Origin: an uncultured Chloroflexia bacterium
GTDB lineage: Bacteria; Chloroflexota; Limnocylindria; Limnocylindrales; CSP1-4
DNA: 64,000 nucleotides
Reading direction: 5' to 3'
Assembly (NCBI GenBank): GCA_963768655.1
Contig: CAVYIM010000005.1
Location: 96,001 to 160,000 of the forward strand
The notes under the pieces were generated by a model, which did not search any database, was not told the origin of the DNA, and saw only the letters and a list, made by a program, of their open reading frames with translations. The position numbers and the translations under genes are program-made. Numbering within the stretch: position 1 is the stretch's first letter; each line of letters opens with the position of its first letter. Positions 1-64,000 of this stretch are shown one piece after another.

Positions 1-381
1 CTGTGGACCGTGATCGCCGCATATGCGGTGCGGAACTCCTTGATGAACGCCGGCAGCCCCATATTCGACGCATTCGCCATGGGACACGTCTCCGCCGCGG
101 AGCGAGCCACCGTTGCCGCGGGCATGTCCATGCTGTGGTCCCTGGGCTGGACGGTCGCCCCGCTGTACTACAGCGCGCTACAGGCGAGTCTCGGCTTCAC
201 GGCGGGCTACACCGTGGACTTCATCACGATCATCGCCCTGTACACGATATCCACGGCCCTGCTTTGGAGATGGTTCCACGGCGTCGACCGGATGGCCGCG
301 CAGGCAGCTGCATCGGTCGGGGAGGCCGAACTCGAGCCGGACATCGTCGAGACGCCGGTAGTTCTCATCGAGCGCGCCTGA
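1..381 (+). CDS. MFS transporter, C-terminal part (starts before the window)
   Basis: Open frame from base 1. Hydrophobic helices and an MFS-like loop (ERATVAAGMSMLWSLGWTVAP). Confidence 0.7.
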   Translation: MWTVIAAYAVRNSLMNAGSPIFDAFAMGHVSAAERATVAAGMSMLWSLGWTVAPLYYSALQASLGFTAGYTVDFITIIALYTISTALLWRWFHGVDRMAAQAAASVGEAELEPDIVETPVVLIERA

Positions 382-430
382 CGGGTCGGCGCGGGCCGGG
401 ACGGAGCCCGCCGCGCCCCGAGGCGACCGG

Positions 431-1837
431 TCAGTTGGAAGAGACGGCGCTCCGCAACCTGGCCAGCAGGTCGGCAATCTTGCGGTCCGGCCCGAGACGG
501 GCGATGTCGCCCAGGGCCGCGTCGGAGAGCCGGATCGGGCCCAGCCCCAGCGCCCGCTCCAGGGCCGCAGCCGCCTTTTTCCGATCGCCTGCCCGGGCCG
601 CGCTACGCGCCTCCAACACGGCGCTCGGGGCGCCGCCGGAGCGTCCCAGCATGGACGCCGCGGCCATCGAGTCGCCGAACCGGCCGAGTGCGTGCAGGCC
701 GACCTGCAGCTTCAGCAGGGCCGGAATCCGGTCGCCCGTGTCGTCGCGCCGCAGCGCGCCGAGAAGCTGCGAGACCCGATTGCTATCGACGACCCGTGTC
801 ACGATGACGAACACCGCCAGAGGGTCGGTCTCGGTCGCAAGACGGGCCGCCACGGCCGGATCGTCCCGATTCGCGACCATTCCGACCACGTCGGGAAGCA
901 GCGGCGCCGGTCGGCGTTCGAGTTCGTCGAGGTCCGCCGCCGCGGCCTCACCCGAGCCACCCGGCATCGTTTCCGCGAGCGCCTCGCCGAAGACGCGGCG
1001 CGACTCCGCCGCCTCCATCACCAGCGACTGCCGGCCCCCTCCGCGGCCCTCGCCGCGTCCTTGACGGCGCCCCTCGTCCCCCTTGCGGTCGACCTCCGAG
1101 TTCGAGCGCGACTCCGCTCGAGGCCTCGCCCAGGCGCCTTTCGACGGCGCGGAGCCCGCCGCCCGACGCCCACCGGGCCCGCCCGAAGCCAGCTGCCATA
1201 CCGTCAGGTACGGCTCCGGGTTGAAGAGCCCGAAGAAGACGATGACGACGGTCAGATAGATGAAGCCGACGAAGACCGCGCCGATCGCGATCACGGCACC
1301 GGCGACCGCCACCGTCACGAGGCCCGGCCGCTTGCCGCGCTGGCCAAGGACGGCCACGAAGAGGTTCGTGACGACGTTGCCGCCGTCCAGCCCGGCAATC
1401 GGCAGCAGGTTCAGGATGCCCCACCACAGGTTGACGAAGATCAGGTCGCCGGCCGTATCGGCGAGCAGGCCACTCGCCGGAAGCCACGGCTTCACCACCA
1501 TGACGGCGATGGCGGCAGGTATCCCGACCAGCGGCCCCGCCAGGCTGACCAGGATCGACTTGCGAGGTGGCAGCACGAAGCCCGATATCGTCAGCCCGCC
1601 CATGGCCCACAGCCAAATCTCGGGATGGATGTTGTACGTGCTCAGCGCGAAAGCGTGCCCGAGCTCGTGGATGAGGATCGAGACGGCCACCACCGCGATC
1701 CACTCGAGGATGCCGACGCCGGGTCGCGCCCCCAGGCCGATGATCAGCGTGATCAGCAGGAAGTCGACCCCGATCGTGATCGGGAAGCCGAAGAGGCGGA
1801 AGCGAAGGCCGGGAAGCGAAGGCGTCACGAAAGGCAT
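431..1837 (-). CDS. Site-2 protease family (M50) metalloprotease with a helical C-terminal extension
   Basis: HELGH zinc motif, AGP motif, NLLPIAGLDGG motif and several TM segments. Confidence 0.85.
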   Translation of the reverse strand: MPFVTPSLPGLRFRLFGFPITIGVDFLLITLIIGLGARPGVGILEWIAVVAVSILIHELGHAFALSTYNIHPEIWLWAMGGLTISGFVLPPRKSILVSLAGPLVGIPAAIAVMVVKPWLPASGLLADTAGDLIFVNLWWGILNLLPIAGLDGGNVVTNLFVAVLGQRGKRPGLVTVAVAGAVIAIGAVFVGFIYLTVVIVFFGLFNPEPYLTVWQLASGGPGGRRAAGSAPSKGAWARPRAESRSNSEVDRKGDEGRRQGRGEGRGGGRQSLVMEAAESRRVFGEALAETMPGGSGEAAAADLDELERRPAPLLPDVVGMVANRDDPAVAARLATETDPLAVFVIVTRVVDSNRVSQLLGALRRDDTGDRIPALLKLQVGLHALGRFGDSMAAASMLGRSGGAPSAVLEARSAARAGDRKKAAAALERALGLGPIRLSDAALGDIARLGPDRKIADLLARLRSAVSSN

Positions 1838-2023
1838 CCTGGCGGCGGGACCCGATTGTGCGCCCGATTCGGGCGCGCGCTCAGGTTAGCCGAGCCAGTC
1901 CCGGCTGGACAGGGCCAACTCCCCTATCCCGACGCCGGCTCAGGCTACGGCGTCGGCGACGCCCGCGCCCGATAGCAGCGGCGCAGGCGAGCCTACGCCG
2001 GGCCTCTCATCGCCACGTCTTGC

Positions 2024-2743
2024 TCAGCACGGCGACGCCACTTCCCCGTTCAGCACACGGTAACGGAGGTGCAGGTACGAGCAACGGAGCTGCTCGCACG
2101 AGAGCAGCTCAAGACCCTTGACGTGGCGCAACTCGGCCTGGTCCGTGAGCGATGCGCCACCGACGAGCGACGGCGTCTCCCGGCCCCCGATGAGGCATGG
2201 CGCGACGACGAGAGAGACGAAGTCGATCAGCCCAGCGCGCACCAGCGCAGCGTTCAGCGCCGATCCGGTCTGGACCGTCATCCGATCAACGCCGAACTCG
2301 CGGTGCAGACGTGCGAATGCGTGGCCCAAGTCGATCTGGCCGGTGTATTCGAGCAGGGTCACGTTCGGGTAGCGGGATCGGAGGTCTCGAGCCGGATGAG
2401 TCGGGCAAGCTGTGATGATGTAGAGCGCCGGGGACCGCCGGGCGAAGTACTCGATGCCGGCTCCCGTGAGATGGGGCTTGCTGTCGACGATGACGAACTT
2501 CACGTCGGCAGGCGGCCCCTCCCAGGTCCTCGCGTTGGCGCCGATCTTCGCGAGCGTCCGACCCGAGTTGAACGACACGCGATCGGTCAGGCGCTCAAGC
2601 TCGTAGTACTGCTCGAGCCCTTCGCGGACGCCCGCGATGCGCGGGAAGTCCGAATCGGTGTCGCGCTCGTCTACGGCGCCGGTCGAGATCTTGCCATCGA
2701 CCGACTGGAGCAGGAAAAGAGTCGTCACCGGGCGTGCTGTCAT
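2024..2743 (-). CDS. RibD C-terminal/dihydrofolate reductase family protein
   Basis: SVDGKIS N-terminal motif, GS.LN..L..AGLID and APCLIGG motifs; SD GGAGG upstream. Confidence 0.8.
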   Translation of the reverse strand: MTARPVTTLFLLQSVDGKISTGAVDERDTDSDFPRIAGVREGLEQYYELERLTDRVSFNSGRTLAKIGANARTWEGPPADVKFVIVDSKPHLTGAGIEYFARRSPALYIITACPTHPARDLRSRYPNVTLLEYTGQIDLGHAFARLHREFGVDRMTVQTGSALNAALVRAGLIDFVSLVVAPCLIGGRETPSLVGGASLTDQAELRHVKGLELLSCEQLRCSYLHLRYRVLNGEVASPC

Positions 2744-2765
2744 GTTCAGATCCTCCCTCCTTGCT

Positions 2766-5700
2766 TCAACCTAGAGACAATGCCCGCCTCGGTTTGCCCG
2801 GCTCCGGCACCCATTCGCCCAGCGGGCGGACCTCCGCCAGACGCATGCGCAGGTCCGGGTCCAGCGCCTCGGCCGCGGCCACGGCCGTCTCGATGGCGGT
2901 CAGGCACAGGATCCCCTCGGCGGTGGCGGCGAGGCGGATCTCGGCCGCGTCGCGGACCGGGCCGGACTTCGGCGACGGCGTGTTGACCACGAGCCGCACC
3001 GAGCCGCCGGCGATGAGGTCCAGGATGGTGACCTGCCCGTCGCCGGCGTGCTCGCCCACCTTGGCCACGACCTGCGCCTCATGGCCCAGCCTGTGAAGCT
3101 CGGCTGCGGTGCCGGAGGTGGCGGCGAACCGGTAGCCAGCCCGAGCCAGGGCGGCGGCGACGCGCGGCAGCTCCTTCTTGTCCCGGTCCGCGACGGAGAT
3201 CAGCGCCAGCGCCCCGTCGGCGCCCGGCCGGGGCGGGATCAGCGCCGCGCCCTGCATCGCCTTGGCCAGCGCGACTCGCGGGTCGGCATGGATGCCGATG
3301 ACCTCGCCCGTGGACTGCATCCCCGGGCCGACGCTCGGGTCCACGCCGCGGAGCTTGGCGGTGGAGAAGGCCGGCGCCTTGACCGCGACCAGCGGCGGCG
3401 GCTCCAGCAGCCCATTACCCCACCCCATTGCGCGCAACGTCTCGCCCAGGGCAATCCGGACGGCCAGCTTGACCATCGGGACGCCGGTGACCTTGCTCAT
3501 GAACGGCACCGTGCGGCTGGCGCGCGGGTTGACCTCGATCAGGTACACGCCGTCGTCGCGGACGATGAACTGGGCGTTGACCAGGCCGTGGACGTCCAGC
3601 GCCCGCACGATCCGGTCCATCGCGGCGACGATCAGCTCCTGGTCGGGGACCGAGACCGTCTGCGGCGGGAACATCCCGACCGAGTCGCCAGAATGGACGC
3701 CGGCTCTCTCGACGTGTTCGAGCAGGCCCGGGATCAGGACCGACTCGCCGTCGGAGATCGCGTCGACGTCCACCTCGATGCCTTCGAGATAGCGGTCGAT
3801 CCGAACCGGCCGGTCGGGGTCGACGACGGTCGCGCGCGCCAGCTGCTCGACCAGATCGGACGGCGAATAGCTGAAGTCGATTGCCAGGCCGCCGATGACG
3901 AACGACGGTCGAACGATGACCGGGTAGCCGATCCGATCGGCCAGCGCCAGCGCTTCCTCGATCGAGCGCGCCATGCCGCCGTCGGGCTGCGGGATGCCGA
4001 CAGCCTCCACCAGGTTGGCGAAGCGGATGCGATCCTCCGCCTGGTCGATGGTCTCCAGGTTTGCGCCCAGGAGCGGGATACCGGCGGCCGCGAGCGACTC
4101 GGCCAGGTTGAGGGGCGTCTGGCCGCCGAACTGGACGAAGGCGCCGAGCGTCGGGCGGCCGTCCGGCGATTCGGCCTCCACGACCGAGCGAACGCTCTCC
4201 GGATCGAGCGGCTCGAAGTACAGCCGCGAGCTGGCGTCGAAGTCGGTCGAGACCGTCTCGGGGTTCGAGTTGATCATGACGGCCTGCCAGCCCCGTTCGC
4301 GCAACTCCGCCGCGGCCTGGACGGCGCAGTAGTCGAACTCGATCCCCTGCCCTATCCGGACCGGCCCGGAGCCGATGACCAGCGCCGCGGGCCGCTCCAC
4401 CGGCGGCAGCTCCGGCTCGGAGCCGCTGGCAGCGTACGTCGCGTAGAAGTACGGCGTCTCGGCCGCGAACTCCGCGGCGCACGTGTCCACCATCGCGTAG
4501 CCGGGCACAAGGCCGAGCTCCATTCGGGCGAGCCGCACCGCCTCGGCCGTCGCGCCCGGCCCCGCCATCGCCGCCAGCTCGCGGTCCCCGAAGCCGGCCC
4601 GCTTCACGGTCGCGAGGAGAGTGGCCGCCTCATCGTCCCGTGGCTCCGCGATCCGCGCCCCGGCCCGCCGGACCTCGCGCTCCAGCGCGATCGCCCGCTC
4701 GAACTCCCAGAGGAACCACGCCGAGATGCCGGTCACGCCTCGGATCCGCTCCGCCGGCATGCCCCGCCGCAGCAGCGCGAGGATCCGCCACAGCCGCGAG
4801 TCCGAGGGTGCGAGGAACCGCTTGAGCACGATCGGATACGCCATCCGCTCGGCGTGCGCCCTTGCCTCGCAGACCAGGCCGCTGGTATCGACCGTGACGA
4901 ACGCCGGCTCGGCGACCGCGGGCTCCATCAGGTAGTCGAGCGTCGCCTGCCAGCCGGCGTTCTCGGCCAGCCAGCCCGCGCCCGCCTGTTCGAGCGCGCG
5001 GAGGGCCTTGTTCAGCGCCGAGCCGAAGGTTCGGTCGATCGCCATCACCTCGCCGGTCGCCTTCATCTGGCTGCCGAGCGTTCGATCGGCATTGGGGAAC
5101 TTGTCGAACGGGAAGCGCGGCAGCTTGACGACGACGTAGTCGAGGGCCGGCTCGAAGGCCGCGACCGTCGTACCGGTCACGACATTGGGGATCTCCGCCA
5201 GCCGCCGGCCCGCGGCGATCTGGGCCGCAACGCGCGCGATCGGATAACCCGTCGCCTTGCTCGCGAGAGCGGAGGATCGGCTGACGCGCGGGTTGACCTC
5301 GATGACCGCGTATTCGGCGTAGTCCGGGCTCAGGGCGAACTGCACGTTGCAGCCGCCCTCCACGCCGAGCGCCCGAATGATCGCCAGGCTGGCCGAGCGC
5401 AGGCGCTGGTGGACAGGGTCGGGCAGCGTCTGGACCGGCGCGACGACGATCGAGTCGCCGGTGTGGATACCCAGCGGGTCGACGTTCTCCATCGAGCAGA
5501 CGGCGATGCAGGTATCGTCCGCGTCGCGCATGACCTCGTATTCGATCTCCTGCCAGCCCACCAGGCAGCGCTCGATCATGACCTGGTGGATGGGGCTGAG
5601 TCTCAGTCCCGTGCGCGTCCGCTCCCAGTACGCGTCCTCGGTCTCGACGATGCCGCCGCCGGTGCCGCCCAGGGTGAAGGCCGGCCGGATGATCGCCGGC

Positions 5701-6266
5701 AGGCCGATCTCCTGCAGGGCGCGGCGGGCCGCGGCGTCGCGCGCCTCATCGGTCTCACCTTCGACGATGTGGCTCGGCGCATACGGCTGGCCGATGCGGT
5801 CGAGCAGGTCGCGGAACAACTCGCGGTCCTCGGCCATCTCGATCGCCTCGAGCGGCGTGCCGATGAGCCGGACGTTGTACTTGTCCAGGACGCCGGCCTT
5901 GGCCAGCGCCACGGCCAGGTTCAGCCCGGTCTGGCCGCCGAGCCCGGCAAGCAGCCCCTCCGGCCGCTCTTTGGCGATGACCTGCTCGATCGCCTCGACC
6001 GTGAGCGGCTCGAGGTAGACGGCGTCGGCGACCTCGGCGTCGGTCATGATCGTGGCCGGGTTCGAGTTGACCAGGATCGTCCGCACGCCCTCAGCGCGGA
6101 GCGCCCGGCAGGCCTGCGTGCCGGCGTAGTCGAACTCGGCCGCCTGGCCGATGACGACCGGCCCGGAGCCGATGATCAGCGCACTCTTCGGCTTTGGCCG
6201 GTGCGCGCTCGGGGCCGGGTTCGCGGGCACGGGGTATGCGGTGGTCGGCAACGGCGGCTGCCTCAC
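2766..6266 (-). CDS. carB: Carbamoyl-phosphate synthase large subunit
   Basis: IGSGPVVIGQAAEFDYAG, two ATP-grasp halves (IEVNPRVSRSSALASKATG; IEVNPRASRTVPF), C-terminal MGS-like domain. Confidence 0.97.
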   Translation of the reverse strand: MRQPPLPTTAYPVPANPAPSAHRPKPKSALIIGSGPVVIGQAAEFDYAGTQACRALRAEGVRTILVNSNPATIMTDAEVADAVYLEPLTVEAIEQVIAKERPEGLLAGLGGQTGLNLAVALAKAGVLDKYNVRLIGTPLEAIEMAEDRELFRDLLDRIGQPYAPSHIVEGETDEARDAAARRALQEIGLPAIIRPAFTLGGTGGGIVETEDAYWERTRTGLRLSPIHQVMIERCLVGWQEIEYEVMRDADDTCIAVCSMENVDPLGIHTGDSIVVAPVQTLPDPVHQRLRSASLAIIRALGVEGGCNVQFALSPDYAEYAVIEVNPRVSRSSALASKATGYPIARVAAQIAAGRRLAEIPNVVTGTTVAAFEPALDYVVVKLPRFPFDKFPNADRTLGSQMKATGEVMAIDRTFGSALNKALRALEQAGAGWLAENAGWQATLDYLMEPAVAEPAFVTVDTSGLVCEARAHAERMAYPIVLKRFLAPSDSRLWRILALLRRGMPAERIRGVTGISAWFLWEFERAIALEREVRRAGARIAEPRDDEAATLLATVKRAGFGDRELAAMAGPGATAEAVRLARMELGLVPGYAMVDTCAAEFAAETPYFYATYAASGSEPELPPVERPAALVIGSGPVRIGQGIEFDYCAVQAAAELRERGWQAVMINSNPETVSTDFDASSRLYFEPLDPESVRSVVEAESPDGRPTLGAFVQFGGQTPLNLAESLAAAGIPLLGANLETIDQAEDRIRFANLVEAVGIPQPDGGMARSIEEALALADRIGYPVIVRPSFVIGGLAIDFSYSPSDLVEQLARATVVDPDRPVRIDRYLEGIEVDVDAISDGESVLIPGLLEHVERAGVHSGDSVGMFPPQTVSVPDQELIVAAMDRIVRALDVHGLVNAQFIVRDDGVYLIEVNPRASRTVPFMSKVTGVPMVKLAVRIALGETLRAMGWGNGLLEPPPLVAVKAPAFSTAKLRGVDPSVGPGMQSTGEVIGIHADPRVALAKAMQGAALIPPRPGADGALALISVADRDKKELPRVAAALARAGYRFAATSGTAAELHRLGHEAQVVAKVGEHAGDGQVTILDLIAGGSVRLVVNTPSPKSGPVRDAAEIRLAATAEGILCLTAIETAVAAAEALDPDLRMRLAEVRPLGEWVPEPGKPRRALSLG

Positions 6267-6319
6267 ACAAAAAGGCCACCGGCCGAGTTGGCGCGGTGGT
6301 TCTCATTGCAGGCGACCAT
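6263..6319 (-). CDS. Putative 18-aa leader peptide of carB (MVACNENHRANSAGGLFV)
   Basis: GGAGGAGG-TCC-ATG at 6319; TGA at 6265-6263 overlaps the carB GTG (GTGA); paralogous ORF upstream of carA. Confidence 0.6.
   Translation of the reverse strand: MVACNENHRANSAGGLFV
6269..6299 (-). terminator. Leader intrinsic terminator (attenuator) of carB
   Basis: CCACCGCGCC-AACTC-GGCCGGTGG hairpin followed by CCTTTTT on the minus strand. Confidence 0.7.
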
Positions 6320-6396
6320 GGACCTCCTCCCCGGCCTCACTGGACCGGTACGCCGGCCTCACAGGACCGGCCGCAAAGGCTGCCCGTAGGTTATCA
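6320..6396 (-). promoter_or_regulatory. Extended -10 promoter and tandem PyrR-binding loops upstream of carB
   Basis: TGATAACCT (6396-6388), CCTTT, CCGGTCCTGTGAGGCCGG (6370-6353) and CCGGTCCAGTGAGGCCGG (6348-6331). Both resemble the PyrR binding consensus ARUCCNGNGAGGYU. Confidence 0.85.
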
Positions 6397-7393
6397 CGAA
6401 GCCAAACGGGTACGTGAACCGCCCTGGGTTCCGTGGAGATCCGATGGGCGTCCGTCAACGAGACCCCGACCAGGTTTCGGCCTGACGTCCCGCGCTTGAG
6501 CGGCGGACCACGGCCGCAACTTCACTTGTCCTGACCGGCCACCGTCCGCTCGAGGGGAGTGGGGCAAACGAAAGTGCCATCCGCTACGTTGTTGTGTCAG
6601 AACTGAGAGCGGAACACCCCGGACGCGTTCCATGAGTGGAGCCTTGTCGCGTCCGGACTCCTCCATCCAGATGAGCCAGCCCCCGCGATCAGCCACGAAG
6701 TAACTGGAGTTGCCCTCGGTATCCACCTGGATCGGCGAAGACCAGCTCGGCTGCCAGACAGTCAAAGCATCAAGCCAGGAGTCGTAGTACGCCTCCCGTT
6801 GCCACCAGGCCACCGTGCCCGAGCCGCAGGCCATTCCATCGATTCCCTTCGATGGCCCATCGGCGGGGTCAGGGCTGATGGCCAGAGTCCTGGCATAGGG
6901 AGCGGCAGCCGCATACAGACTGGTCTGCGAACCACCCGGACGTCTGAGAGCTGGCCTGTGGATCCGCCACCCAGGCCGCCAGCGGACCCTCGGCATTGAC
7001 CTCATAGACCTCCTTGCCAATCTCCTGGGAGCCACTCAGAGGCGTCCAATGCCAGAGGTGCATCTGACCAATCGCGCCGCTATTTGGATCGCCCTTGCCA
7101 GTGGTGTATAGAACGCCGTCCGGCACAAGGGCAAAGTCGTACGGATCGCCGGTGAACCTGATCGTGTCCTGTAGGTTGCCGAGGATGTCCCGGATCTCTA
7201 TCTGCCACTTGCCGCTGGCCAAAGCCTCCAAGAGCGCTATCCGTTGGCCGTCGAACTTGATGCTGTCGAGGTACATTTGCCCGCCGTAGTTCGGCATACG
7301 GTCATGGGCCACCACACTCACTCTATGAGTCGTCAGGTTCATGTCTTTGAGCGACCAGGCAGTGACAGGATGCTGGTCACTGCTCCAGTCGTA

Positions 7394-8882
7394 GAGGATG
7401 TCCCGCTCGTCGTGGAATTTCAGTGAGGGTCGGGTCTCCAGGTTGCTGATCATATCGGTTGGTTGGTAGCGCTCGCCTCGCTTTCGATGTGGAGCTCGCG
7501 CTTCAGCGCAGCGGCAAGAATGGGCAGCTCCCGATAGCCACAGACTCGGCGGAACTGAGCCTCTGCGGCGAGCATCCCAGCGGCGGCCCAGCGCAGCGCC
7601 ATCTCGCCCGACTCCCAGTTCTTCACCCGGCGGGCGTGCGTCTTGACGATCTCGATCATCGATTCCATCGGGTTGGTCGACTCGAGCGTCCTCCAGAGCG
7701 AGCCGCTGATGCCCAGACGCGTCAGGGTGAGCGTGTCGTCGAGCCCCTCGCGCAGCGACGCGGCGGCTCCCGGACGGCTGTGGGCCAGACTGCGGGCCAG
7801 GGAGTGGAGGGCCGCCTTCGCCCTGTCCGGATCTCGCTCGGCCCAGGCGGCCCGAAGCCGGCGCTGGGCGAGCGGTCGTTCGATCTCGGGCAGGTGCTCT
7901 AGAACGTTGCGCTCTTTGTGGCGATGGCAGCGATGGATCGCCACGCCTTTGCCCAAGAAGGTGGGGATGGCCGAACCGATGGCGGAGCCGCCGTCGACGA
8001 CGAAGAGGACGCCTGCGCTTGTGTCCAGACCGCGATCGCGCAAGTCCGCCAGGAGCGCGTTGACCACCGCGCTGTTCTCGGTCGTGCCCTCGACCACGCC
8101 GAGGGGCACCTTGTGGCCGGCGGCGTCGATCCCGAGCGCGCCTACGAGCAGGTGATCGCCCAGGCGAAAGCCATCGAGCATGAGCACGAGGTAGCGGCGG
8201 TCGTCGAGTCTGCGCCCGAGCAGCTCAGCCAGGCGCTCTGCCGTGGCGGCGAGGAAGCGGCGGCTGACGGCGGCGTGGCTGGTCGAGACGGCGGCCTCCT
8301 CGATGGCCTCGCCAACAGGCTCGAGGCCAACCGGATAGTCGCGAGTCGAGAGCCCCGCGAGCATCCGGGCGACGATCCCGTCGGCGAGCAGATCGCTGGC
8401 TCTCGCGGCCTCGTAGGTCGCGAGCGGCAGCTCGGCTGCTCCATCGGCACTTCGCACACGTGGCCGCTCGACGCGGAGTCGGCGGCCGCCCAGGGTCACG
8501 GTTCCGGCTTCACTGCCATGGCGATAGGCAACTCGATCCGCTCGGTGGCGGCCGCGTGGGCCGGCCAGGCCGTCAACCTCAGCCGCCATCAGCTCGTCGA
8601 GGACCTCGAGGCCGACCGCGGTCGAAGCGGCCAGCAGGCCCTCGCGCAGATGGCTCGCGAACGTGGCGAGATGGCCCTCGAGCCGCCCTGTCAGCTCAGC
8701 AGGAAGCTGGTGAACGAGACGGCGAGGTCGGCGGCATCGCTTCTCAGGGCGGGGCCGGACGTGGGACGATGGCATGGGTTCCTCCAGTTCGACTTTCCGG
8801 GTCTCCCGTAGCGTGACAGCTCACGCTCCGGGCTGGAGGACCCTCCCCTCAACTCAAATTCCACGGAACTCGGGACAACCTC
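7394..8882 (-). mobile_element. IS256-family insertion sequence, copy 1 (1489 bp)
   Basis: Imperfect terminal IRs (GAGGTTGTCCCGAGTTCCGTGGAATTTGAGT / GAGGATGTCCCGCTCGTCGTGGAATTTCAGT); 8-bp TSD CAGTCGTA at 7386-7393 and 8883-8890. Confidence 0.95.
7450..8775 (-). CDS. IS256-family (Mutator) DDE transposase
   Basis: GLSTRDY, LMLDG, VVDGG, HRCHRHKERN and STNPMES motifs. Confidence 0.95.
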   Translation of the reverse strand: MPSSHVRPRPEKRCRRPRRLVHQLPAELTGRLEGHLATFASHLREGLLAASTAVGLEVLDELMAAEVDGLAGPRGRHRADRVAYRHGSEAGTVTLGGRRLRVERPRVRSADGAAELPLATYEAARASDLLADGIVARMLAGLSTRDYPVGLEPVGEAIEEAAVSTSHAAVSRRFLAATAERLAELLGRRLDDRRYLVLMLDGFRLGDHLLVGALGIDAAGHKVPLGVVEGTTENSAVVNALLADLRDRGLDTSAGVLFVVDGGSAIGSAIPTFLGKGVAIHRCHRHKERNVLEHLPEIERPLAQRRLRAAWAERDPDRAKAALHSLARSLAHSRPGAAASLREGLDDTLTLTRLGISGSLWRTLESTNPMESMIEIVKTHARRVKNWESGEMALRWAAAGMLAAEAQFRRVCGYRELPILAAALKRELHIESEASATNQPI

Positions 8883-9422
8883 CAGTCGTACACATCCTCG
8901 ACCCAGAGGAGGTGGTCGCCCGCTAGCTGCGGCGACCATATCCCGACCCTCGTTCCCTCAGCCGCAGAGGCCTGATACACGACTGCGACCGTTCCCTTCT
9001 GCAGATCTCCATACCAGAGATCGGCCTCGTGATCGGCATCGCGGGCGTCGAAGGCGACCAGGGAGCCATCGTTCGTCAGATCAAGGATCTGGGGGTCGGC
9101 CAATGGGCCTATGTTCCAGCATGCATCGGAGCCCAATGGAATCGACACTTTCTGGAAGACATAGGTGGGGTCAGGCGAGTCGCCACGCGAGTCGCCACAC
9201 CGGGCGCCAGCGGAGGCTGTGGGGAACCCGGTCGCGGAAGCGCCAGGAGTCGCGGTGGCGACAGAGGTCGCGGAAGCGGCTGGCGGGGGCGAGGCGGTGG
9301 GTCGCAGCCCGGACCCACAGGCTGAGACAAGGAAAACGATGGCGAGGGCGCTGACCTTCACCCCGGGCTGCATGTGCAAGGTCTGCCCCGCCCCGGGCGG
9401 ACCTGCAACCCAAAGCCTGGCC

Positions 9423-9590
9423 GGCGAAGCCCGCCAGGAGCGGTGAGCCTGCGATCCCTGCCGTCCCGGCGCTTCAGCTGCGAGCCGACCGCGGAGACGA
9501 AGAAGAGCGCGCCTGCCGTCGGTCCAACGGCAGCCGGCCGCCGCTTTCGGCCGAAGGCCAACCGGTCGCCGAAGGCCGTCTCGTCCGCCG
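9423..9590. repeat. Dispersed island repeat, copy A
   Basis: Collinear blocks shared with 10500-10670 and 12336-12465; core ATCCCTGNNNTCCCGGCGCTTC at 9454-9475. Confidence 0.7.
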
Positions 9591-9702
9591 GCCGGAATCA
9601 TCTTCGCGACTCCAGCTAAGCTCGCCATTCGCGGCCCGAAAAGCTCGTTGCTCCAGGTCACCAGGAAGCATCCCGGCTCCCGATGATTCCCGCCAGATCT
9701 CC

Positions 9703-10013
9703 TCACGCCGCAGACCCAGTCCACGGCCAATCTTCGTGAGTTCGCCGGCCAACCGGCTCTGTGCGACCTCGGTGTCGTGAGCCGCCTGGGCGCGGAGCCA
9801 GTAGCCATCTGACAGACCGAAGAACCGGCACAGCCGAAGGTCGGTGTCCGCGGTGATCGACCGCCTGCCGGCCACGATTTCGCCAATTCGCTGAGCGGGA
9901 ACGCCGATCTCCTTAGCTAGTCGGTACTGTGAGATGCCCATCGGGCGCAGGAACTCCTGCAGCAGCAACTCACCCGGAGTCACCGGGGGCAATGTCGTCG
10001 TCATCTTCGTCAC
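9703..10013 (-). CDS. higA: HigA-family antitoxin (HTH); the 3' end appears frameshifted
   Basis: PGELLLQEFLRPMGISQYRLA...ITADTDLRL...YWLRAQ. Adding one base near 9728 gives a typical end (KI.PWTGSAA-TGA at 9703); as assembled the frame runs to 9474. Confidence 0.85.
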
Positions 10014-10016
10014 GTC

Positions 10017-10295
10017 CTAGTGGTAGTCCACGATCTCGACGCCCTCGGCGCCAGCAGCAGTCCAGCGAAAGCAAACGCGATACTGATCGTTGATGCGGAT
10101 GCTGTACTGGCCAGAACGATCGCCTTTGAGCGCCTCGAGGCGGTTTCCAGGAGGAACCCGCAGGTCGTCGAGCCGAGCGGCGATCTCGAGCTGTCTGAGC
10201 TTGCGCCGAGCGACCGACTCGATGGCGACGAAACGCTGCACTCGACTTCCGCGTGCGAGGGCTTCCGTGTCGGCATCCCTGAACGAGGCGATCAC
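10017..10295 (-). CDS. higB: HigB/RelE-family toxin (plasmid killer type)
   Basis: DLRVPPGNRLEALKGDRSGQYSIRINDQYRVCFRW...EIVDYH; directly upstream of higA. Confidence 0.93.
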   Translation of the reverse strand: MIASFRDADTEALARGSRVQRFVAIESVARRKLRQLEIAARLDDLRVPPGNRLEALKGDRSGQYSIRINDQYRVCFRWTAAGAEGVEIVDYH

Positions 10296-10301
10296 GTCGG
10301 G

Positions 10302-10337
10302 ATAGTAACGCTACGCGTGCATAACGGCAAGCGTGAC
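10302..10337 (-). promoter_or_regulatory. higBA promoter with two putative HigA operators
   Basis: TTGCCG-N17-TACTAT then 6 nt to GTG; imperfect palindromes GTAACG-N5-CGTGCA (10305) and ATAACG-N5-CGTGAC (10321) overlap it. Confidence 0.6.
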
Positions 10338-10499
10338 TAACGAGCCGACGCGGCGTCAGCGCCGAAGGCCGTCGCCCGCCGGACAGGTTCGAAGTGACTG
10401 GCCGCTTCTGCCGTCCGGACCAGTTGGTCCCACGGGGATGGCCGTGGTATGCGACCGCATAGCCCCCGATCGTAGGGACGAGGTTGCTCGGCCACGGGG

Positions 10500-10670
10500 C
10501 GGTGAAGCTGGCCCGCAGTGATGAGAGGACAATCCCTGTCGTCCCGGCGCTTCGACTCCGGGCGGGCCGCGGAGGTGATCGAGCGAGCCGCGACGTCGGT
10601 CCAACCGCCTCCTGCCGTCCTGTCGGGCCGAAGGTCAGTCGGTGGCCGGAGGGCGTCCGCCGAAGGCCCT
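10500..10670. repeat. Dispersed island repeat, copy B
   Basis: CGGTGAAGCTGGCC 10500-10513, core 10532-10553, CGTCGGTCCAAC 10594-10605, CGCCGAAGGCC 10658-10668. Confidence 0.7.
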
Positions 10671-10797
10671 TCCGTCGGACCAATTCGCCGCTTCTGCGAC
10701 ACTCCCCTCCCGTGGCCGGCGTGGTCAGGTAGTTGAGAGAAAGTCCTACATGGTGCGCACCGCGACTACCCCGCCGGGCGCTTCCCCTCCGCTCTCG

Positions 10798-11379
10798 TCA
10801 ATTCGACCTCGTGTACACGGCCGTCCCGTGAGTTGGCGCGTTCCCGGCGACCATCCAGAAACCGTTCAACTCCCGAGGATGGGACTCGGATGGGATCTAG
10901 AGAATCGAGATGGCATCCACGCTGCCGATCGTCTTGTCACGAAGGATGTAGTAGAAGATCAGCCTCGTGTCCTTGACTCCGGCGAGTTCCGAGTGGAAGG
11001 GCCCGATCGTCTCATGGCCCTCGGACAACGTGCCTTCGATGCGGAGTTCACCGCCATCCCTGGCGATGGTCATGGAGCCTTTCCCCTTCGGCCCTGACTG
11101 CGGCGTGGAGACGAAATCCCATTTCCCGATTAGCTGGTCTGCCGCGCCACGCCGCGCCGTTGCCACGCCGACGGACGGCGACATTCTGAACAGGAAGACG
11201 ATCAAGACGAGTGTTGCGAGAAGGCCCGCGGCGATGCGCTCATACGAGCTGGAGCCTGATTGGAACCAGAGCAAGAACAAGGACTCGAAAACCAGAGTGA
11301 GGACTATGGCCGTCCTGTACTTGCCGCTCACCTTCGCGTTGCCCAGGATCGCGTTCACCATGGAACCGACGGATGCCAT
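10798..11379 (-). pseudogene. 2TM plus beta-rich membrane protein with an in-frame TAG at 10899-10897
   Basis: SD GGAGG, two TM helices, beta-rich domain; the frame continues past TAG as IPSESHPRELNGFWMVAGNAPTHGTAVYTRSN-TGA. Confidence 0.6.
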
Positions 11380-11674
11380 GACAATCCCTCCAGGTTCCCG
11401 CCTGCCCTCTCCTATTGCGCGTCACCGCCGGGCATGACGATGGCCGAGAACGACTTCGGGTGCGGGGGTGGCAGCGGAGCGCGCCGCGCAGCCGGGGCCG
11501 ACAATTCCGCTCGAGCTGCCACACCCCATTCCTCGCTCCTCTTCACCCCGTCGGGTGATGGTCGGATGGTAACCCCGCTCCAGCGAGTCCAGGCGCATTT
11601 CGCCCAGATGCCACGCCGAAGGGCTGACGTGCTCCCTTCATAGAACTCCTTCACTCCGTGGCGGGCCGATCACT

Positions 11675-11977
11675 TCAGCCATTCGGGAGCGCTTCCATCA
11701 ACCTCTCGCTGCGCCAGACGCGAGCGATCCGAATGCGCTCGTTGTCGATGCGGTAGACGATGCGGAACGGCGTCCGAATGAGCTCGCGCAACCAGGGCTG
11801 GTCGAACTCGGGCACTACCCTGCCGCTCTCCGGGAATTCGGTGAGCTGGTCCATGCAGGCCGCTATCTCGCGGATGAGTCGATCGCCGACCTCCGGCGCT
11901 GACTGCGAGACATACCAGTCGCGAACGGCTTCCAGATCCCTGACCGCCGACTCTGCGAGCGAAATGCGCCTGGGCAC
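11675..11977 (-). CDS. RelE/ParE-family toxin
   Basis: AVRDLEAVRDW...L.EFPESGRVVPE...RELIRTPFRIVYR; GTG immediately after the antitoxin stop. Confidence 0.9.
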   Translation of the reverse strand: MPRRISLAESAVRDLEAVRDWYVSQSAPEVGDRLIREIAACMDQLTEFPESGRVVPEFDQPWLRELIRTPFRIVYRIDNERIRIARVWRSERLMEALPNG

Positions 11978-11978
11978 C

Positions 11979-12254
11979 TCAGTCGAGCCCGAGCCGGTGC
12001 CTGGCATCCTCCAGCGACAGCTCGCGATCCTCCTCGAGGTCGAACAGGCCGGCGAGGACGGACCTCATGAACTCGCGCTCTTCCTCCGCGGCCTCGAACT
12101 CGGGCAGGGTCTGCACGACCGCGACGCCCCGACCGCGGCTCGTCAACAGGACCGGGCGGCCCGACTCGCCAGCCCGCCGCACGACTCTGCCAGGGTTCAC
12201 CTTCAGATCCCCGATCGGGACCACGTCCTCGGAGAACTTCACCCTGGTCCGCAT
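11979..12254 (-). CDS. Phd/YefM-family antitoxin
   Basis: DVVPIGDLK.NPGRVV...RPVLLTSRGRGVAVV; SD GGAGG before ATG 12254. Confidence 0.9.
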   Translation of the reverse strand: MRTRVKFSEDVVPIGDLKVNPGRVVRRAGESGRPVLLTSRGRGVAVVQTLPEFEAAEEEREFMRSVLAGLFDLEEDRELSLEDARHRLGLD

Positions 12255-12335
12255 CCGGACCTCCATACAGCACCTTTTGCTGGTCCTGAGAATAGCACCT
12301 GGTGGCAGGTTTTCGCGGATCTGGAGAGCCGCCTA

Positions 12336-12465
12336 CGGTGAAGCTGGCCAGGGCGGAGATCAAGCGATCCCTGCAATCCCGGCGCTTCGGCTCCGTGCGG
12401 ACCTCGGAGGTGGAGGTCGGCGTGCAGGCGGCGGTCCTGCGGCATCCGGGGGTCCTTTCGGCCTC
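12336..12465. repeat. Dispersed island repeat, copy C (cut at its end by IS copy 2)
   Basis: CGGTGAAGCTGGCC 12336-12349, core 12367-12388, CCTCGGAG 12402-12409. Confidence 0.65.
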
Positions 12466-13954
12466 GAGGTTGTCCCGAGTTCCGTGGAATTTGAGTTGAG
12501 GGGAGGGTCCTCCAGCCCGGAGCGTGAGCTGTCACGCTACGGGAGACCCGGAAAGTCGAACTGGAGGAACCCATGCCATCGTCCCACGTCCGGCCCCGCC
12601 CTGAGAAGCGATGCCGCCGACCTCGCCGTCTCGTTCACCAGCTTCCTGCTGAGCTGACAGGGCGGCTCGAGGGCCATCTCGCCACGTTCGCGAGCCATCT
12701 GCGCGAGGGCCTGCTGGCCGCTTCGACCGCGGTCGGCCTCGAGGTCCTCGACGAGCTGATGGCGGCTGAGGTTGACGGCCTGGCCGGCCCACGCGGCCGC
12801 CACCGAGCGGATCGAGTTGCCTATCGCCATGGCAGTGAAGCCGGAACCGTGACCCTGGGCGGCCGCCGACTCCGCGTCGAGCGGCCACGTGTGCGAAGTG
12901 CCGATGGAGCAGCCGAGCTGCCGCTCGCGACCTACGAGGCCGCGAGAGCCAGCGATCTGCTCGCCGACGGGATCGTCGCCCGGATGCTCGCGGGGCTCTC
13001 GACTCGCGACTATCCGGTTGGCCTCGAGCCTGTTGGCGAGGCCATCGAGGAGGCCGCCGTCTCGACCAGCCACGCCGCCGTCAGCCGCCGCTTCCTCGCC
13101 GCCACGGCAGAGCGCCTGGCTGAGCTGCTCGGGCGCAGACTCGACGACCGCCGCTACCTCGTGCTCATGCTCGATGGCTTTCGCCTGGGCGATCACCTGC
13201 TCGTAGGCGCGCTCGGGATCGACGCCGCCGGCCACAAGGTGCCCCTCGGCGTGGTCGAGGGCACGACCGAGAACAGCGCGGTGGTCAACGCGCTCCTGGC
13301 GGACTTGCGCGATCGCGGTCTGGACACAAGCGCAGGCGTCCTCTTCGTCGTCGACGGCGGCTCCGCCATCGGTTCGGCCATCCCCACCTTCTTGGGCAAA
13401 GGCGTGGCGATCCATCGCTGCCATCGCCACAAAGAGCGCAACGTTCTAGAGCACCTGCCCGAGATCGAACGACCGCTCGCCCAGCGCCGGCTTCGGGCCG
13501 CCTGGGCCGAGCGAGATCCGGACAGGGCGAAGGCGGCCCTCCACTCCCTGGCCCGCAGTCTGGCCCACAGCCGTCCGGGAGCCGCCGCGTCGCTGCGCGA
13601 GGGGCTCGACGACACGCTCACCCTGACGCGTCTGGGCATCAGCGGCTCGCTCTGGAGGACGCTCGAGTCGACCAACCCGATGGAATCGATGATCGAGATC
13701 GTCAAGACGCACGCCCGCCGGGTGAAGAACTGGGAGTCGGGCGAGATGGCGCTGCGCTGGGCCGCCGCTGGGATGCTCGCCGCAGAGGCTCAGTTCCGCC
13801 GAGTCTGTGGCTATCGGGAGCTGCCCATTCTTGCCGCTGCGCTGAAGCGCGAGCTCCACATCGAAAGCGAGGCGAGCGCTACCAACCAACCGATATGATC
13901 AGCAACCTGGAGACCCGACCCTCACTGAAATTCCACGACGAGCGGGACATCCTC
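12466..13954 (+). mobile_element. IS256-family insertion sequence, copy 2 (1489 bp)
   Basis: Same IRs, length and transposase as copy 1; 8-bp TSD TCGGCCTC at 12458-12465 and 13955-13962. Confidence 0.95.
12573..13898 (+). CDS. IS256-family transposase
   Basis: Protein identical to that of 7450..8775. Confidence 0.95.
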   Translation: MPSSHVRPRPEKRCRRPRRLVHQLPAELTGRLEGHLATFASHLREGLLAASTAVGLEVLDELMAAEVDGLAGPRGRHRADRVAYRHGSEAGTVTLGGRRLRVERPRVRSADGAAELPLATYEAARASDLLADGIVARMLAGLSTRDYPVGLEPVGEAIEEAAVSTSHAAVSRRFLAATAERLAELLGRRLDDRRYLVLMLDGFRLGDHLLVGALGIDAAGHKVPLGVVEGTTENSAVVNALLADLRDRGLDTSAGVLFVVDGGSAIGSAIPTFLGKGVAIHRCHRHKERNVLEHLPEIERPLAQRRLRAAWAERDPDRAKAALHSLARSLAHSRPGAAASLREGLDDTLTLTRLGISGSLWRTLESTNPMESMIEIVKTHARRVKNWESGEMALRWAAAGMLAAEAQFRRVCGYRELPILAAALKRELHIESEASATNQPI

Positions 13955-13974
13955 TCGGCCTCGGCCGGTCCCCG

Positions 13975-14343
13975 TCAGATTCGCCTCGCGAACCAGATGA
14001 GCTCTATCGGGCACCCGTTCTCGACGATCATCGCGGCGCGCACTCCGTCGGAGGGCGAGTTGGGCGGAGTCAGCACTTCCTTGCCTTCGAGCGCCTCGTC
14101 AATGTCGTCGACCTCGAACGCTACGTGGGGCACGGTCTTGACGATGTCCGCGAGCGGGCTGTCAGGATCGAATCTCATCCACTCGATGCCGTATCGGCTG
14201 GTTGGGAAGCCGGACACGTACATGCCGAACTGCGGCAGGTAGCGTTCGCCCTCTTTGCGGGCCTCGGTTGGGACGCCCATGTGATGGAAGCGCCAGCCCC
14301 ATTCGTTCGTGGCGCACGGCAGCTCATGATCCTGTCGCGTCAC
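13975..14343 (-). CDS. VOC/glyoxalase-like protein
   Basis: FHHMGVP...IEW...PHVAFEVDDIDEAL...IELI; start taken at the GTG after GGAG. Confidence 0.7.
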   Translation of the reverse strand: MTRQDHELPCATNEWGWRFHHMGVPTEARKEGERYLPQFGMYVSGFPTSRYGIEWMRFDPDSPLADIVKTVPHVAFEVDDIDEALEGKEVLTPPNSPSDGVRAAMIVENGCPIELIWFARRI

Positions 14344-14566
14344 TTCGTCTCCTTCCACAAGCCACTCGCCGGTGCGCGTCCGCGGCACTCATCATCGTGC
14401 TCCGGCCTGCCTGACGTCGAGCGCTGCGGCGACCGGCGGCCGCGGCAGCGACCGCGACCCGCGGCGCTGGTCTTCGAGTCGACGCGCCGGCGCCGGCTCT
14501 GCAGAGGCCGGCGCGGCAGACGCCGGCGCAGTCGAATCGGCGCACATGGAATAGAGTTCCCGCCAC

Positions 14567-15649
14567 ATGCTTGGCCGAAGGAGAAATCGTCGAACGGGCC
14601 ACCGCTACGGCGTCGCCGCGGTGGCGCTGGGGCTGGTTGTCGTGCTGGCCGTCGCCGGCGAGGCCGCCATACGTGCAGGCAGCTCGGGGCCCACTCCCGG
14701 ACCGTCGGCCCCCGCGACGTCGTCGGCCACGACCGCTCCCGGCGGCCCGACCGCCACTTCGACCGGCGGCCCGTCCCTGACTCCTGCGGTCACCGACACG
14801 GCCGGCATCGCGACGCCGGCGCCCAGCTATCCGCTGGTAGACAGCTGCAACCCGAAGTCGGTCCGCGGCGCCAGGCCCGTGACGGCACCCGCGAACGAGA
14901 AGGCCGGCTCGTTCACGCTGCACATTCCCATCCTCATGTACCACCGGATCGTGCCCCCCGCCGAGGCCGGCGACTCGATTCCCGGACTGGTCGTGCCCCC
15001 CGACACGTTCGCGAACCAGCTCGACGCGCTCGAACGGGCGGACTGGCACACGATCACCATGGCGGCGCTCGCCAACGACCTGCAGGCCCACGTGACGCCG
15101 CCGAAGAGGACCTTCGTGATCACCATCGACGACGGCTGGGACGACGGATACACCTATGCTCTGCCAATTCTCCAGAGCCACGGGTTCGTGGCGACGTACT
15201 TCGTCATCGCCGGCCGGATCGATCAGCCGGGCTTCCTCACGTCGGGCCATCTCCAGGCGCTCGTGGCCGCCGGTGACGAGATCGGCGATCACACCATGGA
15301 CCACTACGACCTGGCCGAGCAGGCGGCCGTGAGACTGCCGTACGAAATAGATGCGGCAGCCGCCCGGATCGCGCAGGTCACGGGCCGCTGGCCGGAATCG
15401 TTCGCATATCCGTCGGGCGTCGTGGACCGCGTGGTCGCCGCCGCGGTGGCCGCCTGCCAGGAGCTCCGAATCGCAGTCACCGAGGAGCCCGTCGCGCCCG
15501 AGGAACCAGGCGCCTCAACGCCTCCGACGGGAATGCCCGTAGCCCTCGAGACCTGGGCCGACCGCTTCGTCGTCCCGCGGATCCGGGTCACGCCGAACAC
15601 GACACCAACAAACCTTGTGGGCGACCTGGGCATCCTGGAAGCGGGCTGA
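14567..15649 (+). CDS. Secreted polysaccharide deacetylase (CE4/NodB)
   Basis: N-terminal TM helix, P/T linker, PILMYH, ITIDDG, GDHTMDH and FAYPSG motifs. Confidence 0.88.
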   Translation: MLGRRRNRRTGHRYGVAAVALGLVVVLAVAGEAAIRAGSSGPTPGPSAPATSSATTAPGGPTATSTGGPSLTPAVTDTAGIATPAPSYPLVDSCNPKSVRGARPVTAPANEKAGSFTLHIPILMYHRIVPPAEAGDSIPGLVVPPDTFANQLDALERADWHTITMAALANDLQAHVTPPKRTFVITIDDGWDDGYTYALPILQSHGFVATYFVIAGRIDQPGFLTSGHLQALVAAGDEIGDHTMDHYDLAEQAAVRLPYEIDAAAARIAQVTGRWPESFAYPSGVVDRVVAAAVAACQELRIAVTEEPVAPEEPGASTPPTGMPVALETWADRFVVPRIRVTPNTTPTNLVGDLGILEAG

Positions 15650-15850
15650 TTCTCCGCCGCTGACCGGCGCTCTGGCCGATCGGGCCGGTAGTACACCCGC
15701 AACTCAGCATTTCGAGCCGCGGCCCCGGCGTGGCGATGATTGCGGCGTGCAGGCACGCGGATCGACCCTGAGGAGCGACCGCCGAGGAGCGGACCGGACG
15801 GCTCAGCCAGGGCTTCGCCCGACCTCCTCACCTGGCCGAAGAAGCCGATC

Positions 15851-17110
15851 TCACCCCATCCCGCGCAGTCGCCTCGCCAGCTCGGCCGCGTCGAGGTGGA
15901 CCGGCTCGACTCTGCCGACCGTCGGTTCGGGCGCCGTGCCGCCGTGCCGGGCCCGCGCAGCGGAGACGAATCGGTCGAAGACCGCCAGCGCGTCGAGCGG
16001 TCCGGGACCGCCCTCCGGGTGGTATTGCACCGTCTCGATCGGAAGCGTGCGGTGGCGCAGCCCCTCCACCGATCCGTCGTTCAGGTCGATCTGGCTGACC
16101 ACGAAGCCGCTGGCTTCGGGCAGCGTCTCACCGACCACCGTGACCTCGTGGTTCTGAGCCGTGACCTGGACCAGGCCGCTCTCCAGGTCCTTGACCGGGT
16201 GGTTCGCGGCGTGGTGGCCGAACGGCAGGCGCCTCGTGCTTGCGCCGGCGGCCCGCCCGACGATCTGATGTCCCAGGCAGATGCCCAGGAGCGGCCGGCC
16301 GTCGCTGATTGCCGCGCGGGCCAGCGCCACGGGGCCGTCGAGGCGGGCCGGGTCGCCGGGTCCGGGCGAGAAGACGACGCCGTCCACATCCGGGCCGAGC
16401 GCCTCCGCCGCCGTGGCCGTGTGAGGGAGGATCCGCACCCGCGCCCCGCGCCGGCGAAGGCTGCGCACGATGTTCGTCTTCAGGCCGAAGTCGAGAATCA
16501 CGACAAGCGGGCCGCCCTCGGACGGATCGCCTTCGTCGCGCGCGACCGTGGGCGAAACTTCGGCTACGAAGTCCTGATCCTCCCATCGGGGAACCTTGCG
16601 GGCCAGCTCGCGCGCCTCCTGCGGGTCGGCCTGGCCGGGCGCGGTCACGATGGCGCGCAGGCTGCCGCTCGAGCGGAGGTGCCGGGCCAGGGCTCGAGTG
16701 TCGACGCCGGCGATCGCCGGGATGCCCGCCTCGCGCAGCATCGTCGCGAGCTGGCGGGCGTCGTCGAGAACCGCGGCGGTGGCGTTGGCCACGATCAGGC
16801 CCCGCAGCCACGGCCGCTCTGACTGGTCGTCGTAGCGGACGCGGCCGTAGTTGCCGATCAGCGGGTAGGTCATTACGACGAGCTGCCCGGCGTAGCTGGG
16901 ATCGGTGGCGATCTCCTGGTAGCCGGTCTGGCTGGTGTTCACAACGAGGTCGCCCTGTCCGGAGCGCTGCGAGCCGAAGGCGACGCCCGGGAACAGGCGG
17001 CCGTCCTCCAGGGCGAGAAGCGCCGGGCCGTAGTCTCCGATCCGCGGATCGACGACGGCGCTGGCCCGCGGCGGCGGAGGCAGCAGGCGCGTGCGTGGCG
17101 GCTCGGTCAC
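15851..17110 (-). CDS. carA: Carbamoyl-phosphate synthase small subunit
   Basis: TGYQEIATDPSYAGQ, SPGPGDP, GICLGHQ, QYHPEG. Start placed at GTG 17110, which overlaps the leader stop. Confidence 0.95.
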   Translation of the reverse strand: MTEPPRTRLLPPPPRASAVVDPRIGDYGPALLALEDGRLFPGVAFGSQRSGQGDLVVNTSQTGYQEIATDPSYAGQLVVMTYPLIGNYGRVRYDDQSERPWLRGLIVANATAAVLDDARQLATMLREAGIPAIAGVDTRALARHLRSSGSLRAIVTAPGQADPQEARELARKVPRWEDQDFVAEVSPTVARDEGDPSEGGPLVVILDFGLKTNIVRSLRRRGARVRILPHTATAAEALGPDVDGVVFSPGPGDPARLDGPVALARAAISDGRPLLGICLGHQIVGRAAGASTRRLPFGHHAANHPVKDLESGLVQVTAQNHEVTVVGETLPEASGFVVSQIDLNDGSVEGLRHRTLPIETVQYHPEGGPGPLDALAVFDRFVSAARARHGGTAPEPTVGRVEPVHLDAAELARRLRGMG

Positions 17111-17280
17111 GTGCCGCCCCGGCGTGCGACTACGAAGCGGCCGACCGGAGTGGACGCGGCGACCAGGCGCGCGGCAACGACGCGGCCGGCCCGACTTAGT
17201 GCGACGACGACGCGGCGCGCGGCGCCGACAAAAAAGCCACCGGCCGAACTGGCGCGGTGGTTCTCGTCGCAGGCGACCAT
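17107..17280 (-). CDS. Putative 57-aa leader peptide of carA (MVACDENHRASSAGGFFVGAA...RRGGT)
   Basis: AAGGAGG-TCC-ATG at 17280; open to TGA 17109-17107, which overlaps the carA GTG (GTGA). Confidence 0.6.
   Translation of the reverse strand: MVACDENHRASSAGGFFVGAARRVVVALSRAGRVVAARLVAASTPVGRFVVARRGGT
17230..17261 (-). terminator. Leader intrinsic terminator (attenuator) of carA
   Basis: CCACCGCGCC-AGTTC-GGCCGGTGG hairpin followed by CTTTTTT. Confidence 0.75.
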
Positions 17281-17355
17281 GGACCTCCTTCCCGGCCTCT
17301 CTGGACCGGCCCGCCGGCCTCACAGGACCGGCCAAAGGCTGGGCGTAGGTTAGCA
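17281..17355 (-). promoter_or_regulatory. Extended -10 promoter and tandem PyrR-binding loops upstream of carA
   Basis: TGCTAACCT (17355-17347), CCTTT, CCGGTCCTGTGAGGCCGG (17331-17314) and CCGGTCCAGAGAGGCCGG (17309-17292). Confidence 0.85.
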
Positions 17356-17579
17356 CGGCGGACGGAGAGCGGGAGGGAGCGCAGTCTCTCGCCGCCGACC
17401 CGGCGCGGCCCTGAGCCGGCCCGCACGACCTGTGGCTCGACGAGTGCCGCGGCAGTCCGCGCCATGGCTGGAGTCATCCTCCCACAGTCGACTGCCACCT
17501 CCGTCGACCGGGCCTGGCTGGCGGGACGGGTGGAGCCGCTTTCAGGACTCGTTCAGCCTCCGGAGGCTATCGTCTGACT

Positions 17580-17677
17580 TCGGAACACCAAGAACATCCC
17601 CCTCGGAGACGCCAGTGACGGGGCGTCTTCGCCAGATCGAGCGGCCCGGTTACCCCCCTCACCGGGCCGCTTGTTCT
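17580..17677 (+). ncRNA. Candidate small RNA with C-rich loop (6C-like)
   Basis: -10 TATCGT 17568-17573; TCCCCCTC 17597-17604; hairpin 17605-17630; 11-bp hairpin 17640-17671 with loop TACCCCCCTC, then TGTTCT. Confidence 0.45.
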
Positions 17678-17721
17678 ATCTCCGGCACCGGTCCAGACTC
17701 GCAGTTCCGGCACTGAGGCAG

Positions 17722-17945
17722 CTACTCGCCGCGCCCCTTCCTGGTGGCGAGAAGGGCCGCATCGGCCCTGGCGGTGAGCTCGTCGAGCGTTTCGTCCCCG
17801 GCGAGCGCCGCTGCGCCCACGCTGATCGCCACGCCAACGTCGCTCTGGACCGCACGACTGATGGCATCGAAACGACGTCTGACCTCATCGAGATCGACTC
17901 CACCGAGCCGCCAGACGACGATCGGGTCGCGGGGCGGATCGGGCA
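17722..17945 (-). pseudogene. Truncated GGDEF-domain remnant
   Basis: ISVGAAAL...ETLDEL.ARADAAL...RK is a GGDEF C-terminus; the GGDEF motif and N-terminus are missing. Confidence 0.6.
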
Positions 17946-17962
17946 ACCTAAGGGCCGCCGAC

Positions 17963-18178
17963 TCAGCGCGTTTCGAGCGGCCGCACGAGACGCTTGCCTC
18001 GGGCCAGGGCGAGGAGATCGGCAGACTCCTGTCTGTCCGCGACCGCATCCGCAACCGACTGAATTCGCGCCCGTGCCTCGCGTTCGGCAGCGGCCTCGCG
18101 CAGCGGCGTGTGGAACGCCTCGTTCACCGGCTCGTCGCTGGCCGCCCGTCGGTAGGCGCCGTTCGTGGTTTGAGCCAT
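17963..18178 (-). CDS. Small hypothetical protein
   Basis: Strong SD GAGGAGG before ATG; follows the upstream gene in operon spacing. Confidence 0.5.
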   Translation of the reverse strand: MAQTTNGAYRRAASDEPVNEAFHTPLREAAAEREARARIQSVADAVADRQESADLLALARGKRLVRPLETR

Positions 18179-18195
18179 TGGACGATCCTCCTCAC

Positions 18196-18615
18196 TCAGC
18201 CCGGCAGTGTGCGTCTCGCCGACGAGCCGGCGAACGCGCGGAGGCGGGCCAGCAGCTGCGGTTCGGTCATCGGGCCGCTCTTGTCCACCTCGATGCGCCC
18301 ATCGACATCGCGGCTTCGATCGCGACCCTTGATCTGGTGCGCGAAGTGTTCGACGACCTCGCCGTCGCCCACGAGCAGAAGATCATCGTCGAACGGCACC
18401 GTGCCGCCGACTCGGGCGAAGAACACCCGCATGTGTTCGTCGCGGTGACCCTCACCGACCGGGTGGTCTTCGGTCGGCGGACGCCCGGTGGAGCGGTGCC
18501 AGCCCGGGACCGTGGAATCGAACCGTTCGCGGACCGTGACCCCCTCGGGACCCCATCGCAGGACCATCGCCGAAGCCGCCGAGATCCAGACGCCTGTCGT
18601 TCGTTGAGCCGTCAT
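18196..18615 (-). CDS. Hypothetical protein resembling eRF1 domain-2/host-attachment-like proteins
   Basis: GVWI...FF.RV...LLLVGDGE...MTEPQLLA pattern; ATGA-coupled to the upstream gene. Confidence 0.55.
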   Translation of the reverse strand: MTAQRTTGVWISAASAMVLRWGPEGVTVRERFDSTVPGWHRSTGRPPTEDHPVGEGHRDEHMRVFFARVGGTVPFDDDLLLVGDGEVVEHFAHQIKGRDRSRDVDGRIEVDKSGPMTEPQLLARLRAFAGSSARRTLPG

Positions 18616-18776
18616 CGAGATTCTCCCGTCCCAGCGACTTGGTCGACTGGGGGTTGGCCCGTCAAGCGACCCACCGCGGCGATCCTGCTTCGGCCCGGCA
18701 CGAGAAGCATCCGAATGAAAGCCTGAAGCAGGACTGCTCCGGCCAGGGCGAACAAGAGCAGGACGAGGGGAGTCAT
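18612..18776 (-). CDS. Small single-TM protein
   Basis: MTPLVLLLFALAGAVLLQAFIRMLLV; its stop overlaps the next start. Confidence 0.5.
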   Translation of the reverse strand: MTPLVLLLFALAGAVLLQAFIRMLLVPGRSRIAAVGRLTGQPPVDQVAGTGESR

Positions 18777-18993
18777 GAGGTCTTTCCCGCTGCCGGCCTG
18801 ACGCGGTCTCGCGACCGAAATATCAGCACGGGGGGTCGGACAGGGTCCCAGCATGCGCTTGCGCGGCCGCGATAGCAATCGGTGGCTCGCGGCCCGGACC
18901 GTCGGGATTGCACCTGGACCGGAAGATGCTCGGCCGGGCCTTGAGTCGAGCCACGTTCGCCGAGATCGATCGGCCGGCCGCTTTGACGGCGGC

Positions 18994-21393
18994 TCAGCTC
19001 AGGACGGCCTCGACCTTCACCGACGCCGTCCCGGGCGCCGGCAGCGGCACGACGTCGCCGGCGATCGGAGCGCCGTCGACCACCAGCGCAACCGCGTTCC
19101 CGGGCCCCTCGCGGCGCACCGAGATTTCGTATGCGGTGCCGCGGAACTCGCGGTGGGCCTTGAAGCCGGGCCAGCCCGCCGGCACGACCGGGGCCACGCG
19201 CAGGCCCTCGAAGGTCGGACGGATGCCCAGGATCCACTGCGTGGCGGCGACGAAGGTCCAGGCCGCGGCGCCGGTAAGCCACGCGTTGCGGGCCATCCCG
19301 AAAGACGGGTGGGCCGGCCCGCAGATGTTCTGCGGATAGACGTACGGCTCGACCTTGTAGACGTCGGAGTCGGTTCGGGCCAGCGGCAGGATCTGGCGGT
19401 AGTAGCGATACGCGTCATCGCCCCAGCCGAGCATTGCGGCAGCCACGATCGACCAGGGGTTGGAGTGGCAGAAGATGCCGCCGTTCTCCTTGGCCCCCGG
19501 AACGAACGTCGCGGTGCCGCACACGCGCGGGTCGGCGCCGTCGTACGGCGGTCGCAGCAGGGACAATCCGAACTTCGTGTTGAGCTGCTCATCGGCGGAG
19601 TGCATCGCTCGTTCGGCCCGCTCCTGCGGCGCGACCTCGCCAATCACCGCCCAGCTCTGCGGGATCAGGTCGATGGCGTGATGAGCAGCGCCCGACACGC
19701 CGATCGGCAGGCCCTCATCATCGAAAGAGCGGGCGTACCACGCGCCATCCCAGGCGCAATCGTTGATGACGGCGGCCATCTCGAGGCGCAGCTTCTCGAA
19801 CCGCCCGGCTTCCGCGCCGCGGCCGGAGTTCCGGCACAGGTCGACCAGGTCGACCATCGCCCGGCAGAACTGCATGCCGGTCCAGACGCTCTCCGCCTTG
19901 CCCGATCCGTGATCGATGTTGAGAGTGTCGTTCCAGTCCGAAAAGCCCGAGCGCGGCAGGCCGTGCGGACCACGGTTGGCGAGCGTGAATTCGACCGCCC
20001 GGAGCATGTGCTCCCAGACGGGATCTTCGCCGCCGTCGGCATAGGCCACGCGCTGGGCGAGGTAGTCGAAATCGCCCGTCTCCCGGACGTAGGCGCACAC
20101 GGCGATGATCAGCCACAGGTGATCGTCGGAGAACCATTGCGGCCAGTCGGGGAACTCGGCGGCCAGCCCCGGCCCACCCTCGCCCGTGAGCGGGTAGAAC
20201 TGATGCCACGTGTGGCCGTCGCGGAACTGCACCTTCCAGATCTCGGTCAGCATCCGGCGAGCGTGGTCGGGGACGGTGTGCATCGTGCCGAGCGTGTCCT
20301 GGGCGCTGTCCCGAGTGCCCATGCCGCGGCCCATGCCGGTCTCGTAGCCGGACACGAAGCGCGACCAGTACAGCGTGGTGCGGCACTGGACCTGGTTCCA
20401 GAAGTTGAGCATCGCGTTCGTGTCGGCGTCCGGAGTCTCGACCGTGAATCGCGACAGGTAAGCATCCCAGTCGTCGCGCAGCGCCGCGAACGCCGCGTCG
20501 ACCTCGGCGGGATCGGAGAATCGCGCCACGGTGCGAGCGATCTCGGCGGGTCGCTCGGTGATGCCCATGACATACACGAGCCGGTGTTCCTCGCCCGGCG
20601 CAAGCACCATGTCGTGGGTCAGCGACCCAATGCTGTTGCCACGCGGGGACGGGGCGTTGGATGGTTCGCCCGCCTCTACGACGATCGGATCGGAAAGGTC
20701 GCGGCTGCAGCCGACGAAGTCCTCACGGTCGCACGTGTAGCCGGCCGGCCTCTCGCTCGATCCGAAGAAACAGACGAGCGGGTTGAACTTCGTCCGGACG
20801 CGGATGACGCCGTCGTCGCATGAGCTGAAGACGATGTGCTGGGCCCAGTCCAGGTTGACCGTGTCCTGATGCGCGTCGAAGAAGCTGAACTCGGCATAGG
20901 AGAACGTGCGCAGGCGCCGCGTGGCGGTGCCGGTGTTGCGCACGCGGAGCACCCACAGTTCGCAGGGAACCGGCTCGTCGCCGGAGCTCGGGGGGACGAA
21001 GTACGTGATCTCAGCCGCGATCTCCTTGTACGTGCTTGAGATGCGCGTGTAGGCGGTCCCGTGGCGGCACTCGTAGCCGTCCAGGTCGTGCCGAACCGGC
21101 TGCCAGGTGGGGCTCCAGTACTCGCCGGTCTCCTGATCTCGCAGGTAGACGTAGCGGCCCGGCTGGTCGGCCGGGATCGCGTTGTAGCGGTAGCGAGTGA
21201 CGCGCCGGTTGCGGGGGTCGCGGTCGAACGAGTAGCCACCGCCGGTATTGGAGACGATGCCGCCGTAGCGACCCTCGCCGATGTAGTTGATCCAGGGCGT
21301 CGGCGTGTCGGGTCGCGTGATGACGTACTCGCGGGCTGCCGCGTCGAACTGGCCGTACGCGTTGGACCCGATCGCGGCCCCGTTCTGGATCAC
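18994..21393 (-). CDS. GH94 glycoside phosphorylase (specificity uncertain)
   Basis: EYVITRPDTPTPWINY, RGMGTRDSAQD, DWND, KENGGIFCH and WLTGAAAW motifs. Confidence 0.92.
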   Translation of the reverse strand: MIQNGAAIGSNAYGQFDAAAREYVITRPDTPTPWINYIGEGRYGGIVSNTGGGYSFDRDPRNRRVTRYRYNAIPADQPGRYVYLRDQETGEYWSPTWQPVRHDLDGYECRHGTAYTRISSTYKEIAAEITYFVPPSSGDEPVPCELWVLRVRNTGTATRRLRTFSYAEFSFFDAHQDTVNLDWAQHIVFSSCDDGVIRVRTKFNPLVCFFGSSERPAGYTCDREDFVGCSRDLSDPIVVEAGEPSNAPSPRGNSIGSLTHDMVLAPGEEHRLVYVMGITERPAEIARTVARFSDPAEVDAAFAALRDDWDAYLSRFTVETPDADTNAMLNFWNQVQCRTTLYWSRFVSGYETGMGRGMGTRDSAQDTLGTMHTVPDHARRMLTEIWKVQFRDGHTWHQFYPLTGEGGPGLAAEFPDWPQWFSDDHLWLIIAVCAYVRETGDFDYLAQRVAYADGGEDPVWEHMLRAVEFTLANRGPHGLPRSGFSDWNDTLNIDHGSGKAESVWTGMQFCRAMVDLVDLCRNSGRGAEAGRFEKLRLEMAAVINDCAWDGAWYARSFDDEGLPIGVSGAAHHAIDLIPQSWAVIGEVAPQERAERAMHSADEQLNTKFGLSLLRPPYDGADPRVCGTATFVPGAKENGGIFCHSNPWSIVAAAMLGWGDDAYRYYRQILPLARTDSDVYKVEPYVYPQNICGPAHPSFGMARNAWLTGAAAWTFVAATQWILGIRPTFEGLRVAPVVPAGWPGFKAHREFRGTAYEISVRREGPGNAVALVVDGAPIAGDVVPLPAPGTASVKVEAVLS

Positions 21394-23840
21394 TCGACAA
21401 ATGCCTCGACTTCGACGGCCCGGCCCGGCTCCGCCCGCAGCGGGACGAGATTCCCGGCGATCGCCTCCCCGTCAACGACGAGCCGCGACACGCGGCCGGT
21501 CAAACCCTTCGGCTTGCGCACGGCGATCCTGTACATCCTACCGCGGAACCGACGAGTGACCGCGAAGTCGCCCCAGTCGGCGGGCACGACCGGGTCGATG
21601 CGCAGGCCCCCGTGCTCGGCCCGGATGCCGAGGATCCACTGGCTGATGGCCACGAAGTTCCACGCTGCGGTGCCGCTCAGCCAGGAGTTCTTGGCCTCTC
21701 CCGGAGTCGGGGCATCCTTGCCTGCGATCATCTGGGCGTAGACGTACGGCTCACAGCGGTGAATCTCGGAGATCGGCTCTCGGGCCGATGGGTTGATCCG
21801 CATGTAATAGTCGAGTGCACCCTCGCCGTTGCCCGCCATCGCCTCGGCGATCATCAGCCACGGGTTGGTGTGGCAGAAGATGCCGGCGTTCTCTTTGTAG
21901 CCCTGCGGGTAGGAGGAGATCTCGCCGAGGTTGAGGTAGTAGTGCGTGTAGGCGGGGTTGTTCAGGACGATGCCGTGCGGTGTGGCCAGGCGTTCCCGAA
22001 CCGAGGCCAGGGCTCTCGCCGCCTTGCCGTCGTCGAGGCCGATGCCGGCCAGAATGCAGATGCCCTGCGGCTCGATGAAGATCTGGCCTTCTTCGTTCTG
22101 TGACGAACCCACCACGTCGCCGAAGTAGTCGTAGGCGCGGCGGAACCAGTTTCCGTCCCAGCCGGCCGTCTTTACGACGCCGGTCATGGTCGCGGACGCG
22201 GTCTGGCAGCGCTTCGCCTCGACAACGTCGCCGCGAAGGTCCGCGATGGCGGCCATTTCGTCCGCCGCGAGCACGAAGAGGCCGCCGATGAAGACCGATT
22301 CGGCCACGCCGCCGGCCTTGTTCTCAGTCGTCTGGAACGACTCGCCCGGCGTCTCCGAGAAGCAGTTGAGATTCAGGCAGTCGTTCCAGTCGGCTCGACC
22401 GATGAGCGGCAGCCCGTGGGGGCCGAGCCGCTCTAGGGTGTAGCCGATGCAGCGCTGCAGGTGCTCGTACAGCGGCCTCTCCGACCCGGGCTCGTTGTCG
22501 AACGCAACCGGAGCGTCGAGAAGGGCCGTATCGCCCGTCTCCTTCAGATACGCCGCCACGGCCAGCACGAGCCAGGCCGGATCGTCGTTGAAGCCACCGC
22601 CGACGTCGTTGTTGCCGCGCTTCGTCAAGGGTTGGTACTGGTGATAGGCGCCGCCGGTCGGCAGCTGGGTGGCGGCGATGTCGAGGATGCGCTCGCGGGC
22701 CCGAGCCGGGACCATGTGAACGAAGCCGAGCAGGTCCTGATTCGAGTCGCGGAAGCCCATGCCACGGCCGATGCCCGACTCGAAGAGCGAGGCCGACCTC
22801 GACAGGTTGAACGTCACCATGCACTGGTAGGCGTTCCAGATGTTGACCATCCGATCGACGTGCTCGTTGCCGGTTTCGACGTGGAAGGTGCTCAGCAGCT
22901 CCGTCCAGTAGTCGCGCAGGGTCTGGAGGGCCGCGGCCACCGCCGCCGGTTTGAGGTACTTCTCGATGATCGGCTTCACCGTTCGCTTGTCGATCGTCTG
23001 AGAGCCGGGCGGGTCGAACTTGCGGTCTTTCGGGTTCTCGCCGTAGCCGAGCACGAAGACGACTTCCTTCGTCTCGTTCGCGCCAAGCTCGAGCCGGACG
23101 TGGTGAGAGCCGATCGGCTGCCAGCCGTGGGCCTCCGAATCGGTCGCCTGGCCGCGCTCGACGACGATCGGCCGGTCCCAGCCGCGGTAGGGCCCGAGGA
23201 ACGCGTCGCGCTGCGTGTCGAAGCCGGCCAGCGGCTCCGAGCAGGCGAAGTAGGCGAAGTGGTCGCGGCGCTCGCGGTACTCCGACTTGTGGTAGATGAC
23301 CCCGGCCTCGATCTCGACCTGGCCTACCGAATAGTTGCGCTGGAAGTTGGTGTTGTCTTCCAGTGCCTCCCAAAGACAGAACTCGATCGAGCTGAAGAGC
23401 GAGACCTTCGCCGGAGCGGAGCGCTCGTTGGTCACGCGCACGCGCCAGACCTCGAGGTTCTCGCCGAGGGGCACGAAGTAGCACGTCTCGGCCCGGACGC
23501 CGTGCAAGCGCGACCCGATGATCGAGTATCCCAGGCCGTGGCGGCAGCTGTAGTCCTCGACATCGCGCTGCGTCGGCTGCCAGCTCGGGCTCCAGAAGTC
23601 GCCCGAGTCGTCGTCCCGAAGATAGATGTAACGCCCGCCCAGGTCGAGCGGCGCGTTGTTGTAGCGGTAGCGGGTCAGACGCCGAAGACGCGCATCGCGG
23701 TAGAAGGAATAGCCGCCGGCCGTGTTCGAGATGATCCCGAAGTAGCTTTCGCTGCCCAGGTAGTTGATCCAGGGCAGCGGCGTGTCCGGTCGCGTAACGA
23801 CGTATTCGCGCTGGTCATTGTCGAAGTGGCCGTAGCGCAC
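21390..23840 (-). CDS. Cellobiose phosphorylase (GH94)
   Basis: MRYGHFD, GRGMGFRDSNQD, RADWNDCLNLNCFS..PGESFQT and KENAGIFCH, typical of cellobiose phosphorylases. Confidence 0.92.
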   Translation of the reverse strand: MRYGHFDNDQREYVVTRPDTPLPWINYLGSESYFGIISNTAGGYSFYRDARLRRLTRYRYNNAPLDLGGRYIYLRDDDSGDFWSPSWQPTQRDVEDYSCRHGLGYSIIGSRLHGVRAETCYFVPLGENLEVWRVRVTNERSAPAKVSLFSSIEFCLWEALEDNTNFQRNYSVGQVEIEAGVIYHKSEYRERRDHFAYFACSEPLAGFDTQRDAFLGPYRGWDRPIVVERGQATDSEAHGWQPIGSHHVRLELGANETKEVVFVLGYGENPKDRKFDPPGSQTIDKRTVKPIIEKYLKPAAVAAALQTLRDYWTELLSTFHVETGNEHVDRMVNIWNAYQCMVTFNLSRSASLFESGIGRGMGFRDSNQDLLGFVHMVPARARERILDIAATQLPTGGAYHQYQPLTKRGNNDVGGGFNDDPAWLVLAVAAYLKETGDTALLDAPVAFDNEPGSERPLYEHLQRCIGYTLERLGPHGLPLIGRADWNDCLNLNCFSETPGESFQTTENKAGGVAESVFIGGLFVLAADEMAAIADLRGDVVEAKRCQTASATMTGVVKTAGWDGNWFRRAYDYFGDVVGSSQNEEGQIFIEPQGICILAGIGLDDGKAARALASVRERLATPHGIVLNNPAYTHYYLNLGEISSYPQGYKENAGIFCHTNPWLMIAEAMAGNGEGALDYYMRINPSAREPISEIHRCEPYVYAQMIAGKDAPTPGEAKNSWLSGTAAWNFVAISQWILGIRAEHGGLRIDPVVPADWGDFAVTRRFRGRMYRIAVRKPKGLTGRVSRLVVDGEAIAGNLVPLRAEPGRAVEVEAFVE

Positions 23841-23973
23841 CTAATCTCCTCCTGGATCAGCCCAGGCCGCCGCCGAACGCGCCACGACCGGCCATCGGCC
23901 CGCGGTTCGGGGAACCGCGGGCATTCGATGTCCTGCCTCGGGGGCGCCTTGCCGGTCGGGTGTTCGGCCCGAC

Positions 23974-24933
23974 TCAGGCTACGCGGCAGATTCCCTGGCC
24001 GAGATCGAAGCAGCCAACGAAGTGATCGTCTTCGACCTTGACCAGCGTAGGCGCATCCGCGGCGGGGGCGCCGGCCGTCGGTGGGTAGGCCTGGTGGAAC
24101 AGGCACGTCCCCGACGCGTTGCCACCGTGAGCCTGGATCTCTGCCTCGACATCGGCCCACTTCTTGTGGAGCTGCGGGACGGACGCGATCAACACCTTCG
24201 TGTACGGATGCGTCGGATTGCCGAAGACCTTCTCCGTGGCGCCCATTTCGACGATGGCGCCTCTCCGCAAGATGACCGTCTTCTCGCTGATGTAGTTGCC
24301 GAGTGAGAGGTCGTGGGTGATGAACAGGATCCCCATGCCCCGGCCCTTGAGCTCAGCCAGCAGGTTCAGGACGTCGATGCGGGTCGAGGCGTCGAGCATG
24401 CTGATGATCTCGTCGGCCACGAGGATCTTGAGGTCCAGCAGCAGTGCTCGGGCCACGAGCAACCGCTGAAGCTGGCCGCCGCTAAGCTGGTGAGGGTACT
24501 TGTTCAGGACCTGGTCCGGCTCGAGCGTGACGGCCCGGAGCGAGGCTTCGACCTTGTCGCTCCACTCGGAGCGGGCCATGTCCGCGAAGTATTCGCCGCG
24601 GATCATGCTGAACACGCGATCCGCCTTGAAGATCGGGTTGTACGAGCTGAACGGATCCTGGAAGACGCCCTGAACCTGGCGGTAGTAGGCCTTGACCGCC
24701 CCGCCGTGGATGCCCGCTACGTCTGTCCCGTCGCAGATGATCGATCCGCGGCTGATCTCGAGCAGCTTGAGGATCATCTTCCCGATGGTCGTTTTGCCGC
24801 TGCCGCTCTCGCCGATCAGCGAGACGACCTCGCCTTCGTTCACGTCGAAGCTGACGTCACGAACCGCCCACAGCTCCTTCCCGCCGAAGGTTCCGACCTT
24901 GTAGGACTTGGAAACTCTGTTGAGGCTAAGCAT
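23974..24933 (-). CDS. Oligopeptide-type ABC transporter ATP-binding protein (OppF-like)
   Basis: GESGSGKT, YPHQLSGGQLQR, HPYT motifs; start at ATG 24933. Confidence 0.92.
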   Translation of the reverse strand: MLSLNRVSKSYKVGTFGGKELWAVRDVSFDVNEGEVVSLIGESGSGKTTIGKMILKLLEISRGSIICDGTDVAGIHGGAVKAYYRQVQGVFQDPFSSYNPIFKADRVFSMIRGEYFADMARSEWSDKVEASLRAVTLEPDQVLNKYPHQLSGGQLQRLLVARALLLDLKILVADEIISMLDASTRIDVLNLLAELKGRGMGILFITHDLSLGNYISEKTVILRRGAIVEMGATEKVFGNPTHPYTKVLIASVPQLHKKWADVEAEIQAHGGNASGTCLFHQAYPPTAGAPAADAPTLVKVEDDHFVGCFDLGQGICRVA

Positions 24934-25888
24934 CTGATCCGGTGGCCTTCCAGCACGCGACCGAGTGGTCGCCGGCGATCTCGATGAAGGGCGGCTCCTC
25001 CGCGCACTTGTCGAAGGCAAGCGGGCAGCGGGCCCGGAAGCGGCAGCCCGTCGGAGGCTTAAGCAGCGCGGGAGGGCTCCCCGGAATGCCGGTGAGCTTC
25101 TTGTTCTGGTACCGAACCCCGACTTCCGGAAGCGACGAGATCAGCATCCTCGTATACGGATGCCGCGGTTGCTCGATGATGGTCTTGGTCGGCGCCTTCT
25201 CGGCCAGCTTCCCCGCATACATGATCAGGATCGTGTCGGCGGTCTGGTAGAGAATTGAGACATCGTGAGTGATGACGATCATGCTCTTCACGAAACCATG
25301 GTCTCGGAAGCTCACCAGAGTTTCCGCCACGGCCCGCTGAGTCGACACGTCGAGAGCTGATGTGATCTCGTCGGCGATCAGCAGCGACGGATCGAGCAGC
25401 GTCGAGATGACCATGACCATGCGCTGCTTCATACCGCCGGACAGTTCGATCGGGTAGCGAGCCAGCACGTCCGGCTGCAGCCCGACGAGATCGATGCGAC
25501 GCATCAATTCTGACCTGATCTCTTTGTAACTCTCGCCTCGCGACTCCAGCAACTCGCGGATCATCGTCCCGATCTTGCGCGTCGGGTTCATGGCGCTCAT
25601 TGCGTACTGCGGAATCACCGACACGTCCCGGAACCGGAACTCGTTCATGCCGTCGTTGTCCCAGACGGGCAGGCTGTTGCCGTCGAGGTTCACACTCCCA
25701 GCGACATATCTCATCCTGCCATCCAGGCGAATCAGGCTGTTGCCGAGCGTGGACTTCCCGCAGCCCGACTCGCCGGCCAGACCCATGATCTCTTTGTCGG
25801 CAATCGCGAACGTCGCGCCGTCGAGCGCCTGAACGTCCCCGGCCAGCGTTCGGTAGTAGACCCTGAGGTCCGTAACCTGAAGAGTCAT
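24926..25888 (-). CDS. Oligopeptide-type ABC transporter ATP-binding protein (OppD-like)
   Basis: GESGCGKST, LSGGMKQR, GCRFRARC motifs. Confidence 0.92.
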   Translation of the reverse strand: MTLQVTDLRVYYRTLAGDVQALDGATFAIADKEIMGLAGESGCGKSTLGNSLIRLDGRMRYVAGSVNLDGNSLPVWDNDGMNEFRFRDVSVIPQYAMSAMNPTRKIGTMIRELLESRGESYKEIRSELMRRIDLVGLQPDVLARYPIELSGGMKQRMVMVISTLLDPSLLIADEITSALDVSTQRAVAETLVSFRDHGFVKSMIVITHDVSILYQTADTILIMYAGKLAEKAPTKTIIEQPRHPYTRMLISSLPEVGVRYQNKKLTGIPGSPPALLKPPTGCRFRARCPLAFDKCAEEPPFIEIAGDHSVACWKATGSDA

Positions 25889-25891
25889 GGC

Positions 25892-26827
25892 TCAGATATC
25901 CCTGAGTTTCGGGTTGAAGATCTCATCGAGACCCACATTCATCACGTAGAGAGCGCCCACCAGGGCAATGATGCCCACGCCGGGCGGAATGAACCACCAC
26001 CAGATCCCGAGCTGCAGAGCGGCCCCATACGTCACGGAGTTGTACATCATGAGACCAAGTGACATCCCGCCCGTCGGCCCCAGGCCGATGAAATCGAGGC
26101 TCGCTGCAAGCAGGATGGCGCCACCGAACAGGAGGATGTACGTCAGGAACAAGTAGGAGCTCATGTTCGGCGCTATCTCGAAGACGATCACTTTCCATCC
26201 GCTGCGACCACTGAGTTTCGCCAGATCGATGAACTCCCGAGACCGCAGCGAGAACGTTTGAGCACGAATAGCGCGGGCGGCCCACGGCCAGGAGAAGAGG
26301 CCAACGAAGACAGCCTCGAACAGCACGCCGCGCGCCGAGAGATAGGACGTGATGACGAGCAGCACGGCCAGGGTCGGAATCACCAGGAAGATGTTCGTGA
26401 TCATATTCAGGAGCTCGTCAATCCAGCCGCCCAGATACCCGGCCACGAAACCGACGGCCATTCCGATCAAGGCCGCCAGCCCGCCGCCCAGGAAACCGAC
26501 AAAGAACGAGGCGCGAAGACCATTGGCGAACTGAGCGAAGACGTCGTCACCGAAGTACGTCGTGCCGAACCAGTTGCCCGGGTCCAGGGTGGGATGGCGC
26601 ATCTGCTGGCCGGCCTGAGCCACCGGGTCAGTGGGATCGATGATCGGCCCAAAGATGGCGAGGAAGGCGAGCACAAGAAGAATCGCCATCGAGACGAGAA
26701 ACTTCTTGGAGCGAAGTGCGAAGAAGAGGAATTCGCCGCGAGCGCGCTTGGCCGGAGGAGTTTCGTCCTTCCCGGTGCCATCCACGGCCGTGCCCGGTTT
26801 CGCCGTTGTACCAGCCGCTGCTGTCAC
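25892..26827 (-). CDS. ABC transporter permease (OppC-like)
   Basis: WFGT...G.DVF motif, EAA-like loop, multiple TM helices. Confidence 0.9.
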   Translation of the reverse strand: MTAAAGTTAKPGTAVDGTGKDETPPAKRARGEFLFFALRSKKFLVSMAILLVLAFLAIFGPIIDPTDPVAQAGQQMRHPTLDPGNWFGTTYFGDDVFAQFANGLRASFFVGFLGGGLAALIGMAVGFVAGYLGGWIDELLNMITNIFLVIPTLAVLLVITSYLSARGVLFEAVFVGLFSWPWAARAIRAQTFSLRSREFIDLAKLSGRSGWKVIVFEIAPNMSSYLFLTYILLFGGAILLAASLDFIGLGPTGGMSLGLMMYNSVTYGAALQLGIWWWFIPPGVGIIALVGALYVMNVGLDEIFNPKLRDI

Positions 26828-27819
26828 GCCGTGCCTCCTCGCATAGACACGCGAGTCCGTGGATCGACGATCACGTAGACGATGTCGACGATGAAGTTGG
26901 CCAGCAGGACTCCAACGATGATGAACAGGAAGATGCCCTGCAGGAGGAAGTAGTCCTCGTTCTCGATGGCCTGGAAGACGAGGTGTCCGAGGCCAGGATA
27001 GGAGAATACGATCTCAGTCACGAGCGCCCCGGCTACGATCACACCCAGCTGCAGAGCCAGGCCAGTGATCTGCGGCAGCATCGCGTTGCGGAAAGCGTAC
27101 TTGCGGATCAGGCCCTGGGGGGCGCCGAGCGCCGCCAGGTAGCGACTGTAGTCCGACTCCAGCTCGTAGATGATCATGTTCCTCATGCCGATCGCCCAAC
27201 CGCCGAACATGACGAGGAAGAGCGACAGGAACGGCAGCACCCAATGCGCGACGAGGTCCGTGAAGAACAGCCATGTCAGCGTCGGTTCGAGGTTGAAGCC
27301 GTAGCCGCCGGAAAGCGGGAAGATCCGCAGAGTGAACGACAGGACGAAAGACAGGACGATTGCCAGCCACATGTACGGCGTGGCGGTCAGGACATAGCCC
27401 ACTGGCAGGATCGTGTTGTCCAGCCACCTGCGGCGAGCCGCGAGGGCCCCGAAGCTGTTGCCGGCCCACCAGCTCAACAGGATCGCTGGAATCAACAGGG
27501 CCAGTGTGTAGGGCACCGCGCCCATGATCATCGAACTAACCGGCGTCCCGTTGCCATATATGCTCAACCCGAGGTCGCCGTGCGCAAGAGACGTCCAGAA
27601 GTTCACGTACTGCACAATCAGTGGCTTGTCAAGCCCGAAGAGTGCGGTGTAGTACTGCTGCATCGCCTGGGCCTGATTGACAGAGAGGATGTTCGTCTTG
27701 CTGATCAATATGGCGATGGGATCGCCGGGCATGAACCGTGGGATCATCCAGTCGATCGTCGCCGCTACGAAGAACGTGACCAAGTAAGTGAGTAGCTTTC
27801 GCCCAAAGTAACGTCGCAC
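26824..27819 (-). CDS. ABC transporter permease (OppB-like)
   Basis: MPGDP, GLDKPL..QY, GDLGLS and EIVFSYPGLG motifs. Confidence 0.9.
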   Translation of the reverse strand: MRRYFGRKLLTYLVTFFVAATIDWMIPRFMPGDPIAILISKTNILSVNQAQAMQQYYTALFGLDKPLIVQYVNFWTSLAHGDLGLSIYGNGTPVSSMIMGAVPYTLALLIPAILLSWWAGNSFGALAARRRWLDNTILPVGYVLTATPYMWLAIVLSFVLSFTLRIFPLSGGYGFNLEPTLTWLFFTDLVAHWVLPFLSLFLVMFGGWAIGMRNMIIYELESDYSRYLAALGAPQGLIRKYAFRNAMLPQITGLALQLGVIVAGALVTEIVFSYPGLGHLVFQAIENEDYFLLQGIFLFIIVGVLLANFIVDIVYVIVDPRTRVSMRGGTA

Positions 27820-27851
27820 GCGATCTCCTGGTCGCCGTCGAGTGCTGAACT

Positions 27852-27900
27852 CAATGAACGGCCCCTCCCCCCGCCTCGCGGCAGGGGGAGGGGCTCATTG
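27852..27900. terminator. Intercistronic stem-loop after the solute-binding gene
   Basis: CAATGA..GCCCCTCCCCC / GGGGGAGGGGC-TCATTG inverted repeat with no U-run; probably an mRNA stabiliser or partial terminator. Confidence 0.55.
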
Positions 27901-27909
27901 CGTTTACGA

Positions 27910-29769
27910 TCAGCTGGCTGGCGTAACTGCCTTGATCTGGGTGAGCATGAAGATGGCACCCATCTGCCAGTAACCGTTCCACGTAGCCGGCTGCGCGTCC
28001 ACGGCGGACGTGCTCGACGGCCAGTTGGTCCACGTCGAATTGTTGACCTGCGACCACTCGCCGTTGTACCAGAGCGGGATGATCGGCTCGTTGGTCAGCT
28101 GGATCGTCTGGAGCTGCGAGCAGATCGACTGCATGTCGGCCAGGTCGCTGGCCGGCGTCTGGTCGAGCTTCTGGACGAGAGTCCAGGCCGCCGCGTTGTC
28201 GTACTGCTCGTAGTTGCGGTTGCGTGCGGGGCCGGCCGCGATTTCCGGCTGGCGGAAGATGTAGTCGTAGTACACCCACGGTGTGCTGCCGATCTGGACG
28301 TCGTTGTTGATGACGAGGTCGAAGGTCGGGGCCGAAGTGGAAGTACCCTTTTCGTCGTTGACGACTGTAGCGTCAGCCGGGTGCTCGGCATCGATGTTGA
28401 TGCCGGCGGCCTTGGCGTCAGCCTGGATCAGGTCTTCGGCTTCCATCCAGTCAGACCAGCCATCGGGCACTTCGAGGGTCAGCTTGATGGGCGAGCCGTC
28501 CTTGTTCGTGACGAACCCGTCGCTGCCGAGCTTGTAGCCGGCTGCGGCGAGATCGGCCTTGGCCTTCGCGTTGTTGTACACGGGGCCCAGGGACTTGACA
28601 ACAGACGTGTCGACGTACTTGCTCCACTCGGGCAGGAGGCCCGTCGGGTCAGATGCAGCAACGATGTTGCCGTAGTCCTTGACGACGACGTTCTGCGGGT
28701 TGATCGCCTCGGCGAGAGCGCGGCGGAAGGCCGGGTCGTCGAGAGGCTTCATCTTCGTGTTCGGGACGAGCCAGGCGGTGTTGCCGGAGAGCATGTAGGG
28801 CGCGCCCGCATAGAACGTGGTGATGTTGTACCCGCCGTTGACGATCTGGGCGATGCCGGGCAGGTAGTTGTTGTCCAGGTCCAGCTGGCCGGAGAGAAGC
28901 TGGCCGAGGGCGACGTTGTTGGAGCTGTTGACGATGTCAACGATGTACTGGGGGGCGACGGTGAGGTTCTTCGCGCTGGTAGCCCACCAGTTCGGGTTCT
29001 TCTGCCAGACCATGCGGTCCTGGGCGGCCGTCTTGTACGTGTACGGGCCGGTGCCAACACCGTTCTGGTTCAGGAACTTGAAGATGTTGGGGTCGGAGGC
29101 GTACTGCTGCCAGATTGCTGCAGGAACCATCGGCATGTTGTAGAGGGCCTGCATGAACTCCTGGTACGCCGGAGTCCCCTTGAAGGTGACGACGACGTTG
29201 TTGCCGGTCGAGTCGACCGTAACTTTGTCGACGAAATTGAACAGGTCAGAGCCAAGCGCCGGGTTGGTGCCATAGATGTTGATGGAGAAGGCGACGTCTG
29301 CGGCGGTGAAGGCCGTGCCGTCGGACCACTTCACGCCCTGGCGAACGGCGATCGTGTAGGTCGTCTTGGCGCTATCCCAGCCGGCCTCGGCATCATTCGT
29401 GGCCAGCCACGGGGTGTAGACGTCCTTGAGCGGGTCGTACAGGAAGAGGGTCTCGTACTGGAGGCCCACGACGCCCATCGCGGAGTTGCCGTCGAACGGG
29501 TTCCACGTGGACGGAGCGCCCCACTGCTTACCACTCGTGTACAGGGTCTGTGCGCGCGGGTAGACCGTCGTGTCGGTCGGCGGGAGCGTCGCGGCGCCAT
29601 TAGGGGTCGCCGCCGCGGTCGGCGTGACGACTGGGGCCGCCTGGGTGGGGGTCGGCTGGCTGGGCGGGGTGGTCGGTGCCGGACTCGGTGTGGCAGACGA
29701 CCCGCAGGCCGCGACTGCAAGGCTCAGAACCGCGAGCAAACTCAGGACTCTGGTCGTTCCTCGTTGCAT
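27910..29769 (-). CDS. Family 5 ABC solute-binding lipoprotein (oligosaccharide-binding)
   Basis: Lipobox VAA-C, P/T linker, KWSDG..FTA.DV, GTGPY and VPDGWSDW motifs; located beside phosphorylases. Confidence 0.9.
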   Translation of the reverse strand: MQRGTTRVLSLLAVLSLAVAACGSSATPSPAPTTPPSQPTPTQAAPVVTPTAAATPNGAATLPPTDTTVYPRAQTLYTSGKQWGAPSTWNPFDGNSAMGVVGLQYETLFLYDPLKDVYTPWLATNDAEAGWDSAKTTYTIAVRQGVKWSDGTAFTAADVAFSINIYGTNPALGSDLFNFVDKVTVDSTGNNVVVTFKGTPAYQEFMQALYNMPMVPAAIWQQYASDPNIFKFLNQNGVGTGPYTYKTAAQDRMVWQKNPNWWATSAKNLTVAPQYIVDIVNSSNNVALGQLLSGQLDLDNNYLPGIAQIVNGGYNITTFYAGAPYMLSGNTAWLVPNTKMKPLDDPAFRRALAEAINPQNVVVKDYGNIVAASDPTGLLPEWSKYVDTSVVKSLGPVYNNAKAKADLAAAGYKLGSDGFVTNKDGSPIKLTLEVPDGWSDWMEAEDLIQADAKAAGINIDAEHPADATVVNDEKGTSTSAPTFDLVINNDVQIGSTPWVYYDYIFRQPEIAAGPARNRNYEQYDNAAAWTLVQKLDQTPASDLADMQSICSQLQTIQLTNEPIIPLWYNGEWSQVNNSTWTNWPSSTSAVDAQPATWNGYWQMGAIFMLTQIKAVTPAS

Positions 29770-30144
29770 CCCATTCCTCACTTCCCCATGAGAAACGTCA
29801 CTGGCGCGAGGGCTACGGTGAACCCTCAGACATACGCTGACGCCCCCATGGCAATGGACCAAGAACCATCTCCAGATGCCCCTGACGACGGAGGCAGGGC
29901 ATCTGCGGGAGGACGGTAGACCCCTCCGGGGTAGACCTGACTTCAGCCAATCGGTCCTCCGGCCGAACGGGCCATGCCAGGCGACCGCCTCTCCCCTTCT
30001 CGGACCGTGTCTGTCTCCTCACCTCCTATGCTGGAGCGCCTGGGGTTTTCCCGGACTCATTCTGTTCGGGACCTTGGGCGGGCCCCAGGTGCAACTCAAC
30101 GCGGCCGCGCCCAACCCCGCGGGGAACGGAGCGTTCCGCTGCTG

Positions 30145-30183
30145 AATTCATTGCAGCATCCAACAAACTCTATGCGTTGTCAA
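30145..30183 (-). promoter_or_regulatory. Promoter and putative ROK operator of the ABC/GH94 operon
   Basis: TTGACA at 30183-30178; imperfect palindrome AGTTTGTTG-N7-CAATGAATT (30169-30145) resembling XylR-type operators. Confidence 0.55.
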
Positions 30184-31469
30184 CCCTCCGCAAGCAGGCT
30201 AAAAGGGTGGTTCTCGGGGGCTTCGGCCGCCCTACTTACGTCGCCCGGAGCAGTGTCTTGCTGCAGCGGCATGATGGCCGGGTCGTTCAGCAGCGGAGCC
30301 AGCGCGAGCTCTGCCGCCCCGAGCAACAGCGCGTTGCCCCCGAGGCGGACGGTCACCAGATCGACCATCGCTCGTGGGGCCGGCATCGCCCGCTTCTCCA
30401 GCTCGCGCAGGATGGGCGCCCGCACGTAGGGGTAGACGCGGGCGTAGAGCCCACCCAGAGAAACCCGATTGGGGTTGAAGATGTTCACCAGGCCGGCGAT
30501 CCCGATCCCAAGTCCGTGACCCAATTCGACCAGGGCCGCGAGCGCTACCTTGTCGCCTCGTTCCGCGGCCGCGATCAGGTCCTCGAGCGCCGCGGTGCCT
30601 CCCAGCGGGTCCCGGCCCGATCGCCGGAGCAGGGCCTCCTCGCCCACCACGGACTCCAGGCACCCGCGCGCGCCGCAGTGGCACAGATCCCCGTCGGGAT
30701 CGATGGTGACGTGTCCGACCTCGCCCGCATACCCGGCCGAGCCGGCGAGCAATCGGCCGTCCACGACGATGCCGGCGCCGAGTCCGCCCTCACCCCAGAT
30801 GCAGATGAAATCGCTCGTGCCCCTGCCGGAGCCACGCAGATGCTCCGCCGAAGCCGCCAGGTCGGCGTCGTTGCCGACGAAGACCGGGGCGTCCAGGTCC
30901 GCGAACTCCTCCCTTATGAGCTGTCCGATCGGAACGTCCCGCCATCCGAGGGCCGGCGCCTCGTGCACAAGCCCATCCCCGGACCGAACCAGCCCGGGAA
31001 CCGAAACCCCTATGGCAACGATGCAAGGCCCGTTCTGGAGGCCGGCGAGCAGCGGCCGGACAAGGATGCCGAGATCCTCCACGACGCACTCGGGCCTGGA
31101 GTTGCACAGCGAAACGTCGCGACGGGTCGAGACGATGACCTTCCCGCCGAGGCCGACGACGGCGGCCCCCATCCAGTCCGTGGCGAGGTCGACGGCTAGT
31201 GCGGCGGGGCCGTCGCTGCGCAACTCCACGACCGGCGACGGCCGCCCAGGAGACTGCGGAATCGAATTCGACCGATGACGCTCTCGGACGATGCGCCGCG
31301 CGGCCAGCTCCGACACGAGCGAGGCGACGGTGCTCCGGTCCAGATGAAGTCGTCCGGCCAGCTCGGACCTGGACAACGGCCGGCTGACGTGCAGCTCCTG
31401 CAGCAGCCTGCTGAGGTTGCGACGCCTGATCTCAGCCTGAGCGCCTTCGCCCTCGACGTGAACTCCCAT
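30180..31469 (-). CDS. ROK-family transcriptional repressor
   Basis: N-terminal HTH (LSRSELA), GRP, GNDA and GEVGH...C.CG.RGCLE motifs. Confidence 0.93.
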   Translation of the reverse strand: MGVHVEGEGAQAEIRRRNLSRLLQELHVSRPLSRSELAGRLHLDRSTVASLVSELAARRIVRERHRSNSIPQSPGRPSPVVELRSDGPAALAVDLATDWMGAAVVGLGGKVIVSTRRDVSLCNSRPECVVEDLGILVRPLLAGLQNGPCIVAIGVSVPGLVRSGDGLVHEAPALGWRDVPIGQLIREEFADLDAPVFVGNDADLAASAEHLRGSGRGTSDFICIWGEGGLGAGIVVDGRLLAGSAGYAGEVGHVTIDPDGDLCHCGARGCLESVVGEEALLRRSGRDPLGGTAALEDLIAAAERGDKVALAALVELGHGLGIGIAGLVNIFNPNRVSLGGLYARVYPYVRAPILRELEKRAMPAPRAMVDLVTVRLGGNALLLGAAELALAPLLNDPAIMPLQQDTAPGDVSRAAEAPENHPFSLLAEG

Positions 31470-31812
31470 CGGGTGGCGTTTCCCTTAGTGAGGCCGGGCC
31501 CGACGTTTGAGTCGGTCGAGCCGGTGGGCATGAGCCTACCGTTTCGCGTAGCGTACAACAAAAGAAGTCGCGCGTTACCCAATCTGAACGTCCCCGCCAC
31601 GGGCGGCACCCACGGGCCGGCAGCGGACTGGCGCGGGGCCAGGTGGCAAGCCCCGCGCGAACCGGAGGCGCGACGGAGCCGGAAGGCCGCCGGCATGGCT
31701 GGTAGGATTGACCGGCATCGAGTTTGCAGGGGGAGGCTCCAGTGCCGGTCCGACATGGCCGCCTGGGACCCGGCATGGGCACCCGCAGCGCGCATTGAAC
31801 GAAAGGGTTCTG

Positions 31813-32850
31813 ATGGACTCCGCCAACCAGCAAGCACGACCAGCCGCAGCGACTCCACGGACCGCCGACCCGGCCGCGGACGCACTCCCGAACATCCCCT
31901 GGGAGGACCGCCCTGCCGGCTCGAAGGCGGTGCTGTGGCGGTCGAGCCGCAACCCGATCATCAAACGCGACCAGATCGAGCGTTCGAACAGCATCTTCAA
32001 CTCGGCGGTCGTTCCGTTCGGCGACGGCTTCGCGGGCGTCTTTCGGGTAGACGACACGACCAGGATCATGAACGTCCACGCCGGCTTCAGCCGCGATGGC
32101 GTCGACTGGAAGATCGAGCAGCCGACGATCGAGTGGATCGCGGCCGATCCGCGGGTTCGCGAGATCCAGGAGACCTTCGAGCACGCCTACGACCCTCGTG
32201 TCACCTGGCTCGAGGACCGCTACTGGGTGACCTGGTGCAACGGCTACCACGGTCCGACGATCGGCGTGGGCTACACCTACGACTTCAAGTCCTTCCACCA
32301 GTTCGACAACGCCTTCCTGCCCTTCAACCGCAACGGCGTTCTCTTCCCCCGACGGATACACGGCGCCTACCTCATGCTTTCGCGCCCGAGCGACAACGGC
32401 CACACGCCGTTCGGCGACATCTACCTGTCGGAGAGCCCCGACCTGATCCACTGGGGCCGCCACCGCCGGGTCATGACCACCCGGCCCTGGACCTGGGAGT
32501 CGACCAAGGTCGGTGCCGGCCCAACGCCGCTCGAGACGCCCGACGGCTGGCTGCTCATCTACCACGGCGTGCTGACGTCCTGCAACGGCTTCGTCTATTC
32601 GATGGGAGCGGCGCTGCTGGACCTGGATGAGCCCTGGAAGGTGATCGCCCGCAGCCGCGACTACCTCCTCTCCCCGCAGGTCCCCTACGAGCAGGTCGGC
32701 GACGTGCCGAACGTCGCTTTTCCTTGCGCCGCCCTCTACGACCGTCCGACCGGGCGCCTGACCGTCTACTACGGCGGCGCCGACACGGTCGTGTGCCTGG
32801 CCCACGGCTACCTGCCCGAGGTGATCGAATTCGTTCGGGCGCGCAGCTAA
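31813..32850 (+). CDS. GH130 beta-1,4-mannoside phosphorylase (GH130_2-like)
   Basis: [47 protein letters not shown] and GDVPNV motifs. Confidence 0.92.
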
Positions 32851-32897
32851 CTCGGGCGCGCAGCTAACTCGGGCGCGCGGAGCGAATTCGGGCGCGC
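32835..32897. repeat. 17-bp tandem duplication across the GH130 stop codon
   Basis: TCGGGCGCGCAGCTAAC twice, plus two partial TCGGGCGCGC copies. Confidence 0.8.
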
Positions 32898-32979
32898 CGC
32901 ATCTCGACCAGCTCGACTCGCTGCCGGCCGGCGCAGCGGTTCTTCCCGCCCGACGCAACCCTGCGCCGGTGCGTCCGGC

Positions 32980-33537
32980 CTAACGCCGCCTGTTCCATTG
33001 CTGAGCGGACGGTGCGCGTCCGGCCGCCGGCGCGGTCTGCCTCAGAAGCGCGTCGATCTCGGCGCGCAGCTTTCGCCCGAACGTCGCGCGCTGGAGCCAC
33101 TCCAGATAGTCCCGGTCGTGGCGGGCGATCTCGCCGAGGGACCAGCCGGCGTATCGGCCGAAGTCCAGGACGGTCCCGGACGGATGGCCGGGCGGGGGAC
33201 CCGCGTGCGTCGCATCGGTCGGTCGGGGAGCGCCGGTCTCGGGCGGGGTGGCCGGGGCGCCCGTTACCGGCCGAGTCGCAGCGCCCGGTGTCGGCGCCGC
33301 GGGCGCCGGGGGCGCGGCGGGCGCCGGCTGACGGCTGGCTACGATCCTCGCCTCGTCGTAGTCCGCTCGCCGGACCGGGTCGCCGAGCACGTCCCAGGCA
33401 TCGTTCAACGCGATCATTCGACGGGCATCGCCGCCGTGGTCGGGATGGTATTTCCGAGCCAGCGTCCTGTATGCGGCCCGAATGACGTCCGCCTCGGCAC
33501 GGGGGCTGACCTGGAGGACCTCGTAGTAGTCGGGCAT
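32980..33537 (-). CDS. J-domain protein with C-terminal FGxY/F-G (DUF3820/ExoX-C-like) domain
   Basis: DYYEVL...HPD J-domain, Pro/Ala linker, LDFGRYAGWSLGEIARHDRDYLEWL. Confidence 0.85.
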   Translation of the reverse strand: MPDYYEVLQVSPRAEADVIRAAYRTLARKYHPDHGGDARRMIALNDAWDVLGDPVRRADYDEARIVASRQPAPAAPPAPAAPTPGAATRPVTGAPATPPETGAPRPTDATHAGPPPGHPSGTVLDFGRYAGWSLGEIARHDRDYLEWLQRATFGRKLRAEIDALLRQTAPAAGRAPSAQQWNRRR

Positions 33538-33708
33538 GGCCGAGAGCCTACAACCTCGCAGCCGTCCGTGGCGAGGAATGATGCGAGCCCGGTCGGCGCG
33601 CTCAGCGCTGGACGCAACTGGATGCGCTCGACGCCCGGAAGGCCGACAGAACAGGATTGAGTCTGCGCGAATGAGGCCCAGGCCACGCGGACCCCGACTG
33701 ATCGACGG

Positions 33709-34614
33709 TCAGCGGGCGGGGTCATGCGACCTGAACTCGACGCGATCGGCCTCGTCGAGAATGGCGCCCCAGAAGACGCTCGTCCGCGGCCACAGCCGGC
33801 GGGTTCCTTCCTCGATCGAGGGCGCCAGATCGCCGGCTCCGCCGGCCGGCCCCCACGGCGTGCTCCCGTCGGACCTCAGCCAGGCACGGGCCGACACCTG
33901 CACGCCCTCGATGAAAGAAGCGGTGTCGTCTCGGCGGTACGAGTCGAGCTCCCGGATGAGACGAAGGAAGCGCGCCTCTTGCCCGTACGTCCGCTCGGTC
34001 CGGCCGCACTCTGCCATCTCGTTGAAGACACGGTAGAGCCGCCAGCGAAACGTCGCCTCGCGTTCTTCGAGTTCGGGAGGACGGGCCTCCTCACCGTAGA
34101 TCTCGTGCTCCAGCTCGTAGATGCGGATGGAGCGACGACCCAGATCAAGGGGCCTCTGCGCGCCGTCGATCCAGCCGGTGTATCGAGCGACGAGCAGGTC
34201 GCACAACTCAGCCGTCTCCGCCGTCCGCAGCCGGTTCACACTCCGAACGACGCGACGCATGTCCTCGGCGCCATCGGCCGGCATCGGCGACGGGTAGCGG
34301 GCCATCAGGGCGGCAGCTTCCGCCTGGACGTGCCGCAACTCCCATTTCGGGTCGATCCCGCCGATCGCCAGCATCCACGAGGACGGTATGGCGATGAAGG
34401 CCAGGATCGCCAGTCCGAGTCCGATTGTCGCCAGGGGTCGAGGCTCCGCGGCCGGCAGCGCAAAGAACATCGCCGCCACCGCGGCCAGACGAACCCCGTC
34501 CATGACCAGGGCCCGGCCCCGGGCGCGCCCCTCGCGCAACATCTTCCGTTCGGTATGGAACAGGAAGGCCAGCATGATCACGAACAGGACCGAAGCCAGC
34601 CAGAAGAAGATCAT
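33709..34614 (-). CDS. Hypothetical membrane protein (3 TM plus helical domain)
   Basis: Long ORF with N-terminal hydrophobic helices and normal composition. Confidence 0.65.
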   Translation of the reverse strand: MIFFWLASVLFVIMLAFLFHTERKMLREGRARGRALVMDGVRLAAVAAMFFALPAAEPRPLATIGLGLAILAFIAIPSSWMLAIGGIDPKWELRHVQAEAAALMARYPSPMPADGAEDMRRVVRSVNRLRTAETAELCDLLVARYTGWIDGAQRPLDLGRRSIRIYELEHEIYGEEARPPELEEREATFRWRLYRVFNEMAECGRTERTYGQEARFLRLIRELDSYRRDDTASFIEGVQVSARAWLRSDGSTPWGPAGGAGDLAPSIEEGTRRLWPRTSVFWGAILDEADRVEFRSHDPAR

Positions 34615-34886
34615 CTACTCGACCCGCTACCCGCGGGTCCGCGGTCACTCGTCCCGCCTGCGCGACCCGGACTCGCAACGGATAGGCTATCCCGCGACCA
34701 GCGCGCGGTGAAGAGTCCACGTCACGGCCTGACCGAAACCACGCGAACCGGTGAACGTTCGGCCGGGCAGCGTCTCATCTGATGGCCGCTCCGGTTCACT
34801 CACGACCGCCCATGCAGCGGGTAGTAGAGTGACTGATCGAGCGTGACGAGCCCGATGCCTGTCCGAGCGCCCGGAGCCTTCGCCCA

Positions 34887-35801
34887 ATGGCCGACCGCCC
34901 ACTTTCCGACGAACTGCACAAATCGATCGTCGACAACCTGGCCGACGGCGTCTACTACGTCGAGCCGGACCGCACGATCAGATACTGGAATCACGGCGCC
35001 GAGAAACTGGCGGGATACCGCGCCTCCGAGATAGTGGGGCGGCGATGCTACGACAACATCCTCGCCCACGTGGACGCTCAGGGGAATTCGCTCTGCCACA
35101 CGACATGCCCCCTTGCAGCGTCGATGCTCGACGGCGAATCTCGAGACGTGACGGTCTGGCTGCGCCATCGCGAGGGCTACCGCAAGCCGGTGCGCGTCAG
35201 GACGGCTGCTGTCCGAGACGAGACAGGCGCGATCGTCGGTGGCGTGGAGACGTTCTCCGACGCATCGGCCGTCGTGCGGGCCGCCGAGGATGCCGACCGG
35301 GCCCGCCATGATGCTTTGACCGACGAGCTGACCGGCCTGCCGAACCGTCGAATGTTCGACACCGCAGTCCGAACCCGGCTCGAGAACATGAGCCGCTACG
35401 GCTGGAACTTCGGTCTGCTGATCGTCGACATCGACAACTTCAAGGCCGTGAACGACCGATACGGTCACGCCGTCGGCGACGCCGTCCTCGCAGGCGTGGC
35501 CAAGACGATCCTGGGCGCCGTCCGGGCAGGCGACATGGTGGCTCGCTGGGGCGGCGAGGAATTCGCGGTGCTGGTCGAGGCCTCCGAGGCTGGCGGCCTG
35601 GCCGAGACCGCCGAGCGGGTGCGCGCGCTCGTGGCCCAGTCGGAAGTCCGTCACGAGGCCCTGGTACTGAAGGCCAACGTCTCGGCCGGTGGCTCGCTGG
35701 CGTCCCCCGACGACACGCCGGAGAGTCTCTTCGAGCGCGCAGACGGAGCCCTGTATTCGGCCAAGCGGGAGGGCCGCGACCGAATCGCCATCGTGGAATA
35801 G
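34887..35801 (+). CDS. PAS-domain diguanylate cyclase
   Basis: PAS (YWNHGAEKLAGY), D.LTGLPNRR, DIDNFK.VND.YGH..GD, RWGGEEF. Confidence 0.93.
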   Translation: MADRPLSDELHKSIVDNLADGVYYVEPDRTIRYWNHGAEKLAGYRASEIVGRRCYDNILAHVDAQGNSLCHTTCPLAASMLDGESRDVTVWLRHREGYRKPVRVRTAAVRDETGAIVGGVETFSDASAVVRAAEDADRARHDALTDELTGLPNRRMFDTAVRTRLENMSRYGWNFGLLIVDIDNFKAVNDRYGHAVGDAVLAGVAKTILGAVRAGDMVARWGGEEFAVLVEASEAGGLAETAERVRALVAQSEVRHEALVLKANVSAGGSLASPDDTPESLFERADGALYSAKREGRDRIAIVE

Positions 35802-35860
35802 AGACGCCGCACGCGACGAAGCTGCCGAATCATCGGGTCCGGCCGCGCATGGAGGGAATC

Positions 35861-35935
35861 TGGTGAGCCCGCAGGGATTCGAACCCTGAACCTAGGGATT
35901 AAGAGTCCCCCGCTCTACCGTTGAGCTACGGGCCC
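35861..35935 (-). tRNA. tRNA-Lys(CTT)
   Basis: GGGCCCG TAGCTCAACGGTAGAGC, anticodon arm GGGGA-CT-CTT-AA-TCCCT, T-loop GGTTCGAATCC, encoded CCA. Confidence 0.96.
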
Positions 35936-35969
35936 ACGGCCGCGAAGGATACAGCAACCCGGGCCTCGG

Positions 35970-38900
35970 GTGCCGTGCCGGTCTCCGGACGGCGTGGCCG
36001 TCGGGCCGAAGGCGCACGAGGCCAGCGCTCCCAAGCCGGGATCTCATCAGAACGGACTACTGCCTATCGGGACCCTCTGTACCTACAGACAGCCTTCCGC
36101 CTGGGGCTACGATATGCGGCGCGATGCCGGCCCCACCGTGTACTCAGAGGGAAAGCCGCGCCCGGGACGACGAAACTTGGTAGAGGCCTTGTCTGGAGAA
36201 GATCTCAAGCTTCTGGAACAGCTCGGCGCCGGGTTGGCGATAGTCGATCCGGCCGGACTGGTCGTGCTCTGGAGTGACGACGCCGCACGGATTCTCGGTA
36301 TCGCCGCCACTGAGGCGCAGGGCGCACCGTGGTCCGACTGCCTGACCGTGATCCGTGGCGATGAGTCGGGCGGGGCGACGCTCCCCGTCGAGATCCTGGA
36401 GCCGGGCGGCTGGCACGGCCAGCTTCACGTCCGGACCCGGCACGGCAGCACGAAATGGCTCCGCGCCCACATACAGCCGATCACTCGGCCGGACTTCGGT
36501 GGCAAGCCGGGCGTGGCGGCGATGTTCTGGGACGGCGAGGGACCCGATCGCGCCGTGTCCGGGGCCGAGGCGGCGCAACTCCCATATCGAGACCTCTTCG
36601 TCCATTCGCCCGAGGCGCTCCTCCTGGCGAACCTGACCAGCGTCATCGTCGACGCCAACGAGCTGGCCGCGGCCCTCCTTGGCACTTCGCGGCAGGACAT
36701 GATCGGCAAGCCGCTGGTCAGCTTCCTGGTCGGGCGAACGGATGCGGACACCGAGGCCACTCGCAACGAGTTGCTGGCATCGGGTTCGATAGTCCGCCGC
36801 GTTTCGGTGCAGCCCGCGTGGGGCGAAGCCTTCCCGGCTGAGATCATCGTCTCGCTCGCGACGTCCATGGCCGGTGGATACGGCTACTGCCTGGTCAGGA
36901 TGTGCGACAGAACTGAGGAAGAGCGGCTGGAGGTGTTGCTCCGCAACCTCGCCGCTCTCGCGCGGCTGGGAGACCAGCTTCAGACTGCCGAGGAAGTCGC
37001 GCAACAGGCGCTCGACATCATCGCCGCCAGCTGGTCCGCCGGCGCGGCCATGGCGATCCTCGACAGCGAGGACGGTTTCTCCATCGTCGCCGGAACGAGC
37101 ACGCCGGAGGCGATCCGGGCGACTCTGAGCGGCGTCGATCCGGCTCGCTCGCCGCTGGCAACGCTCGTCAAAGACGCGCAGGTTCCCTTCGAGATGGATC
37201 TGGGCGACCCTCACTCGCCGCCGTGGACCGGACGGGCAAGCGCCCTCGGACTGTGCGCCCTGCGAGGGACGCCGCTCTGGTGCGACGATCGCCGCATCGG
37301 GGCGATGGTCCTGCTCTGGGCCGGCGATCCGCCGCCCGCTCTCAATACCGCTCGCCTCAGGCTGACGGGCCGCTACGTGGGCGTCGCGATCGGCAGCGTT
37401 GCGACGCGCTTGAAGGTGCAGCGCGACGCGGAGCTGCGGGAAAGCCTGGCGGGATCGGCCCGTATCGGCGGTGTGGTCGTCGAGCAGATGACCGACGCGA
37501 TCGTGACCACTGACGCGACCGATCGAGTCACGGCCGTCAACCCCGCAGGCGAGCATCTATATGGAGTAGCGGAAGAAGAGGCCGTCGGCCGCCGCCTGGA
37601 CGAGGTCATCGAGCAACTTCGGCTCGATGGTTCACCGCTGGGCACGGAGGCAACGGACCAGGCAGCCTCGATGGGCTACTGGCACGGACGTGTCGTCCAT
37701 CGGCCGCTGACTGGCAGCTTCGCCGGCCGGCCCATCGTGGTCGACCTGTCGCTGACATCACTCCGAGACGATCAGCACAGACCGGCCGGTCTCATAGCGA
37801 TGAGCCACGAGGTCGCGATCACCGCCCACATGGAGGCCGAGGCGGCCGCTCTCGGCTCTCTGGCCGTTGCCACGGGGCGGGCTCGGAGCCGGCACGAGGT
37901 TGCCGAGGCGGCCCTGGAGCGCCTCTGCGAGGCCACGATGGCCGACGCGGGCATCATCGGGACCTGGGGCAAGGGCGGAGCCCCCCTGGCGATCGAAGCG
38001 AGTCGCGGAATCAGCCAGGATGTGCTGGAAGTCATCGTGAGCAGCGACCTCCCAGATCTCGGATCCGCCCTCGAAACGCCCGGCGCGGTCATCGCCCTCG
38101 AGAGCCTGGGAACGTTCCAGAACGGAGGGGATCTGGCCGCGACCCTTACCAAAGACGGGCTGCAGACTGGCTTCCTGGTCGACCTGCGCACTCGCGACGA
38201 GTCGGTCGGATTTCTTGCGCTCGCCGCGCGCCGCGCGGCCTGGGGCCGGCCGGGCGACGAGGTCATTTTGCAGGCCGCGGCCCAGGTCGTCAGCGCGCTG
38301 GAGAATGCCCGCCTGATGGAGCGCCTGGAACAAGGGCTCGAGCAGGAGCGGCGCCTGACGGCCCAACTCGAGACGCTGATGGGACTGACGCTGCTGCCTC
38401 AGGGTGACATCGACGAGAACACGCTGGCCCTCTTCCTGCTGGAGCGCGTCGTCGGGGCGCTCGGGGCGAACGGTGGTCTGGCGGTCCGGACCAACGACGG
38501 CGGCTTCCAGGTCATAGCCTCGAACCGGATACCGATCGGCATGGCCCGTGCCCTCGAATCCCGACCCGCCAGCGACTTTCATTTCTGGCGGCGCCTGACG
38601 ACCCAGGCCCCGGCCGGGGCATTCCAGCAGGCTCTGACCGAGGTCGCAGCGGAGGGCGGACGGGTCGAGGAAATGATCAGCGCTGGGGTGACTTCGTATG
38701 CTGTCTTCCCCGCCCGAGATGGCGACCGCGTCATTGCTGCGTTCCTGTGCTACTTCAGCGACTCGGGGGCGTCGAGCTCCCTGGCGGACGAACGGACCAT
38801 CGACGCAGTGGGCCGGATCATCTCGATCGCCTACGCCAACGTCCGAATGAGCGAGGGCCTCAGTGAGGCGGCCGAACACGAGCGCCGCCTGACGGCAGAG

Positions 38901-41848
38901 CTGCGCGCCCTCCAGGAACTGACGCTGCTGGGCGCTTCGACGGACGATCTCGGGCGCCTTGCCCAGGAGACGATCGAGGCGGTCGTCGTCTCCACCGGGG
39001 CCGCCGGCGGCGGGTACATCCTGGTCGACCCCTCGACATCGAGGGTGGACCCGATCGTCTGGGTCGGGCAATCGAGCCGCAGTTGGGCGGCCCTGAGCGA
39101 GTCGCCGACGATTCCCTCCGATTGGCCCCCGCTCGACCGACTGGGGCCCGAGGATGGCGTCTGGCTGTCGCGAGCTGGCAGGACAGGCGCGGCCGCCGAA
39201 GGCGGCGAGACGGCGCCGGGCGACGAAGACAGCGACACGGCGGCCTGCGTCCAGGCGGTCCTGCCCCTCCGCGTCGAAGGCCGGCTCGCCGGCGTCTTGC
39301 ACCTGGAGTGGTCGGCCACGCCGCGGGTCGAACAGTTCGACGATCACTTCCTGGAGCCCATCGCCCGCATCTGCAGCATCGGTCTCGCCAACTTCCGGCT
39401 ACGCTCCGAGCTGCTCCACCGCGCCGCCGCTCAGAGAGCCCTGACCCATCGCCTCGACACACTCGACGAGTTGACGCGCATCGGCGAGGAGGCCAGCTCC
39501 TTCGAGGAGCTGGCCCACCGCACCGTGAGCCTGGTCCGCGAGGCACTCGGCGCTGCCGGAGTCTGCTACCTGCTCCTCGAACCGGGGCACCACTTCGAGA
39601 CGCACGCCGTGGCCGGCGATACGGGCGCCTTCCGGCAGTGGATAAGGGACGTGCCGGCCAAGGAGGCCCCGGGCGGTACCGCCCTCCTCTCGGGCGGAGG
39701 GGGCGTGCTGGGGGACTTCGTCGCCACTCAGGTCAACGAGCGAGTTCTGCAGCTGGCGCGGGCGGCGGGATTCAAGTCGTTCGGCGCGATCCCGATCCGC
39801 ACCGGGGAGGAGCTGGCCGGTGCCCTGCTGTGTTTCTTCGAGCAGACCGCCACCACCCTCCCGGTCGACGAGGCGGCGCTCGATTCGGTCGCGCGGATCG
39901 GCGGCATCGCCCTGGCCAACTTCCGCCTGCGCGAGCGCCTCGTTTCGTCCGAGGAGCGATACCGGACTCTCTTCGAGGAATCGCCCGACGCCCTTTTCGT
40001 GACCGCGCTCGACGGCACGGTCCTGGATGCCAACGAGGCCGCGGTGCGGCTCTACCACATCAACCGGGGCGATGTCATGGGCCGCTACTTCGGCCATCTC
40101 ATCTCCGCCGACGAACGCGAAATGGCACGCCGCCGCCAGATCGTGTGGGCTCAGGGCAGGGGCACGTTCAGCGATCGCGGGCACCGCCCCGAGGGCTCGG
40201 AGTTCCCCGTCGAGGTCGAGGTGCGAGTGGTCGAGCTCGGCGGACAGCGCCGCTTCCTCTCGCTCGTCCGCGACCTCTCGGACCAGGAGCGTCTCACCAA
40301 CGAGCTTCTGCAGGCCCAGAAGATGGAGGCCATCGGCCAACTGGTTGCGGGCGTGGCCCACGAGCTAAACAACCCGCTGGCGGCAATCATCGCGTTCAGC
40401 CAGCTGATGCGAGGCGACGAGCGTCTGCCCGACGACATGAAGCACGACGCCGGCCTGCTCGTCCAGGAGGCGGACCGAACCAGGCGCATCGTCCAGAACC
40501 TGCTGGACTTCGCCCGCCAGCGCCCACCCGAGCGACGGCAGACGAACATCTCTACTCTCGTCCGAAGCGTGCTCGAGCTGCAGTCGTACGCCCTGAGCAC
40601 GAACCGGGTCCAGGTCGAGGTCGACATTCCCGAAGATCTGCCCGAGGTGGACCTCGACCGGGCGCAGATGCAGCAGGTCCTGCTGAACCTGACGATCAAT
40701 GCCATTCAAGCCTTCCGGACGCGCGAGCGGGCCGCGCAGGCGCATCTCTGGGTCACTGCGACCGATGTCAAGACCATTCGGGGTCCGGGCGGCCCGAAGG
40801 CCGACAAGCTGGCCGGCGACCAGGAGCGCGTCCGGATCACCATTCGCGACGATGGGCCGGGCGTTCCCGAGGCCGCCCGAGCGCGGCTGTTCGACCCGTT
40901 CTTCACCACCAAGCAGCCGGGCGAAGGCACGGGCCTCGGGCTGTCCGTTTCCTTCGGCATCGTCGCGGCGCACGGGGGCCACCTCTGGTACGAGCCCGGC
41001 CCGGCGAACGTCGGAAGCTGCTTCATGATGGAACTGCCGGTTCGGGCGAAGCCGATGAATGAGCGGCAGCCGGCGGCGGCGGATTCGGATACTCGGCGCG
41101 GCGCCCAACCCGTCGAAGAGTCGACGGCGAGCGAGCGACGGACAGGCGACGAACCGGAAGGGCCCGAGACGGAGGCCAGGCCGAAGGCAACCCGGCGCGG
41201 ACGCAGGACCGCGCCGGCCGGAAGCCCGTCGGCTGAGGGCTCGCCGGCTCAAGGCGCGCCGCCCGGCGCGGGCAGTCCGGTGGAAGCCGCCCCCGTCCAG
41301 GAGGCCGCTGTCGCGGCCGCGGCGGGACAAGAGCAGGCTCTGCCCGCGACCGTGGCAAGAACGCCGGCCGGCCTGCCCGTCGGCGCCGCCGCGCTACCCG
41401 CAGGGGCCGCCTCGCCCGCACCGGTGGCCTCGGCTCGCCGGCCCGCGGCGATGCCGGGCGCCCGGCTGCGCATTCTGGCCCTTGACGACGAGCCATCGAT
41501 CCGGGCCTTCCTCAAGAAGGTCCTCGCCGCGTCCGGCATGGACTGCGACCCGTATCAGGACGGCGCCCAGGCCCTGGAGGGTTTGCGCGACACGACCTAC
41601 GACGTGATGCTGATCGACCATCGCATGGCCGGCATGAGCGGGACCGAGTTCTACGACGCCGCGATCGAATTCCGGCCCGAGCTGGCCAAGCGCGCCGTGT
41701 TCATGAGCGGCGGACGTGCGGAACGACGACCTGCGCGACTTCGCCACCGAGGCGCGGCATCAGGCTGCTGGCGAAGCCGTTCGACATCGACGCCGTGATC
41801 CGGGTCGTGCGGGAGGCGATCGCCGCCGCTCAGGCAGACGAGCACTGA
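35970..41848 (+). CDS. Large multi-PAS/GAF hybrid histidine kinase with C-terminal receiver
   Basis: AHELNNPL, N box, DDGPG, PFFTTK..GEGTGLGL, receiver LDDE..D. Two extra bases at ~41712 and ~41751 break the MSGD...LLAKPF end (TGA 41848). True start probably later (~36177). Confidence 0.9.
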
Positions 41849-41901
41849 GGCCGGACGAGCCGTCTTCGTCGGGCTTGCCCGCCTGGCTGCCCGCCGTGCC
41901 T

Positions 41902-43065
41902 CTACCTGGTGCGGGCCGGTCCGGATCCGGACGCGTCGCCGACCAGACTGTCGAGGATGGCGTCGGCGGCGGCGTATGGGTCGATCTCGTGAGCCGCCAC
42001 GGAGCGGAGCAACCCGCCGGCGGCCGGGGGCGGTGCCGGCGCGGGGTCCAGCCCGCCACCGGGCCCCGCGGCGACTCCCGTCTCGGCGACTCCCGCCTCG
42101 GCGCCCTCGAGCGCGCGTACGCGCGCGTGCAGCCGATCCACGAGCACGGCCCAGACCTGGGCCTCGGCTCGCTTGAGGCGCGCGGATTCGCCGTCTGAGC
42201 CGCGGGCCGCGGAACGATGCCGGTCGATCGCAGCCAGGAGCGCGGCCACTCCCTCGCCGGTTGCGGCGGTGGTCACCAGCACTTCCGGATGCTTGGGCGC
42301 GGGCCGGCCCGGCCGGGCCTCGCGGGGAGCGTCGGCCAGCATGGCGTGGAGCTGACCGGCCGTTCGGTGGGCCCCCGGTCGATCGCCCTTGTTGACGACG
42401 ATGACGTCGGCCACCTCGAGCAGCCCGGCTTTGATCGCCTGGATCTCGTCGCCCATCTCGGGCGCCTCGACGACGACCGTGGTGTCCGCGGCAGCGGCGA
42501 CCTCGACCTCGCTCTGGCCCGTGCCCACGGTCTCGATCAGCACCACGTCAAAGCCGACGGCGTCGAACACCGCCGCAGCGGCGCTCGTCGCGGAGGAGAG
42601 GCCGCCGGCGTGACCGCGCGACGCCATCGACCGGATGAAGACGTCGGCGTCCGCGGCGTAGGCCTGCATCCGGACTCGATCGCCCAGTACGGCGCCGCCC
42701 GTGATGGGGCTGGAGGGGTCCACTGCCACGACGGCCACCGGCCGGCCGGCGCGGCGAAGCTCCGCGATCAGCGCCGCAACCAGCGTGCTCTTGCCCGCGC
42801 CGGGGGGTCCGGTCACACCGATCAGCTGAGCCCGCCCAGCCCGCGGGTACAGCCGCCGCAGGGCTGCTTCGGCGAGGGGCGTGCGGTTCTCGACGGCCGT
42901 CAGGAGCCGGGCCAGGGCCCGGCGATCGCCGGCGAGCGCCGCCTCGCACAGCAGGTCCGCCCGCTCCACGACCGACCCGCCGGCTGCCTTCGACTCCCCG
43001 GCTGCCTTCGACCCGTCGGCCGCCTTCGACTCCCCGGCCGCCTTCGACCGTCGCGAGCCGGCCAT
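41902..43065 (-). CDS. meaB: Methylmalonyl-CoA mutase-associated GTPase
   Basis: GVTGPPGAGKST, VDPSSP.TGGA.LGDRVRM, ETVG.GQSE and NKGD motifs; N-terminal SKAA(G/D)x repeats. Confidence 0.92.
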   Translation of the reverse strand: MAGSRRSKAAGESKAADGSKAAGESKAAGGSVVERADLLCEAALAGDRRALARLLTAVENRTPLAEAALRRLYPRAGRAQLIGVTGPPGAGKSTLVAALIAELRRAGRPVAVVAVDPSSPITGGAVLGDRVRMQAYAADADVFIRSMASRGHAGGLSSATSAAAAVFDAVGFDVVLIETVGTGQSEVEVAAAADTTVVVEAPEMGDEIQAIKAGLLEVADVIVVNKGDRPGAHRTAGQLHAMLADAPREARPGRPAPKHPEVLVTTAATGEGVAALLAAIDRHRSAARGSDGESARLKRAEAQVWAVLVDRLHARVRALEGAEAGVAETGVAAGPGGGLDPAPAPPPAAGGLLRSVAAHEIDPYAAADAILDSLVGDASGSGPARTR

Positions 43066-43075
43066 CGCCGTCGCC

Positions 43076-43480
43076 CTAGTCCCGCGGCCGGGCGTTGGCG
43101 CGCAGGAAGTCGGCCACCTGGGCGATCGTCGTGCCGGGCCCGAAGACGGCGGCGACGCCCGCCTCCTTCAGCGCCGGAACGTCGTCGTCGGGGATGATCC
43201 CGCCGGCGGCCACCAGGACGTCGCTCATGCCGCGCTCGCGCATCAGGGCGCAGATCCGGGGCAGCAACGTCATGTGCGCGCCCGACAGGATCGACAGTCC
43301 GACGACGTCGACGTCCTCCTGGAGAGCGGCGGTGACGATCATCTCGGGGGTCTGGCGCAGGCCTGTGTATACGACCTCGAAGCCCTCGTCGCGGAGGCCG
43401 CGCGCGAGAACTTTGGCGCCGCGATCGTGCCCGTCGAGCCCGGGCTTGGCGATGAGAACTTTGAGCGGTCGATCGGTCAT
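43076..43480 (-). CDS. Cobalamin-binding subunit of an acyl-CoA mutase
   Basis: [25 protein letters not shown] and FGPGT motifs. Confidence 0.93.
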
Positions 43481-43518
43481 GGCCGAATGATAGCGGCGCC
43501 GGCCGGCCGCTTGAGCGC

Positions 43519-44235
43519 TCAAACCCTGGGCACGGCCCGTTCCAGATGGGCCATGAACTCGTCCCGGGTCTCCTTCGTGGTCCGGAACACTCCCAGGACG
43601 CTGCTCGTGACCATCGTCGCGCCACCCTTCTGGACGCCGCGCATGGCCAGGCACAGGTGCTCGGCCTCGATTACGACACCCACGCCGTAGGGGTTCAGGC
43701 GCTGCTGCAGGAAGTCGGCGATCTGCTGGGTCATGCGCTCCTGGACCTGCAGCCGCCGCGCGTACATCTCCACGACACGCGGAATCTTGGAGAGCCCGAT
43801 GACGCGCCCTCGCGGCAGATAGCCCACGGAGGCGATCCCAAAGAACGGCAGCATGTGATGCTCGCACAGCGAGTAGAAAGGAATCCCTTTGATCACGACC
43901 ATCTCGCTGTAGCCGACGTCGAAGACGGCGCCGTTGATCAGCCGATCCGGGTCGACGCGGTAGCCGCACGTCAGCTCGAGCCACATCTTGTGCATCCGCT
44001 CCGGCGTGCGGAGCAGCCCCTCGCGCTCGGGATCCTCGCCGATCTCGGTGAGGATCTGGCGAACCGCCTGCTCGATGCCGCCGTCGGTCGTCCGAGTGCC
44101 GGCCGGGCGGCCCGCTGCCGACTCGGCCGCCGCCGCCGGTCCGCCGTCCTCGCCCGCCTCGATCTCCTCGACGAACTGGCGCATGTGCGCCTCGAGTTCG
44201 CTTCGATCTGTCGTGTCGGGCTGGTCGGGGGGCAT
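43519..44235 (-). CDS. folE: GTP cyclohydrolase I
   Basis: [37 protein letters not shown] and HLC..MRG motifs. Confidence 0.96.
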
Positions 44236-44329
44236 CGGCTACTCCTTCCTCGCCATCGTACGCCGGATGCCGGCGCAGTGGCCGGGTCGCGGTTCTCCGC
44301 CCCGAAGTCGTGGGCCGTAGCATATGGGC

Positions 44330-44749
44330 ATGCCCAACCCGCCCGGAAGGAAACCGCGCCGGCGTCGTCCCGCCGCCCGCGCCATGAGCGCGCGCCAGTT
44401 CCAGGATCTCGTTGAACGTGCCCTCGATGCGATCCCTGCGCCGTACTCGCGCGCCCTCGACGAGGTCGTGGTCGTGGTGGAGGACGAGCTTTCGCCCGCG
44501 CAACGCCGCGAGTCAGGCCTGGGCCCGGGCGACGACCTGTACGGGCTATTCGAAGGTGTGCCCCGGACCGAATGGGCCGCCGACTGGGCGATGATCCCGA
44601 ACAAGATCACGCTCTTTCGGTTCGCCCTCGAGGAGGACTTCCCCGATCCGGTCGAGCTCGAGCACGAGGTCCGAGTAACGGTCCTCCACGAGCTGGGCCA
44701 CTACCTGGGCATCGACGACGATCGCCTGCACGAGCTGGGCGCATACTGA
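44330..44749 (+). CDS. Zincin-like metallopeptidase (DUF1025 family)
   Basis: LYGLFEGVP...P.KITLF...[17 protein letters not shown]. Confidence 0.85.
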
Positions 44750-44756
44750 GGTGCGG

Positions 44757-45779
44757 CTACTCCACCGCCGCCGGGATCTCGAGTGGCGCCGCGCCCGCCA
44801 GCAATTCGCCGAGCCGCCCCGTTTCGACGTTGCCGCCGCTGAAGACCACGCAGACCCGATCGCCGTCGTGGATCGGGACCTCGCCGAACAGCACCGCCGC
44901 CAGCGCGGCGGCCCCGGCCGGCTCCACGAGCTGCTTCATCCGCTCCAGCGCGAAGCGCACCCCGGCCAGGATCGTGGCGTCGTCGATGAGGGCGATCCCG
45001 TCCAGGTAGCGTCGGGCCATGGCCATCGTCCACTCCCCTGCGAACGGCGAGCCCAGGCCGTCGGCCACCGACGCAGGCTGGATCGGCACGATCTCGCCGC
45101 GCTCCAGGGCGAGCGACAGGGCGTTGGACTTCTCGGGTTCCACGCCGTAGACACGCACGCCGGGCCGGGTCTCCTTGATCGCGGCCGCGGTCCCGGTGCA
45201 GAGCGCCCCGCCGCCGATCCCCGCGACCACGACGTCAACTTCGGGCAGGTCGTCGAGGATCTCCAGGCCGATCGTCCCCTGCCCGGCGATGATCAACGGA
45301 TCGTCGAACGGGGGCACGAACGTGAGCCCGCGCTCGGCCTGGACCTCATCCATCCGCTTCCACGTCTCGCCGACATGCTCGCCAAAGAGAATCACCTCGG
45401 CGCCGTAGCCGCGGCACGCGTCGACCTTCGAGCGGACCGCGCAGGCCGGCATCATGACGACGGCGTGGACCCCGGCCTCGTGGGCGGCCAGCGCCACTCC
45501 CTGGGCGTGGTTGCCGGCTGAGAGCGTGATGACGCCCGCCGCTCGTTCAGCCGCGGAGAGGGCTGCCATCTTGTTGAGCGCGCCGCGGATCTTGAAGGCG
45601 CCCGTCTTCTGGAGATGCTCCGCCTTGGCGTAGACGCGGCCGTCGGCCACCCGAACGCCGCGCGCCGCGAGCACCCGGGCGGCAGTCGACGAGGCCAGAA
45701 TGGGCGTGCGAGCGATGCCCCCGTCGAGGACGCGCCGGGCTTCGTGGAATCGTTCGAGCGGGACGATGCGGTCGGGCAT
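44757..45779 (-). CDS. PLP-dependent threonine/serine dehydratase
   Basis: KAEHLQKTGAFKIRGA, SAGNHAQG, GGG loop and SGGN motifs. Confidence 0.92.
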   Translation of the reverse strand: MPDRIVPLERFHEARRVLDGGIARTPILASSTAARVLAARGVRVADGRVYAKAEHLQKTGAFKIRGALNKMAALSAAERAAGVITLSAGNHAQGVALAAHEAGVHAVVMMPACAVRSKVDACRGYGAEVILFGEHVGETWKRMDEVQAERGLTFVPPFDDPLIIAGQGTIGLEILDDLPEVDVVVAGIGGGALCTGTAAAIKETRPGVRVYGVEPEKSNALSLALERGEIVPIQPASVADGLGSPFAGEWTMAMARRYLDGIALIDDATILAGVRFALERMKQLVEPAGAAALAAVLFGEVPIHDGDRVCVVFSGGNVETGRLGELLAGAAPLEIPAAVE

Positions 45780-45928
45780 GCGGCAAGTATGGCGCCGGAT
45801 GCCGCGCCGGGCCGGGCCCGGCCGGCCACGCCGCAACGCGACGGCGATGCAACCTGGGGCTCGCGTCGAGCATCGATACAGGTAGAGGCAACGGCCGGCG
45901 GCCAATCCGCCGGCTCAGAGGGAGGCAG

Positions 45929-46471
45929 ATGGAGCGAGCGCTCGTCGAGAGAGCCCGATCGGGCGATCGCGCTGCCTTCGATGCCGTCGTCCGCAGCCGG
46001 ATCGATGCCGTGTACCGCACCTCGCTCGCGATCCTTGGCGCAGAGGCCGACGCCGCCGACGCGACGCAGGAGACCTTCGTCTCGGCCTGGTGCCATCGTG
46101 AAGCCCTGCGCGATCCGGACCTCTTCGACGCCTGGCTCGGGCGCATCAACTTGAACGCCTGCCGGGCGCAGCTCCGGCGTCGGGGTCGAACCGGCGTGCG
46201 CGAGCTTCGACTGCCGGAGCCCGAAGAAGGCCGTGAGCCGGCCTCGACCGAACCCGCCCTCGACGACCGAACGGCCGACGCCGAAGTCTTCGATCGAGCC
46301 TTCGCCCGCCTGTCGGTCGACGACCGCGCCGTGCTCGTTCTGCATCACCTGCAGGAGCGATCGGTCGCCGAGATAGCGACGGCCTTCGGCGCGGCCGAGG
46401 GAACGATCAAGTCCCGACTCCACCGCGCCCGCGCGGCGCTCGAGTCGGCGCTGGCGAAGGAGTCGCGATGA
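45929..46471 (+). CDS. ECF RNA polymerase sigma factor
   Basis: Region 2 (DAADATQETF..AW...F.AWL) and region 4 (EIA...GTIKSRLHRAR). Confidence 0.93.
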   Translation: MERALVERARSGDRAAFDAVVRSRIDAVYRTSLAILGAEADAADATQETFVSAWCHREALRDPDLFDAWLGRINLNACRAQLRRRGRTGVRELRLPEPEEGREPASTEPALDDRTADAEVFDRAFARLSVDDRAVLVLHHLQERSVAEIATAFGAAEGTIKSRLHRARAALESALAKESR

Positions 46472-48952
46472 ACGACCAGCCGCTTCCCATCGACTCGGCG
46501 CTCCGCGAGCAGCTGGCGCGTCGTTCGGCCGGACGGCTGCCCGAAGGGCTCCTGGCCGGCGTGTCGGCCGCGCTCGATGCGGCCGCGGCACCGCGCGTCG
46601 CTCGATCGCCGCGGCTGGCCTGGCGCATTCCGCGACTGGTCGCGGCCGCGATGGGCCTGGCGCTCGTTGCCACTCTCGCGGTCGCCATCGCGCTCCCGGA
46701 GTTCCGGGGCGGACCGGCGACCCCGCTCGCCGGCTACCCGACAGACCGCGCTCTCACGACCGCCGAGCTGGCCGCGCTCCTGGCCGGCCCGCCGCTCGCA
46801 ATCAACACACCGCTGGTCGTCTCCGCCACGATCGACGTCCGCTCCGACGTCTGCCCGATGAACCGCTACCCGACGGCGGGCGTAATCGACGGCATGGACC
46901 CGCAGGTCTGCGTGATGCAAGGCGGCCTGCCGCCCATGCTCACAGGAACGAAGGCTACCGGGACGTTCGCGCTGCGGTACCTCGGCGCGCGGACGTTCGG
47001 ACTCCTGGGCGAGATCACGCCGGCGTCCTCATCGAAGCTGGCCTTCCATGTGGCCGACGACTGGCCGCTCACCGGCAAGACGTTCCTCGTCGACGGCTGG
47101 CTTGGAGCAAATGTCAACCCTGCGCCATGCGCCTCGGAGGAATCCGTCTCCTATGGGGATCCGCTCGACCCGACCGGCAACGCTTGCGGGCACGAATACT
47201 GGCTGGCGGACGACCCCACGGCATACCCTTCCGAGTCGACCGCGATGCCAGTCCCGCCCACAGGAGCCCGGGCGGTGGGAGCGTACGGCATGAGCTTCTT
47301 CGACTCGGTGCCGGACAATGCCCTGATCCACGGCGTCTTCGTCGTCCGCAGCGTGGTCGAGCAGTGCCCGAGCGCGCCGCCCCAGAGTAACGTCGGCTGC
47401 AGCGCGTGGCTGGTGCTCGCGAAGCTCGCCGACATCGCGTTGCCCGAGCCGACCGCGCCGCCGACCGCCGCTCCAACCGCAACACCGACCGCCGGCTACC
47501 CGGCGGATCGGGCCCTGACTACCGCCGAGCTTGCTGCGCTGATGAGCGGACCGGCACTGCCCACGGACACCGCCCTCGTCGCCGCGGTCACGATCGACGC
47601 CAGGACCGACGTCTGCCCGATGAACCGCTACCCGACCATCGGAGTCATCGACGGCATCGAATTCGCAGGTCTGCGTGATGGGCGCCGGAGTGTACGCCTT
47701 CCTGACGACCGCCAGCGAGACCGGTACCTTCGCCTTTCGGTTTCTCGCCCCCGGCATCCTGGGCCTGCTCGGCGAGATCACGCCGGCCTCTACTTCGCAG
47801 TTGACCTTCAAGGCCTCTGACGCCTGGCCGACCGTGGGCAGCACGTTCCTGGTCGACGGCTGGCTATACGACATGAATGGCTGGAACGGCTTCCCCCGGG
47901 TATCGGGGTCCGTCCAGTACGTTTGCCCCGACAATACTCCTGAGCCCGCAGGCGATCCGCTCGACCCCACCGGCTCAGACTGGTGCATCTACACGTGGCT
48001 CGGCAATTCGAGCGCCGGACCATCCTTCCCATTCGGCCCCGAGGACGCCCGACCCGTCGAGGCCGCCGGAATGGTCCAGATCGACGCCATCCCGACCGCC
48101 ACTGCCGTCTACGGCACATACGTAGTGCGAACGGTGAGCGAGCAGTGCCCCCATGCTTCGTCCGGGGACACTCGTAACTGCGGGCGTATTCTTGCCAGGG
48201 TGGCGGACACGCTGAACCTGACGCCGAGCGTCGCGACTCTGACGCCCACTCCGACGCCCACACCGACGCCGGCGGTCGCTCCGACGCCGACGGCCACGCC
48301 GGCGGACGCTCCGTCGGCCACTGTGACGCCGGTCGCCCTTCCGACCGGCTCGGCCGACCAGGCGCCCATCGGCCTCATGGGCTCGGGCAATCGCCCGTTC
48401 AACGCGGGTGAGTTCGCCACGCTGTGGGCCGCCGACCCGGCGCACCTCGCCGGCCGCATCGTGATCGTCAAGGGACCGGTTCCGACGGGCTTCGAGTGCT
48501 GGTCCGCCGGCGCGGCCGACGCGGCGGTGCCGTCGCCGGCCTGCCACCTCGCGATCCTCGACGGCTGGGTTGCCCAGGAAGGCTACTGGGCAGTGCGTGT
48601 CGGGGCGGACGGCAAGCTGGCGATCGTCGGCCAGATCGCGACAACGCAGGGCAGCTTCGTCTTCACGCTCGAACAGGCCGTGGCGGCCTGGGACGGGTCG
48701 GCCTGGGGCGATCTGCTGATCGTGGACGCCTCACTCTATTGGACGAACGATTGCAGGTGGTCCACGGAACCTTCGGCCATCGCCTGCTCCACGTCGGTGC
48801 TCAGCTCCGAGAACGTCGAGCAACAAGTCCAGCCGGATGATGCCTATCAGCTCTTCGGATCGAACGTCGTCGGTCAGGCCATCGAGGGCCTCTACCTGGT
48901 CGACAGCAAGACCGGGACGATCCTGGCCCGGCTCGAAGCGGCGACGCCGTAG
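46468..48952 (+). CDS. Putative anti-sigma membrane protein with duplicated Cys-containing extracellular domains (frameshift ~47662)
   Basis: ATGA-coupled to the sigma; one TM helix; repeated GYP.DRALTTAELAAL...DVCPMNRYPT unit. Removing one base at ~47662 joins ORFs 46468 and 47675 (GIE-SQVCVM, matching GMD-PQVCVM). Confidence 0.75.
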
Positions 48953-49055
48953 CGGGCAACTCGGCCTCCGGCGTCGTGCCTATGGCGGTAACATTCGGGC
49001 ACACCGTCGCCAGCCGCGAAGCTGGTCCAGCCGCAGCCACTCAGGAGTGGGTCGA

Positions 49056-49676
49056 ATGCCGGGCTTCACCCCGTTCACCAGCAACTACGAAGATCTCTCG
49101 ACGAACCAGGGCTACCAATTCGAATTCCGCTGCGACATCTGCGGCAGCGGTTACCGCAGCCAGTACGAGAAGAACCTTCTCGGAACCGGCGCCTCGATCC
49201 TCGGCGGCGCAAGCAATCTCATCGGCGGGCTGTGGGGAGCACGCAACGCGGCCGACAGCGCTCAGCAGATCACCGACCGCGACGCCCGCGACAAGGCCCT
49301 CCAGAAGGCCTCCAACGAGATCATGCCGCTGTTCCACCGCTGCGTTCGGTGCAACAAGTGGGTGGACGAGACCTGCTTCAACAAGGCGCGCGGCCTGTGC
49401 GTCAGCTGCGCCCCCAACCTGGCCGCGGAGATGGAAGCCGAGCGCTCCTCCGTCGAGATCGATCAGATGCGCCAGGCCGTCCAGGCGCAGCAGGTCTTCT
49501 CGGGCGACGTCAGCGCCCGCGCCACCGAATGCCCCAACTGCGGCAAGCCGGTCGGCAGCGAGAAGTTCTGCGGCAACTGCGGCACGCCACTGGGAGTTTC
49601 GAAGTGCTCCAAGTGCGGCGCCGAGCTGGCAGCCGACGCGCGCTTCTGCGGCAACTGCGGCAACAAGGTCGGCTAG
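49056..49676 (+). CDS. Multi-zinc-ribbon protein
   Basis: Seven CxxC motifs including a C-terminal double zinc ribbon (FCGNCG); SD AGGAG upstream. Confidence 0.85.
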   Translation: MPGFTPFTSNYEDLSTNQGYQFEFRCDICGSGYRSQYEKNLLGTGASILGGASNLIGGLWGARNAADSAQQITDRDARDKALQKASNEIMPLFHRCVRCNKWVDETCFNKARGLCVSCAPNLAAEMEAERSSVEIDQMRQAVQAQQVFSGDVSARATECPNCGKPVGSEKFCGNCGTPLGVSKCSKCGAELAADARFCGNCGNKVG

Positions 49677-49724
49677 GTCGACGCGGGGCGCCAGCCCTGG
49701 CAGCACCGGGCGGTCCGCGTGCCC

Positions 49725-50023
49725 CATTCGCTACGGATATGAGCGCGACCGGTTCGGGCGGGCGCGAGAGCGCGGCGCGGCGCGGTCATTCGCTACGGGT
49801 ATGAGCGCGACCGGTTCGGGCGGGCGCGACAGCGCGGCGCGGCGCGGCGCGGTCATTCGCTACGGGTATGAGCGCGACCGGTTCGGGCGGGCGCGACAGC
49901 GCGGCGCGGCGCGGCGCGGTCATTCGCTACGGATATGAGCGCGACCGGTTCGGGCGGGCGCGACAGCGCGGCGCGGCGCGGCGCGGTCATTCGCTACGGG
50001 TATGAGCGCGACCGGTTCGGGCG
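49725..50023. repeat. Intergenic tandem repeat, 62-67 bp unit, about 4.5 copies
   Basis: CATTCGCTACGGRTATGAGCGCGACCGGTTCGGGCG starts at 49725, 49787, 49854, 49921 and 49988. Confidence 0.95.
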
Positions 50024-50083
50024 TCGGGCCGAGCAGGAGGCGGGGGCGTGGGCGCCGGAAGGCAGCCCGGCGTCTCCGGCTGC

Positions 50084-50506
50084 TCAGCCGGCCGCGGACC
50101 TGCGCCCGCGGCGCCACAGGGTGAGGCCGAGCGCCACCATGGCCAGCCCGACGACGAAGTAGATCGGTTCGACAATCGATCGCGGGCTGGTGCTGGCCGT
50201 GTTCTGGTTGAGCACCCCCAGCTCGCCGACGATCCAGCCGACGAGCACCAGGCCGGCAGCGACCGACACCTGCGCGCCGGCGCGTGGGAATCGGGCGGTG
50301 GCCAACGCCGCCATAGCGGCGCTGCCGCCGACCAGCACCGCCAGGATCGCGCCGGGCAGGACGTAGTCGTGAAACGGCGACCCGGCCAGCCACTCGCGGG
50401 GGAACTGGTCGGCGTCGAGGGCCACGGCAACTCCGCCGATGACCGCCGAAACGGCCGCGGAGAGATCGACCACGAACAGGGCGAAGCGGATGCGGCCAGA
50501 TCCCAA
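50084..50506 (-). CDS. Hypothetical 4-TM membrane protein
   Basis: Hydrophobic helices with a WL.GSPF.DY..PG motif. Confidence 0.7.
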   Translation of the reverse strand: MGSGRIRFALFVVDLSAAVSAVIGGVAVALDADQFPREWLAGSPFHDYVLPGAILAVLVGGSAAMAALATARFPRAGAQVSVAAGLVLVGWIVGELGVLNQNTASTSPRSIVEPIYFVVGLAMVALGLTLWRRGRRSAAG

Positions 50507-50626
50507 AGGCTGACTCCGTTGCTAGAGCGGCAGCGGCTGACGTCGGCGGCCTGGTCCGGCGGCGGGCGTCGTCCGGCCGGCGGTCCGGCAGGTCGTCCGG
50601 CCGGGTCGTCCGGGCGGCGGTCCGGC

Positions 50627-51052
50627 TCAGCCGGCCATCGTCCCGCAAATCGTGCAGAAGCGAGCGCCGGCGGGAAGCGGCGCCCCGCAGCCGGAACACT
50701 TGCCGGCGGGCGCCGGCGGAGGGGCAGCCGGCTGGGCCGCGGCCGGAGCGGGAGCCGGGGCGGCGGGTGGTTGCGGAGCCGGGGGGGCGGCCGGCGGGGG
50801 TGGAGCAGCCCGGCCGAGGGCACCAGTGGTGGTCGCCGCACCGGTGGTGGCAGTACCGGTCCCCGGAGGCGGTGCCACCAGCGAAGCGCCGCACGATGGG
50901 CACACGACCCACGCCGGATCCTCGACGATCTTCCGGCACGTGGGGCAGCGCTTCGGCGAGAACGGCTCGACCTGACCGCAGAACGGGCACGCCGCCGAGA
51001 TCCGGTCGATGAACTTGCCGCAATACGGGCACGGGTGCTTGAAAGTCGGCAT
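50627..51052 (-). CDS. Zinc-ribbon domain protein
   Basis: Six CxxC motifs with a Pro/Ala linker. Confidence 0.85.
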   Translation of the reverse strand: MPTFKHPCPYCGKFIDRISAACPFCGQVEPFSPKRCPTCRKIVEDPAWVVCPSCGASLVAPPPGTGTATTGAATTTGALGRAAPPPPAAPPAPQPPAAPAPAPAAAQPAAPPPAPAGKCSGCGAPLPAGARFCTICGTMAG

Positions 51053-51064
51053 CGTCCGCTCCTA

Positions 51065-52744
51065 TCAGCTGGCTGTGCCCGAAGGCTTCGAATTGGTTGC
51101 GGCGGCCTCGCCGGGAGCCGCGGCCTCGGCGGCCGTCGTCGAGCCCGGGGCGGCGTCTTCGGGCGTGGCGTCAGGCTCGCCTCCGCCGTCGCCTCCGCCG
51201 TCGCCTCCGTCATCGCCACCGCCGTCGCCGCCCGCGGCGGAGATCTGCGCTTCCTGGGCCGCGCGGCCCGGCCACTCGGCCGCCTCGTCCCGCGCCGAAC
51301 CGTGCCAGCGGATCAGATCCGCCACGGCCGCCGACCAGCTGGCCGGGTCGCGGTGGACGATCCGGGCCACGAAACGCGTCCGCGCCCAGGCCAGGCTCGG
51401 CAGCACCGCCAGGGCGAGCCGGTAGCGCAGGTATTGCGGCAGCCGCAGCTGATCGGCGGGCAGGGCCATCGGCTCGCGCAGGAAGCGGATGTCGACCAGC
51501 GCCTCGCTGACGTCCCGGACAGCCTGCTCGGCCGCGATGCCCAGCTGCTCCGGCGGCTCGCCCCTGTACTGGGTTCTCGGCATGACGCGGAAGAAGTAGG
51601 TGGCGTGGGCTCCGGCGGTGACCAGCTCCAGCGCGACCAGGTTGCCCGGCATGGCGATCAGGAACCAGATCTTGTTGGTGTCGCTGCCCGGATCCACCGG
51701 CGACATGGCGACCCATCGCGGCGCCGCCGCACCGGCGGTCGAACACAGCGACCTGTAGCTGTCGGCGAAGGTCGGCTCGCCCAGGACCGCGGTCTCGACG
51801 ATCGGCCAGCCCGTGTCGCTGAACTCCTGGGGCCGCGTGGGCCGGCCGTCGACGAGCAGCTCGCCGGCCTTCTGGCGCACGCCAAACGGCGCATCGGGGA
51901 GTAGCTGGTCGACGAACGCGGAGGCGTCGTCGAAGGCACCGTCGCGGAGCTTCAGCAGCGTGTCGTGGAGTCGGGTCGCAGCCTGGCCGAGCCCCCGCAG
52001 CGTGAGCGTGCCGGGCTCGCCGTCCACGACGACGAGGCCGGGCGAAGGCTGCGTCACCGTCGCGATCCCCGCGCGCCGGTAATGAATCCACGTGGCCCGC
52101 TCGTCTACCGGGCAGACCACGAAGCCCCAGGGATGGATCACGAACTGGCCGACGCCGGTCGTCGGCGTCGCGGGCCCATCGGGACCGGGCCCGAGGGGAG
52201 CCATCGTCGGCTGCCATTCGAACTCGAGCAACTCGGCGGGATCGTCGGGCACCTTCACGAGCCCGTCGGTCAGGCGCTGCTTCAGGCGACGCTCGCGCAG
52301 CTCGCGCACGATCGGCCCGAGCTTGTCGCCGAACTGCTCGAGCATCCAGCGCATCGCGTCGGGGCCGTCGCCGAGCACGATGAGCGCTGTCGACTGCGAG
52401 ATCGCGATCAGGCTGAGGTCGCGATAGCCGGCGCGAATCGGTCGCCCGCCCCCGACTTCGAGTGTCAGCCCGGTGTCGTCCAGGCTGAGCTTCGCCCCCG
52501 TCAGCGCGGTGTTCGGCCCGGCCGGTCGAGCCTGGCCCTCGTACACCACGACCGTCATCTTGGGCGCCGGACCATCGTGCGCGGCCTCGTCGAGCCCGCC
52601 CGCGCCCATCGGCCCGCGCTGGTCGCCAGCGCCTCCCCGCTGCTGAGGCAGGCCGAGCATCCCGGCCACGCCCGCGAGATTCGCGGGACCGCCCCCCTGC
52701 CGCGGGTTTCCTGGGCCGCCCTTGCCGAAGCCGCCGCCATCCAT
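51065..52744 (-). CDS. Hypothetical protein
   Basis: Long ORF with normal composition; start placed at ATG 52744, 6 nt after TACGAT. Confidence 0.75.
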   Translation of the reverse strand: MDGGGFGKGGPGNPRQGGGPANLAGVAGMLGLPQQRGGAGDQRGPMGAGGLDEAAHDGPAPKMTVVVYEGQARPAGPNTALTGAKLSLDDTGLTLEVGGGRPIRAGYRDLSLIAISQSTALIVLGDGPDAMRWMLEQFGDKLGPIVRELRERRLKQRLTDGLVKVPDDPAELLEFEWQPTMAPLGPGPDGPATPTTGVGQFVIHPWGFVVCPVDERATWIHYRRAGIATVTQPSPGLVVVDGEPGTLTLRGLGQAATRLHDTLLKLRDGAFDDASAFVDQLLPDAPFGVRQKAGELLVDGRPTRPQEFSDTGWPIVETAVLGEPTFADSYRSLCSTAGAAAPRWVAMSPVDPGSDTNKIWFLIAMPGNLVALELVTAGAHATYFFRVMPRTQYRGEPPEQLGIAAEQAVRDVSEALVDIRFLREPMALPADQLRLPQYLRYRLALAVLPSLAWARTRFVARIVHRDPASWSAAVADLIRWHGSARDEAAEWPGRAAQEAQISAAGGDGGGDDGGDGGGDGGGEPDATPEDAAPGSTTAAEAAAPGEAAATNSKPSGTAS

Positions 52745-52808
52745 GCCGCCATCGTAGCCGGACGGGCACGAATCCGCGCCGCCGGCACGGCACTCCCGGC
52801 CCCGGCGC

Positions 52809-52892
52809 CGCCGATCCGCGGCCGACGCCAGCGCCACGAACCGCCCGCCGATCCGCGGCCGACGCGCGCGCCACGAACCGCCCGCCAATCCG
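52809..52892. repeat. 37-bp tandem duplication in a divergent intergenic region
   Basis: CGCCGATCCGCGGCCGACGC..GCGCCACGAACCGCC twice, plus a partial copy. Confidence 0.75.
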
Positions 52893-52937
52893 CCAGGCGC
52901 GATGACATCCGGAGCTTGACGGATCGACCGGCTTGCT

Positions 52938-53867
52938 ATGCTTCCCGGGCCAGAACCGTGCCCACGCGGAGGCTCTCAGTTGCTCAGGCGAGACGGCCCA
53001 GGGGAGGGCGGACCGAGACGCGGCGGGGCGTACTCCTCGCGCGCGCTGCGGCTGGTTGCGGTCGCCACGCTCGTCGTCGTCGTGGGCATCGTCATCGGGG
53101 CCGCAAGCCGGCCGCACGCGGTCGAGTTGTCTCTCTCGACCCCGCAGCAGGGCGACCTGGCAGTCCTTGCACTGCTGGCGTTGTCTGCGGCACTTGGCCT
53201 GCTCCTGGGATGGAATCCGAGTGCGCTCTGGGTGGTGCCCCCGGGCGGGGCAGTCGCTCAACAGGGCAAGAAGTCGAGGCTCCCGTGGGGAGTCAGGCTC
53301 ATCCTCACGCTGTTGCCGTTCCTGGTTCTGGCCTTCCTGCTCGCCGCGGCAAGGCACCTCTCCGGCACGGACCGCCAGCCGACCAACGTGTCGCCCGGCA
53401 CACCGCCGCTCGTCAGCAATCCGCCGACTACGAACGATGCGGGTCTCCTGCTGGCCTGTCTGGTCCTGGTCGTCGCCGGCTTCCTGGTCACCGCGGTGCT
53501 GCTCCGGAGATCGCGGCCGGCTGGTTTCGTCCAGGCCGCTCCACGCGAACCGATCACGGCGATACTGGACGAGGGTCTCGGCGCCCTGCTGGCTGAGCAC
53601 GACCCACGCAAGGCGGTAATTGCCGCCTACGTCGCGATGGAGCGGGCGATGGCACGTAGAGGGTGGGCCAGGCGCCCGCACGAGGCCCCGACGGAGTACC
53701 TGACCCGTGTCCTGGGTGTGGCGCCGGGTTCGGCCCACGATCTCGACGATCTCGTGAGCCTGTACGAGTACGCCAGGTTCAGCGAGCACACCGTCACGCC
53801 GGCCATGCGGGACACCGCCGTGGATTCCGTCCGGCGGCTTCGGGCCGAGCTTGCGGAGCCGGCGTGA
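52938..53867 (+). CDS. DUF4129-domain membrane protein
   Basis: TM helices, then AVIAAY..ME...G..R..HE.P.EY.....LYE.ARFS; start uncertain. Confidence 0.8.
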   Translation: MLPGPEPCPRGGSQLLRRDGPGEGGPRRGGAYSSRALRLVAVATLVVVVGIVIGAASRPHAVELSLSTPQQGDLAVLALLALSAALGLLLGWNPSALWVVPPGGAVAQQGKKSRLPWGVRLILTLLPFLVLAFLLAAARHLSGTDRQPTNVSPGTPPLVSNPPTTNDAGLLLACLVLVVAGFLVTAVLLRRSRPAGFVQAAPREPITAILDEGLGALLAEHDPRKAVIAAYVAMERAMARRGWARRPHEAPTEYLTRVLGVAPGSAHDLDDLVSLYEYARFSEHTVTPAMRDTAVDSVRRLRAELAEPA

Positions 53868-54565
53868 CCGGGCCGCGAAACGACGCTTCGGGCGATCAGC
53901 CGGTTCGCCCCGGACGAGCCCGGGGTCGTTCCGGCGGAGCCGGCCGGCTCGCGCCGTGGAGGTGGAGGCTGCCTCGCAACCTGGCGACGATCGCCCGGCT
54001 GGCCGGCCCACCAACCGCGCTCGCCGTTCTCGCCACGATCGTCCTCGTGAGTGCCCTGGTGACGTTCCAGGGCATGCGCAGCCTGGCCGTCAACGCCTGG
54101 CTGCTGGCAGTCGGCGGGCTGCTCGTGTGGACCTGCTGGCGCGCCCTCGCCACGGCTCTGCCGACGGCCGCCGCGTCGGAATTCGACTTCGTCCGGAACC
54201 GACCCCCCGAGCAGCCCTCCGAACTCCGTGACGCCAAGACGATCGTGGCAGTGATCGTGGACTCCGAACGGAGCTGGCGAAGCGTGGAGTTCCGCCTGCG
54301 CCCCATGCTGCGCACCGTCGCCGCGGCTCGACTGGTCGAACGCTACCAGGTGGACCTGGAGGAAGAGCCGGCGGCCGCCCATCGGATCCTCGGCGACGAA
54401 CTGTGGGAACTCGTCGGCCCGGGAACGTACGGTCCGGCCGAGGCCGACCGGACCGCGGGCGAGATCCCCGGCTTGCCCGGCACCGATCAGACTCATACAC
54501 GCGGGCGCGGTGGGATCCCGCGCGCGACCATCAAGCGAGCCGTCGACCTTCTGGAGGCACTGTGA
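53864..54565 (+). CDS. Hypothetical membrane protein of the MoxR operon
   Basis: GTGA-coupled on both sides; 2 TM helices; LRP.LR...LG.ELWELV. Confidence 0.75.
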   Translation: MTGPRNDASGDQPVRPGRARGRSGGAGRLAPWRWRLPRNLATIARLAGPPTALAVLATIVLVSALVTFQGMRSLAVNAWLLAVGGLLVWTCWRALATALPTAAASEFDFVRNRPPEQPSELRDAKTIVAVIVDSERSWRSVEFRLRPMLRTVAAARLVERYQVDLEEEPAAAHRILGDELWELVGPGTYGPAEADRTAGEIPGLPGTDQTHTRGRGGIPRATIKRAVDLLEAL

Positions 54566-55554
54566 CCAAGGACACCGGCATCAACGACACTCGCCGCGCC
54601 GCGGAGCTGGCGGGACACGTGCTGGACGAGATAGAGCGCGTCGTCGTCGGCAAGAGATCGGTCCTGGAGCTGGTTCTGCTGGCGCTGCTGGCCGACGGCC
54701 ACGTCCTCATCGAGGATCTGCCCGGCCTGGCCAAGACTCTCATGGCCCGTTCCTTCGCCCGCGTCATCAACCTCAGCTTCGCCCGCATCCAGTTCACGCC
54801 GGATCTGATGCCCTCGGACGTGACCGGCGCGGCGATCTACGACCAGCGCAGCGGCGAGTTCGTCTTTCGACCCGGGCCGGTCTTCGCCAACCTGCTCCTC
54901 GGCGACGAGATCAACCGCGCCCCGGCCAAGACTCAGGCCGCCCTGCTGGAGGCGATGGCGGAGCGCCAGGTTACGGTCGACGGCTCCACTCGGCTGCTGG
55001 AGCGGCCGTTCCTGGTGATCGCCACGCAGAACCCCATCGAGGCCGAGGGGACATACCCGCTCCCGGAAGCCCAGCTGGACCAATTCCTGGTTCGCATCTC
55101 CGTTGGCCACCCCGCGAGAGGCGACGAGATCGAAATGCTCGAGCGCAGGGCCGCGCGCCGGACGGACGATGTCGAGCTGCGCGAGGTGCTCGACCCGGCC
55201 ACGCTGCGCTGGATGCAAAGCGTGACCGAGGCCGTGTACGTCTCCCCCAGCATCGCGGCGTACATCGTCGACCTGGTCGCGGCCACGCGCACGAGCCCGC
55301 AGGTCCAGGTCGGGGCCAGCCCGCGGGGCTCCCTGGCGCTCCTGAAGCTGTCGCGCTCGCGGGCCACGATCGCCGGCCGCGACTTCGTCATCCCTGAGGA
55401 CGTCAAGGCCGTCGCGGTGCCGGCGCTGGCCCACCGCATCATGCTCAAGCCCGAGGTCTGGGTGCAACGCCTCCGGACCGACGATCTCGTCCGGCGCGTT
55501 CTCGAGAGCGTGCCGACGCCCGTTCCCGTCGAAGCGGCGCCGAAGCCAGCTTGA
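54562..55554 (+). CDS. MoxR-family AAA+ ATPase
   Basis: EDLPGLAKT, RIQFTPDL.PSD, DEINRA..KTQ.ALLEAM, ATQNP and GASPR motifs. Confidence 0.93.
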   Translation: MTKDTGINDTRRAAELAGHVLDEIERVVVGKRSVLELVLLALLADGHVLIEDLPGLAKTLMARSFARVINLSFARIQFTPDLMPSDVTGAAIYDQRSGEFVFRPGPVFANLLLGDEINRAPAKTQAALLEAMAERQVTVDGSTRLLERPFLVIATQNPIEAEGTYPLPEAQLDQFLVRISVGHPARGDEIEMLERRAARRTDDVELREVLDPATLRWMQSVTEAVYVSPSIAAYIVDLVAATRTSPQVQVGASPRGSLALLKLSRSRATIAGRDFVIPEDVKAVAVPALAHRIMLKPEVWVQRLRTDDLVRRVLESVPTPVPVEAAPKPA

Positions 55555-56825
55555 ACCTGACCGTCTCGCCCAAGCTCAGTGCCTATGCCGCCCTGGGGGC
55601 GGCGGGCTTCCTCGTCGCCCTCGTGTTCGGCTACCCGGAAGCAGCCGTCCTGGGGTTGCCGTTCATCGTTGCCGTCCTGGCCGGGCTGGCGCTCGTCGAA
55701 CGCCCGAACCTCTACGCGTCGGTCGAGATCGATCGCGACCGGCTCCTCGAGGGCGACGACGTCCATCTCGCGGTCACGCTCCGCTCCACCACGGACGTGC
55801 CGTGGCTGCAGATCGCCTGGCCCGTGCCCCGGAGTCTGGCGGCCCATGGCGGCGGCGACGTCGTGGGCGTGAGACTGGAGACGGAGATGCCGGCGACCGT
55901 CGAGACGGTCCTCACGACGACGCGCTGGGGCGTGGTGCGGCTGCCCAGGCCGCTCGTGCGGGCCCACGACGGCCTCGGGTTCTTCCGCTTCGAGGGCTCG
56001 ATCGACCTGGATCGGACCCTGCGCGTGTACCCGCGGCCCGAAACGCTCCGGCGGGCGCTGATTCCGGCCGAAACCCAGGTCTTCAGCGGCAACGAGCTGT
56101 CCAGGGCTCGGGGCGACGGCATCGAATTCGCCGACGTCCGGCCGTACGTGGCCGGGGACAGACCCAGGCGGATCAACTGGCGCCTGAGCACGCGGGCCGG
56201 ACAGCTCCACGTCAACGAGATGCACCCCGAGCGCAACACCGACGTGGTCATCTTCCTGGACCTCTTCAGCGACGTCCGCTCCGGCGCGCAGGGCACGCTC
56301 GACTATGCGGTTCGGGCCGCGGCGGCATTGGCCGAGCACTATCTCGCGCGGCGCGACAGGGTCGGCGTGATCGGCTTCGGCGGTGTCCTGCGATGGCTCA
56401 AGCCCGATATGGGCGCGACCCAGATATATCGGATCGTGGACACGCTGATCAATTCGGAGATCGTGGTCACGCACGTTCCGCGCGGCATCGAGGTCATTCC
56501 GCCTCGCATGTTGCCGCCAAAGTCGCTCGTCGTGGCTCTGACTCCGCTCTTCGACGACCGGGCTGTCGAAGCTCTGCTGGACCTGCGTGCGCGCCGCTTC
56601 GACCTGACCGTCGTGGAGGTCATGGCCGAGCCGTTCGCCGTTCCAGGGCCGAGCGACGCCGCCCGCCTCGCCCGCCGCATCTGGGAGCTCGATCGCGCCG
56701 CGACGCGCCTGCGCTATCGCCGCCTCGGCGTGCCGATCGTGCCGTGGCGCCCGGGCGAACCGCTGGCGGGCCCGCTGGCTGAGTGGCGCAAATCCGGGAG
56801 GCGCAACAGATGGCTCCACGCCTGA
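55551..56825 (+). CDS. DUF58-domain protein
   Basis: G.EF..VRPY..GD..R.INW..S.R motif directly downstream of MoxR. Confidence 0.9.
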   Translation: MNLTVSPKLSAYAALGAAGFLVALVFGYPEAAVLGLPFIVAVLAGLALVERPNLYASVEIDRDRLLEGDDVHLAVTLRSTTDVPWLQIAWPVPRSLAAHGGGDVVGVRLETEMPATVETVLTTTRWGVVRLPRPLVRAHDGLGFFRFEGSIDLDRTLRVYPRPETLRRALIPAETQVFSGNELSRARGDGIEFADVRPYVAGDRPRRINWRLSTRAGQLHVNEMHPERNTDVVIFLDLFSDVRSGAQGTLDYAVRAAAALAEHYLARRDRVGVIGFGGVLRWLKPDMGATQIYRIVDTLINSEIVVTHVPRGIEVIPPRMLPPKSLVVALTPLFDDRAVEALLDLRARRFDLTVVEVMAEPFAVPGPSDAARLARRIWELDRAATRLRYRRLGVPIVPWRPGEPLAGPLAEWRKSGRRNRWLHA

Positions 56826-57400
56826 CCACGGCCGCACTGGCATTGTTCGGCGCGGCCGCTTTCGGGGTCGTCTCGACCGTCGCCGGCACCGACCCGACGG
56901 GCGCGGCCGGAGCGGTGGGGCCTTCCGGTTGGGAGATCCCCGGGCTGCTGTCTCTCGGGGCGCTGGCGTGCCTCGGCCTGGGGCTCGGACTGGCCAGCCC
57001 ACGCCCGATCGTGATCGCGCTCGCGTTGCTCGGCATTGCCTGGCTCATCGGCCTGCCGACGTCGAGTGCGTGGCGGTCCCTCACCGCCGCGGCCGGCGGC
57101 TGGTTGCTGGCGGTCGCCGAGCTGGCCTACTGGTCGCTCGAATTCCGGGTGTCGGGTATCGATCAGAGAACCGTGTACGTCCGGCGTGCGGCAACGATCG
57201 CGGCCCTCGTGGGCGCCTCGGCCGTGCTGGCTCTCGTGCCGGAGTTCGATCTCTCCCCGACCCAGATCGGCGGCGTTGGGCTCACGGCCGCCGGCTTGCT
57301 CGCTGCGGCGGCCCTCGTCGCCGTGGCGGCGGCTCTCGCGTGGCGCCTGCGGACGGGGCGCGACCCACAGCCCGCGGTCGCCGACCGGCCGACGGAGTGA
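56810..57400 (+). CDS. Hypothetical membrane protein
   Basis: Multiple TM helices; overlaps the DUF58 stop; SD GGAGG. Confidence 0.7.
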   Translation: MAPRLTTAALALFGAAAFGVVSTVAGTDPTGAAGAVGPSGWEIPGLLSLGALACLGLGLGLASPRPIVIALALLGIAWLIGLPTSSAWRSLTAAAGGWLLAVAELAYWSLEFRVSGIDQRTVYVRRAATIAALVGASAVLALVPEFDLSPTQIGGVGLTAAGLLAAAALVAVAAALAWRLRTGRDPQPAVADRPTE

Positions 57401-57497
57401 CGCGGCCGGCTTCATCCGGCACGCCCGAGCAGCACCGCCCGGGGCCGAGCCTCAGACTCTACTTGCGTCGTTGCGCAAGCTGTTGTAGAGTGTGCGC

Positions 57498-57792
57498 ATG
57501 CTCGAACTGAGCGATCTGGAGGCAACGCAGACTGCGGTCCGCCGCGGTGGCCAGGGCTCTGGCCGACGCCAAGAGGCTGTGCGTCCTTCGGTGTCTCGGT
57601 GAGGGCGAGTTGTCGGTCCGGGACCTGTCCGAGCGCGTCGGATGTCATGTCCCGAACATGAGCCAGCACCTCGCGGTGCTGCGCAACTCGGGTCTGGTCC
57701 TGACCAGGCGCGACGGCAACGTCATCTACTACCGCCTCGCGGACGCGCAAATCCTCGAGGCCTGCCGGCTGCTCGAATCCATTTCCGGCTGA
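57498..57792 (+). CDS. ArsR/SmtB-family regulator (apparent +1 frameshift near 57521)
   Basis: ALAD.KRL...SQHLAVLR..GLV..RRDG..IYYRL. ATG 57498 joins the frame after removing one G. Confidence 0.85.
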
Positions 57793-57844
57793 GTTCGGCT
57801 CGAACTCGGCACCATTCCAGCAGGGAGAAAGGACCATCCATCAG

Positions 57845-58186
57845 ATGGCCGAGGTTGCACAAGTCACGGACGAGACTTTCGAACAGGTCGTCCTCAACGC
57901 CGAGCGGCCGATCATCGTCGACTTCTGGGCCACCTGGTGCGGCCCCTGCGCGATGGTCGCTCCCGAGCTGGAGCGGATCGCCAGGAAGTACGCGGGCGTC
58001 ATCGACGTCGTGAAGATGGACGTCGACGCCAACCCGGCCGTGTCCCAGGCGCTCCAGATCATGAACCTGCCCACAGTCGCTTTCTTCCGCCCCGGACAGC
58101 AGCCGATGGCCGTCATCGGGGCCCGGTCGGCGGAACAGTTCGAGGCAAGCTTCGGGCTTTCGCAGTACGCTACGCCCAAGAGTTGA
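57845..58186 (+). CDS. trxA: Thioredoxin
   Basis: VDFWATWCGPC and cis-Pro (LPT) motifs. Confidence 0.92.
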   Translation: MAEVAQVTDETFEQVVLNAERPIIVDFWATWCGPCAMVAPELERIARKYAGVIDVVKMDVDANPAVSQALQIMNLPTVAFFRPGQQPMAVIGARSAEQFEASFGLSQYATPKS

Positions 58187-58215
58187 GGGCCAGATAGCCC
58201 GACCACAATCGAATA

Positions 58216-58288
58216 TCCCAAAACGGGGCCTCCCCCTCGGCCCCGTCTAGCGACCCCGGCCTTCCCCCTCAGGCCGGGGTCGTGTTTT
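58216..58288 (+). ncRNA. Twin hairpins with identical TCCCCCTC loops; candidate sRNA ending in a terminator
   Basis: ACGGGGCC-TCCCCCTC-GGCCCCGT (58223-58246); CGACCCCGGCCT-TCCCCCTC-AGGCCGGGGTCG (58251-58282) followed by TGTTTT; CACAAT at 58204-58209. Confidence 0.55.
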
Positions 58289-58336
58289 GCGCCGAATTCG
58301 GGTCGCCGCGGCGCTGCCGAAGGCTTCGGTCCGACC

Positions 58337-58711
58337 TCAGTTCGGTCGAGGCGGGGGCGTCCGATCGTCGGGCGACTGCCCGGCCAGTCGCCAGGCGCTC
58401 TCGAACCAGGACAGGGCGCGGTCCAGGGCAAAGCCGTCCACCTCCCTCGGCTGGAGGGTGACCCAGGCTGATCCGCGGGAGGAGCGGACCGTGTCCGCCG
58501 TCCGAAGGGCCGCGCCGGCAACTTCGGGTCGAAGGCGGAAGCTGACGATATTCCCCTGGCGGGCGGCGAAGACGGTGGCCCCACGCACGTATTCGACGAG
58601 GGTCCCGGACTCGTGGCGGTGGATCTCGCCCAGCTCGTCCGCCAGCCGGTCGATCGCCTCGCTCAGGCTCGGCGCTCTTGTGCCCCCGTTGTCGGTTCGG
58701 TCGTCGGTCAT
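58337..58711 (-). CDS. Hypothetical protein (possibly YjbR/TfoX-like fold)
   Basis: 124-aa ORF in operon position with normal composition. Confidence 0.6.
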   Translation of the reverse strand: MTDDRTDNGGTRAPSLSEAIDRLADELGEIHRHESGTLVEYVRGATVFAARQGNIVSFRLRPEVAGAALRTADTVRSSRGSAWVTLQPREVDGFALDRALSWFESAWRLAGQSPDDRTPPPRPN

Positions 58712-58747
58712 CCGGTTGCCACTTTCCTGGCCGAATACCGCAGGCGA

Positions 58748-59236
58748 TCAGCGCCCCGCTGCTGCGAGCACGGCTCGGAGATCCGCCATGTGCTCGTCGT
58801 AGTGTTCGGTGGTGTTGCCGAGCAGCGACTTGAGGTGGGTAGGGTCCTTGAGCCAGCGAGTCTCGGGCACCACGGTCAGGTAGCCGCGCAACTCGCCCGG
58901 CAACGTCGCGAAGCGACGCCTCACTTCGGCCATCGGCAGAGCCGCCCATTCGGCCTGCAGGCGAGCGTTGATCGCCTCGCCCTGAGCATCCCAGTCGGCG
59001 CCGACTTCCTCGAGCCGATCGAAGGCCGGGCTCTTCGGCCCGATCGCCAGCTCCTCCGCGATGGCTCGCCAGCTCGCGACCCAGGCGCCGAGGTGGCCCA
59101 TCAGATCCCTTCCGCTCCAGCCATGCGCCCCCTCGACGGGCTTCTCCAGCTGCTCATCGGTGAGGTCCAGCAGGGCCTCATACGGTCGCCAGGCTTCGCG
59201 CTCTTCGTCGAGGAAAGACAGTCCGTCGGCATACAT
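58748..59236 (-). CDS. DinB-like four-helix bundle protein
   Basis: GWS.RDLMGHL..W ... N ... EHYDEH motifs. Confidence 0.8.
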   Translation of the reverse strand: MYADGLSFLDEEREAWRPYEALLDLTDEQLEKPVEGAHGWSGRDLMGHLGAWVASWRAIAEELAIGPKSPAFDRLEEVGADWDAQGEAINARLQAEWAALPMAEVRRRFATLPGELRGYLTVVPETRWLKDPTHLKSLLGNTTEHYDEHMADLRAVLAAAGR

Positions 59237-59557
59237 GCGTCGATGGTAGCGCCCGGTGCGCGGGTGCGCCGGACTTACTGCCTGTCGTAGGTACGCCCGG
59301 ACGGGCCATTGCCCCGGGCCGATCCGGCGTTACGGTGGATACCGGCCGCCGATTATCGGAGCACGAAGATATCGGAGCACGAAGAGGCCAGGGGCGTCGG
59401 ACACGGGCCGGGGCCACCGCAACCGCCACCTTGAGACGACCGGGGCGTCGTACAGGAGGTCGCCAGCCCCGACCACGACCCGAGCAACCACGGAGAGCCG
59501 GCCAGCATGGACCTCTTCGATCGGCGGCCGCCCACCCTGTCAGCGGCGTGGCAAAGG

Positions 59558-60313
59558 TCAGCGGCGTGGCAAAGCCGTGTCCAGCCGCCGTCGCCGCGGC
59601 GCCCCGGTACGTTCCAGATAGCGCAGGACGACACGCGCGGCCATCACCAGCCCCGCATCGCGGTCGATGGTGCGCACGATCCAATCGACGTAGGTCGGCT
59701 CCAGCTCGGCCACGTCGGCGAGGGTCAGCCCTTCGAACTTGCCGAACCTGAGGCGCGTGTCCAGCGCGTCGGCAAGGGTGGGCAGCTCCCCTTCCAGGTC
59801 CGGACCGGGTCGGCGATGGGTGGGCCCACTGGGCGTTGAGGCGCGCGGCGGCTCGCGATCCTCCGCCGAGCGGGGACGCGGCGGAAGCCCCGGCAGCGGG
59901 CTCCGGTCGAGCGGATGCAGGGTCGAGTTGCGGGGCCGCAGCAGGGCGCTGGTGTCGATCCGGGCGGTGACGGGCCGGCCCGTGCGAGGCTGCGGAACGG
60001 GGCCGGAGCGATGGTCCGGGACCGTGGACGGGTCGCCGGCGGCGGGCCCTCCCGGCCACTCCCCGGATTGGCCGCCGCGGGCCGCTCGGGCCGCCGCTTC
60101 CCGATGCCGCTGCCGCCGCTCCGGGTCGTTGAGCTCATGATATGCCGCGTTGATCTCCGCCATGCGGCGGTTGGCATGGCGCTCGACGCTTTCGTCGCCG
60201 CTCGCCACGTCGGGGTGATGCTGGCGGGCGAGACGTCGCCACGCGGCCTTGATGGTGTCCGAGGTGGCGTCAAGGGGGATCTCGAGGACCGTGAACGGGT
60301 TGCGCTGCGGCAT
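59558..60313 (-). CDS. J-domain protein with C-terminal FGxY/F-G (DUF3820/ExoX-C-like) domain
   Basis: NPF.VL...HPD...INAAY J-domain; LRFGKFEGLTLADVAELEPTYVDWI. Confidence 0.85.
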   Translation of the reverse strand: MPQRNPFTVLEIPLDATSDTIKAAWRRLARQHHPDVASGDESVERHANRRMAEINAAYHELNDPERRQRHREAAARAARGGQSGEWPGGPAAGDPSTVPDHRSGPVPQPRTGRPVTARIDTSALLRPRNSTLHPLDRSPLPGLPPRPRSAEDREPPRASTPSGPTHRRPGPDLEGELPTLADALDTRLRFGKFEGLTLADVAELEPTYVDWIVRTIDRDAGLVMAARVVLRYLERTGAPRRRRLDTALPRR

Positions 60314-60423
60314 CCCACCAGTCTACCGGCCTGCGCCACAAGCCCCGCGCTCGCTGGCCCCGACGCCACTCTCCCGCCGGTCGCGGCAATCGGGCCGTAG
60401 CCCGACTTGACAGCGGCGCCGCG

Positions 60424-61566
60424 GTGCCGTCCCCTACTCTCATGTCATCTTCCGCGTTCCGACCCGGGCGCCTGGCACTGGCCGCGGGCGTCGTGGGCGC
60501 CGTCTCTTTCGGCCTCGCCTATAGATTTGCCCTGCAGTACCGCAAGAGAGTGGGCTTGCCCCATCGAAGCCCGGTCGAGGGCAGTCCGGCAGACTTCGGG
60601 CTGGCATTCGAATCGGTCGAAATCCCGTCGGGAGACGCACCTCTGGCGGGCTGGTTCGTGCCCGCGGGAGGTTCGGACGGCCGCCGCGACCCAGTGGGAC
60701 CCCGGCCCGCGGTCGCGATCGTTCACGGCTGGGAATCGAATCGCGGCCGATCCGTGGCCCACGTTCGATACCTCCACGCCGCCGGATTCCACTGCCTGGT
60801 CATCGATGTCCGAGGCCACGGCGACAACCCGCCCGAGGAGCTGCCGATCGAGGTCCCCGAATTCGCCAAGGATGCCGCGGCGGCGGCACGCTGGCTCGCC
60901 GCCCGACCGGATGTGTCGGCCGTCGGCCTGCTTGGGCATTCGATGGGCGGCGCCGGTGTGATAGTGGCGGCCGCCTCCGTACCGGCGGTCCGGGCGGTCG
61001 TGGCGCTGTCGGCCCACGCCGACCTGGTGCGGATGACCCGCAAGATCTTCGCCATGGCCGAGATGAAGATTCCCGCGCCGATCGCCACTCCCCTCGCCTA
61101 CCTGACGGCCGCGGTCCTGCTGGTCCCGCGTCACCACTCGATCGACGACGCGGACGCGTGCCTCGCCGCCGCGCGGTATAGCGGCCCGCTGCTGCTGATG
61201 CACGGCGAGGACGATCGGGGAGTTCCAGCGGCGCACCTGTCGCTGATCGCCGAGGCGGCCCGCAGCGCCCGCACTTCGCCAGGCTCCGCCCCGGTCGAGA
61301 CGCTCATCGTGCCCGGCTACGGTCACCGCTGGCTGTATGAGGACGCGGAAGTCCGCCGCAGGACGGCGTCGTTCCTCGCCGAAGCGCTCGGCGGCCCGGT
61401 GGCGCCTGAGAAGGCCGGCGAGCTGGCCGCGGCCTGCGTCGTCGAGCGCCCTGAGAATCCCGTCTACGGCTTCGGTGCTCAGAGTGCCGCCCAGAAGGCC
61501 GAAGCCGAGGCTCGCGAGAAGGCTCGCCGGGACGCCCGCCCCGGCGCCGACGGCTCGCTCAACTGA
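60424..61566 (+). CDS. Alpha/beta hydrolase
   Basis: VHGW, D.RGHG, GHSMGG, HGEDD..VP and GH motifs; start uncertain. Confidence 0.9.
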   Translation: MPSPTLMSSSAFRPGRLALAAGVVGAVSFGLAYRFALQYRKRVGLPHRSPVEGSPADFGLAFESVEIPSGDAPLAGWFVPAGGSDGRRDPVGPRPAVAIVHGWESNRGRSVAHVRYLHAAGFHCLVIDVRGHGDNPPEELPIEVPEFAKDAAAAARWLAARPDVSAVGLLGHSMGGAGVIVAAASVPAVRAVVALSAHADLVRMTRKIFAMAEMKIPAPIATPLAYLTAAVLLVPRHHSIDDADACLAAARYSGPLLLMHGEDDRGVPAAHLSLIAEAARSARTSPGSAPVETLIVPGYGHRWLYEDAEVRRRTASFLAEALGGPVAPEKAGELAAACVVERPENPVYGFGAQSAAQKAEAEAREKARRDARPGADGSLN

Positions 61567-61634
61567 TCCGGTCGCGTACCCTCGCGCCGCGGCGGCACCG
61601 GCCCGCCGCCCCGCCCTTCACCTGGAGCAGAGCA

Positions 61635-62153
61635 ATGGACACCTGGCAAGCAATCGACACCACGCGAGCGATCCGCAAGTTCGCCGATCGGCCGCTCGAA
61701 CCGGAGCACCTGACGCGCATCCTCAACGCCGGGCGCCGCTCGGGCAGCTCCAAGAACCAGCAGAACTGGGACTTCGTCGTCTGCACCGACCGAGCCCACC
61801 TGGCCGAGCTGGCCGGTGTCGGCCCGTACGCCCAGCACCTGGCCGGCGCCGCGGCCGCGATCGCGCTCATCACGCCCGACCCGGCCACCGCCGAGGCGCC
61901 GCTGTCGGTCATGTGGGACCTGGGCCGCGCGGCCCAGAACATGACCCTGGCCGCCTGGGAGCTGGGCATCGGCAGCGTCCCCGCCACGGTGTACGAGCAA
62001 GCGCTCATCCGCAAGCTCCTCGGCCTGCCGGCCGGCCGCCACTGCGAGTTCCTGCTCTCGTTCGGCTACCCGGCGGATCTGGAGGCGTTGACCTGGCCGA
62101 AGCGAAAGGGCCGGAAGCCGCTCGAGGCCATCGTCCACTACGAGCGCTGGTAG
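61635..62153 (+). CDS. Nitroreductase family protein
   Basis: R.IRKF, S.KN.Q.W, D.G.AAQNM.LAA..LG.G, GYP and RKPL motifs. Confidence 0.92.
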   Translation: MDTWQAIDTTRAIRKFADRPLEPEHLTRILNAGRRSGSSKNQQNWDFVVCTDRAHLAELAGVGPYAQHLAGAAAAIALITPDPATAEAPLSVMWDLGRAAQNMTLAAWELGIGSVPATVYEQALIRKLLGLPAGRHCEFLLSFGYPADLEALTWPKRKGRKPLEAIVHYERW

Positions 62154-62340
62154 CGTGCCTTGCCAGCGTGGCCAGTGTTCGTTGGCCTCGCCAGGGAGCA
62201 GCGGCCTTTGGCCGGTCGGCGCAACTCCTTTATCCTCCGCGACCTCCTATGTCCCGTTCGGCGGCCGCCCTCCGTGGCGTCACGGACACTCCTTCGATGC
62301 GTCATCCTGCCGTTGTTCGGATGATAGAGGGAGGCGGAGC

Positions 62341-63629
62341 GTGAGAGCCAGCCCGGGGGTCGGCAGGGTCCGCAGCTCGACTGGGCGAGCGTTGGCCGGG
62401 TTGGTCCTTGTCGTGGCCATCGCCGGCTGCGCGGGAAGCCCGGCGTCGCCCTCGCCCTCACCGAGCCTCAGCCCGGGCCTGAGCCTGAGCCCGACTGCCA
62501 GCCCGATCGCCAGCCCCACCGTAGCGCCCACGCCTACCCCCTCTCCCACACTGGCATCCACCCTCAGCCCAACCGGCACCTTCGTCGCTACCGGAAGCAT
62601 GGCCCAGCCTCGAATGGATGCCACGGCCACGCTCCTGCCCGACGGCAAAGTCCTGATCGCCGGAGGTAGCGTCGTTCCGGTTTCCCAGGTCGTTGCTTCC
62701 GCGGAACTCTACGACCCTTCCACGCACAAGTTCACTCGGACAGGCTCGATGGCCACGGCTCGCTCGAATGCCGCGGCCACGCTCCTGGCGGACGGGCGTG
62801 TGCTGATCGTCGGTGGCGATGGCTGCCGCAACCTCGCAACATGTCCCGAGCCCGATTCTCTGAAGTCGGCCGAGCTGTACGATCCGACGAGCGGCAGGTT
62901 CACGGCCACAGGCTCGATGTCCGAAGCGCGTGCCAGTGCCACGGCCATACTTCTGCCGGACGGACGGGTCCTGGTCCTTAGCGGCGGCAGCCTTCTGGTC
63001 GAGGCATACGACCCCACGACAGGCAAGTTCACGCGGGCAGGCTCGTTGTTGAACCAATACCAAGATGTGAGGGCGCTGCTGCTGCCTAACGGTAAGGTGC
63101 TGGTAGTGGGCGACGGCCTACCCGGTCTGGGTGCCGAGTTGTTCGATCCGGGCAGCGGCCAGTCCAGCTCGATCTCCGTCCCGCTTCCTTCGGGTGCGGT
63201 CACGACCGTTGTCTATGTGGAGACGGCCACCCTGCTCCAGGACGGACGCGTTCTCCTGCAGGTCTTCGACTCCGACTCTGCAGTGAACTACCTGATCACC
63301 TACGATTCCGCGACAGGATCCTTCACGCAATCTGGGTCAATCGATGCACCCGCCGGTTGGCTTCGGAATACCGCAGTGCTTCTGCGCGATGGCCGAGTGT
63401 TCTTCGCCGGAGGCCTCGTCGCCCCGCTTCGACGCCGGTGAAGATTCACACTGCCGACTCCGCCGGCCTGTATGACCCGACCAGCGGCTTTCACCTGCTC
63501 AGCTCCAAGATGATCCGGGCCCGAGACGACCTAACGGCGACAGCCCTTCCCGACGGCACCGTCTTGATCGCGGGCGGTATCACCGACTACCAGAAGGCCT
63601 TTTCTTCTGCCGAGCTGTTCGAGCCCTGA
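62341..63629 (+). CDS. Kelch-repeat lipoprotein (frameshift ~63425)
   Basis: Lipobox IAG-C; repeats TGSM..R...ATLL.DG.VL..GG...SAELYDP; the last repeat continues in ORF 63357..63629. Confidence 0.85.
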
Positions 63630-64000
63630 AAGAGGCGGCGTCTGAACCGCCTAACCTGTTGTCTCGGCCTCAAGTCCTCTCACCTCCGACGTTGCCCCAC
63701 GCACCTCACTCGAGTCGGCGTTGCGGTTACGGGGCCGGCGCGCCCGCTCCTCCCCCTCAACATCACCCGGTGTAATGCTACGTGCGCGGCCTCGATCGGG
63801 GCGCCTCACCTGCGGGCAACCATCGCCTCGGGCAAGCGGCTCCGAGCGTGGATTCCGCGTCGAGTGTCCGACCTTTCCCGGCCGAGGGCGGATCGCGCCA
63901 CCCGGATGTCATGTTGCATCGCCCGGGGTGATATTGAGCAGAACCGGACGCCTCCGAGGTCGGGTCGCCGCGTCACGCCCGCCGGCCACGCCCCCGCCCG

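What the first reader, a model, noticed from the sequence alone, without database searches (positions are those of the whole stretch)
6263..6396. Twin PyrR-binding loops controlling a leader ORF that is coupled to carB (same design at carA)
Seen: both car leaders (6263-6396 and 17107-17355) share the same order. It runs TGnTAACCT promoter, CCUUU, two adjacent hairpins CCGGUCC(U/A)G(U/A)GAGGCCGG, a strong SD plus ATG, a leader ORF starting MVACxENHRAxSAGG(L/F)FV that passes through a U-tailed terminator, and a TGA overlapping the car GTG. The GTGA overlap is kept although the ORFs differ in length (18 vs 57 aa), which suggests selection. Established: Bacillus PyrR binds one such loop per leader and acts via an antiterminator; Mycobacterium uses SD occlusion; a PyrR-controlled leader ORF was proposed in Thermus. 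Inference: PyrR-UMP binds both loops and locks CCUUU onto the leader SD, so the untranslated terminator forms and coupled re-initiation at car is lost. I do not know of a described leader combining twin loops, leader ORF, terminator and coupling.
Basis: partly seen in the sequence, partly recalled or inferred. Interest (0 to 1): 0.87.

Follow-up and report, generated by a model that had tools for sequence, protein, structure and literature searches.

The report
Twin-loop PyrR leaders before carA, carB
Two near-identical control regions sit in front of the two carbamoyl-phosphate synthetase genes of an uncultured Chloroflexota bacterium, and they most likely let the pyrimidine sensor protein PyrR switch both genes off by blocking translation of a tiny upstream reading frame.

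Summary
On the minus strand, carB (2766-6266) and carA (15851-17110) each carry a leader made of these parts, in order:
- a TGnTAACCT -10-like box
- CCUUU
- two 18-nt hairpins, CCGGUCC(U/A)G(U/A)GAGGCCGG
- a Shine-Dalgarno (SD) site and ATG
- a leader ORF of 18 or 57 aa that runs through a GC hairpin followed by a U5-6 tail
- a TGA that overlaps the car GTG

The genome has a pyrR gene. Its own leader uses one variant loop and a 7-codon mini-ORF that overlaps the pyrR ATG.

The design is conserved in the genus. In 24 of 24 distinct leaders the ORF ends in NTGA on the downstream start, although lengths range from 18 to 57 aa. In 28 of 28 the terminator stem starts exactly 20 nt after the ATG. 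Twin loops occur in 90 of 137 sampled genomes of the family and in almost none of the sister families.

Best reading: PyrR binds the loops and clamps the CCUUU:SD helix, so the leader ORF is not translated. The terminator then forms, and coupled initiation at car is lost.

No binding or expression data exist. As I recall it, a Thermus model already combines a PyrR box, a leader ORF and a terminator. I therefore rate this a new variant of a known kind, of moderate interest.

The parts
6388..6396 (-). carB leader: extended -10-like box TGATAACCT
   Evidence: Read. TGnTAACCT, or TGnTAnnnT in other genera, sits at about the same distance upstream of hairpin 1 in the leaders printed. The consensus scanner found no -35/-10 promoter, so this part is inferred.
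6375..6379 (-). carB leader: anti-SD CCUUU
   Evidence: RNAfold pairs it with GGAGG of the SD with probability 0.96-0.99. The Rfam PyrR consensus has the same CCUUu/AAGG lower stem (alignment).
6353..6370 (-). carB leader: PyrR-type hairpin 1, CCGGUCCUGUGAGGCCGG
   Evidence: Stem covariation across 63 leaders.
6331..6348 (-). carB leader: PyrR-type hairpin 2, CCGGUCCAGUGAGGCCGG
6323..6330 (-). carB leader: Shine-Dalgarno GGAGGAGG of the leader ORF
   Evidence: Conserved as GGAGGAG or AAGGAGG in 24 of 24 genus leaders.
6263..6319 (-). carB leader ORF, 18 codons plus TGA (MVACNENHRANSAGGLFV)
   Evidence: Its TGA (6265-6263) overlaps the carB GTG (6266-6264).
6269..6299 (-). carB leader: intrinsic-terminator-like hairpin (6299-6276) and U5 tail (6273-6269), inside the leader ORF
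   Evidence: RNAfold gives -16.4 kcal/mol. It is one of 23 hairpin+T5 sites in the genome. The simple scanner did not call it.
2766..6266 (-). carB, carbamoyl-phosphate synthase large subunit, read from the GTG that overlaps the leader stop
   Evidence: NF003671 1332 bits, TIGR01369 1297 bits. Pfam domains. In-frame TTG and GTG codons 15 and 36 nt downstream could also serve as starts.
17347..17355 (-). carA leader: extended -10-like box TGCTAACCT
   Evidence: Conserved in relatives. Not called by the scanner.
17334..17338 (-). carA leader: anti-SD CCUUU
   Evidence: pairs with the SD; the listed register has probability about 0.45.
17314..17331 (-). carA leader: PyrR-type hairpin 1
   Evidence: The Rfam PyrR model aligns its binding loop here (21.5 bits, below the cut-off).
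17292..17309 (-). carA leader: PyrR-type hairpin 2, CCGGUCCAGAGAGGCCGG
17284..17290 (-). carA leader: Shine-Dalgarno AAGGAGG
17107..17280 (-). carA leader ORF, 57 codons plus TGA
   Evidence: Its TGA (17109-17107) overlaps the carA GTG (17110-17108).
17230..17260 (-). carA leader: terminator-like hairpin (17260-17237) and U6 tail (17235-17230)
   Evidence: -16.4 kcal/mol. The Rfam PyrR model aligns its terminator here.
15851..17110 (-). carA, carbamoyl-phosphate synthase small subunit
   Evidence: TIGR01368 366.6 bits. No other ATG, GTG or TTG lies in frame between 17110 and the conserved ALLALEDG.

Best explanation
These are two paralogous PyrR-responsive leaders that combine translation-dependent transcription attenuation with translational coupling.

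Transcription starts just downstream of the TGnTAACCT box. The 5' end of the RNA folds into two PyrR-type hairpins. These are closed by a short helix between CCUUU and the Shine-Dalgarno (SD) site of a short leader ORF.

When pyrimidine nucleotides are plentiful, PyrR binds the loops and stabilises this closing helix. PyrR may bind as two dimers or as one higher oligomer. No ribosome then loads on the leader ORF. The GC hairpin plus U-tract that lies inside the ORF forms, and RNA polymerase terminates. Any read-through transcript lacks a ribosome arriving at the car start, which has no good SD of its own.

When PyrR is free, a ribosome opens the weak closing helix and translates the leader close behind the polymerase. 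It melts the 5' arm of the terminator, which begins 20 nt after the ATG, and stops at the UGA that overlaps the car GUG. It then re-initiates on carB or carA.

Shown here: the sequence elements, their conservation, the frame maintenance, and the presence of pyrR. Inferred: PyrR binding, the direction of the response, termination, and coupling.
For: 1. The loops match the PyrR binding loop. Both car leaders carry GUCCNGNGAGGC, and carA hairpin 2 reads GUCCAGAGAGGC, the same 12 letters as the Rfam RF00515 consensus AGUCCaGaGAGGCU.

2. A pyrR gene is present (NF003549, 250 bits) and is followed by pyrB. A loose genome-wide loop scan gave 66 filtered hits. By my reading only the four car hairpins and the pyrR leader look like real sites.

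3. The hairpins are supported by covariation. On 63 leaders the two-hairpin fold has 97.7% of cells paired, with 7 pairs and 19 cells changed on both sides. 0 of 500 shuffles reached this. Leaders with unlike stems in the two hairpins (L044, L078) fit two independent hairpins.

4. The leader ORF looks selected.
- 24 of 24 distinct genus leaders have an SD and ATG, and an ORF that ends in TGA overlapping GTG (15), ATG (8) or TTG (1). Lengths are 18 aa (18 leaders), 20, 26, 33, 33, 49 and 57 aa.
- L027 shifts frame in the terminator loop and still ends on GTGA.
- Eight variant leaders from genomes without the exact pattern keep a start (ATG or TTG), the terminator and the NTGA.
- The other two frames carry a stop in 14 of 28 and 16 of 28 leaders.
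- In other genera of the class, by my reading, 20 of 28 separate leader ORFs of unrelated peptide sequence end in NTGA on carA. Five more end in TGA followed at once by GTG. Three are unclear.

5. The terminator is conserved. 28 of 28 genus leaders have a hairpin of -13.7 to -20.1 kcal/mol and a U-rich tail, and the stem starts exactly 20 nt after the ATG. Only 23 such hairpin+T5 sites exist in the genome. In the minimum-energy fold of the carB leader the terminator and the loop domain fold independently, with no competing antiterminator. RNA alone would therefore always terminate.

6. The same logic appears at pyrR. One variant loop and a GAAGGAG SD are followed by a 6-7-codon mini-ORF. Its start is ATG (7), GTG (10) or TTG (10), and its TGA overlaps the pyrR ATG in 27 of 28 genus genomes.

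7. The closing helix is marginal in the two-hairpin fold. It adds only -2.2 to -2.6 kcal/mol, the kind of helix a bound protein could lock and a ribosome could open.
Against: - There is no experimental or expression evidence. Public runs held only short contigs of relatives.
- The Rfam PyrR model scores 21.5 bits against a cut-off of 54 at carA, and gives nothing at carB.
- RNA-only folding pairs CCUUU with the SD even without protein: probability 0.96-0.99 at carB, and mean P(unpaired) of the SD 0.26-0.41. The model does not itself predict an SD-open state.
- The twin region can also fold as one long hairpin without PyrR loops. That fold is as stable (-20.2 against -19.9 kcal/mol) and has a stronger closing helix (-25.7 against -22.1). 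It is also compatible with the alignment: 96.6% paired, 9 cells changed on both sides.
- Timing is tight. The U-tract ends only 53 nt after the ATG, so a ribosome must load and move while the polymerase covers about 40 nt, and no separate pause site is evident.
- The SD-ATG spacing is short in the commonest version.
- The consensus scanner called neither a promoter nor a terminator.
- In other genera only 17 of 29 leaders have a hairpin with a T-rich tail, so termination is not a universal part of the design.
- carB has alternative in-frame starts downstream of the overlap.
Confidence: 0.6

Rival explanations
1. The control is purely translational. PyrR occludes the leader SD, and car translation depends on coupling to the leader ORF. 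The hairpin and U-run inside the ORF are not a regulated terminator. They might be a structure that keeps the car start silent without an arriving ribosome, a stability element, or a pause site.
For: The pyrR leader of the same genome uses a loop, an SD, a mini-ORF and an ATGA overlap with no terminator. 12 of 29 leaders in other genera have no hairpin with a T-rich tail yet keep the twin loops, leader ORF and overlap. The time window for a ribosome to catch the polymerase is short (U-tract 53 nt after the ATG).
Against: In this genus the hairpin is always followed by 5-6 U (28 of 28) in a 68.6% GC genome with only 121 T>=5 runs. That is hard to explain without termination. The stem position relative to the ATG is invariant.
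Confidence: 0.17
2. The leader works as a Bacillus-type RNA switch without translation. PyrR binding stabilises an anti-antiterminator, and without PyrR an antiterminator helix competes with the terminator. The leader ORF is then a by-product of conserved RNA structure.
For: The Rfam Firmicutes model aligns a binding loop and a terminator in the carA leader in the right order. The conserved part of the peptide is explained by the terminator stem.
Against: No alternative helix that competes with the terminator appears in the minimum-energy or centroid fold of the carB leader. The model part that holds the antiterminator is unaligned, and the score is 21.5 bits against a cut-off of 54. This reading does not explain the conserved SD and start codon (ATG/TTG), the frame kept over 18-57 codons, or the NTGA overlap in 24 of 24 leaders.
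Confidence: 0.05
3. The leader senses UTP as in E. coli pyrBI, and PyrR is secondary. Low UTP slows the polymerase at U-runs so that the leader ribosome catches up and prevents termination.
For: A leader ORF that runs through a terminator with a U-run is the pyrBI layout (recalled knowledge). The tight timing argues for some pause.
Against: The only U-run is the terminator tail itself. No U-rich pause region precedes the hairpin. The conserved twin PyrR-type loops and the SD pairing would be unexplained. This may add to the PyrR control rather than replace it.
Confidence: 0.08
4. The hairpins bind a factor other than PyrR, or act as protein-free structure.
For: Binding was not tested. The full Rfam model is below its threshold.
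Against: The loop sequence equals the PyrR consensus. The loops occur only at carA, carB and pyrR in this genome. In other phyla the same twin loops sit directly on the pyrR SD (L052, L143, L044).
Confidence: 0.03

Closest known systems
Thermus strain ZO5 pyr operon leader (Van de Casteele et al. 1997, J Bacteriol). Recalled; the paper is not held and I saw nothing of it.
   Same: As recalled, a PyrR-box at the ribosome-binding site of a short leader ORF, with an intrinsic terminator inside that ORF. The proposal was that PyrR blocks leader translation so that the terminator forms.
   Different: Here there are two (sometimes three) loops in a junction closed by anti-SD:SD. The leaders sit on carA and carB, not on the pyrR operon. 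The leader stop overlaps the structural gene start in every relative examined. The phylum is Chloroflexota. I could not fetch a Thermus sequence to compare directly.
Bacillus subtilis pyr attenuators / Rfam RF00515 PyrR binding site
   Same: The same loop sequence GUCCAGAGAGGC and the same CCUUU...AAGG lower stem, followed by an intrinsic terminator, upstream of pyrimidine genes including the CPSase genes (alignment; the rest recalled).
   Different: Bacillus has one loop per attenuator, and the switch is RNA against RNA (antiterminator and anti-antiterminator) with no leader ORF. Here the score is 21.5 bits against a cut-off of 54, no antiterminator is predicted, and a translated ORF appears to take its place.
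Mycobacterium smegmatis pyrR translational repression (Fields and Switzer 2007). Recalled; not held.
   Same: The PyrR hairpin includes the SD, so binding occludes the ribosome-binding site.
   Different: There the occluded SD belongs to the first structural gene itself. Here it belongs to a leader ORF that passes the signal on by termination and by coupling. The Acidobacteriaceae record (L052) and the Tsukamurella-titled record that resembles it (L143) show the direct form, but with twin loops.
E. coli pyrBI attenuator (recalled)
   Same: A leader ORF runs through a terminator, and a ribosome close behind the polymerase prevents termination.
   Different: In E. coli the signal is UTP-sensitive pausing, with no RNA-binding protein and no SD occlusion.
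Leader-gene re-initiation in bacteria (Korolev et al. 2016, PMC4833913; I saw the abstract and passages)
   Same: Short leader ORFs that end next to a structural gene start are proposed to feed ribosomes to it.
   Different: That survey excluded leader ORFs that overlap the structural gene and did not treat PyrR. Chloroflexi were too few to assess.

Membership tests
PyrR binding site (Rfam RF00515) | Terminal loop and upper stem with the consensus AGUCCAGAGAGGCU | tested here: met
   All four hairpins carry GUCCNGNGAGGC. carA hairpin 2 is GUCCAGAGAGGC.
PyrR binding site (Rfam RF00515) | Score at or above the family's gathering threshold (54 bits) | tested here: not met
   21.5 bits, E 1.1, at carA 17228-17341. 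No match up to E 10 at carB. The whole-genome best is the same 21.5 bits.
PyrR binding site (Rfam RF00515) | Lower stem CCUUU/AAAGG flanking the binding hairpin | tested here: met
   CCUUU pairs with (G)GAGG or GAAGG of the SD, but the helix encloses two hairpins instead of one (model consensus).
PyrR binding site (Rfam RF00515) | Antiterminator helix that competes with the terminator when PyrR is absent | tested here: not met
   No competing helix appears in the minimum-energy or centroid fold of the carB leader. The model's middle part is unaligned. This is a limited test, by energy model only.
PyrR regulon | pyrR gene present in the genome | tested here: met
   L008:1474-2046 matches NF003549 at 250 bits (cut-off 138) and is followed by pyrB.
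PyrR regulon | Sites lie upstream of pyrimidine biosynthesis genes | tested here: met
   carA, carB and pyrR-pyrB.
PyrR regulon | PyrR protein binds the RNA in a UMP/UTP-dependent way | not testable with these tools
   No protein-RNA tool is on hand.
Thermus-type PyrR / leader-ORF attenuator (recalled definition) | PyrR box adjoining the SD of a short leader ORF | tested here: met
   Hairpin 2 ends directly at the SD in both leaders.
Thermus-type PyrR / leader-ORF attenuator (recalled definition) | Intrinsic terminator embedded in the leader ORF | tested here: met
   A hairpin of -16.4 kcal/mol with U5-6 lies at codons 7-18. Conserved in 28 of 28 genus leaders.
Thermus-type PyrR / leader-ORF attenuator (recalled definition) | Sequence homology to the Thermus leader | not tested
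   No Thermus sequence could be fetched.
Translational coupling by stop-start overlap | The upstream ORF stop overlaps the downstream start (NUGA), conserved in relatives | tested here: met
   24 of 24 genus leaders and 8 variant leaders. 20 of 28 in other genera, plus 5 with TGA-GTG adjacency. At pyrR, 27 of 28.
Translational coupling by stop-start overlap | Downstream translation depends on upstream translation | not testable with these tools
   This needs reporter fusions.
E. coli pyrBI-type UTP-sensitive attenuation | U-rich pause region upstream of the attenuator hairpin | tested here: not met
   No U-run lies between the ATG and the hairpin.

The most novel reading that the evidence does not exclude
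The two (or three) adjacent PyrR loops form a multi-way junction that is clamped cooperatively by a PyrR oligomer. One binding event would then close the leader SD and set two outputs at once: transcription termination inside the leader ORF, and ribosome delivery to the car start. This would give a steep, two-layer pyrimidine switch on the only carbamoyl-phosphate synthetase found in the assembly. The module can be copied. It was duplicated, together with the first codons of the gene, when carA and carB were separated in this genus.
Probability: 0.35. Interest if true: 0.65.

Novelty: new variant of a known kind. Interest (0 to 1): 0.5.

Why it matters
PyrR is a textbook RNA-binding regulator with two proven modes: the Bacillus RNA switch and mycobacterial SD occlusion. 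A third mode, the Thermus leader ORF, has been proposed. This locus gives that third mode a large natural data set. Dozens of independent leaders keep the frame, the start codon and the stop-start overlap of the leader ORF, and this is comparative evidence that the ORF is translated.

The locus also shows a tandem-loop form of the PyrR site that none of my six searches of the held library turned up (the primary PyrR papers are not held). That form raises a testable question: does PyrR bind cooperatively?

It also shows how an uncultured soil and peat Chloroflexota lineage keeps two unlinked subunit genes of one enzyme co-regulated, namely by duplicating a compact leader module.

The only CPSase found in this 88.6%-complete assembly appears to be under pyrimidine control. 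This raises the question of how the arginine demand for carbamoyl phosphate is met.

Tried and rejected
- **Rfam scans.** At gathering thresholds the whole window gave only a tRNA. E-value scans of both leaders gave a sub-threshold PyrR hit at carA and a meaningless Sr006 hit at carB.
- **Consensus scanner.** It found no promoter or terminator sites at either leader.
- **Public sequencing runs.** The best holders had at most 0.20 of the sampled words. I laid three RNA-library runs and one DNA run, all kept as contigs. The laid pieces were short and came from relatives. They covered 5600-6413 and nothing beyond 6414, in DNA and RNA runs alike. This says nothing about a start, an end or transcription.
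- **Pairing of the terminator 3' arm with the proline codons after the car start.** The idea was a conserved second structure. Duplex energies were not better than composition-matched shuffles (mean z -0.67 over 27 leaders), so I rejected it.
- **The alternative single long hairpin for the twin region.** It is not excluded by energy or by the alignment. It is disfavoured only by leaders whose two stems differ (L044, L078) and by weaker covariation (9 against 19 cells).
- **The leader peptide as a functional small protein.** Rejected, because only the terminator-encoded residues are conserved.
- **Literature.** Six full-text searches found no description of tandem PyrR loops or of a PyrR leader ORF at car genes. 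The key papers (Turnbough and Switzer 2008, Van de Casteele 1997, Fields and Switzer 2007, Bonner 2001) are not held. What I say of them is recalled. Supplements were not consulted.
- **Caveats on counts.**
Most non-Chloroflexota hits were tandem coding repeats.
  - In one search, L036 duplicates L024, so 24 distinct leaders came from 25 loci.
  - In one search, 2 of 30 loci were dropped: one had Ns and one failed the anchor.
  - In one search the triple-loop L024 was left out of the 64 listed.
  - The three inner pairs of each hairpin were fixed by the search pattern, so only the outer pairs carry information.
  - Frame breaks further inside the car genes occur in some relatives (L027 and L038; L022 and L033 have early stops). 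They may be assembly errors.
Full report
**What is there.** The finding lies on the minus strand.

carB is ORF 2766-6266 (NF003671, 1332 bits). carA is ORF 15851-17110 (TIGR01368, 367 bits). The two genes are about 9.6 kb apart. Each is preceded by the same series of elements.

carB leader:
- TGATAACCT 6396-6388
- CCTTT 6379-6375
- hairpins CCGGTCCTGTGAGGCCGG 6370-6353 and CCGGTCCAGTGAGGCCGG 6348-6331, joined by CGTA
- GGAGGAGG 6330-6323
- ATG 6319
- an 18-codon ORF, MVACNENHRANSAGGLFV
- within the ORF, the hairpin CCACCGCGCC..GGCCGGTGG (6299-6276) and TTTTT (6273-6269)
- TGA 6265-6263, which overlaps the first in-frame start of carB, GTG 6266-6264

carA leader:
- The same order from 17355 to 17230.
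- Its ORF then runs on for 57 codons, to TGA 17109-17107 over GTG 17110-17108.

The two leaders are 92% identical in aligned columns up to the U-tract. The repeat finder gives 87% over 121 nt.

**Is it more than chance?**
- The 18-mer hairpin pattern has 4 hits in the window against 0.05 expected.
- The 14-mer core has 6 hits in the 3.37-Mb genome, and 4 of them are here.
- The genome is 68.6% GC. It has only 121 runs of five or more T on both strands, and 23 follow a hairpin of -12 kcal/mol or better. Two of those 23 are the leader hairpins, at -16.4 kcal/mol each.
- Negative results: the simple promoter and terminator scanner called nothing at either leader. The Rfam PyrR model reaches only 21.5 bits (cut-off 54) at carA and nothing at carB.
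- The sub-threshold alignment is still informative. It places the model's binding loop on hairpin 1 and the model's terminator on the leader hairpin and U-tract. It also shows that the loop letters equal the family consensus.

**The regulator.** The genome encodes PyrR (L008:1474-2046; NF003549 at 250 bits, cut-off 138), directly followed by pyrB.

The pyrR leader has one variant loop (CCGGCACGGTGAGGCCGG), preceded by CCTTT and followed by GAAGGAGG. A 7-codon mini-ORF (MRGSENR) follows, and its TGA overlaps the pyrR ATG.

In 28 genus genomes analysed (30 loci, 2 dropped), the mini-ORF start is ATG in 7, GTG in 10 and TTG in 10. The ATGA overlap is kept in 27 of the 28. In the remaining one the mini-ORF is fused in frame to pyrR.

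A loose genome-wide scan for loops flanked by anti-SD-like and SD-like motifs gave 66 filtered hits. By my reading only the car and pyrR sites look real.

Only one carB and one carA score above cut-off in this 88.6%-complete assembly.

**Who has it.** Record titles of close matches name Chloroflexota MAGs, mostly 'Candidatus Limnocylindrales/Limnocylindria' or 'Chloroflexia'.

In a sample of 401 genomes of the class, excluding the window's own genome, the twin-loop pattern is found as follows:
- own family: 90 of 137
- small-genome sister family: 0 of 16
- two other families: 0 of 92 and 1 of 153 (the single hit is an unlike sequence, probably chance)
- a fifth family: 0 of 2
- reversed-pattern control: no hits

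Two copies per genome are largely confined to the window's genus. Elsewhere there is usually one copy, at carA.

Within the genus, genomes that lack the exact pattern still carry variant leaders. G001, G017, G022 and G153 do; G019 gave no match. The variants have three hairpins, or a 38-nt extra hairpin inserted between the two loops. G005 has three perfect loops in tandem.

- An Armatimonadetes MAG (L044) has twin loops with different stems, then a 28-codon leader ORF through a strong terminator, then GTGA onto pyrR.
- An Acidobacteriaceae record (L052) and a record titled Tsukamurella that looks just like it (L143) have twin loops and an SD directly on pyrR.
- A MAG titled Anaerolineaceae (L154) has the car design.
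- A Kribbella record (L078) has twin loops with unclear downstream coding.

**Evidence that the hairpins are real.** I aligned 63 leaders.
- The two-hairpin fold has 97.7% of cells paired. 7 of 13 pairs and 19 cells show changes on both sides. 0 of 500 shuffles reached this, and slid controls reach at most 49% paired.
- Three inner pairs per hairpin were fixed by the search pattern, so only the outer pairs count.
- A single long hairpin is also compatible. It pairs the 5' arm of hairpin 1 with the 3' arm of hairpin 2, and the inner arms with each other. It gives 96.6% paired and 9 cells changed on both sides.
- That fold is as stable in the energy model: -20.2 against -19.9 kcal/mol.
- Leaders whose two stems differ (L044, L078) favour two independent hairpins. 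The order of transcription also favours them.

**Evidence that the leader ORF is translated and coupled.**
- All 24 distinct genus leaders from the first scan have an SD and ATG. Their ORFs end in TGA overlapping GTG (15), ATG (8) or TTG (1) of the downstream frame.
- Lengths are 18 aa in 18 leaders, and 20, 26, 33, 33, 49 and 57 aa in the others.
- The longer ones carry unrelated insertions after the U-tract, yet stay in frame.
- L027 has one extra base in the terminator loop, reads the 3' arm in another frame, and still ends on the GTGA of carA.
- The other two frames over the same span contain a stop in 14 and 16 of 28 leaders.
- The downstream frame runs from the overlapping start into recognisable carA or carB N-terminal motifs in 22 of the 23 car-linked leaders. 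L038 breaks frame just before the motif. L029 has a 142-codon ORF inserted before carB.
- In other genera the leader peptides are unrelated (MSAHALAHH.., MLVRMPA..) and 17-35 codons long. By my reading, 20 of 28 end in NTGA on carA, 5 end in TGA followed at once by GTG, and 3 are unclear.
- Start codons vary among ATG, GTG and TTG.
- The peptide itself is conserved only where it encodes the terminator stem, so the act of translation, not the product, appears to be selected.

**The terminator.** In 28 of 28 genus leaders a hairpin of -13.7 to -20.1 kcal/mol is followed by a U-rich tail. Its 5' arm starts exactly 20 nt after the A of the ATG. An initiating ribosome would therefore just miss it, and one that has moved a few codons would melt it. 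The minimum-energy fold of the carB leader shows no competing antiterminator; the carA leader fold is not more stable than its shuffles (z 0.22). In other genera only 17 of 29 leaders have a hairpin with a T-rich tail. Termination is thus a strong feature of this genus but not of the whole family.

**The SD helix.** The energy model pairs CCUUU with the SD even without protein. The probability is 0.96-0.99 at carB and about 0.45 for one register at carA. Mean P(unpaired) over the SD is 0.26-0.41. In the two-hairpin fold this closing helix adds only -2.2 to -2.6 kcal/mol. That is weak enough for a ribosome to open, and plausible for a bound protein to lock. This is the least secure step. The RNA alone does not show an SD-open state, and the direction of control (PyrR represses) rests on analogy with all known PyrR systems.

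**Most likely mechanism, and what is known.** The most likely mechanism is PyrR-gated translation of a leader ORF, which in turn decides termination and delivers ribosomes to car. I put this at about 0.6.
- It works like the model proposed for the Thermus ZO5 pyr operon (recalled; the paper is not held).
- It borrows the loop and lower stem of the Bacillus site.
- It uses the SD occlusion shown in mycobacteria (recalled).

What seems new:
- the tandem (two to three) loops in a junction closed by anti-SD:SD
- the strict stop-start overlap
- the use at carA and carB, with a module that was duplicated, including the first codons (V-K/R-Q-P-P) of both genes
- the lineage

Six full-text searches found no description of tandem PyrR loops. 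The primary PyrR literature and its supplements could not be read, so priority cannot be excluded.

**Verdict.** The feature is real and conserved. It is almost certainly a PyrR-regulated pyrimidine control element. It is a new variant of a known kind and of moderate interest (0.5).

Noticed in passing
window 7393-8885 and 12463-13955: Two 1493-nt inverted copies, 100% identical, each encoding a 441-aa Mutator/IS256-family transposase (PF00872). They flank 3.6 kb between carA and carB, a layout like a composite transposon. In relatives the carA and carB leaders are 4-16 kb apart.
   Followed up: partly
G000:C4 about 411,740-411,820 (L008:1410-1480): The pyrR leader has a single variant PyrR loop, a GAAGGAGG SD and a 7-codon mini-ORF whose TGA overlaps the pyrR ATG. 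The overlap is kept in 27 of 28 genus genomes, with the mini-ORF start alternating among ATG, GTG and TTG. No terminator is seen.
   Followed up: yes
L024 (G005), L191 (G001), L194 (G153), L192 and L195-L198: The number of hairpins varies. G005 has three perfect PyrR loops in tandem. G001 carA and G153 carA have three hairpins, some of them degenerate. Several carB leaders carry a 38-nt unrelated hairpin inserted between the two loops.
   Followed up: partly
L044 (Armatimonadetes MAG), L052 (Acidobacteriaceae), L143 (titled Tsukamurella sp. 1534): Twin PyrR-type loops occur in other phyla at pyrR itself. L044 has a 28-codon leader ORF through a -25 kcal/mol terminator that ends GTGA on pyrR. 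In L052 and L143 the SD after the loops serves pyrR directly. L143 closely resembles the Acidobacteriaceae record, so its title may be wrong.
   Followed up: partly
L029 (G016), L193 and L197 (G022): In some relatives the leader stop overlaps the start of a different ORF, inserted ahead of carB or in place of it. In L029 this is a 142-aa hydrophobic-looking protein.
   Followed up: no
window 6245-6266 and relatives (first codons of carA and carB): Both car genes begin with similar proline-rich extensions that the family models do not cover: V-K/R-Q-P-P-F/L-P in this genus and V-I-V-P-P-P-P in others. The homology between the carA and carB leaders in relatives extends into these codons. Polyproline directly after a re-initiation site might matter for translation. 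I did not test this.
   Followed up: no
whole genome G000: Only one carA and one carB score above cut-off in the 88.6%-complete assembly. The CPSase that must also supply arginine synthesis therefore seems to be under pyrimidine (PyrR-type) control.
   Followed up: partly
window 8849-9886, 9970-10683 and about 12239-12574: ORFs with no Pfam or NCBIfam match share 64-78-nt segments at 67-75% identity (repeat families D2 and D6). They are paralogous genes of unknown function, two of them inside the IS-flanked segment and the third just outside its boundary.
   Followed up: no
window 35864-35935 (-): A tRNA gene, the only Rfam match above gathering score in the window.
   Followed up: no
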